A stretch of DNA of 8,985 nucleotides, from IMG/VR virus record IMGVR_UViG_2698536450_000022; one strand, 5' to 3'. The notes under the pieces were generated by a model that was not told the DNA's origin, ran no database searches, and saw nothing but the letters and a program-made list of their open reading frames with translations. The translations under genes and the position numbers were made by a program. This DNA comes from a virus. Taxonomy: Duplodnaviria; Heunggongvirae; Uroviricota; Caudoviricetes. Below are positions 1 through 8,985 of the stretch, one piece after another (within the stretch, counting starts at the first letter, position 1; each line of letters starts with the position of its first letter).

Positions 1-981
1 TTATAACGTCACTCCGCCTTTTAGTGGATTCAGAGCGACGGCATTTTGCAGATAGTCAGGCGCAAGGTGCGCATAGGCCATCGTCTGCTGAATGCTCGCA
101 TGTCCCAGAATCTGTTGCAGTGCGATTATATTGCCCCCATTCATCATGAAATGGCTTGCGAATGTATGCCGCAGGATGTGGGTTGCCTGATTGGGTGGTA
201 TATCAGGTTTCACTCTGCGTAAAATCCCGCAAAATTTCTCATAATCAACTTTGAATAATTTGGCGCTGGCCTCCTCTTTAACTTTTTTCTCCAGTTCCTC
301 AGAAATCGGCACGGTTCGCTTTTTACCGTTTTTGGTTTTCAGGAAGGTAACCCTGCAATTTGTAATCTGTGCTGGTTTTAGCGTGGCAACTTCCGTCCAT
401 CTTCCTCCGGTGCTCAGACATAAAAGCGCGACAAGTAAGTCATCACCAGCCAAAACATTTAACAGTTTTTCGATTTCTGCTTTTTCCAGGAACGTCATTT
501 CAGGGTTGGCCTCCGCCAGTGGCGGCAGTCCGTGAATTGGGTGTTGCCCGGAAAATTCATCCAATTGAATTAATTTTGTGAACATGCCGGATAATCGGTA
601 CATGTCACGGTTTATCGTTGCGGCACTGATACCATCACGTAGTCGCATGGAACGATAATCCATCAAAGCCCTTTTGCTCATCCTGCTCACTGGTATATCA
701 CCTATGCCGCTGATGGTTTTGAGTAGATGATTAAACTCTTTTGTTCCATGCTCGTGGTTTTGCCCGTGATATTTCCACCAGATGTCCAGCAACTCACTCA
801 AAGTCCGGCGGTCTGCTCGCTGGCCTCCCCATTCTTTCTGACTGGCATTGGCGATTGTGTATCGCTCAAATGCTAGTGCTTCAGCTTTTCTTTCGAATTT
901 CCTGCGGATGCGTTTTCCGTCGCGACCGCGAGGTCTAATGTCCACTTCATAGCGACCATCATCGAGCTTCTTAATTGCCAT
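1..981 (-). CDS. int: P2-like prophage integrase (tyrosine site-specific recombinase). The ORF is open to 1011, but the preferred start is the internal ATG at 981 (MAIKKLDDGRYEV...), which has a GGAGGG Shine-Dalgarno about 7 nt upstream; the ATG at 1011 has none.
   Basis: Complete minus-strand ORF with stop TAA at 1-3. The C-terminus carries the tyrosine recombinase catalytic signature (HILRHTFASHF ... LGHASIQQTMAYAH, i.e. H-x-x-R ... Y). N-terminus MAIKKLDDGRYEVDIRP and the length match P2 Int as recalled from memory. Sits immediately downstream of the C repressor, as in P2. Confidence 0.9.
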   Translation of the reverse strand: MAIKKLDDGRYEVDIRPRGRDGKRIRRKFERKAEALAFERYTIANASQKEWGGQRADRRTLSELLDIWWKYHGQNHEHGTKEFNHLLKTISGIGDIPVSRMSKRALMDYRSMRLRDGISAATINRDMYRLSGMFTKLIQLDEFSGQHPIHGLPPLAEANPEMTFLEKAEIEKLLNVLAGDDLLVALLCLSTGGRWTEVATLKPAQITNCRVTFLKTKNGKKRTVPISEELEKKVKEEASAKLFKVDYEKFCGILRRVKPDIPPNQATHILRHTFASHFMMNGGNIIALQQILGHASIQQTMAYAHLAPDYLQNAVALNPLKGGVTL

Positions 982-1050
982 AAGAAAGCCCTCCGGCGCT
1001 GTATTCACCATCTTGGTAGCAAATGGTGAAAATGTAATCTTTATATAGAG

Positions 1051-1344
1051 TTAGCCAATCCTTTTCGCGGAGTGGTTGGACTCTGTTGACTCTGGCCCAA
1101 TGTGCGCGAGAGCCGGTGCGATTTGTCCTGCGTCCGGCGCGGTTTTATCTGTCATAAGCCATAGAGCATATTTTTGGAATGTGGGATGCATAGTGATTTT
1201 TAGCAAAGCTGTGCCACCGGGTTCAAAGTTTCCTCCTTCATATTTTTTAAGTGTGCTTAGCGGTAACTCTATGATTTCACAGAATTTTGATTGGCTTAGC
1301 CCTTCAGCCTCACGCAAGGCCTTAATCTTTTCGCTTAATTTCAT
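1051..1344 (-). CDS. C: Immunity repressor, P2 C-like (97 aa)
   Basis: 97-aa minus-strand ORF directly upstream of int and divergent from cox. Size is close to P2 C (99 aa) and the C-terminal segment ...YALWLMTDKTAPDAGQIAPALAHIGPE... resembles P2 C as recalled. The N-terminal half has an HTH-like pattern (LSQSKFCEIIELPLSTLKKYE). Confidence 0.8.
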   Translation of the reverse strand: MKLSEKIKALREAEGLSQSKFCEIIELPLSTLKKYEGGNFEPGGTALLKITMHPTFQKYALWLMTDKTAPDAGQIAPALAHIGPESTESNHSAKRIG

Positions 1345-1465
1345 TTGACATGGTGCCTATATAGGGACTAAATTCCCTCAAAACTGGAACCTATATAGGT
1401 TCCATTGATTTGAGAATAAACCAGCATCTAAACGGTTTTGAGTGGTTTAGAAAGGGCTGGATCCT
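1345..1465. promoter_or_regulatory. Lysogeny/lytic switch region (divergent Pc/Pe-type promoters) with operator-like palindromes
   Basis: 121-bp intergenic region between divergent C and cox. TTGACA at 1345-1350 with a candidate -10 TAAATT at 1369-1374 (18-bp spacer) reads rightward toward cox. The 10-bp palindrome CCTATATAGG occurs twice (1356-1365 and 1390-1399); the second copy is embedded in a perfect 18-bp palindrome GGAACCTATATAGGTTCC (1386-1403). A further AGGGA-N6-TCCCT repeat lies at 1363-1378. Confidence 0.55.
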
Positions 1466-1753
1466 ATGAGGGTACCATATATGGACGCTGAAAATTATGT
1501 GATTCAGTATCCGCTTGATGCGGTTCATGTGGATAAATTTGCTGATTTATTAGGGAAGCCAAAGACAGCCGTCAGTGAAATGGTGAAGGCAAATAAATTA
1601 CCAATTATTGAATTGCGTGATCCTTGCAAACCGAAGGCTCGTGCCGGTGAAAAATGGGTTTTCATTCCTGAGTTTAATCGCGCTGTACGTGAGGCGTTTT
1701 ATAACCGACCGGTTGAACAGCGTGATGCATGGCTTTTGTGGATGGGGTTGTGA
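1466..1753 (+). CDS. cox: Cox-like excisionase / transcriptional repressor of the lysogenic promoter (95 aa)
   Basis: First gene of the rightward operon, divergent from C, as in P2. Size is close to P2 Cox (91 aa). The pattern ...KLPIIEL.DP....AGEKWVFIPEFN......RD.WLLWMGL matches what I recall of P2 Cox. Confidence 0.75.
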   Translation: MRVPYMDAENYVIQYPLDAVHVDKFADLLGKPKTAVSEMVKANKLPIIELRDPCKPKARAGEKWVFIPEFNRAVREAFYNRPVEQRDAWLLWMGL

Positions 1754-1755
1754 TT

Positions 1756-1926
1756 ATGAATGAGCCGCGTTGTATTGCTCAGTTATTGCGTAACGAAAGC
1801 CCCAGGGCGATTGACTTCACCATCACCCACGGTAAGGGGCGTAAGGGAATCATTATCCGCACCAAAAAACAGAGTCCGTTAAAAAAGGCTCTGACCTTTC
1901 TGAAAAGCCGGAGGGTATGGAAATGA
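1756..1926 (+). CDS. Small hypothetical protein at the P2 orf78 position (56 aa from the ATG at 1756; the ORF is open from 1729)
   Basis: ORF between cox and B. The ATG at 1756 lies 2 nt after the cox stop (1751-1753). The protein is basic (MNEPRCIAQLLRNESPRAIDFTITHGKGRKGIIIRTKKQ...). Its stop overlaps the B start (ATGA at 1923-1926). Confidence 0.45.
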   Translation: MNEPRCIAQLLRNESPRAIDFTITHGKGRKGIIIRTKKQSPLKKALTFLKSRRVWK

Positions 1927-2423
1927 CAGTGATGACGCTCAATCTCGTTGAAAAACAGCCAGCAGCTATGCGCCGGATAATTGGCAAGCATCTTGCCGTC
2001 CCTCGCTGGCAGGATACATGTGATTATTATAATCAGATGATGGAGCGCGAACGGCTAACGGTTTGCTTTCATGCACAGTTAAAACAGCGTCACGCAACGA
2101 TGCGTTTTGAAGAAATGAACGACGTCGAACGTGAACGACTGGTTTGTGCAATTGATGAATTGCGTGGCGCATTCTCAAAACGCCGTCAGGTCGGCGCAAG
2201 TGAGTATGCATATATTAGTTTTTTAACAGTCAGTCAGCGTCGTACTTTATTTATGCATGCGGGATTGACAGAAAAAGAATTCAATCAGCCGTACTGGCGA
2301 ATTAATGAAGAATCATGTTACTGGCGTGATGCTTTATTCCGTGCATTACGTGAATTATTCAGTCTGTTTGAGTATGCACCGACAATTCTGACGTCGGTAA
2401 AACCAGAGCAATATCTGCATTAA
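1923..2423 (+). CDS. B: Replication protein B-like (P2 B is a DnaB helicase loader); 166 aa from the ATG at 1923, ORF open from the ATG at 1917
   Basis: Position after cox/orf78 matches P2 gene order. GGAGGG at 1910-1915 gives a 7-nt spacer to the ATG at 1923 but only 1 nt to the ATG at 1917. A length of 166 aa from 1923 equals P2 B as recalled. Confidence 0.75.
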   Translation: MTVMTLNLVEKQPAAMRRIIGKHLAVPRWQDTCDYYNQMMERERLTVCFHAQLKQRHATMRFEEMNDVERERLVCAIDELRGAFSKRRQVGASEYAYISFLTVSQRRTLFMHAGLTEKEFNQPYWRINEESCYWRDALFRALRELFSLFEYAPTILTSVKPEQYLH

Positions 2424-2444
2424 ATAATTAACCAGAGTTTTTAA

Positions 2445-2472
2445 CGCACTTAATCGTGCGGGGCTTCTTTTT
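2445..2472 (+). terminator. Weak hairpin plus T-tract downstream of B (candidate attenuator or terminator)
   Basis: CGCAC (2445-2449) / GTGCG (2456-2460) form a 5-bp stem with a 6-nt loop, followed by GGGCTTCTTTTT (2461-2472). The stem is short, so this is tentative. Confidence 0.3.
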
Positions 2473-2486
2473 GCCTGGAGAAAGTC

Positions 2487-2711
2487 ATGCATACAGTTTC
2501 TGAAAATCAGTGCGGTAAATACGCATTACTGCTGCAACAGGCCAGAACCGAAGCACAGGCCGACGCTGCGACGCGCTTTTCTTCTCATCTTGACGCCATG
2601 ATTCGCCACATCACAAAGGCGGAGTTATCCCGCGTGGAGATAGTTGAGCTGCTCAGTCAGGAGTCGGAAAAATTTCACAATATCGGATTGTCTCGCGGGG
2701 AGGTGCTTTGA
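2487..2711 (+). CDS. Small hypothetical protein (74 aa), P2 orf80 position
   Basis: ORF with a GGAGAAAG Shine-Dalgarno 5-6 nt upstream of the ATG at 2487. Its stop TGA (2709-2711) overlaps the next start (TGATG). Confidence 0.6.
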
Positions 2712-3013
2712 TGTCCTGTTCTCGTTCGGTTGTATTACTGAATAACGCCTTAAAAATCGCCGTTATGAAAAATGGTGATTTGTCTCTTATTCAACTTGGT
2801 ATTGATAAAGAGAAGCGCGAAATAACTGAATCTGTTATCGCGATTTATCAGAGTGAATTAAACCTCCTGTCTGATGTGGTCAATTTACTTGTTAAACGCG
2901 CTGTATTCCACAAGCAAATTTCCTCAGTGGATGAACTGACAAAATTAACGACAGAACTCGCCAGTTATTGCGCTGATGAATTTAAGAAGCTGAACGACAA
3001 AAGGAGCTGGTAA
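2711..3013 (+). CDS. Small hypothetical protein (100 aa), P2 orf81 position
   Basis: The ATG at 2711 overlaps the upstream stop. The track's start at 2708 is a TTG one codon earlier. The stop TAA (3011-3013) overlaps the next ATG (TAATG). Confidence 0.6.
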   Translation: MSCSRSVVLLNNALKIAVMKNGDLSLIQLGIDKEKREITESVIAIYQSELNLLSDVVNLLVKRAVFHKQISSVDELTKLTTELASYCADEFKKLNDKRSW

Positions 3014-3237
3014 TGCCGGACAACGTGGATTTTATTCAGGAACAACAGGCTGAATTACTGGAGCGCCAGATTAACGCGGCAAGGGTAAAACATTGCGGTG
3101 TTTCTGCGCTGGTTTGCGAAGAGTGTGACGCGCCAATACCTGCTGCCCGTCGTGCGGCTTATCCGTCAGCCACGCGTTGTGTTTCCTGTCAGTCAGTCTT
3201 TGAAGCAAAAAACAAACATTACCGGAGAACGGCATGA
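3013..3237 (+). CDS. TraR/DksA-family C4 zinc-finger protein (74 aa), P2 orf82 position
   Basis: Two CxxC pairs with appropriate spacing (LVCEEC ... RCVSCQ) follow an N-terminal acidic/helical segment, typical of TraR/DksA-type small zinc fingers. Translationally coupled on both sides. Confidence 0.7.
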   Translation: MPDNVDFIQEQQAELLERQINAARVKHCGVSALVCEECDAPIPAARRAAYPSATRCVSCQSVFEAKNKHYRRTA

Positions 3238-3509
3238 GTATTCGTATTGAAATTGGCGAACGTTATGTCGTTACCAGTGACAGCTTTCAGTTTATTCTCC
3301 ACGAGAAAAAGAGAGCGGAAAGCGGTAAAAACGCCGGTCAGGAATGGCTGGCGGTGGTTGGTTATTACCCGAAATTAGGCCAGCTCGTTTCCGGCCTGAT
3401 GCATCACGATATTCTGACCGGAAGCGCAAAATCTTTTGCTGATTTAAACGCGCAGGTTGAGCAACTCAGCAAGCGTTGTTCAGAGGCTTTTGGCTCATAT
3501 GGCCGTTAA
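3234..3509 (+). CDS. Small hypothetical protein (91 aa), P2 orf83 position
   Basis: ATGA overlap with the upstream gene at 3234-3237. The 3' end overlaps the A start by 11 nt. No recognisable catalytic motif. Confidence 0.6.
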   Translation: MSIRIEIGERYVVTSDSFQFILHEKKRAESGKNAGQEWLAVVGYYPKLGQLVSGLMHHDILTGSAKSFADLNAQVEQLSKRCSEAFGSYGR

Positions 3510-5772
3510 AGCCTCCGGGCGTTTTGTCCCTCCGTCAGCATTTACCGCAGGCACCGGTAAGGCGTTTACCGGTGCTTATGCATGGAACGCGCCACGCGAG
3601 GCTGTCGGGCGCGAAAGACCTCTTACACGTGACGAGATGCGTCAGGTGCAAGGTGTTTTATCCACGATTAACCGCCTGCCTTATTTTTTGCGCTCGCTGT
3701 TTACTTCACGCTATGACTACATCCGGCGCAATAAAAGCCCGGTGCACGGGTTTTATTTCCTCACATCTACTTTTCAGCGTCGTTTATGGCCGCGCATTGA
3801 GCGTGTGAATCAGCGCCATGAAATGAACACCGACGCGTCGTTGCTGTTTCTGGCAGAGCGTGACCACTATGCGCGCCTGCCGGGAATGAATGACAAGGAG
3901 CTGAAAAAGTTTGCCGCCCGTATCTCATCGCAGCTTTTCATGATGTATGAGGAACTCTGCGATGCATGGGTTGATGCGCATGGTGAAAAAGAATCGCTGT
4001 TTACGGATGAGGCGCAGGCTCACCTGTATGGTCATGTTGCTGGCGCTGCACGTGCTTTCAATATTTCCCCGCTCTACTGGAAAAAATACCGTAAAGGACA
4101 GATGACCACGAGGCAGGCATATTCTGCCATTGCCCGCCTGTTTAACGATGAGTGGTGGACTCATCAGCTTAAAGGCCAGCGTATGCGCTGGCATGAGGCG
4201 TTACTGATAGCTGTCGGGGAGGTCAATAAAGACCGTTCTCCTTATGCCAGTAAACACGCCATTCGTGATGTGCGTGCGCGCCGCCAGGCAAATCTGGAAT
4301 TTCTTAAATCGTGTGACCTTGAAAACAGGGAAACCGGCGAGCGCATCGACCTTATCAGTAAGGTGATGGGCAGTATTTCTAATCCTGAAATTCGCCGGAT
4401 GGAGCTGATGAACACCATTGCCGGTATTGAGCGTTACGCCGCCGCAGAGGGTGATGTGGGGATGTTTATCACGCTGACCGCGCCGTCAAAGTATCACCCG
4501 ACACGTCAGGTCGGAAAAGGCGAAAGTAAAACCGTTCAGCTTAATCACGGCTGGAACGATGAGGCATTTAATCCAAAGGATGCGCAGCGTTATCTCTGCC
4601 GTATCTGGAGCCTGATGCGCACGGCATTCAAGGATAATGATTTACAGGTCTACGGTTTGCGAGTCGTCGAGCCACACCACGACGGAACGCCGCACTGGCA
4701 TATGATGCTTTTTTGTCATCCACGCCAGCGTAACCAGATTATCGAAATCATGCGTCGCTATGCGCTCAAAGAGGATGGCGACGAAAGAGGAGCCGCGCGA
4801 AACCGTTTTCAGGCAAAACACCTTAACCGGGGCGGTGCTGCGGGATATATCGCGAAATACATTTCAAAAAACATCGACGGCTATGCACTGGATGGTCAGC
4901 TCGATAACGACACCGGCAGGCCGCTGAAAGACACTGCAGCGGCTGTTACCGCATGGGCGTCAACGTGGCGCATTCCGCAATTTAAAACGGTTGGCCTGCC
5001 GACAATGGGGGCTTACCGTGAACTACGCAAATTGCCTCGCGGCGTCAGCATTGCTGATGAGTTTGACGAGCGCGTCGAGGCTGCACGCGCCGCCGCAGAC
5101 AGTGGTGATTTTGCGCTGTATATCAGCGCGCAGGGCGGGGCAAATGTCCCGCGCGATTGTCAGACTGTCAGGGTCGCCCGTAGTCTGTCGGATGACGTTA
5201 ACGAGTACGAGGAAGAAGTCGAGAGAGTGGTCGGCATTTACGCGCCGCATCTCGGCGCGCGTCATATTCATATCACCAGAACGACGGACTGGCGCATTGT
5301 GCCGAAAGTTCCGGTCGTTGAGCCTTTGACTTTAAAAAGCGGCATCGCCGCGCCTCGGAGTCCTGTCAATAACTGTGGAAAACTCACCGGTGGTGATACT
5401 TCGTTACCGGCTCCCACACCTTCTGAGCACGCCGCAGCAGTGCTTAATCTGGTTGATGACGGTGTTATCGAATGGAGTGACCCGGAGGTCGTGAGGGCGC
5501 TCAGAGGTGCATTAAAACACGGTCGGAGAACGCCAAGTCGTCAGCAAAGAAACGGAAGCCCGTTAAAACCACATGAAATTGCACCATCGGCCAGACTGAC
5601 CCGGTCGGAAAGAATGCAAATTACCCGTATCCGCGTTGACCTTGCTCAGAACGGTATCAGGCCGCAGCGATGGGAGCTTGAGGCGCTGGCGCGTGGCGCG
5701 ACCGTAAATTATGATGGGAAAACGTTTTCATATCCGATTTCTGATGGTTGGGCGGGATTTGAAACAAACTAA
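3499..5772 (+). CDS. A: Rolling-circle replication initiator (P2 gpA-type HUH replication endonuclease); 757 aa from the ATG at 3499, ORF open from the TTG at 3457
   Basis: HUH-type metal-binding motif ...HHDGTPHWHMMLF (HH at 4675-4680, PHWH at 4690-4701). Paired active-site tyrosines in GYIAKYISKNIDGY (Y codons at 4846-4848 and 4858-4860). Size and position after B and the small ORFs match P2 gene A (761 aa as recalled). The ATG at 3499 gives MAVKASGRFVP... Confidence 0.9.
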   Translation: MAVKASGRFVPPSAFTAGTGKAFTGAYAWNAPREAVGRERPLTRDEMRQVQGVLSTINRLPYFLRSLFTSRYDYIRRNKSPVHGFYFLTSTFQRRLWPRIERVNQRHEMNTDASLLFLAERDHYARLPGMNDKELKKFAARISSQLFMMYEELCDAWVDAHGEKESLFTDEAQAHLYGHVAGAARAFNISPLYWKKYRKGQMTTRQAYSAIARLFNDEWWTHQLKGQRMRWHEALLIAVGEVNKDRSPYASKHAIRDVRARRQANLEFLKSCDLENRETGERIDLISKVMGSISNPEIRRMELMNTIAGIERYAAAEGDVGMFITLTAPSKYHPTRQVGKGESKTVQLNHGWNDEAFNPKDAQRYLCRIWSLMRTAFKDNDLQVYGLRVVEPHHDGTPHWHMMLFCHPRQRNQIIEIMRRYALKEDGDERGAARNRFQAKHLNRGGAAGYIAKYISKNIDGYALDGQLDNDTGRPLKDTAAAVTAWASTWRIPQFKTVGLPTMGAYRELRKLPRGVSIADEFDERVEAARAAADSGDFALYISAQGGANVPRDCQTVRVARSLSDDVNEYEEEVERVVGIYAPHLGARHIHITRTTDWRIVPKVPVVEPLTLKSGIAAPRSPVNNCGKLTGGDTSLPAPTPSEHAAAVLNLVDDGVIEWSDPEVVRALRGALKHGRRTPSRQQRNGSPLKPHEIAPSARLTRSERMQITRIRVDLAQNGIRPQRWELEALARGATVNYDGKTFSYPISDGWAGFETN

Positions 5773-5781
5773 CAATAATGA

Positions 5782-5883
5782 TTGACATGCTTGATTTTGT
5801 ATTCACAAATCAAGCATCAAGTAAACATCGATGATGAGAAAGAACAATGCTACAATCCCCACAGCATTAGAAGGAGGTTTATC
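5782..5883 (+). promoter_or_regulatory. Promoter/operator region of the methyltransferase gene
   Basis: TTGACA at 5782-5787. Perfect 9-bp inverted repeat GCTTGATTT (5789-5797) / AAATCAAGC (5807-5815) with a 9-bp spacer. Extended -10 TGcTACAAT at 5848-5856. Shine-Dalgarno AAGGAGG at 5871-5877, 6 nt before the TTG at 5884. Confidence 0.55.
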
Positions 5884-6933
5884 TTGATTAAGGTTGTTGA
5901 TTTATTCTGTGGCGCGGGTGGCTTGACTCACGGTCTTCAGAAGTCGGGGCTTAATGTAGTTGCAGGTTATGATATAGATGCAGCCTGTCGATTTGCCTAT
6001 GAGACAAATAATAAATCACTCTTTGTCCAGAAAAGTGTTACAGACATTGAGGACGGCGAATTAGTTAAATATTTCGAAGGAGCGAAGGTTCGAGTTTTGG
6101 CTGGTTGTGCCCCATGCCAACCTTTTTCAAGCTATACCAATAGTGCTAAATTAGGGGTAGTACGTTCAAAAGATAAAAGATGGTCTTTGCTTTATAGCTT
6201 TGCTAAGCAAATTAAATTTGCAAAGCCAGATATTATTACAATGGAAAACGTTCCCCGAGTGGTGAATCATAAGGTTTTTAAGGACTTCATTAAGTCTCTT
6301 AAAAATGATGGCTATTTTGTTTGGTATGGGGTGGTGTTTTGTCCAGACTATGGAATGGCACAAAGTCGTTCAAGATTAGTGTTATTGGCATCAAAATATG
6401 GAGAAATAGAAATAATTCCACCAACTCATGAGAAGAATGATTATAAAACGGTGCGAGATATAATCGGTAATCTTCCTGAAATTAGTGCCGGTGCTGTTCA
6501 CGCTGGAGATAAACTACATCGCTCTGCATCATTATCTGATATTAATATAAAAAGAATAATGGCATCAAAACCTGGTGGAACATGGCGTGATTGGCCAGAA
6601 GAGCTAAGAGCAAAATGTCATACAAAAGAAAGTGGTTCTACATATACTGCTGTATATGGGAGAATGTGTTGGGATAAACTTGGACCGACAATTACAACTC
6701 AATGTATTGGATATGGGAATGGACGCTTTGGGCACCCTGTCCAAAATAGAGCATTAAGTTTAAGAGAGGCTGCGCTATTACAGTCATTCCCAGAAAAGTA
6801 TGAGTTTTGGCCTGATGATGTAAAAATTGAAATGAGAACAGTTGCGCGTTTAATAGGTAATGCTGTTCCTGTTAGGCTTGGTGAGGTCGTAGGTGAAACT
6901 ATTTTAAAACATTTGTCAGAAATGAATATTTAA
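5884..6933 (+). CDS. DNA (cytosine-5)-methyltransferase, Dcm/C5-MTase family; about 349 aa from the TTG start at 5884 (ORF open from the ATG at 5782, but that extension lacks an RBS and looks non-coding)
   Basis: Canonical C5-MTase motifs in order: motif I DLFCGAGG (5899-5922), catalytic motif IV GCAPCQPFSSY (PCQ at 6112-6120), motif VI ENV (6244-6252), motif VIII QSRSRLVLL, and C-terminal motifs IX/X ...RLIGNAVPVRLGEVVGE. A variable region between VIII and IX is consistent with a target-recognition domain. Confidence 0.9.
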   Translation: MIKVVDLFCGAGGLTHGLQKSGLNVVAGYDIDAACRFAYETNNKSLFVQKSVTDIEDGELVKYFEGAKVRVLAGCAPCQPFSSYTNSAKLGVVRSKDKRWSLLYSFAKQIKFAKPDIITMENVPRVVNHKVFKDFIKSLKNDGYFVWYGVVFCPDYGMAQSRSRLVLLASKYGEIEIIPPTHEKNDYKTVRDIIGNLPEISAGAVHAGDKLHRSASLSDINIKRIMASKPGGTWRDWPEELRAKCHTKESGSTYTAVYGRMCWDKLGPTITTQCIGYGNGRFGHPVQNRALSLREAALLQSFPEKYEFWPDDVKIEMRTVARLIGNAVPVRLGEVVGETILKHLSEMNI

Positions 6934-6945
6934 AACTTATGTCAT

Positions 6946-6969
6946 CCCCCCTGTCAAAAAACAGGGGGG
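6946..6969. terminator. GC-rich hairpin between the convergent methyltransferase and nuclease genes (candidate bidirectional terminator)
   Basis: CCCCCCTGT (6946-6954) pairs with ACAGGGGGG (6961-6969) around a 6-nt loop CAAAAA. It lies 13 nt after the MTase stop and 7 nt before the minus-strand stop. No strong U-tract on either side, so intrinsic termination is uncertain. Confidence 0.4.
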
Positions 6970-6975
6970 GTATAA

Positions 6976-8985
6976 TTAGATTCCCTCAACTATTTTCATA
7001 ATTCTAGCTGCATCATTCTTTTTGTCTTGATATTCAGCATAGGCTTGTTTTGATTGCACGATTAGGTCATTATATGTCAATATTTTTCCATTGATAGAAA
7101 GTAATTGCATATTTATAAAGTGTTGGTTCTCTTGTAAATATCCAGAGCCAACCAGGAATATTACTTCTATATGCGGTATATTTCCACCTGGGCAATTTTT
7201 AGGGTTATTGGAGAACCATTGTGTCGTTGCCTGTACATATTTATTACCTTGTGCGACTAGGTTCATTATATCTGGGTGCACTTTAGGTCGTTTCATCTCA
7301 ATAATTACATGCTTGCCAGAAACGGTTTTGAAAGCGATATCAATACGAGCACCGCTAGCAGCATCAGGGTTTATCTGTTTTAGTTCCTTGGTCAATGTTT
7401 GCTCCATAACAGATGTGCCTGTGACTCTTTCCCATGAAGGATCCAATAACCATAAATGATCATATAAATACATTTGTACAGCTCTTTCAAGCTGATTTTC
7501 ATCAGTTATTTTTTGGAATTTTTCAATTACTTTAAGGCGTTGCGAAGTAATTTCATAAAACATGCTTGCTTCAATGTCATTGACAGATGCAAATACATCT
7601 TTAAAATTTTCTGATTGAAGGTTGCTTATTTTATCTAATGCATCAAGGTTGTCTTGAATTCTAAGTCTTTCAAAGGCTAATACCGTATTTTTTAATACGG
7701 TTTTTCTTGCTGCTTTTTGTTCTTCCTCATTACCAGAAAAACGGAATGTGTTTACTCGTCCAATTAACTTTTCGGCACTTTCTCTCTCATGTTTTTTGAG
7801 AGAATTCAGCCATTCACTTACTATTGGAGTATTGCTTTTAACTTCATTTACTCCTTTTTCGCGTCTCCATTTATCCCAATCTTTATCGATTAGTTGTAGC
7901 GTTCTTTCCAGAAAACCTTTAAGTACAGGGTATCTTGGATCATTCTGTTGTAGTTTTTGACGAGAAGATGTTGCCATATCAGGCTTTTCGTTATCATCTA
8001 GAAAATCGGCGACTATTTCACCGACCAGATAATTGGTGAATACTTTAGCACTTCCAAATTCTAATAATATGTCCTCCTCAAAAACACGTCCGTGAGAGAT
8101 TACAGTAATGCTGTTGTTAGATATTTCAGGGTCTTTCTTTAACTGTGATGGCTTAACTACACTGCCAATGTACCCACTAACTTTTACATCTTTTCCTTCA
8201 AAGGTAATAGTATTTGGTAATATGTTTTTTTGTGTGATGTTTGTGCAGGATTTTATCCTTTCAGGGTCGGATTCGCCAAATTCCCAAATGAACTCGAGAT
8301 CTGAAAGGAAATCTCTATCTGCCGGTGTAATATCGGTCCCATTAATTTTAACTGTAAAGTTATGGTTGGGGCCAATAATGCTAAATCGACGAGCTATTCG
8401 CTTTCTGAGGTAAGTTTGAGTCCTATCAATGGCTTTTTTTAGTTCAAATAATTTAATTGTAGTGCCGTAAGCAAGATTTTCGGGTATTTCAAGGGAGTCA
8501 GCAATATAGTTTTTTGATTCTTTGATACTTTGCTGTAAATCTTTGACATCTACCTCAAAGGCCTGAGGCTGTTCCCCCTTTTTGTACGAATAAACTTGGA
8601 TTTTATTGGCAAGTGAAAACATGGCAAGCTTACCAATACCTTTTCTGCCCATAACTTGACGTTTTAGATGATCGCTTTTGGCTCTTCCATGTTCCCTGCG
8701 AGCATAACCGACTTTTAGGAACTTATTAATAATGTCATCTTTAGACATGCCATGACCATCATCTTTAATGATGACCTCTCCTTTCTCAACATCAAGTGTA
8801 ATTTCTACATTTTGAGCATCTGCATCCCATGCATTTGATATAATCTCAGTTAGTACCGCGGGAGTATTGGAATAGAGACTCATCCCTAGGGAAGGTGCGA
8901 ATAAGCAGGTCATTTCTTCCCAAGCTGACTCGCTGATTAAAATTTCGCGGATCTGGGCCGATTTTTTTCCCGTAAACACATCGAA
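6976..8985 (-). CDS. GHKL-family ATPase (MORC/MutL/Hsp90-like Bergerat fold) fused to a C-terminal PD-(D/E)xK nuclease domain; putative ATP-dependent restriction/defence nuclease. 5' end is incomplete: the frame is open to the window edge.
   Basis: Minus-strand ORF with stop at 6976-6978. GHKL motifs: N-box EIISNAWDA (8821-8847), G1 box DDGHGM (8746-8763), G2 box GRKGIGKLA (8623-8649). C-terminal RIDIAF ... IIEMK gives D547 / E561 / K563 of a PD-(D/E)xK core (7291-7341). The track's start at 8977-8979 is GTG, and the two codons upstream to 8985 (F, D) are in frame with no stop, so the true start is probably beyond the window. Confidence 0.85.
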   Translation of the reverse strand, partial: FDVFTGKKSAQIREILISESAWEEMTCLFAPSLGMSLYSNTPAVLTEIISNAWDADAQNVEITLDVEKGEVIIKDDGHGMSKDDIINKFLKVGYARREHGRAKSDHLKRQVMGRKGIGKLAMFSLANKIQVYSYKKGEQPQAFEVDVKDLQQSIKESKNYIADSLEIPENLAYGTTIKLFELKKAIDRTQTYLRKRIARRFSIIGPNHNFTVKINGTDITPADRDFLSDLEFIWEFGESDPERIKSCTNITQKNILPNTITFEGKDVKVSGYIGSVVKPSQLKKDPEISNNSITVISHGRVFEEDILLEFGSAKVFTNYLVGEIVADFLDDNEKPDMATSSRQKLQQNDPRYPVLKGFLERTLQLIDKDWDKWRREKGVNEVKSNTPIVSEWLNSLKKHERESAEKLIGRVNTFRFSGNEEEQKAARKTVLKNTVLAFERLRIQDNLDALDKISNLQSENFKDVFASVNDIEASMFYEITSQRLKVIEKFQKITDENQLERAVQMYLYDHLWLLDPSWERVTGTSVMEQTLTKELKQINPDAASGARIDIAFKTVSGKHVIIEMKRPKVHPDIMNLVAQGNKYVQATTQWFSNNPKNCPGGNIPHIEVIFLVGSGYLQENQHFINMQLLSINGKILTYNDLIVQSKQAYAEYQDKKNDAARIMKIVEGI

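Follow-up and report, generated by a model that had tools for sequence, protein, structure and literature searches.

The best described relatives of the switch analysed here are those of P2-type phages, whose C proteins recognise two direct repeats, also called half-sites (PMC1904268). The arrangement of these sites differs between phages: 8-bp repeats with a spacing of 22 bp flank the -10 in P2, 8-bp repeats with a spacing of 26 bp flank the -35 in P2 Hy dis, and 10-bp repeats with a spacing of 34 bp flank the -10 in WPhi (PMC1904268). In WPhi, repression survives the mutation of a single site and is lost once point mutations affect both repeats (PMC1904268). The operators of the C family have all been described in print as non-palindromic direct repeats (PMC1904268, PMC2995052). 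P2 C is nevertheless a symmetric dimer, one that superposes on the complex of P22 c2 with its palindromic operator, and the authors of the structure found such a dimer hard to reconcile with direct repeats, which leaves the puzzle of how it reads non-palindromic sites (PMC2995052).

The window, i.e., the whole stretch of 8,985 bp that we analysed, comes from a P2-like (Peduovirus) prophage and comprises its early/lysogeny region, with the gene order int-C / cox-B-A according to its open reading frames and their Pfam matches. The features needed below are these:

1..1011, minus strand: int, tyrosine integrase (open reading frame list; Pfam Int_N and Phage_integrase), second gene of the leftward (lysogenic) operon
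1051..1344, minus strand: C immunity repressor, 97 aa, a single HTH domain (homology to 2XCJ/2L49; Pfam HTH_3)
1345..1350, plus strand: -35 element of Pe, TTGACA (promoter scan), directly abutting the C start codon
1351..1370: O1, an imperfect 20-bp dyad made of TGGTGCCTAT followed by ATAGGGACTA, with the core CCTATATAGG at 1356-1365, in the -35/-10 spacer of Pe
1369..1374, plus strand: -10 element of Pe, TAAATT (promoter scan), after an 18-bp spacer, aligned with TATATT of WPhi
1385..1404: O2, a perfect 20-bp palindrome made of TGGAACCTAT followed by ATAGGTTCCA, with the core CCTATATAGG at 1390-1399
1459-1476: third, weak hit for the dyad pattern, GGATCCTATGAGGGTACC, with 3 mismatches, overlapping the candidate Pc -10
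1477-1469, minus strand: candidate extended -10 of Pc, TGgTACCCT, by homology to the annotated Pc of WPhi (TGtTACCCT)
1466..1753, plus strand: cox, Cox repressor/excisionase (Pfam Phage_Cox, 1.2e-23), first gene of the early operon
directly after cox: orf78 homologue, named after annotated homologues in WPhi and L-413C
1917-2423: B, named after annotated homologues in WPhi and L-413C
between B and A: homologues of orf80-83, named after annotated homologues in WPhi and L-413C
3457-5772: replication gene A (Pfam Phage_GPA)

The repressor matches the "C protein" of PDB entries 2XCJ/2L49 over residues 3-97 (phmmer against PDB, E = 1.9e-21), and P2 C was the sole protein found in the PDB with this query at E <= 0.01. 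Its sequence identity is 43% with P2 C and 56% with WPhi C, and the alignment of the family has 29 invariant columns, the GQIAPALAH tail being among them. The region of its recognition helix reads ELPLSTLKKYEGGN, and K33 and K34 align with S35 and Y36 of P2 C, which contact bases. The true start of cox is probably the ATG at 1481, giving a protein of 90 aa; the RefSeq cox has 273 bp and starts at the equivalent of 1481, and the alignment with WPhi Cox begins at residue 6.

The combination TTGACA-18-TAAATT (1345-1374) is the only sigma-70-like match in positions 1000-1800, which places O1 in the promoter spacer and O2 a little past the -10, close to where transcription should begin; on the predicted Pe transcript, O2 would span about +4 to +24. 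WPhi has a TTGACA in a like position beside the start of C and its -10, TATATT, sits inside the annotated Pe feature of the WPhi record; in P2 the annotated -35 of Pe overlaps the start of C. Leftward transcription probably starts from the extended -10-like element TGgTACCCT, which we take as Pc. The third match to the dyad pattern lies on top of it, in a stretch that is also conserved in the heteroimmune phages P37 and WPhi, so that 1459-1476 is probably constrained by Pc or by the ribosome-binding site of cox and not by C; a third operator at this place was not adopted.

The likeness to WPhi extends over most of the switch. Both phages encode a C of 97 aa that abuts TTGACA, both have 10-bp repeats 34 bp apart that flank the Pe -10, their Cox proteins are 82% identical, and they share the candidate extended -10 of Pc (TGnTACCCT). 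The WPhi repeat TATTGGTGAC is found at +12 and +46 from TTGACA and CCTATATAGG is found in the window at +11 and +45; given these near-equal offsets, O1 and O2 are positional homologues of O1 and O2 of WPhi. The differences lie in the repressor and in what it would read: C is 56% identical, its helix is LSTLKKY here and LGTVKNY in WPhi, and the sites are CCTATATAGG here and TATTGGTGAC in WPhi, where they form no significant dyad. The WPhi immunity class thus shares the geometry of the operators, but neither the repressor nor the operator sequence. The WPhi sites were mapped by mutagenesis, whereas those of the prophage are known here from sequence alone.

The other described switches are less alike. 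P2 has the same family of C proteins, the same int-C / cox-B-A layout and two sites flanking the Pe -10, but its C is 43% identical, its record has the 8-bp, non-palindromic GTTTAGAT twice at a distance of 22 bp, and the residues with which it contacts bases (Y31/T33/S35/Y36/R41; PMC2995052) are aligned with L/T/K/K/N here. P2 Hy dis is a heteroimmune P2-type switch with two C sites (PMC1904268), but these lie on both sides of the -35 at a distance of 26 bp, and its C shares 63% identity with P2 C, against 43% for the repressor of the prophage. Phage 186 has face-to-face lytic and lysogenic promoters and dyad-symmetric operators, but its CI is about twice the size (~190 aa) and has two domains, and the system includes a promoter activated by CII and looping to distal sites (PMC1904268). 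A 186-type switch was rejected for the prophage: C has only 97 aa and one domain, there is no cII (cox is followed by the orf78 homologue and then B), and the window contains no distal sites. P22 c2, 434 cI, and the R-M controller protein C.Esp1396I are small HTH dimers on dyads of ~14-20 bp and provide a functional analogy only, as they are not sequence relatives of C in the PDB search at E <= 0.01. C.Esp1396I binds directly repeated palindromes, with one dimer per repeat and sites 15 bp apart. This is the arrangement that we propose here, with a spacing of 34 bp instead of 15 bp.

The sequence also places the prophage among known phages. Over positions 1000-1800, the window shares 99.3-100% identity with Yersinia phage L-413C, HQ103, R18C, Salmonella phage FSL SP-004, and others. 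An identical C (100%) is encoded by L-413C, R18C, FSL SP-004, vB_YpM_50, and P24B2, and HQ103 is identical to the window over 1318-1500. The 146-bp switch was found in 420 of 5,426 complete Escherichia coli genomes, in 382 of them with an identity of at least 99%. Immunity classes I-VII were reportedly defined by Karlsson et al. 2006. Members of one class share at least 95% identity in C (PMC3448106), and a full-length, 294-bp C homologue provided in trans blocks plaque formation by HQ103 (PMC10321612). By the identity of its switch, the prophage is a member of the L-413C/HQ103/R18C immunity group, which is known and widespread. Judged by repressors and sites, this group is heteroimmune to P2, WPhi, and P2 Hy dis; the immunity of any of these was rejected for the prophage, with C at 43% and 56% identity to P2 and WPhi, the C of Hy dis at 63% to P2, and different operators. 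The initial annotation had foreseen a distinct immunity specificity. This holds with respect to P2, from which both C and the sequence of the sites differ, but the specificity is not new, as the same switch occurs in L-413C, HQ103, R18C, and the 420 genomes.

The sites themselves are rare and symmetric. CCTATATAGG occurs at 1356-1365 and 1390-1399, 34 bp apart from centre to centre, and these are the only two occurrences with up to one mismatch on both strands of the 8,985 bp; shuffled controls for the 10-mer had 0.13 on average, and two copies were reached in 1 of 200 shuffles. The palindrome of O2 reads TGGAACCTATATAGGTTCCA in full (1385-1404). No 18-bp dyad in the region scores higher than the one that it includes, in which 9 of 9 pairs are complementary, and none of 300 shuffles equalled it. 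O1 is less regular: 8 of its 10 pairs are complementary over 1351-1370 by direct reading, a repeat scan reports arms of 9 nt at 1353-1361 and 1360-1368 (89%), and the dyad has P = 0.007 against shuffles. The flanks of the two sites match in inverted orientation, ATGGnnCCTATATAGG against the complement at O2, over 16 nt (88%). The 18-bp pattern GGNNCCTATATAGGNNCC with at most three mismatches has three matches where 0.13 were expected, all within the switch; pattern scans found no operator-like sites beyond the switch in the window, and no other repeated motifs were found within it.

These readings confirm most of what the initial annotation had said of the sites. It had correctly placed both copies of CCTATATAGG and their distance of 34 bp, TTGACA at 1345-1350, and GGAACCTATATAGGTTCC at 1386-1403, and the sites do overlap or flank the rightward promoter, with the first copy in the -35/-10 spacer and the second downstream of the -10. 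The perfect palindrome that it saw at the second copy is there, but with a length of 20 bp (1385-1404) and not 18 bp. Its statement that P2 uses direct repeats and 186 CI inverted repeats agrees with the literature (PMC1904268, PMC2995052). It erred in opposing palindromes to direct repeats, which is a false choice: O1 and O2 repeat a palindrome directly, with the positions and the spacing of O1 and O2 of WPhi. As direct repeats of a palindrome, they are not the non-palindromic sites of the P2 type.

We consider it probable that O1 and O2 are the operators of the 97-aa C, that each binds one symmetric dimer, and that their occupation shuts off Pe. The switch would work as follows: 1) a weak leftward promoter, Pc, would drive C; 2) one symmetric C dimer would bind each ~20-bp dyad, with the half-site consensus T-G-G-n-n-C-C-T-A-T, whose GG/CC steps may be read by Lys33 and Lys34; 3) one dimer would occupy the -35/-10 spacer of Pe and the other would lie over its start site; 4) both dimers together would exclude RNA polymerase from Pe; 5) cox, B, and A would then be silent, and the cell would have superinfection immunity against phages with the same operators; and 6) expression of C and int from Pc would continue through the region.

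The same sites might be read in another way. C could read its operators asymmetrically, as direct repeats, with one monomer making the specific contacts and the other binding non-specifically, and the palindromy would then be incidental, e.g., a by-product of the TATATA core. This is the model of the literature for the C family (PMC1904268, PMC2995052), and the geometry of the sites is identical to that of the direct repeats of WPhi, which have no significant dyad. We nevertheless regard asymmetric reading as unlikely in this prophage, and a number of observations argue against it. First, the symmetry of O2 spans 20 bp, well past the AT core. Second, the operator mutations found in two lytic phages of the group fall in left and right halves alike. 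Third, relatives of C have independent palindromic pairs of unrelated sequence, and dyads are enriched in their clade. The last two observations are detailed below.

Natural variants of the switch were collected from 35 IMG/VR loci that exactly match the first C codons, plus phage isolates, giving 38 sequences over 1318-1500. Two haplotypes, set apart solely by a common A/G polymorphism at 1426, account for 33 of the 38, and the five others have rare private changes. Two of the isolates grow lytically: L-413C is a lytic, clear-plaque derivative of the temperate phage L-413 (PMC2893161, PMC3448106), and R18C was published as virulent, without an explanation (PMC6823313). C is intact in both. 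The private changes of L-413C in the switch are C1356A in O1, T1373C in the Pe -10, and C1402A in O2; those of R18C are G1364T in O1 and C1390T in O2, which are its sole differences from the common haplotype across 801 bp. Private alleles were called over 3.1 kb against 33-35 relatives, and a private mutation is thus a difference from the consensus of the relatives, the parent phage L-413 being unsequenced. Called in this way, L-413C has 10 private alleles, 3 of which lie in the Pe/operator stretch, i.e., in 60 of 3,100 bp (binomial P = 8e-4), and R18C has 15, 2 of which lie in the two 10-mers, i.e., in 20 of 3,100 bp (binomial P = 4e-3). The other private changes in the 3.1 kb number seven in L-413C and 13 in R18C, of which 11 are in int.

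The four half-sites, read towards the centre, are TGGTGCCTAT, TAGTCCCTAT, TGGAACCTAT, and TGGAACCTAT. All four operator hits of L-413C and R18C are on positions that are invariant among them (G3, C6, C7), with C1356A and C1390T in left halves and G1364T and C1402A in right halves. We infer that the lytic growth of both phages is due to these substitutions. Their pattern looks like that expected of operator-constitutive "vir" mutants and would mirror the two-site requirement of WPhi. In lambda vir and in the double operator mutant of WPhi, escape needs hits in more than one operator site, and L-413C and R18C likewise have one per site; unlike in those mutants, the causal link is drawn from sequence only.

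The comparison with relatives covered 80 loci encoding C relatives, one genome per species, and in each of them we looked at the stretch that lies downstream of the start of C. The core CC(T/C)ATATAGG is present at both positions, beside a C with the helix ST[LY]KKYE, in Enterobacter (L066), Dryocola (L070), and three Pseudomonas species (L103, L116, L122); read by eye, the CC (= GG) dinucleotide is invariant in 24 of 24 half-sites. Other relatives have palindromic pairs of unrelated sequence: GGTTCCTTATAAGGAACC in Trabulsiella, GTTCC-N8-GGAAC in Pseudomonas soli, and GGTTCG-N6-CGAACC in Ferrimonas. We then scored the best 18-bp dyad of each switch against shuffles, with a cut-off of P <= 0.05, in 70 distinct switches. 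Significant dyads were found in 12 of these, where 3.5 were expected (13 of 73 switches with a slightly different window). They are concentrated in switches whose C has Lys-Lys or Arg-Lys (KK/RK) at the positions aligned with S35/Y36 of P2 C, with 9 of 18 such switches against 3 of the 52 others (Fisher P = 1e-4). The P2-type and WPhi-type switches have significant direct repeats and no dyads. Hence, both architectures exist in the C family at the same promoter positions. The prophage belongs to the palindromic clade, which fits the view of P2 C as a symmetric dimer akin to palindrome binders. The pairing of a P2-type C/Cox gene set with dyad-symmetric, operator-like sites, on which the initial annotation had remarked, is upheld by this comparison and by the natural variants.

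The relatives also provide arguments for asymmetric reading. The closest one, in Kosakonia (L052), has the same helix and keeps only the left half, TGGAACCTATAT, the right half being changed, and several relatives with the KK helix (L080, L086) have plain direct repeats. Among the relatives, the spacing from dyad to dyad, as read from the sequences, varies from 22 to 37 bp. This makes cooperativity between dimers uncertain and an obligate contact between them doubtful. We are evenly divided on the broader proposition that the symmetry of recognition switched inside the P2 C family, with palindromes and symmetric dimers in the KK/RK clade, of which this common E. coli prophage would be a tractable member, and asymmetric direct repeats in the P2 and WPhi types; its corollary would be that L-413C and R18C are vir double mutants of temperate phages and not naturally lytic.

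The palindrome of O2 could also act in RNA, either by stabilising the early transcript through a 5' stem-loop or as a weak attenuator, perhaps working in both directions, between Pe and Pc, which converge. A terminator-like scan indeed flags 1385-1404 plus TTGATTTGAG, the predicted hairpin of O2 has -11.3 kcal/mol (z = -3.25), and an inverted repeat, AAAAGGT...ACCTTTT, lies on either side of O2 in WPhi, P37, SW3, and many more classes. We still find such a role very improbable as the explanation of the dyads: the tail is only TTGATTTG, and a T-rich tail is absent from the Enterobacter and Dryocola switches in spite of the shared operator core; the leader of WPhi folds no better than shuffles (z = -0.62); O1, which is upstream of the Pe start, would be left unexplained; and the paired substitutions in O1 and O2 of the lytic isolates would not be accounted for. 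A role of O2 as RNA may coexist with its function as an operator.

It is just as hard to believe that the dyads are only AT-rich promoter or nucleoid-protein elements, i.e., -10-like TATATA boxes or H-NS nucleation sites, with C binding elsewhere: fragments with Pe and Pc from HQ103 are shifted by H-NS, which also silences Pe at 21 C (PMC10321612), and the TATATA cores resemble -10 hexamers, but the invariant and the mutated bases are in the G/C flanks and not in the AT core, neither TATATA is properly spaced from a -35, and the switch has no other repeated motif and carries these sites where WPhi has its mapped ones, to which they are homologous. Binding by Cox was also considered and is unlikely, as Cox is 82% identical to WPhi Cox and yet the dyads are not conserved between both phages; compared with relatives, a TAAACGG-type motif further to the right is conserved instead.

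The type of switch, the immunity group, and the positions of the operators are already known or predictable from WPhi, and apart from the palindromic twist this is a phage switch of an ordinary and well-understood kind. True palindromes in the class of this prophage and in a whole sub-clade appear to be undescribed in the literature consulted, as does the apparent status of L-413C and R18C as double operator mutants; neither Karlsson et al. 2006 nor Garcia et al. 2008 formed part of that literature. A full-text literature search for CCTATATAGG returned no phage paper, and full-text searches for L-413C returned no paper on its genome. The combination of an abundant close relative with palindromes at the same promoter positions and of two operator-mutant phages offers a direct comparison for the puzzle posed by P2 C. 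There may be practical implications as well. L-413C, used in plague diagnostics, and R18C, used in Citrobacter and Shigella models, may owe their lytic growth solely to two or three operator substitutions. If true, this bears on the stability of both as lytic phages and on their behaviour on hosts that are lysogenic for this very common type of prophage.

The remaining variants of the switch are single changes. Three variant E. coli prophages carry G1352A and G1355A (both at non-invariant positions) and C1384A (one base outside O2), respectively, and A1404G, at the margin of O2, was found in one IMG/VR locus. The -10 of Pe varies too: T1373C of L-413C stays unaccounted for by the operator model, and T1374C is present in one IMG/VR locus and in one E. 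coli prophage that lacks cox.

The clear plaques of HQ103, a phage of the window's immunity group, have been ascribed in part to a "mutation of promoter Pc", and the reporter signal of its leftward promoter Pc was undetectable (PMC10321612). The switch, the C-cox region compared over 1318-1500, is identical throughout in HQ103, in the window and in eight IMG/VR viral contigs, so the undetectable signal probably reflects the ordinary weakness of Pc. As judged by this comparison, the Pc sequence of HQ103 is no lesion, and its sole lesion is a 7-bp deletion in the repressor gene C.

Other members of the group carry private changes. In L-413C, T1373C (window numbering) alters the -10 of the early promoter Pe from TAAATT to TAAACT; since this does not improve the promoter, it is a surprising change to find in a lytic derivative. 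In R18C (loci L030 and L050), int holds a cluster of 11 private substitutions, in the equivalent of window 94-815. This part of the integrase may therefore be recombinant or diverged, and it could also contribute to the failure of the phage to lysogenise.

From the operators to the start of cox, the switch of the window holds the following elements:

1425-1450, between the proposed C operator O2 and Pc: TAAACGG(T) motif, conserved among loci
1428-1433 and 1444-1449: CTAAAC and its nearby inverted copy GTTTAG, read by eye
1459-1477: third, weak match to the 18-bp operator pattern, GGATCCTATGAGGGTACC, with three mismatches
1466 (start ATG), plus strand: cox ORF in its longest form, 95 aa

The TAAACGG(T) stretch is a candidate Cox-binding region, and the motif is kept in several heteroimmune classes with similar Cox proteins (P37, L003; SW3, L004; and loci L052, L063, L071 and L072). 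The weak operator match overlaps an extended -10-like TGgTACCCT on the minus strand, homologous to the annotated Pc of WPhi. It could act as a weak autoregulatory site, but the same stretch is also conserved in the heteroimmune P37 and WPhi, which counts against this reading. Cox itself is probably 90 aa long and would start at ATG 1481: this codon aligns with residue 1 of WPhi Cox, is the start of the 273-bp cox annotated by RefSeq, and has a good Shine-Dalgarno sequence in GAGGG (1468-1472).

Among relatives, an inverted repeat, AAAAGGT-N12-ACCTTTT, brackets O2 in WPhi (L001, 1369-1395), P37, SW3 and many of the loci numbered L05x-L09x. It sits where the early transcript is predicted to begin and occurs in many classes whose recognition helix is K-N, its arm sequences being conserved despite differing operator cores.

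Relative to P2, the start of C in the window appears to have been shifted through a frameshift. An out-of-frame ATG at 1349-1351 (minus strand), within the -35 region, would encode MSNEIKRKD*, which resembles the N-terminus of P2 C, MSNTISEKI.

Beyond the replication gene A, two convergent genes are placed as cargo:

5782-6933, plus strand: C5 cytosine DNA methylase (PF00145, 1e-55)
6976-8979, minus strand: 667-aa GHKL-ATPase protein, matching the PADLOC model PDLC03419 "type II restriction enzyme" (4.6e-90)

From these matches, the pair looks like a restriction-modification-like module occupying the tin/old (TO) hotspot of P2.

Follow-up and report, generated by a model that had tools for sequence, protein, structure and literature searches.

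An AT-rich restriction-modification cargo at the gpA-gpQ hotspot of a P2-like prophage, with its restriction gene interrupted by ISKpn26

The window analysed here is a stretch of viral DNA of 8,985 nucleotides (IMGVR_UViG_2698536450_000022) that ends in an AT-rich block. Positions 5773-8889 of this block very probably represent a restriction-modification (R-M) cargo in a hotspot of a P2-like (Peduovirus) phage, a cargo that is swapped among phages, has long been low in GC, and has had its restriction gene broken by ISKpn26. The locus is the published gpA-gpQ (cos-proximal) hotspot of P2-like prophages, and the cargo is already known. The hotspot was described by Rousset et al. 2022 (PMC9122126), citing Odegrip et al. 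2006, and Table S5A of that paper lists the pair WP_000598783 and WP_001279022; GC content has 0 occurrences in its main text. Since the hotspot is published and the pair is catalogued, this instance of a defence hotspot needs no further attention as a discovery, and the present analysis is mainly clean-up. The features of the locus are as follows.

3499-5772, plus strand: replication gene A (gpA, 757 aa), the left flank of the hotspot; Pfam PF05840 (Phage_GPA), E 2.8e-124; GC 0.535
5704-5772, plus strand: transition zone within the 3' end of gene A; change point at 5704, homology stops at 5722 and 5759/5760
5787-5817, plus strand: 11-bp perfect inverted repeat (ATGCTTGATTT / AAATCAAGCAT, 9-nt spacer) just past the gene A stop codon
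5828-5856, plus strand: putative promoter of M; -35-like TCGATG (5828-5833), 17-nt spacer, extended -10 TGcTACAAT (5848-5856)
5873-5877, plus strand: putative ribosome-binding site of M, GGAGG
5884-6933, plus strand: gene M, cytosine-5 DNA methyltransferase (349 aa, TTG start), intact; PF00145, E 9.2e-56, profile positions 1-323 of 324
6944-6971, no strand: GC-rich hairpin, an inverted repeat (CCCCCCTG...CAGGGGGG), between the convergent genes M and R
6976-8889, minus strand: native part of gene R, a BbrUII/HgiDII-family (paraMORC3) restriction enzyme gene; codons 16-652 and the stop codon
6976-8979, minus strand: chimeric 667-aa open reading frame with a GTG start at 8979; its first 30 codons are IS-derived and run in frame into R codon 16
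8886-8889, no strand: IS target CTAG (codon 16 and the first base of codon 17 of R), read from the sequence and compared with the intact allele
8890-8985, no strand: terminal 96 nt of ISKpn26 (IS5 family), beginning with the inverted repeat GGAAGGTGCGAATAAG

The backbone genes int, C, cox, B and A were recognised by Pfam, the first four upstream of A, and gene A is also called as a gene in the source contig. The backbone of the window is 94-99% identical to Peduovirus genomes, and gene A shows the same 94-99% identity in the backbone-sharing P2-like phages. When megablast end-points were compared among the 107 phage records matching the window, homology to the backbone-sharing phages ended at 5722-5760 and then gave way to divergence, and the same cargo was found only in PhiR44_1. 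By alignment, the cargo-specific 3' end of gene A is common only to the prophage of CFSAN061771. The 3' end of gene A is present in 1682 of 5426 complete E. coli genomes, and the junction between A and M in 30; the intact M and R pair occurs in 30 of the 5426 as well, the same number as the junction. Sister phages carry five unrelated cargos at this position (GC 0.38-0.415), several with matches to defence models. The right flank was read from the intact prophage, in which homology to other phages restarts about 208 nt past the R start, 35-54 nt before cos, and the GC content rises to 0.61; intact copies thus have the order R, about 208 nt, cos-proximal homology and then portal gene Q. The cargo lies directly 3' of a P2-like gene A, and among related phages the flanks of the locus are conserved and its content varies. 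The proposal of the initial annotation that a swappable cargo sits in a conserved P2-like backbone is borne out by these homology stops and by the 1682 versus 30 genomes. P2-like phages would swap such modules by recombining in the conserved flanks: on one side the 3' end of gene A, on the other the DNA immediately to the left of cos.

The composition of the window changes sharply at this boundary. The GC content was 0.488 for positions 1-5772 versus 0.373 for 5773-8985 (two-proportion z about 10.5, computed from these segment values), and sliding windows fell from 0.55-0.59 (4800-5700) to 0.32-0.42 (5700-8850). By maximum likelihood, a single change point is best placed at 5704 and gains 57.8 nats of log-likelihood relative to a model without a step; it lies 68 nt left of 5773, within the final codons of gene A. 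Gene by gene, the GC content is 0.384 for M and 0.367 for R, versus the 0.535 of gene A, and the contrast is strongest at third codon positions (GC3 0.257 for M and 0.298 for R versus 0.541 for A). The codon index based on a reference table of E. coli genome usage is 0.55-0.56 for the cargo, 0.67 for gene A and 0.74-0.78 for late genes. The cargo has a GC content of 0.37 over 3.1 kb versus 0.525 in the adjacent chromosomal genes of an E. coli with the same prophage, so that its AT content at the kilobase scale is far above the host average. The abrupt shift and the AT-rich codons of both genes, as initially annotated, are thereby confirmed, and no homologous P2-like phage was found to carry the two genes at a backbone-like GC content; their composition stays AT-rich.

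Other parts of the initial annotation held only in part. The left segment had been called balanced to GC-rich, but it is not so throughout: bases 1-3310 have a GC content of 0.453. The early backbone is heterogeneous (0.38-0.49 in sliding windows, with windows as low as 0.383 at 2701-3000), and the codon indices of int and C are no better than those of the cargo. Long A/T runs had been noted in the cargo, and mixed A/T (W) runs are indeed 1.5-5 times denser there than in the backbone, but they show no excess over shuffled cargo of matched composition (z about 0); for pure A or T homopolymers of at least 5 nt there is a modest enrichment (z 2.8), and TpA steps are under-represented (z -4.8). 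Finally, the whole of 5773-8985 had been taken as cargo; this holds for 5773-8889, whereas 8890-8985 is the end of an insertion sequence.

Homologous cassettes were compared across hosts. Cassettes of 50-82% identity were found in P2-like prophages of seven genera besides that of E. coli. In 8 of 8 contexts examined, which were chosen among matches with names and long contigs rather than at random and which cover eight gammaproteobacterial genera, the cassette lay in a P2-like prophage and always below the GC content of the backbone, and in every context R was paired with a C5 methyltransferase. Since all of these contexts are P2-like prophages, the immediate source of the cassette was most likely another P2-like phage. 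The closest relatives outside E. coli (R 77-82% identical) reside in P2-like prophages of high-GC Pantoea and Serratia, where R is equally AT-rich (0.35-0.37 versus 0.55-0.56 for the backbone). Among the E. coli, Pantoea and Serratia copies, fourfold-degenerate sites are saturated and yet GC3 stays at 0.26-0.29 (about 0.27); in low-GC Proteus, the cassette lies 6-12 points under its own backbone. A low GC content thus seems to be a lasting feature of the phage-borne cassette, and of hotspot cargo generally, and identifies no donor. As a lineage trait, a GC content of 0.36-0.38 with GC3 of 0.26-0.29 would mark no specific recent donor, and the comparison across hosts warns against taking low GC as a donor signature of phage-borne defence genes.

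A stronger reading of the same constancy, which we regard as possible but rather doubtful, is that AT-richness is actively maintained, either by H-NS-mediated control of a potentially toxic restriction activity or by a mutational regime specific to the hotspot, and that composition is a functional trait. Although synonymous sites have turned over completely, GC3 has remained near 0.27 in three high-GC hosts, and the five unrelated hotspot cargos all fall at 0.38-0.415, which speaks for such maintenance. Further in its favour, the abstract of a 2026 preprint states that, in E. coli, H-NS binds AT-rich immunity loci and silences them, and H-NS binds the Pc/Pe promoters of phage HQ103, whose backbone is near-identical; for this backbone, direct H-NS data were found for these promoters only and none for the cargo. 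Silencing of the cargo by H-NS is thus a plausible candidate, judged from composition and the general literature. However, the published high-affinity H-NS motif is not clearly enriched (1.9 versus 1.2 per kb when up to 2 mismatches are allowed) and has no match with up to 1 mismatch, and the W runs and depleted TpA steps of the cargo likewise argue against maintenance. Moreover, GC3 shifts from host to host (0.165 in Proteus, 0.37 in Vibrio), as would be expected under passive mutation pressure. A wider form of this idea, to which we give slightly less credence, is that the HgiDII-type GHKL-nuclease R-M clade is a long-term passenger largely restricted to Peduoviridae, with actively maintained AT-richness and with R recurrently knocked out to leave methylase-only prophages; silencing of a toxic restriction enzyme by H-NS in the lysogen is one possible reason for the maintenance. 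Repeated import from an AT-rich reservoir may also lie behind the persistent AT-richness.

The view that the cassette was recently acquired from an organism of lower genomic GC, its AT-richness being an unameliorated relic of that donor, is unlikely. It would account for the gap between the cargo and its surroundings (0.53 in the flanks, 0.525 in adjacent host DNA), and homologues of the cassette are also known in low-GC Proteus, Providencia and Pasteurellaceae. In addition, M and R are more conserved (63-82%) than gpA, gpQ and gpP (30-72%), which indicates that the cassette has moved between phage lineages. Yet the closest R proteins (82% and 77-81%) are those of high-GC Pantoea and Serratia, at the same low GC, and the copies in low-GC hosts are the more distant ones (68% and 50%). 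The cassette is below its backbone not only in Proteus but also in Aeromonas (0.37 versus 0.58-0.62), the saturated fourfold-degenerate sites show an unchanged GC3, every context is a P2-like prophage, and no donor with near-identical DNA was found. The lower-GC donor of the initial annotation was thus not supported as stated, the nearest relatives being in high-GC Pantoea and Serratia and the Proteus copy lying below its own backbone. Standing low GC in a cassette passed among P2-like phages remains the reading that we prefer.

The cassette itself has the two-gene arrangement of a classical type II R-M system. M matches the PADLOC models MTase_II and DrmMII as well as TIGR00675, and its DNA equals that of the WP_000598783 gene of the intact prophage. 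Between 5773 and 8890, the sole difference between the window and that prophage is an extra G at about 6970; since this G sits in the intergenic hairpin between M and R, the M gene is unchanged, and the window holds, next to the restriction gene, an intact C5 methyltransferase with no coding difference from that of the intact prophage. The hairpin folds at -20.9 and -21.0 kcal/mol, one value per strand, and is probably a bidirectional terminator; being GC-rich, it explains a local spike in GC content. Upstream of M, the putative promoter is the only conserved block in an alignment of 8 homologous cassettes, whose upstream regions are otherwise about 35% identical; a generic promoter scan missed it. 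The inverted repeat at 5787-5817 (fold -13 kcal/mol, z -2.7) is absent from the homologous cassettes outside E. coli in the upstream alignment.

R is convergent with M. Fold searches assigned it a GHKL ATPase domain, a middle domain like that of Hsp90/MutL and, at the C terminus, a PD-(D/E)xK nuclease, a restriction-endonuclease fold with an acidic/ExK motif. R matches PADLOC REase_II (4.6e-90), and the intact allele, to which the window is equal from codon 16 on, matches the NCBIfam equivalog NF050001 over residues 4-651 with 751.4 bits (cutoff 550). The pair is labelled 'BbrUII/HgiDII family restriction enzyme | DNA cytosine methyltransferase' in RefSeq and 'ParaMORC3 | Dcm' in PhiR44_1. The methyltransferase would protect resident DNA and the convergent GHKL-nuclease partner would restrict. 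The enzymes that give the family its name cut GTCGAC, and by analogy R may recognise this sequence; the window holds 0 such sites versus about 1.7 expected from its composition, a difference that carries no information. In a different interpretation, the GHKL-nuclease protein is an ATP-driven paraMORC-type effector with another trigger, such as methylation state or DNA structure, and the Dcm-like methylase serves as a self-marker. This appears improbable: two enzymes whose recognition site is known gave the NCBIfam equivalog its name, R.HgiDII is counted among the orthodox type IIP enzymes, and in every context R is strictly paired with a C5 methyltransferase, as in classical R-M systems.

In the window, R lacks codons 1-15 and its native promoter. 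The IS end is identical at 95 of 95 positions to thousands of E. coli copies on chromosomes and plasmids, and the transposase adjacent to the same IS end at locus L003 is annotated 'IS5-like element ISKpn26 family transposase'. The target is CTAG in the window and CTAA in L003; the target preference of the IS5-family element ISKpn26 is of the YTAR type. The initial annotation had missed both the IS at the right end of the region and the interruption of the restriction gene. The residues D9, N11, L13, N14 and H15 of R, which are invariant in 65 homologues, are lost, together with V12, which is nearly invariant in these homologues and invariant in a set of 13 sequences. The N-terminal GHKL module is incomplete, its codons 1-15 being swapped for IS-derived sequence, and the motifs that remain intact are E30/N34/D37, D58xGxG62, G96-G101 and G157-T158. 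Insertion of ISKpn26 at CTAG between R codons 15 and 16 has cost R its promoter, its start codon and six invariant N-terminal residues, and has probably left the prophage with a methyltransferase and without restriction. Since the insertion removes invariant N-terminal residues and parts R from its start codon and upstream region, the window does not hold an intact expressible restriction gene and this copy is probably a methylase-only remnant; on sequence grounds, the prophage most likely keeps the methyltransferase only and no longer restricts. Translation in frame through the IS end meets a stop directly upstream of the GTG at 8979. Because the ISKpn26 transposase would be co-directional with R and this GTG is in frame, the chimeric open reading frame may see some expression as an N-terminally altered protein. 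R is broken in another prophage too, by a +1 frameshift. Annotation pipelines will label the 667-aa product an 'ATP-binding protein', although it is really an IS-truncated chimera. A lysogen that probably methylates without restricting bears on predicted phage susceptibility and on the methylation of released P2-like virions.

The source contig stops no more than 1 nt from the end of the window, 96 nt into ISKpn26, and this draft-contig end and the heterogeneous early backbone (0.38-0.49) might suggest an assembly artefact or chimera, or ordinary intragenomic heterogeneity without horizontal transfer, but this explanation has almost no chance of being right and is effectively refuted because the A-M junction and cassette recur at 99.9-100% identity in 30 complete genomes and one isolated phage, the GC difference is greatest at third codon positions, and unrelated genes replace the cargo in sister phages.

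Among known systems, the HgiDII and BbrUII systems (NF050001) share with the intact allele a full-length match at equivalog level, an N-terminal GHKL domain and a C5 methyltransferase partner; their hosts (Herpetosiphon, Bifidobacterium) are unrelated. R.HgiDII was described as a GHKL-domain orthodox type IIP enzyme (Orlowski & Bujnicki 2008, PMC2441816), with a C-terminal domain that was unassigned in 2008, whereas here it models as a PD-(D/E)xK nuclease. The paraMORC3 family was described as having GHKL, S5-type middle and restriction-endonuclease-fold nuclease domains; it is common in proteobacteria and associated with DNA methylases (Iyer, Abhiman & Aravind 2008, PMC2292703). R shares this order and the conserved E-D-ExK motif, and the annotators of PhiR44_1 used the name; the link to P2-like prophages seen here is absent from that paper. 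The EcoO109I type II system (Kita et al. 1999, as cited in PMC9122126), in the hotspot of a P4-like satellite, is likewise an R-M cassette adjoining cos in a P2/P4-family element of E. coli, but it has a restriction enzyme of an unrelated family and a controller (HTH) gene, and its carrier is the satellite, not the helper phage. Yersinia phage P37 carries in the same hotspot a C5 methyltransferase and a 670-aa GHKL 'REase_II' protein (GC 0.397); these are only 39% (M) and 26% (R) identical to those of the window and are co-directional, with an ASCH-domain gene, and form a separate lineage of the same kind.

Nothing essential differs from the P2 gpA-gpQ hotspot (old/tin, 'TO'), which has the same position directly after gene A, ends left of cos and Q in intact copies, and has conserved flanks with many alternative, often anti-phage, cargos; the right flank of the window is an IS end and a contig end. 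The nearest counterparts are PhiR44_1 (PV340563) and the cpxP prophage of E. coli CFSAN061771 (NZ_CP042896), in which the backbone is 97.8-98.2% and the cassette 99.9-100% identical to the window and the A-M junction is shared. In both, an intact 652-aa restriction gene is followed by cos and the portal gene, whereas ISKpn26 separates codons 15 and 16 in the window.

The initial annotation had proposed that a balanced to GC-rich phage backbone gives way near position 5773 to an AT-rich cargo, and the composition of the window bears out this step. In 300-nt windows, GC was 0.51-0.59 over 3300-5700 versus 0.32-0.42 from 5700 to the end of the window, and a single change point fitted best at 5704, raising the log-likelihood by 57.8 nats. 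The features on the two sides of the step are as follows.

1-1011, minus strand: integrase (Pfam)
1051-1344, minus strand: repressor C (Pfam)
P2-type early region, no coordinates given: Cox, B and orf80-83 (Pfam)
3499-5772: replication endonuclease A (Pfam)
5884-6933, plus strand: cytosine-5 DNA methyltransferase (M), TTG start behind GGAGG, PF00145 over the full profile
6944-6971, both strands: GC-rich hairpin between M and the restriction gene (R), fold of -21 kcal/mol on either strand

By segment, GC was 0.488 for 1-5772, 0.535 for gene A and 0.373 for 5773-8985; within the cargo, the methyltransferase gene had 0.384 and the minus-strand ORF 0.367. The contrast was largest at third codon positions, where GC3 was 0.541 in gene A versus 0.257 and 0.298 in the methyltransferase gene and the minus-strand gene, confirming that both cargo genes use AT-rich codons. 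On a codon-usage index relative to E. coli genome usage, the cargo scored 0.55-0.56, gene A 0.67 and late phage genes 0.74-0.78. The description of 1-5772 as balanced to GC-rich did not hold uniformly, since this left part was uneven, with a GC of only 0.453 over 1-3310. The backbone early region is itself compositionally atypical, falling to 0.383 at 2701-3000, and integrase and repressor C (within 1-1344) had codon indices of 0.59 and 0.53 and rare-codon fractions of about 0.10, as poor as the cargo. The long A/T runs that had been described proved to be at chance expectation for a sequence of 37% GC: runs of at least 6, 8 and 10 A/T bases matched the shuffled sequences (z -0.3 to +0.6), and an excess beyond composition was therefore rejected. 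Homopolymers of at least 5 nt were modestly enriched in the cargo relative to shuffles (z 2.8).

The view of a cargo cassette set in a conserved backbone was supported. The region 1-5772 is a P2-type early region by Pfam, and P2-like phages, among them HQ103, L-413C, Wphi and P2_AC1, share its backbone at 94-99% identity. The match to these phages ends at 5722 or 5759/5760, within the final codons of gene A, and unrelated genes follow: PD-Lambda-5_A-like genes in HQ103, L-413C and Wphi, a TIR system known from the literature in P2_AC1, and a distant methylase and GHKL-REase pair in Yersinia phage P37 (L008 13750-16795). These alternative cargos have a GC of 0.38-0.415 beside a gene A of 0.53-0.54. 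The last ~17 codons of gene A (5704-5772) vary with the cargo carried by each phage, one version being common to the window and the intact copy CFSAN061771 and another to five other phages, which places the hotspot's left edge of recombination within the coding part of gene A. The change point at 5704 likewise falls in this variable end. In the intact prophage, homology to other phages returns ~208 nt past the start of R, with 35-54 nt left to the cos end, and there, near cos, GC climbs to 0.61. The 3' end of gene A was found in 1682 of 5426 complete E. coli genomes and the A-M junction in 30, the latter equal to the number of genomes with the cassette.

The AT-rich part consists of two convergent genes encoding the methyltransferase and a GHKL-ATPase protein, the latter recovered by the 'type II restriction enzyme' model of PADLOC (4.6e-90). 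The intact R protein (652 aa) scored 751 bits against a cutoff of 550 for the NCBIfam equivalog 'BbrUII/HgiDII family restriction enzyme', the family to which RefSeq assigns it; the annotators of PhiR44_1, another intact copy, named it paraMORC3. A literature search for PhiR44_1 found nothing relevant. Published work places R.HgiDII among the type IIP enzymes and gives it a GHKL domain at the N-terminus (PMC2441816), and describes paraMORC3 as a combination of GHKL, S5 and a C-terminal restriction-endonuclease-fold domain (PMC2292703). The GHKL motifs and the D498/D532/E546-x-K548 set were invariant in 65 homologues, and in the AlphaFold model of R (pLDDT 81) approximately 400 residues aligned with the N-terminal and middle domains of the Hsp90 family. 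Avoidance of GTCGAC, the site cut by the named family members, was not significant, the window having no such site in 8985 nt versus ~1.7 expected. Compared with the intact prophage L001, the window carries an extra base in the G-run of the hairpin between the two genes (6961-6971), and this intergenic length is the sole difference between them across 5773-8890.

The upstream regions of M were compared in an alignment (A3) of eight homologous cassettes. A promoter-like block at 5828-5856 (TCGAnG, 17 nt, TGnTAnAnT) is kept in all eight, and the DNA around it otherwise shows ~35% identity. Within the -35-like hexamer, the C at position 2 is conserved in 7/8, and in the window it sits within an ATCGAT palindrome. 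The block may be a promoter only, or also a regulatory or methylation-sensitive site. A generic sigma-70 and terminator scan of the cargo did not exceed shuffles in the number of sites and failed to pick up the conserved block. Directly 3' of the gene A stop, a perfect 11-bp inverted repeat (5787-5817; fold -13 kcal/mol, z -2.7) was confined to the cassette version of E. coli. Lacking a T-run, it does not qualify as a canonical terminator, and its reading as a conserved operator was rejected because it is absent from the seven other cassettes.

Homologues of R (50-82% identity), each with a methylase, lay inside P2-like prophages in every context examined (records L010, L011/L012, L013/L014, L015/L016, L017, L018 and L019, covering Pantoea, Serratia, Proteus, Vibrio, Gallibacterium-type, Aeromonas and Shewanella). 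The cassettes of Pantoea, Serratia and Proteus (Enterobacterales) occupy the same A-Q position; those of Vibrio, Aeromonas and Shewanella lie between the CI repressor and the integrase, and that of the Gallibacterium-type contig lies downstream of a CI-type repressor, adjoining tail genes. The cassette was more AT-rich than its own backbone in all seven contexts.

GC content of R, M and backbone in seven prophage contexts
Pantoea: R 0.37; M 0.39; backbone 0.56
Serratia: R 0.35; M 0.39; backbone 0.55
Aeromonas: R 0.37; M 0.43; backbone 0.58
Shewanella: R 0.38; M 0.42; backbone 0.47
Vibrio: R 0.39; M 0.43; backbone 0.46
Gallibacterium-type: R 0.34; M 0.37; backbone 0.43
Proteus: R 0.29; M 0.35; backbone 0.41

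Thus none of these P2-like prophages carried the same two genes with backbone-like composition, a result that leaves the reading of an AT-rich cassette unrefuted yet alters its interpretation. Between prophages, R and M were 63-82% identical versus 30-59% for gpA, 60-66% for gpQ and 60-72% for gpP, and this better conservation indicates that the cassette moved between P2-like lineages. Fourfold-degenerate sites of the E. coli, Pantoea and Serratia copies were saturated (0.25-0.36 identical versus 0.31-0.33 expected), and GC3 nevertheless stays at 0.26-0.29 across them. Given the saturated sites, the steady GC3 and the AT-richness in all contexts, low GC is an old, persistent trait of the phage-borne cassette. 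The inference of a lower-GC donor did not hold, since the Pantoea and Serratia copies are equally AT-rich. A donor search found no near-identical copy outside E. coli-type P2 prophages, the best named match there being 82% identical in protein (Pantoea). The data neither point to a particular low-GC donor nor require one, and the cassette most likely came directly from another P2-like phage. Selection, or recurrent import out of an AT-rich pool, may maintain its persistent low GC.

On composition, the cargo is a candidate H-NS target, as had been suggested, and silencing is plausible. The H-NS high-affinity motif (TCGATAAATT) had no hits in the cargo at up to one mismatch; at up to two mismatches the densities were 1.9 versus 1.2 per kb, which is not a clear enrichment. 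According to a 2026 preprint ('H-NS silences antiviral immunity...'), H-NS binds and silences AT-rich immunity loci in E. coli. In HQ103, whose backbone is 98.9% identical to the window, H-NS binds Pc and Pe promoter fragments by EMSA and controls the lytic switch (PMC10321612); Pc and Pe lie in the backbone, not in the cargo. Their counterpart in the window, the C-cox intergenic region (~1345-1465), has a GC of ~0.40.

The AT-rich segment had been taken as cargo throughout, which is correct up to an insertion sequence junction but not for the last 96 bases. Intact copies align with the window up to 8890 only; the bases beyond match thousands of sites in E. coli chromosomes and plasmids and agree at 100% identity with the end of an element that carries a transposase annotated as 'IS5-like element ISKpn26 family'. 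The window reads CTAG (8886-8889) and then GGAAGGTGCGAATAAG, and in the intact allele the same CTAG is R codon 16 plus one base, which places the IS between R codons 15 and 16. Consequently, the 667-aa ORF listed mechanically at 6976-8979 is an IS-R chimera that takes its first 30 codons from the end of the IS. The R residues lost include D9, N11, L13, N14 and H15, invariant in 65 homologues, and the nearly invariant V12; by alignment they correspond to the first helix in the Hsp90-type ATPase fold. The native promoter region of R is also missing. From these sequence features we infer that restriction activity is lost and the methyltransferase retained, and read-through from the co-directional transposase gene could express the chimeric ORF. 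Assemblies typically break at IS copies, as at the contig end here: the window and its source draft contig (GCA_001285885.1, CYDG01000047.1) both end 96 nt into the IS. The R::IS junction was found in none of the 5426 complete E. coli genomes searched; the source is a draft assembly. A second, independent R knock-out with an intact methylase was seen in a metagenomic P2-like prophage (L020 4001-5960, ENA ERZ28615316), where insertion of one A behind nt 1420 (codon 474) divides R into ORFs of 477, 36 and 143 aa; the 477-aa product belongs to a 90% cluster of 29 sequences.

The cargo locus is the gpA-gpQ hotspot described by Rousset et al. 2022 and, as they acknowledge, suggested earlier by Odegrip et al. 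2006, and the finding is already known in substance. Useful additions to this known feature are the IS-disrupted restriction gene with its chimeric ORF, the model-based fold assignment of the C-terminal nuclease domain of R, and an R-M clade that travels with P2-like phages and is AT-rich in every host examined. The pair of phage P37 represents a second R-M lineage of the paraMORC type in this hotspot: its C5 methylase is 39% identical to M of the window and its 670-aa GHKL 'REase_II' protein 26% identical to R, and its two genes are co-directional, with an ASCH-domain gene ahead of them, whereas M and R of the window are convergent.

Follow-up and report, generated by a model that had tools for sequence, protein, structure and literature searches.

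A predicted BbrUII/HgiDII-type restriction-modification pair in the gpA-gpQ slot of a P2-like prophage, with its nuclease gene interrupted by an ISKpn26 element

Results

Within the window (the whole stretch of 8985 nt that was analysed), a P2-type replication gene A is followed by a C5-cytosine DNA methyltransferase (MTase) gene on the plus strand and a nuclease gene on the minus strand, the latter cut short at its 5′ side by the end of an insertion sequence (IS) (Table 1). The MTase and nuclease genes lie tail to tail with a hairpin between them, an arrangement already described in a sequence-only reading of this DNA. The hairpin folds with −20.9 and −21.0 kcal/mol on the two strands (z-scores −3.7 and −3.9) and resembles a terminator on both, without a U-tract. 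Its length differs by 1 nt, inside the G/C run, from that of the same element in an intact locus, L002.

Table 1. Coordinates of the features of the locus (positions in the window; residue numbers refer to the native 652-aa nuclease)
Feature	Position	Strand	Basis or remark
Replication gene A, P2-type	3457..5772	+	Pfam Phage_GPA, E = 2.8e-124; left flank of cargo hotspot
Perfect 11-bp inverted repeat ATGCTTGATTT / AAATCAAGCAT, 9-nt spacer	5787..5817		Repeat search; backbone/cargo boundary
Candidate MTase expression signals: extended -10 TGCTACAAT (5848-5856), Shine-Dalgarno AGGAGG (5872-5877)	5848..5877	+	Sequence reading
C5-cytosine DNA methyltransferase, 349 aa, intact	5884..6933	+	PF00145 (DNA_methylase), E = 9.2e-56
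G/C-rich stem-loop, 11-bp stem	6944..6971		Repeat search and RNA fold
5′-truncated restriction endonuclease gene, BbrUII/HgiDII (paraMORC3) family	6976..8889	-	Native codons 16-652 and stop
C-terminal PD-(D/E)xK nuclease domain, Shedu/NucS type	6979..7449	-	Conserved residues and fold matches
Nuclease catalytic residues	E511 7402-7404; D532 7339-7341; E546 7297-7299; K548 7291-7293	-	Invariant in 64 homologues
Helical linker region, residues ~331-495	7450..7944	-	AF2 secondary structure and pLDDT; lower model confidence
Middle (transducer-like) domain, residues ~171-330	7945..8424	-	AF2 model
GHKL ATPase domain, residues ~20-170	8425..8877	-	Pfam HATPase_c_3, E = 2.4e-25
CTAG target site of IS, native codons 16-17 of nuclease gene	8886..8889		Alignment with intact loci
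IS5-like ISKpn26 end, terminal 96 bases, starting with inverted repeat GGAAGGTGCGAATAAG	8890..8985		Sequence matches and junction

Homology to the backbone of other P2-like prophages stops at ~5760-5800, next to the end of gene A. RefSeq starts the identical gene A at the position equivalent to 3499, and the gene is labelled 'replication endonuclease' or 'GpA' in L002 and a second intact comparison locus, L001. In both of these loci nothing but the MTase and nuclease genes lies between gpA and gpQ (the portal gene), and this synteny bears out the earlier placement of the pair in the P2 tin/old cargo slot directly after gene A. Because the GC content falls from ~0.52-0.57 in gene A to 0.33-0.40 across the two genes, and because the insert is present in only 30 of the 1437 genomes having the same gene-A end, the assignment of the pair as cargo of the gpA-gpQ hotspot is supported. 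This slot of P2 is documented as a hotspot (Rousset et al. 2022, PMC9122126). The pair occupies the same position as P2 old and tin and other gpA-gpQ cargo (beside gene A and, in intact relatives, beside Q), but the genes are unrelated: the slot here holds an apparently classical restriction-modification (R-M) pair in place of the OLD nuclease and Tin. The inverted repeat at the boundary (RNA fold −13 kcal/mol, z-score −3.2), which overlaps a TTGACA hexamer at 5782-5787, may act as an operator or form a stem-loop downstream of gene A.

The MTase scored 130 bits against TIGR00675 (cut-off 100.65), and catalytic motifs I, IV, VI, VIII and X were all found (FCGAGG, PCQ, ENV, QSRSR and GNAV). The earlier assignment of a Dcm-family enzyme to the plus strand is confirmed by these matches, but not the start given at 5782. 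The gene starts with TTG at 5884, behind the Shine-Dalgarno sequence, as RefSeq and GenBank also annotate for identical genes, and its bounds equal those of the annotated methyltransferase in L002 (WP_000598783.1). The upstream signals listed in Table 1 are putative drivers of its expression; a consensus promoter scan called no promoter at them. PADLOC named the enzyme DrmMII or DruM as best matches, which are due to general C5-methyltransferase similarity. Membership in DISARM or Druantia was rejected, as the intact loci contain two genes only between gpA and gpQ, without DrmA/B/C or DruA-E.

The nuclease remnant is 100% identical to residues 16-652 of WP_001279022.1 (L002) and identical in L001 as well. 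In the native numbering used here, residues D547, E561 and K563 of the sequence-only reading are D532, E546 and K548; invariance was judged over 64 homologues, down to 44% identity. The protein matches the NCBIfam profile NF050001, 'BbrUII/HgiDII family restriction enzyme', over its full length (profile positions 12-658 of 659) with 731.3 bits, above the equivalog cut-off of 550, and the PADLOC REase_II model with 4.6e-90. All motifs of the GHKL domain (N box E30/N34/D37; G1 box D58/G60/G62; G2 box G96-G101; G157-T158) are invariant in the homologues. An AF2 model (pLDDT 79.6) matched the N and M domains of Hsp90, TRAP1 and GRP94 over ~380-450 columns with E ~1e-11 to 1e-12. For the C-terminal domain (pLDDT 86.4), the closest nuclease fold in a Foldseek search was that of E. 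coli SduA (8ps5_A, E = 1.5e-5, TM-score 0.50), followed by EndoMS (5gke) and NucS (2vld). The profile PF14082 (SduA_C) did not match the window nuclease, even at E <= 10 on its C-terminal part, nor did any SduA model of PADLOC; PF14082 was found in 19 of the 64 family relatives (best 1.8e-6). Our search for a structure of the BbrUII/HgiDII enzyme family found none. The fusion of a GHKL ATPase to a PD-(D/E)xK nuclease on the minus strand, as originally proposed, is upheld by the HATPase_c_3 match, the invariance of D532, E546 and K548, and the SduA/EndoMS/NucS fold.

The same reading had the nuclease gene simply running past 8985, which proved incorrect. Similarity to the intact 652-codon gene ends at 8889/8890, precisely where an IS5-type inverted repeat begins beside CTAG, and the N-terminus that had been given for the protein (FDVFTGKK...FAPS) is IS sequence. 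CTAG is the preferred target of IS5. The stretch 8890-8985 was found in 4671 plasmid and 2849 E. coli records; as a stretch of 100 bases it adjoins a gene annotated 'IS5-like element ISKpn26 family transposase' (comparison locus L003) and, in phage RCS47, the transposase gene InsH/IS5D. It is the transposase-distal end of the IS, with the transposase oriented toward the nuclease remnant. Only the terminal 96 bases fall in the window; the transposase and the far end lie beyond 8985, as would the second CTAG and the 45-bp 5′ fragment of the gene. Neither the 5426 complete E. coli genomes searched nor the GTDB representative genomes contained the junction.

Native codons 1-15 and the upstream region of the nuclease gene are replaced by the ISKpn26 end, and a complete restriction gene is not present here; intact alleles exist in other genomes. 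The lost residues include the motif D9-x-N11-x-L13-N14-H15, invariant in the 64 homologues. They align with the N-terminal strap region of Hsp90 and map to an N-terminal strand and helix in the AF2 model. In Hsp90-type GHKL proteins the N-terminal strand/helix closes over the ATP site on dimerisation. Since the insertion takes the promoter, the start codon and this invariant motif, the window copy, judged by its sequence, is most likely defective in restriction but intact in its methyltransferase.

Thirty complete E. coli genomes have the same two-gene stretch, at >=99.9% nucleotide identity, lying between gpA and the portal gene. There the pair is annotated 'BbrUII/HgiDII family restriction enzyme' and 'DNA cytosine methyltransferase'; the labels in phage PhiR44_1 are 'Dcm protein' and 'ParaMORC3'. 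Across 80 diverse genomic loci of the nuclease family, covering many phyla and gene orders, an orthologous C5-MTase (43-58% identical to the window enzyme) adjoins the nuclease in 61, while ~10 have no adjacent C5-MTase. The MTase is upstream and co-directional in 57 of the 61, the commoner operon order of the family, in contrast to the convergent order of the window, which occurs in 3. Among viral loci a C5-MTase is adjacent in 67 of 68 (at >=40% identity in 56), and 25-28 of the 68 sit in P2-type gpA-gpQ slots. Several divergent versions of the GHKL-nuclease/MTase pair recur in the P2 slot.

By these matches and annotations, the two genes, cargo of the prophage, form a type II R-M pair that is already catalogued within the HgiDII/BbrUII family. 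The interpretation as an R-M module, which the sequence-only reading had put forward as a candidate, holds because of the linkage in both genomic and viral loci; the novelty that it implied does not, given the NF050001 equivalog, the REase_II match and the description of paraMORC3 in 2008 (PMC2292703). That reading had also allowed for a match to an already characterised R-M system, and at the level of the family there is one, namely BbrUII/HgiDII. RefSeq, GenBank and published work already record the family, both as a partner of an m5C methyltransferase and as a constituent of P2-like prophages.

The known target of both M.HgiDII, an m5C enzyme, and M.BbrUII is GTCGAC (PMC5867850, PMC5005818). 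The TRD of the linked MTases is 56% identical to that of the window enzyme and aligns almost without gaps, compared with 47% identity in the catalytic core. By analogy, GTCGAC is the predicted target of the window MTase. The site occurs 0 times in the window against 1.7 expected and 1-2 times in 15 kb against 3.5 expected, counts that do not inform on specificity. Also by analogy, we infer that restriction would depend on ATP. HgiDII counts as an orthodox enzyme of type IIP (PMC2441816), and consequently ATP may not be needed for cleavage; no paper on the biochemistry of ATP use by the BbrUII/HgiDII family was found in the searchable literature.

Discussion

We believe with high confidence that the locus is best explained as an HgiDII/BbrUII-type type II R-M system in the P2 gpA-gpQ slot whose R gene has been disrupted by an IS. 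For both HgiDII (Herpetosiphon) and BbrUII (Bifidobacterium breve UCC2003) the partner is an m5C methyltransferase, as in the window pair, and the same GHKL N-terminus has been noted in R.HgiDII (PMC2441816). Unlike these two systems, the window pair is carried by a P2-like prophage of E. coli in its gpA-gpQ slot, its R gene is cut by an IS and its target specificity is a prediction. The protein shows no substantive difference from the paraMORC3 family described by Iyer, Abhiman & Aravind in 2008 (PMC2292703), sharing its GHKL domain, middle (S5-like) domain, C-terminal RE-fold nuclease with E-D-ExK residues, and linked cytosine methylase; the middle domain of the window protein was matched, in the model, to the Hsp90 type. 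A DNA-looping mechanism is proposed in the same paper.

In the intact system, the C5-MTase would methylate the target copies of host and prophage (GTCGAC, if the prediction is correct), and the 652-aa enzyme would cut unmethylated incoming DNA, so that the lysogen would be protected. By analogy with Hsp90, MutL and VcSduA, the nuclease is probably gated by the GHKL module acting as an ATP-operated dimerisation clamp. In the window copy, ISKpn26 would have transposed into the CTAG at codons 16-17 and thereby parted the R gene from its promoter, start codon and N-terminal motif. Restriction has most likely been lost or crippled, and the untouched MTase should still modify DNA. R-M systems usually decay by losing R first, because this order is non-lethal. 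The window would thus be a clean case of a prophage R-M system disarmed by an IS with the MTase surviving. Defence pseudogenes were rare in P2 hotspots in a 2026 survey (PMC13586616).

It is conceivable that the nuclease is still made as a working or deregulated enzyme, by read-through from the ISKpn26 transposase and initiation at the IS-borne ATG at 8911-8913 (MTCLFAPS followed by residues 16-652) or at native M18, and is held in check by the intact MTase. From 8985 the frame indeed runs across the junction without a stop, the transposase shares its strand and is aimed at the remnant, and neither the GHKL motifs nor any part of the nuclease domain has been lost. However, five residues (D9, N11, L13, N14 and H15) that are invariant even in homologues of 44% identity are gone from the N-terminal strand and helix of the model, and neither ATG has a good Shine-Dalgarno sequence; we consider an active nuclease unlikely. 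The lack of the junction in the genomes searched, together with the short visible part of the IS, could also mean that the junction is an artefact of assembly or of the window and that the restriction gene is really intact. It would be surprising for a chimeric assembly to join at the very terminus of an IS, and the junction has the exact anatomy of the IS5 family, with the terminal repeat GGAAGGTGCG starting right after the CTAG of the target gene, which makes an artefact extremely improbable.

Another interpretation takes the large protein for a Shedu type I-D infection-sensing nuclease like VcSduA of Vibrio cholerae, and the MTase for an unrelated or solitary phage methylase, with no true pair. 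Proteins of the GHKL-DUF4263 type are assigned to Shedu type I-D, and VcSduA confers defence by itself (PMC12137116; bioRxiv 2023.08.10.552793), its ATPase residue E27 being required for defence (PMC12137116). The domain order is the same in both proteins and the catalytic positions are similar, E27/K557 in VcSduA and E30/K548 in the window protein, and the SduA fold match, the PF14082 matches among relatives and the loci that have no adjacent C5-MTase all favour such a view. Against it, the equivalog cut-off is passed for a family named after two characterised sequence-specific enzymes, and SduA models failed to match the window protein itself. Shedu is a single-gene system, and VcSduA is non-toxic in E. 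coli, whereas the window clade is tied to a cognate MTase conserved beside the nuclease in the genomic and viral loci counted above. We judge this interpretation very unlikely and retain the HgiDII/BbrUII-type R-M system with a disrupted R gene.

The two classes may nevertheless be related. We tentatively raise the possibility, itself rather doubtful, that HgiDII/BbrUII enzymes are the clade whose Shedu-type (DUF4263-like) nuclease, under the control of a GHKL ATPase clamp, acts as a genuine methylation-sensitive, sequence-specific restriction enzyme. A statement of this link between HgiDII/BbrUII and Shedu type I-D was not found in the searchable literature. If true, it would tie classical type II restriction directly to the Shedu type I-D class of defence. 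What ATP does in cleavage could in that case be tested directly, and the IS allele would represent a natural deletion of the N-terminal strap.

Location and layout of the gene pair

The window corresponds to a P2-like prophage's left arm. Past gene A the GC content falls from ~0.52-0.57 to 0.33-0.40, and in other P2-like prophages the backbone homology to the window runs out at ~5760-5800. The insert is present in only 30 of the 1437 E. coli genomes that share the window's gene-A end. In intact relatives, the interval from gpA to the portal gene Q holds just the methyltransferase and the nuclease, plus small unannotated ORFs. This gpA-gpQ interval beside cos is a documented defence hotspot of P2, and in P2 itself old and tin lie there (PMC9122126).

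Features of the window
Feature	Position	Strand	Remarks
Integrase	1-1011	-	
C repressor, cox, B and several small ORFs			
Replication gene A	3457-5772	+	Pfam Phage_GPA, E = 2.8e-124
Inverted repeat	5787-5817		Perfect, 11 bp, ATGCTTGATTT / AAATCAAGCAT; directly after gene A stop codon
C5-cytosine methyltransferase	5884-6933	+	Start TTG; Pfam DNA_methylase, E = 9.2e-56; TIGR00675 over cut-off
Stem-loop	6944-6971		11-bp G/C stem
Nuclease, 5'-truncated	6976-8889	-	N-terminal GHKL ATPase, HATPase_c_3, E = 2.4e-25
CTAG at homology break	8886-8889		
Sequence beyond CTAG	8890 onward	+	GGAAGGTGCGAATAAG...

The methyltransferase has the full set of catalytic motifs. Its start is most likely the TTG, which has AGGAGG upstream and is the annotated start of identical genes elsewhere; the sequence-only reading had begun the gene at 5782. 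The two genes are convergent, and their stop codons flank a stem-loop of about -21 kcal/mol on both strands (z-scores near -3.8). The Pfam matches and this folding energy confirm the earlier description, incomplete as it was, of a C5-methyltransferase and a GHKL ORF arranged tail-to-tail around a hairpin after gene A.

The G/C run of the hairpin differs by one base in length between the window and the locus of E. coli strain CFSAN061771 (L002), the sole length difference across the 3.19 kb common to both. The inverted repeat after gene A lies at the end of the homology to other P2-like prophages and overlaps a TTGACA hexamer (5782-5787). Its possible roles include an operator, a recombination boundary and a stem-loop at the end of the early operon. 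An Rfam search of the window found no RNA family. A consensus promoter/terminator scan gave counts not above those of shuffled sequence, and it called no methyltransferase promoter and missed the real hairpin.

Identity and architecture of the nuclease

With NCBIfam NF050001 ('BbrUII/HgiDII family restriction enzyme'), an equivalog model whose cut-off is 550, the nuclease reaches 731 bits; it also matches PADLOC REase_II at 4.6e-90. RefSeq gives the intact E. coli protein WP_001279022.1 the same family name, and the GenBank record of phage PV340563 labels the pair 'Dcm protein' and 'ParaMORC3'. R.HgiDII was described with a GHKL N-terminal domain and a C-terminal domain then unassigned (Orlowski and Bujnicki 2008, PMC2441816). 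ParaMORC3 (Iyer et al. 2008) comprises GHKL, S5 and an RE-fold with E-D-ExK, and its genes share restriction-modification operons with cytosine methylases (PMC2292703). The system is thus already known and annotated, and the present copy is IS-disrupted. The sequence-only reading had left it undecided whether this pairing had a name; the profile searches upheld its GHKL domain (HATPase_c_3) and returned a known restriction family (NF050001, REase_II), so novelty has to be given up. Readings as DISARM or Druantia, to which the best PADLOC matches of the methyltransferase pointed, were rejected because the partner genes are absent.

Conservation was read from two alignments, one with 13 and one with 64 homologues, in which identity goes down to 44%. 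In both, residues of the GHKL N box (E30, N34, D37), the G1 box (D58, G60, G62) and the G2 box (G96-G101) are invariant, and so is G157-T158, as are E511, D532, E546 and K548 in the nuclease domain. The nuclease residues named earlier as D547/E561/K563 are the last three of these, numbered 15 higher. An AF2 model of the intact nuclease (mean pLDDT 79.6) aligns over ~380-450 columns to the N and M domains of Hsp90, TRAP1 and GRP94. Hsp90 dominated the full-length Foldseek search, and the nuclease fold was visible only when the C-terminal domain was modelled separately. The model of the last 180 residues (pLDDT 86.4) has E. coli SduA as its best match (8ps5_A, E = 1.5e-5), followed by EndoMS and NucS. 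Pfam SduA_C (PF14082) matches 19 of 64 relatives and does not match the window protein; Pfam searches at E ≤ 10 with the C-terminal 274 aa and the middle 300 aa of the nuclease gave nothing useful. Among PDB sequences, a profile search picked up Hsp90/HtpG GHKL domains only, and no solved structure for the family.

Linkage of the nuclease to a methyltransferase

The likeness to SduA raises the alternative of a Shedu-like stand-alone sensor. VcSduA and other related GHKL-DUF4263 proteins do work on their own (PMC12137116; bioRxiv 2023.08.10.552793), whereas the family in the window is co-inherited with a C5-methyltransferase. We sampled 80 diverse genomic loci, drawn from many bacterial phyla as well as some archaea, whose family members are 34-43% identical. 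In 61 of them the immediate neighbour was an orthologous C5-methyltransferase that shares 43-58% identity with that of the window; it lay upstream and co-directional in 57, convergent as in the window in 3, and downstream on the same strand in 1. Among the 14 loci without a tblastn match, 4 had no upstream flank, 1 had a divergent C5-methyltransferase detected by Pfam and 1 had a Vsr gene. In IMG/VR, a full-length family nuclease occurs at 68 loci, and at 67 of them a C5-methyltransferase lies next to it; 25-28 of the loci sit between P2-type gpA and gpQ, where the pair comes in three or more divergent versions. On these comparisons restriction-modification is a much stronger reading than a stand-alone sensor, because the two genes are co-inherited and the family has two characterised namesakes. 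Together with the gpA-gpQ synteny in intact relatives, this bears out the earlier proposal of a restriction-modification pair in the P2 cargo slot. A 61%-identical Vibrio cholerae homologue (P0047; locus L085, GCA_026766275.1), examined as a possible VcSduA, adjoins the CI repressor in a prophage that has gpA, a position different from the E. coli P2 slot; the contig stops at the nuclease gene, which made this locus uninformative.

At least two further versions of the pair, a GHKL nuclease and a C5-methyltransferase in the order M->R, occupy this P2 gpA-gpQ slot in viral contigs L118-L123, L126, L137 and L155-L160 and are far more divergent; the nuclease is 36-38% identical in one version and 25-27% in the other. 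Gene A of some of these phages is 97% identical to that of the window. In viral contigs L146, L148-L154, L156 and L157 the family match ends near residue 360, covering the GHKL and middle domains only, with an orthologous methyltransferase still adjacent; the gene may be split there, or its C-terminal effector module may be of another kind. The MAG OY282369.1 ('uncultured Cenarchaeum sp.') alone has the family nuclease in five copies (L027, L031, L038, L053, L059), most of which have no orthologous methyltransferase next to them, and one adjoins a DDE transposase.

Interruption of the nuclease gene

Megablast of 5700-8985 showed that 30 of 5426 complete E. coli genomes share the locus at 99.9-100% identity, and in all 30 the match ends at window position 8890. 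The final ~95 bases of the window recur at thousands of unrelated places on chromosomes and plasmids. The breakpoint was mapped by alignment with two intact loci, those of CFSAN061771 and phage PhiR44_1 (L001). The native gene starts ATG TCA GAT TTC ... AAT CAC CTA GGG ATG, and the window agrees only from CTAG on. Upstream of CTAG the window has other sequence, and the same 100 bases are found next to InsH/IS5D in phage RCS47 and, on plasmid NZ_CP122606, next to an 'IS5-like element ISKpn26 family transposase'. CTAG is a typical IS5 target. The homology break at CTAG and the ISKpn26/InsH-linked bases beyond it indicate that an IS5-family element (ISKpn26) interrupts the restriction gene in codons 16-17. 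The N-terminus assigned to the nuclease by the sequence-only reading (FDVFTGKK...FAPS) is IS sequence. The window keeps codons 16-652, and their protein is identical to that of the intact alleles. One end of the element lies in the window, the rest presumably being complete, and the transposase, outside the window, is oriented toward the nuclease remnant. An exact 40-mer over 8870-8909 had 0 matches in GTDB representative genomes, and in megablast of 8840-8985 no complete E. coli genome record crosses the junction. With an IS of ~1.2 kb added to the 32,366-bp PhiR44_1 record, the prophage would be ~33.6 kb, near P2 size.

The insertion cuts off the promoter and start codon along with residues 1-15, among them D9, N11, L13, N14 and H15, all invariant in the family. 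In the AF2 model these 15 residues form an N-terminal strand and helix that align to the N-terminal strap region of Hsp90. Because of these losses we expect the IS-bearing copy to restrict very weakly or not at all, with the unchanged methyltransferase still acting. The reading frame is open into the IS, with an ATG at 8911-8913 that lacks a good Shine-Dalgarno sequence, and some residual nuclease may be expressed from the IS-fused frame. According to a 2026 survey (PMC13586616), P2 hotspots seldom contain defence pseudogenes, and phage genomes are believed to carry few transposable elements; the disrupted allele is thus a slightly unusual, yet unremarkable, state.

Mode of action and target specificity

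The family may require ATP, and its GHKL module would probably gate the nuclease; a literature search for biochemistry of GHKL restriction enzymes, including the ATPase of this family, found none. M.HgiDII is an experimentally characterised m5C methyltransferase with the target GTCGAC (PMC5867850), and M.BbrUII is stated to recognise GTCGAC (PMC5005818). Accounts of M.BbrUII differ, since it is an N6-adenine methylase in PMC5829577 and an m5C enzyme, homologous to M.HgiDII and targeting GTCGAC, in PMC5867850 and PMC5005818. We infer GTCGAC specificity for the E. coli enzyme. Counts of GTCGAC were too small to reveal avoidance. Among 58 linked methyltransferases, a single common specificity would fit, because the TRD/variable region is 56% identical to that of the window enzyme, nearly gap-free, compared with 47% for the N-terminal catalytic core.

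Follow-up and report, generated by a model that had tools for sequence, protein, structure and literature searches.

A probable BbrUII/HgiDII-family restriction gene of paraMORC3 architecture, interrupted by ISKpn26, in the cargo of a P2-like prophage

The fusion of a GHKL ATPase domain, a transducer domain and a nuclease in one protein has been known since 2008, and a relative with this architecture was functionally validated in 2025. According to Orlowski and Bujnicki (2008), R.HgiDII, which is listed under Type II, subtype P, consists of a GHKL N-terminal domain joined to an unassigned C-terminal domain; these authors also noted other GHKL-containing restriction endonucleases, one of them with a PD-(D/E)xK C terminus (PMC2441816). 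Iyer, Abhiman and Aravind (2008) described the paraMORC3 proteins, which combine GHKL and S5 domains with an RE-fold nuclease carrying E-D-ExK motifs, and which are prevalent in proteobacteria and found in restriction–modification (R–M) contexts; they noted that many of the genes stand alone. The authors suggested that these proteins manipulate DNA in an ATP-driven way, and reported a MORC-specific signature motif that sets MORCs apart from paraMORCs (PMC2292703). In 2023, Gu et al. described Shedu homologues with HATPase_c_3 and an Hsp90/MORC-like middle domain, which make up Type 1D of the class with enzymatic N termini (PMC10441436). Last, Adams et al. (2025) reported that Vibrio cholerae VcSduA defends against T1-like phages and X29, that defence is abolished by mutation of either the ATPase (E27A) or the nuclease (K557A), and that the predicted dimer is entwined and clamp-like; 543 homologue hits of VcSduA are listed in the study (PMC12137116). 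For this combination of GHKL domain and nuclease, ATP-gated nuclease action is the hypothesis that published work already favours.

Here we analysed an open reading frame (ORF) at one end of a viral DNA stretch of 8,985 nucleotides, referred to below as the window. A previous sequence-only reading had recognized an ATPase and a nuclease in this ORF and had called the architecture unusual, whereas the same arrangement is known as the HgiDII family (PMC2441816), as paraMORC3 (PMC2292703) and as Shedu type 1D (PMC10441436). We conclude that the ORF is very probably the restriction gene of an R–M pair classified as Type II, belonging to the BbrUII/HgiDII family and having the paraMORC3 architecture, that it is cargo of a P2-like prophage, and that this copy has been hit by an insertion sequence (IS). 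The HgiDII family represents an R–M-linked example of the GHKL-plus-Shedu-type nuclease design.

Family membership and prophage setting

The genes and elements of the window that bear on the analysis are as follows.

1..1011, minus strand: P2-like prophage tyrosine integrase, at the prophage end that adjoins cpxP in related E. coli genomes
3457..5772, plus strand: P2-type replication endonuclease gpA (Pfam Phage_GPA, E 2.8e-124; syntenic prophage annotation)
5884..6933, plus strand: intact C5 cytosine DNA methyltransferase of 349 aa (Pfam DNA_methylase PF00145, E 1.3e-55, full model)
6976..8889, minus strand: remnant of the HgiDII/BbrUII-family restriction gene, comprising native codons 16–652 and the stop codon at 6976–6978
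8890..8985, no strand assigned: terminal 96 bp of ISKpn26 (IS5 family), inserted at CTAG 8886–8889 (codon 15/16)

Over the retained codons, the window protein differs by a single residue (I367S) from WP_001279022.1, the native intact protein of 652 aa, which starts MSDFEIKIDLNVLNHLGMSLYSN. RefSeq names this intact 652-aa protein a BbrUII/HgiDII family restriction enzyme, and the exact protein is named in GenBank too. The NCBIfam model of that name, NF050001 ("BbrUII/HgiDII family restriction enzyme"), is an equivalog model built around characterised restriction enzymes, with a curated cutoff of 550 bits; it matched the window protein with 731.3 bits, covering model positions 12–658 of 659. The ORF was also matched by the PADLOC Type II REase model PDLC03419 (REase_II; E 4.6e-90) and by Pfam HATPase_c_3 (E 2.4e-25), so that the signal stands well clear of chance. 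An exhaustive HMMER search of 50%-identity representatives placed 573 representative clusters in the family at E<=1e-30, most of them 640–690 aa long and aligned end to end. The likeness to R.HgiDII and R.BbrUII thus described comprises the full-length NF050001 match, a GHKL N terminus followed by a long C-terminal part, and an adjacent C5 methyltransferase. Unlike those enzymes, the window copy is truncated by an IS, and the GTCGAC specificity considered below is taken from HgiDII by analogy.

The gene order int-C-cox-B-gpA, then methyltransferase and restriction gene, then gpQ-gpP is found in E. coli prophages and in Escherichia phage PhiR44_1, in which a 99.8% identical gene has been deposited as "ParaMORC3" beside "Dcm". 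Within this order, gpA bounds the gpA–gpQ cargo interval on the left, and the portal gene gpQ lies on the other side in intact relatives. The gpA–gpQ interval is a described defence hotspot of P2-like phages (PMC9122126). The G+C content falls from ~0.5 in the phage backbone to 0.35–0.38 in the cargo, and a scan of positions 5700–8985 for promoters and terminators stayed at background level.

Domain architecture and residue conservation

Monomer structure prediction followed by a fold search, which the sequence-only reading had suggested as a check, was run on the intact protein and recovered GHKL, transducer and PD-(D/E)xK folds. The AlphaFold2 model was built from a 103-sequence alignment and has a mean pLDDT of 80. 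Below, the parts of the protein are listed from the N to the C terminus, with residues in native numbering.

8425..8883, minus strand: GHKL (Bergerat-fold) ATPase domain, residues ~18–170
8821–8847, minus strand: N-box EIISNAWDA, with the catalytic E30 at 8845–8847
8746–8763, minus strand: G1 DxGxG motif, DDGHGM
8623–8649, minus strand: G2 loop, GRKGIGKLA
7936..8424, minus strand: transducer or S5-like middle domain, residues ~171–333
7960–7962, minus strand: invariant R325, in the transducer loop D-M-A-T-S-S-R-Q-K-L-Q
7510..7935, minus strand: all-helical linker, residues ~334–475 (secondary structure and pLDDT of the model)
6979..7509, minus strand: PD-(D/E)xK nuclease domain of the NucS/Shedu/FokI type, residues ~476–652
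7486–7488, minus strand: nuclease residue E483, first core helix
7330–7347, minus strand: RIDIAF motif
7339–7341, minus strand: nuclease residue D532, second strand
7291–7305, minus strand: IIEMK motif
7297–7299, minus strand: nuclease residue E546, third strand
7291–7293, minus strand: nuclease residue K548, third strand
7249–7251, minus strand: nuclease residue Q562, helix after the third strand

All GHKL motifs I–IV are present (E30/N34; D58-G60-G62; G96-K98-G99-G101; and G157-T158, the GT of G3), and the N-box, DDGHGM and GRKGIGKLA segments translate on the minus strand just as the sequence-only reading had placed them. In the fold search of the AlphaFold2 model, the first ~330 residues matched GHKL-plus-transducer modules. 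Hsp90-family N+M domains took the top Foldseek rank (E ~5e-14, ~400 columns), and structural alignments of 270–340 residues were obtained with the GHKL-plus-transducer modules of MORC3, SMCHD1, MORC2, TRAP1 and MutL. Sequence searches of the PDB matched the N-domains of HtpG/Hsp90 and MutL, with no MORC chain among the matches; the MORC likeness here is structural. When the full-length family profile was compared with the PDB, GHKL N-domains were the only matches. The model and these matches, together with the HATPase_c_3 hit, identify the N-terminal domain as a predicted Bergerat-fold ATPase of the MORC/Hsp90/MutL type, which agrees with the MORC/Hsp90-like assignment made earlier. Identity to the modules of MORC3, SMCHD1, Hsp90 and MutL is only 13–17%, and in contrast to those proteins the window protein is without CW, hinge or chaperone C-terminal domains and has a nuclease fused instead.

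For the middle region, the sequence-only reading had offered a transducer or a DNA-recognition domain. Its first option holds for residues ~171–333, modelled as an S5-like transducer mostly with pLDDT >85; the remainder is modelled as a helical linker, with lower confidence around residues 440–460, and the analysis gave no family or fold assignment for linker residues ~334–475. R325 of the transducer is 100% conserved among 160 homologues, and its loop, DMATSSRQKLQ, resembles by eye the catalytic-arginine loop of Hsp90, represented by HtpG DLPLNVSREILQ (D-L-P-L-N-V-S-R-E-I-L-Q). A phmmer search of residues 250–400 against the PDB gave nothing relevant to an Hsp90 link, and when the middle region of the family was compared with E. 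coli HtpG by hhalign, the probability was 0.1. Neither comparison supports equivalence of R325 with the Hsp90 catalytic arginine, which is thus putative; R325 may serve as a gamma-phosphate sensor.

For the C-terminal domain, the sequence profile gave only a marginal Shedu match among PDB sequences (E 0.54), so a fold search was needed for the nuclease assignment, and in that search the fold matched SduA structures. Clustering of the catalytic residues was judged by their secondary-structure placement together with the fold matches. In the AlphaFold2 model, E-D-ExK-Q falls on the canonical alpha-beta-beta-beta-alpha elements (motifs I–IV), and the domain ends as a long C-terminal helix. The C-terminal domain is, on the model, a PD-(D/E)xK nuclease of the NucS/Shedu type, which bears out the nuclease predicted from the sequence. 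The RIDIAF...IIEMK signature is present, but the range given for it, 7291–7341, clipped the first two residues of RIDIAF (7330–7347, minus strand). The distance of about 370 residues had also been misjudged: ~428 residues separate the G2 loop from the D motif downstream of it, and ~380 separate that motif from where the Pfam ATPase domain ends. In R.HgiDII, the C-terminal domain had no fold assignment in 2008; here the domain is given a PD-(D/E)xK (NucS/Shedu type) fold.

Conservation was measured over 160 diverse homologues, down to ~33% identity. On the ATPase side, E30, N34, D37, D58, G60, G62, G96, K98, G99, G101, K102, G157, T158 and R325 are 96–100% conserved, and the same range holds on the nuclease side for E483, D532, E546, K548, Q562 and Y566. 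The residues of ATP binding and hydrolysis (E30, N34, D58, the G1/G2/G3 glycines, K98, K102 and R325) reach 99–100%. The near-invariance of both sets therefore indicates that both activities are under selection.

Such conservation bears on whether the GHKL domain could be vestigial, or a purely structural dimerisation module, in an ordinary ATP-independent Type IIP endonuclease. Type II restriction enzymes by definition require Mg2+ only and no ATP, and the Herpetosiphon enzymes were discovered using standard Mg-only assays, which counts in favour of an ATP-independent enzyme. This reading stays a rival because catalogues place HgiDII among ordinary Type II enzymes of subtype P (PMC2441816). 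However, 99–100% conservation of the ATP-binding and hydrolysis residues across the 160 sequences is unexpected for a vestigial site, and VcSduA, a relative, is inactive when its ATPase carries a point mutation (PMC12137116); we consider an ATP-independent enzyme unlikely. Taken together, the strictly conserved ATPase site and the loss of defence in VcSduA E27A suggest that the HgiDII-family enzyme uses ATP. We found in the literature no ATP-dependence assays for the HgiDII/BbrUII family or for the E. coli protein, and the possible need for ATP in a family that is nominally Type II, apparently never assayed biochemically, is the point to carry forward.

Methyltransferase linkage and a proposed ATP-gated mechanism

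The sequence-only reading made no use of the methyltransferase gene next to the ORF, at 5884–6933. Its product is 100% identical to WP_000598783.1, and the two genes are convergent (tail to tail), with stop codons 42 bp apart. The pairing is seen in all E. coli and phage copies, and a convergent C5 methyltransferase (287–355 aa) adjoins the homologue in 4/4 distant loci with a visible downstream flank.

Gallibacterium, 50% identity: restriction and methyltransferase pair in another P2-like prophage locus
Alcanivorax, 45% identity: chromosomal pair
Two further contigs, 44% identity: one pair each, one of the contigs also encoding Vsr

This count covers readable downstream flanks and so leaves out P0047, a V. 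cholerae homologue at the end of a contig. The conserved tail-to-tail pairing therefore argues for an R–M module over a stand-alone immune nuclease, and the convergent C5 methyltransferase is the putative cognate partner, predicted from gene arrangement and sequence to protect host DNA. With its GHKL, S5 and C-terminal RE-fold nuclease parts and its E483-D532-E546xK548 residues, the protein shows no substantial difference from paraMORC3, except that this branch is consistently linked to a methyltransferase whereas many paraMORC3 genes are stand-alone.

The module was also weighed against a stand-alone Shedu-type nuclease (type 1D, VcSduA-like), in which the GHKL domain would sense infection, cutting would follow no sequence or methylation logic, and the methyltransferase would be an unrelated neighbour. 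Compared by architecture, the window protein shares with VcSduA and Shedu type 1D the three-part layout, the catalytic Glu of the N-box and the Lys of ExK. Pfam SduA_C matched 27 of the 33 homologous C-terminal fragments (best 6.1e-7), and PADLOC called all of the homologous C-terminal fragments REase_II, with scattered weak SduA matches in addition. By contrast, the window protein fell below the Pfam SduA_C and PADLOC SduA thresholds, its own C-terminal fragment had no SduA_C match, and the window protein passes NF050001, the equivalog model of characterised restriction enzymes. VcSduA (GHKL + DUF4263) functions with no methyltransferase partner and is not known to be site-specific, and Shedu (SduA, DUF4263 / PF14082) is a single-gene system, whereas a methyltransferase adjoins the gene here, as it does in the four distant loci and in every E. 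coli and phage copy. A stand-alone Shedu nuclease is thus very unlikely.

Another reading considered was a Type IV-like enzyme, a modification-dependent nuclease directed against foreign DNA that is methylated. Eukaryotic GHKL/MORC proteins are tied to methylation marks, and Iyer et al. discuss epigenetic coupling (PMC2292703), both of which speak for such an enzyme. However, the gene is always paired with a C5 methyltransferase that looks active, next to which a nuclease directed at methylated DNA would be suicidal, and sequence and fold searches of the window protein detected no methyl-reader domain (SRA, EVE, etc.). We rejected this exceedingly improbable reading because of the obligatory methyltransferase partner.

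M.HgiDII, the partner of R.HgiDII, is a GTCGAC m5C methyltransferase, and by analogy the R–M enzyme of the E. coli prophage probably targets GTCGAC. BbrUII was left out of the specificity assignment because the two papers mentioning M.BbrUII conflict (m6A versus m5C). The window contains no GTCGAC against 1.1 expected, a count that says nothing about the target.

Taking the R–M module as the preferred reading, we propose that the enzyme would act as a homodimer. ATP binding would make the two GHKL domains close as a clamp, in which R325 from the transducer would complete the ATPase site, and clamp closure would position both nuclease domains on the unmethylated target, probably GTCGAC. There, E483, D532, E546 and K548 would catalyse Mg-dependent cleavage. 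ATP hydrolysis would then reset the clamp, and the partner C5 methyltransferase would shield host DNA from cleavage. A broader scheme, which we put forward tentatively and hold at somewhat less than even confidence, is that HgiDII-family 'Type II' enzymes are ATP-gated and sequence-specific and form the methyltransferase-linked branch of the GHKL-Shedu/paraMORC3 proteins, with stand-alone Shedu type 1D systems as methyltransferase-losing derivatives. If this is true, a tractable R–M pair would show how a GHKL clamp licenses a Shedu-type nuclease.

ISKpn26 insertion at the 5′ end of the restriction gene

The 5′ end of the ORF is not the native N terminus: positions 8890–8985 are ISKpn26 sequence, which the sequence-only reading missed. 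Among complete E. coli genomes, 24 intact relatives share the same 8.9-kb arrangement at 96–99% identity (megablast), and all 24 alignments end at window position 8890. Alignment with two intact genomes showed identity through ...CCCTAG and unrelated sequence beyond. A 99-base query (8887–8985), consisting of the IS end and 3 flanking bases, matched several E. coli records with 100% identity, and the matching element is annotated as IS5-like ISKpn26 with 1196-bp boundaries. Of 5,426 E. coli genomes, 2,664 carry the IS end, with as many as 43 places in a single genome, and plasmids have it as well; the exact junction between IS and restriction gene was found in none of the 5,426 complete genomes. 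An identical IS copy, read as a proxy, has an in-frame stop at 8986–8988, so the frame that appears open at the edge of the window is IS sequence.

Lost to ISKpn26 are the native promoter, the ribosome-binding site and codons 1–15, which encode the N-terminal strap of the ATPase. In the AlphaFold2 model the lost segment is the N-terminal strand and helix, and it includes D9, N11, L13, N14 and H15, which are invariant in 103 closer homologues. With promoter, ribosome-binding site and 15 residues gone, the restriction gene of the window is therefore probably inactivated and its methyltransferase orphaned. In-frame ATGs are left in the truncated gene at 8913 and at 8883. The transposase gene would be found immediately past the window edge and would share the strand of the restriction gene. 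Because these ATGs remain and the transposase gene reads toward them, low-level expression of an N-terminally altered protein is possible. With its restriction gene disrupted by the IS and its methyltransferase intact, the strain probably methylates its own DNA yet no longer restricts.

Insertion sequence in the restriction gene

The restriction gene, which encodes an HgiDII/BbrUII-family GHKL ATPase–PD-(D/E)xK nuclease, is interrupted in codon 15/16 at CTAG by the end of ISKpn26, an IS5-family element; the CTAG and the IS end together span positions 8886–8985 of the window. The reading frame that stays open to the edge of the window derives from the IS. No complete E. coli genome among the 5,426 searched contains the junction between the IS and the restriction gene. 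Elsewhere in the window lie a prophage arm and the partner methyltransferase:

1–5772, P2-like prophage left arm (integrase, repressor C, Cox, B, small DUF genes and gpA)
5884–6933, + strand, intact C5 cytosine methyltransferase (motifs FCGAGG, PCQ, ENV, QSRSR and GNAVP)

The methyltransferase is identical (100%) to WP_000598783.1 and has probably been orphaned by the IS hit in its partner nuclease gene. For M.BbrUII, the methyltransferase of the family namesake, published accounts conflict on whether the enzyme is of the N6-adenine or the C5-cytosine type (PMC5829577 and PMC5867850).

Prophage context and mobility of the cassette

At the cargo boundary near position 5780, G+C content drops from about 0.5 to 0.35–0.38. 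In related E. coli genomes, cpxP adjoins the integration site of the P2-like prophage. The prophages of two cattle strains, E. coli C10 and C11 (megablast matches H4 and H5), carry an added phosphoadenosine phosphosulfate reductase family gene in the same arm, which accounts for their two-piece alignment to the window.

P2-like prophages of Gallibacterium (loci L005 and L006, 5001–8030) contain the restriction–modification pair at 50% identity, located between a CI-repressor region on one side and tail genes (gpD, gpU) on the other, and adjoined by Abi_alpha or WYL/BRCT genes. This prophage locus differs from that in the window; the cassette evidently moves among prophage hotspots.

Homologues at other loci

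On a metagenomic contig (L011, 455–3900), a Vsr very-short-patch repair endonuclease gene separates the nuclease homologue from its C5 methyltransferase, and an HNH gene lies farther out. A V. cholerae homologue with 61% identity (L004, 4322–6979) immediately follows a CI-type repressor in a prophage with gpA; the gene forms the end of its contig, so that the flank where a methyltransferase partner would lie falls outside. This homologue is distinct from the VcSduA locus in VSP-II, which encodes a Shedu type 1D relative of the same architecture. Last, Yersinia phage P37 (MT239398.1, 247–2109) encodes a full-length homologue with 26% identity, annotated as a hypothetical protein and located at the terminus of the 33-kb phage genome.
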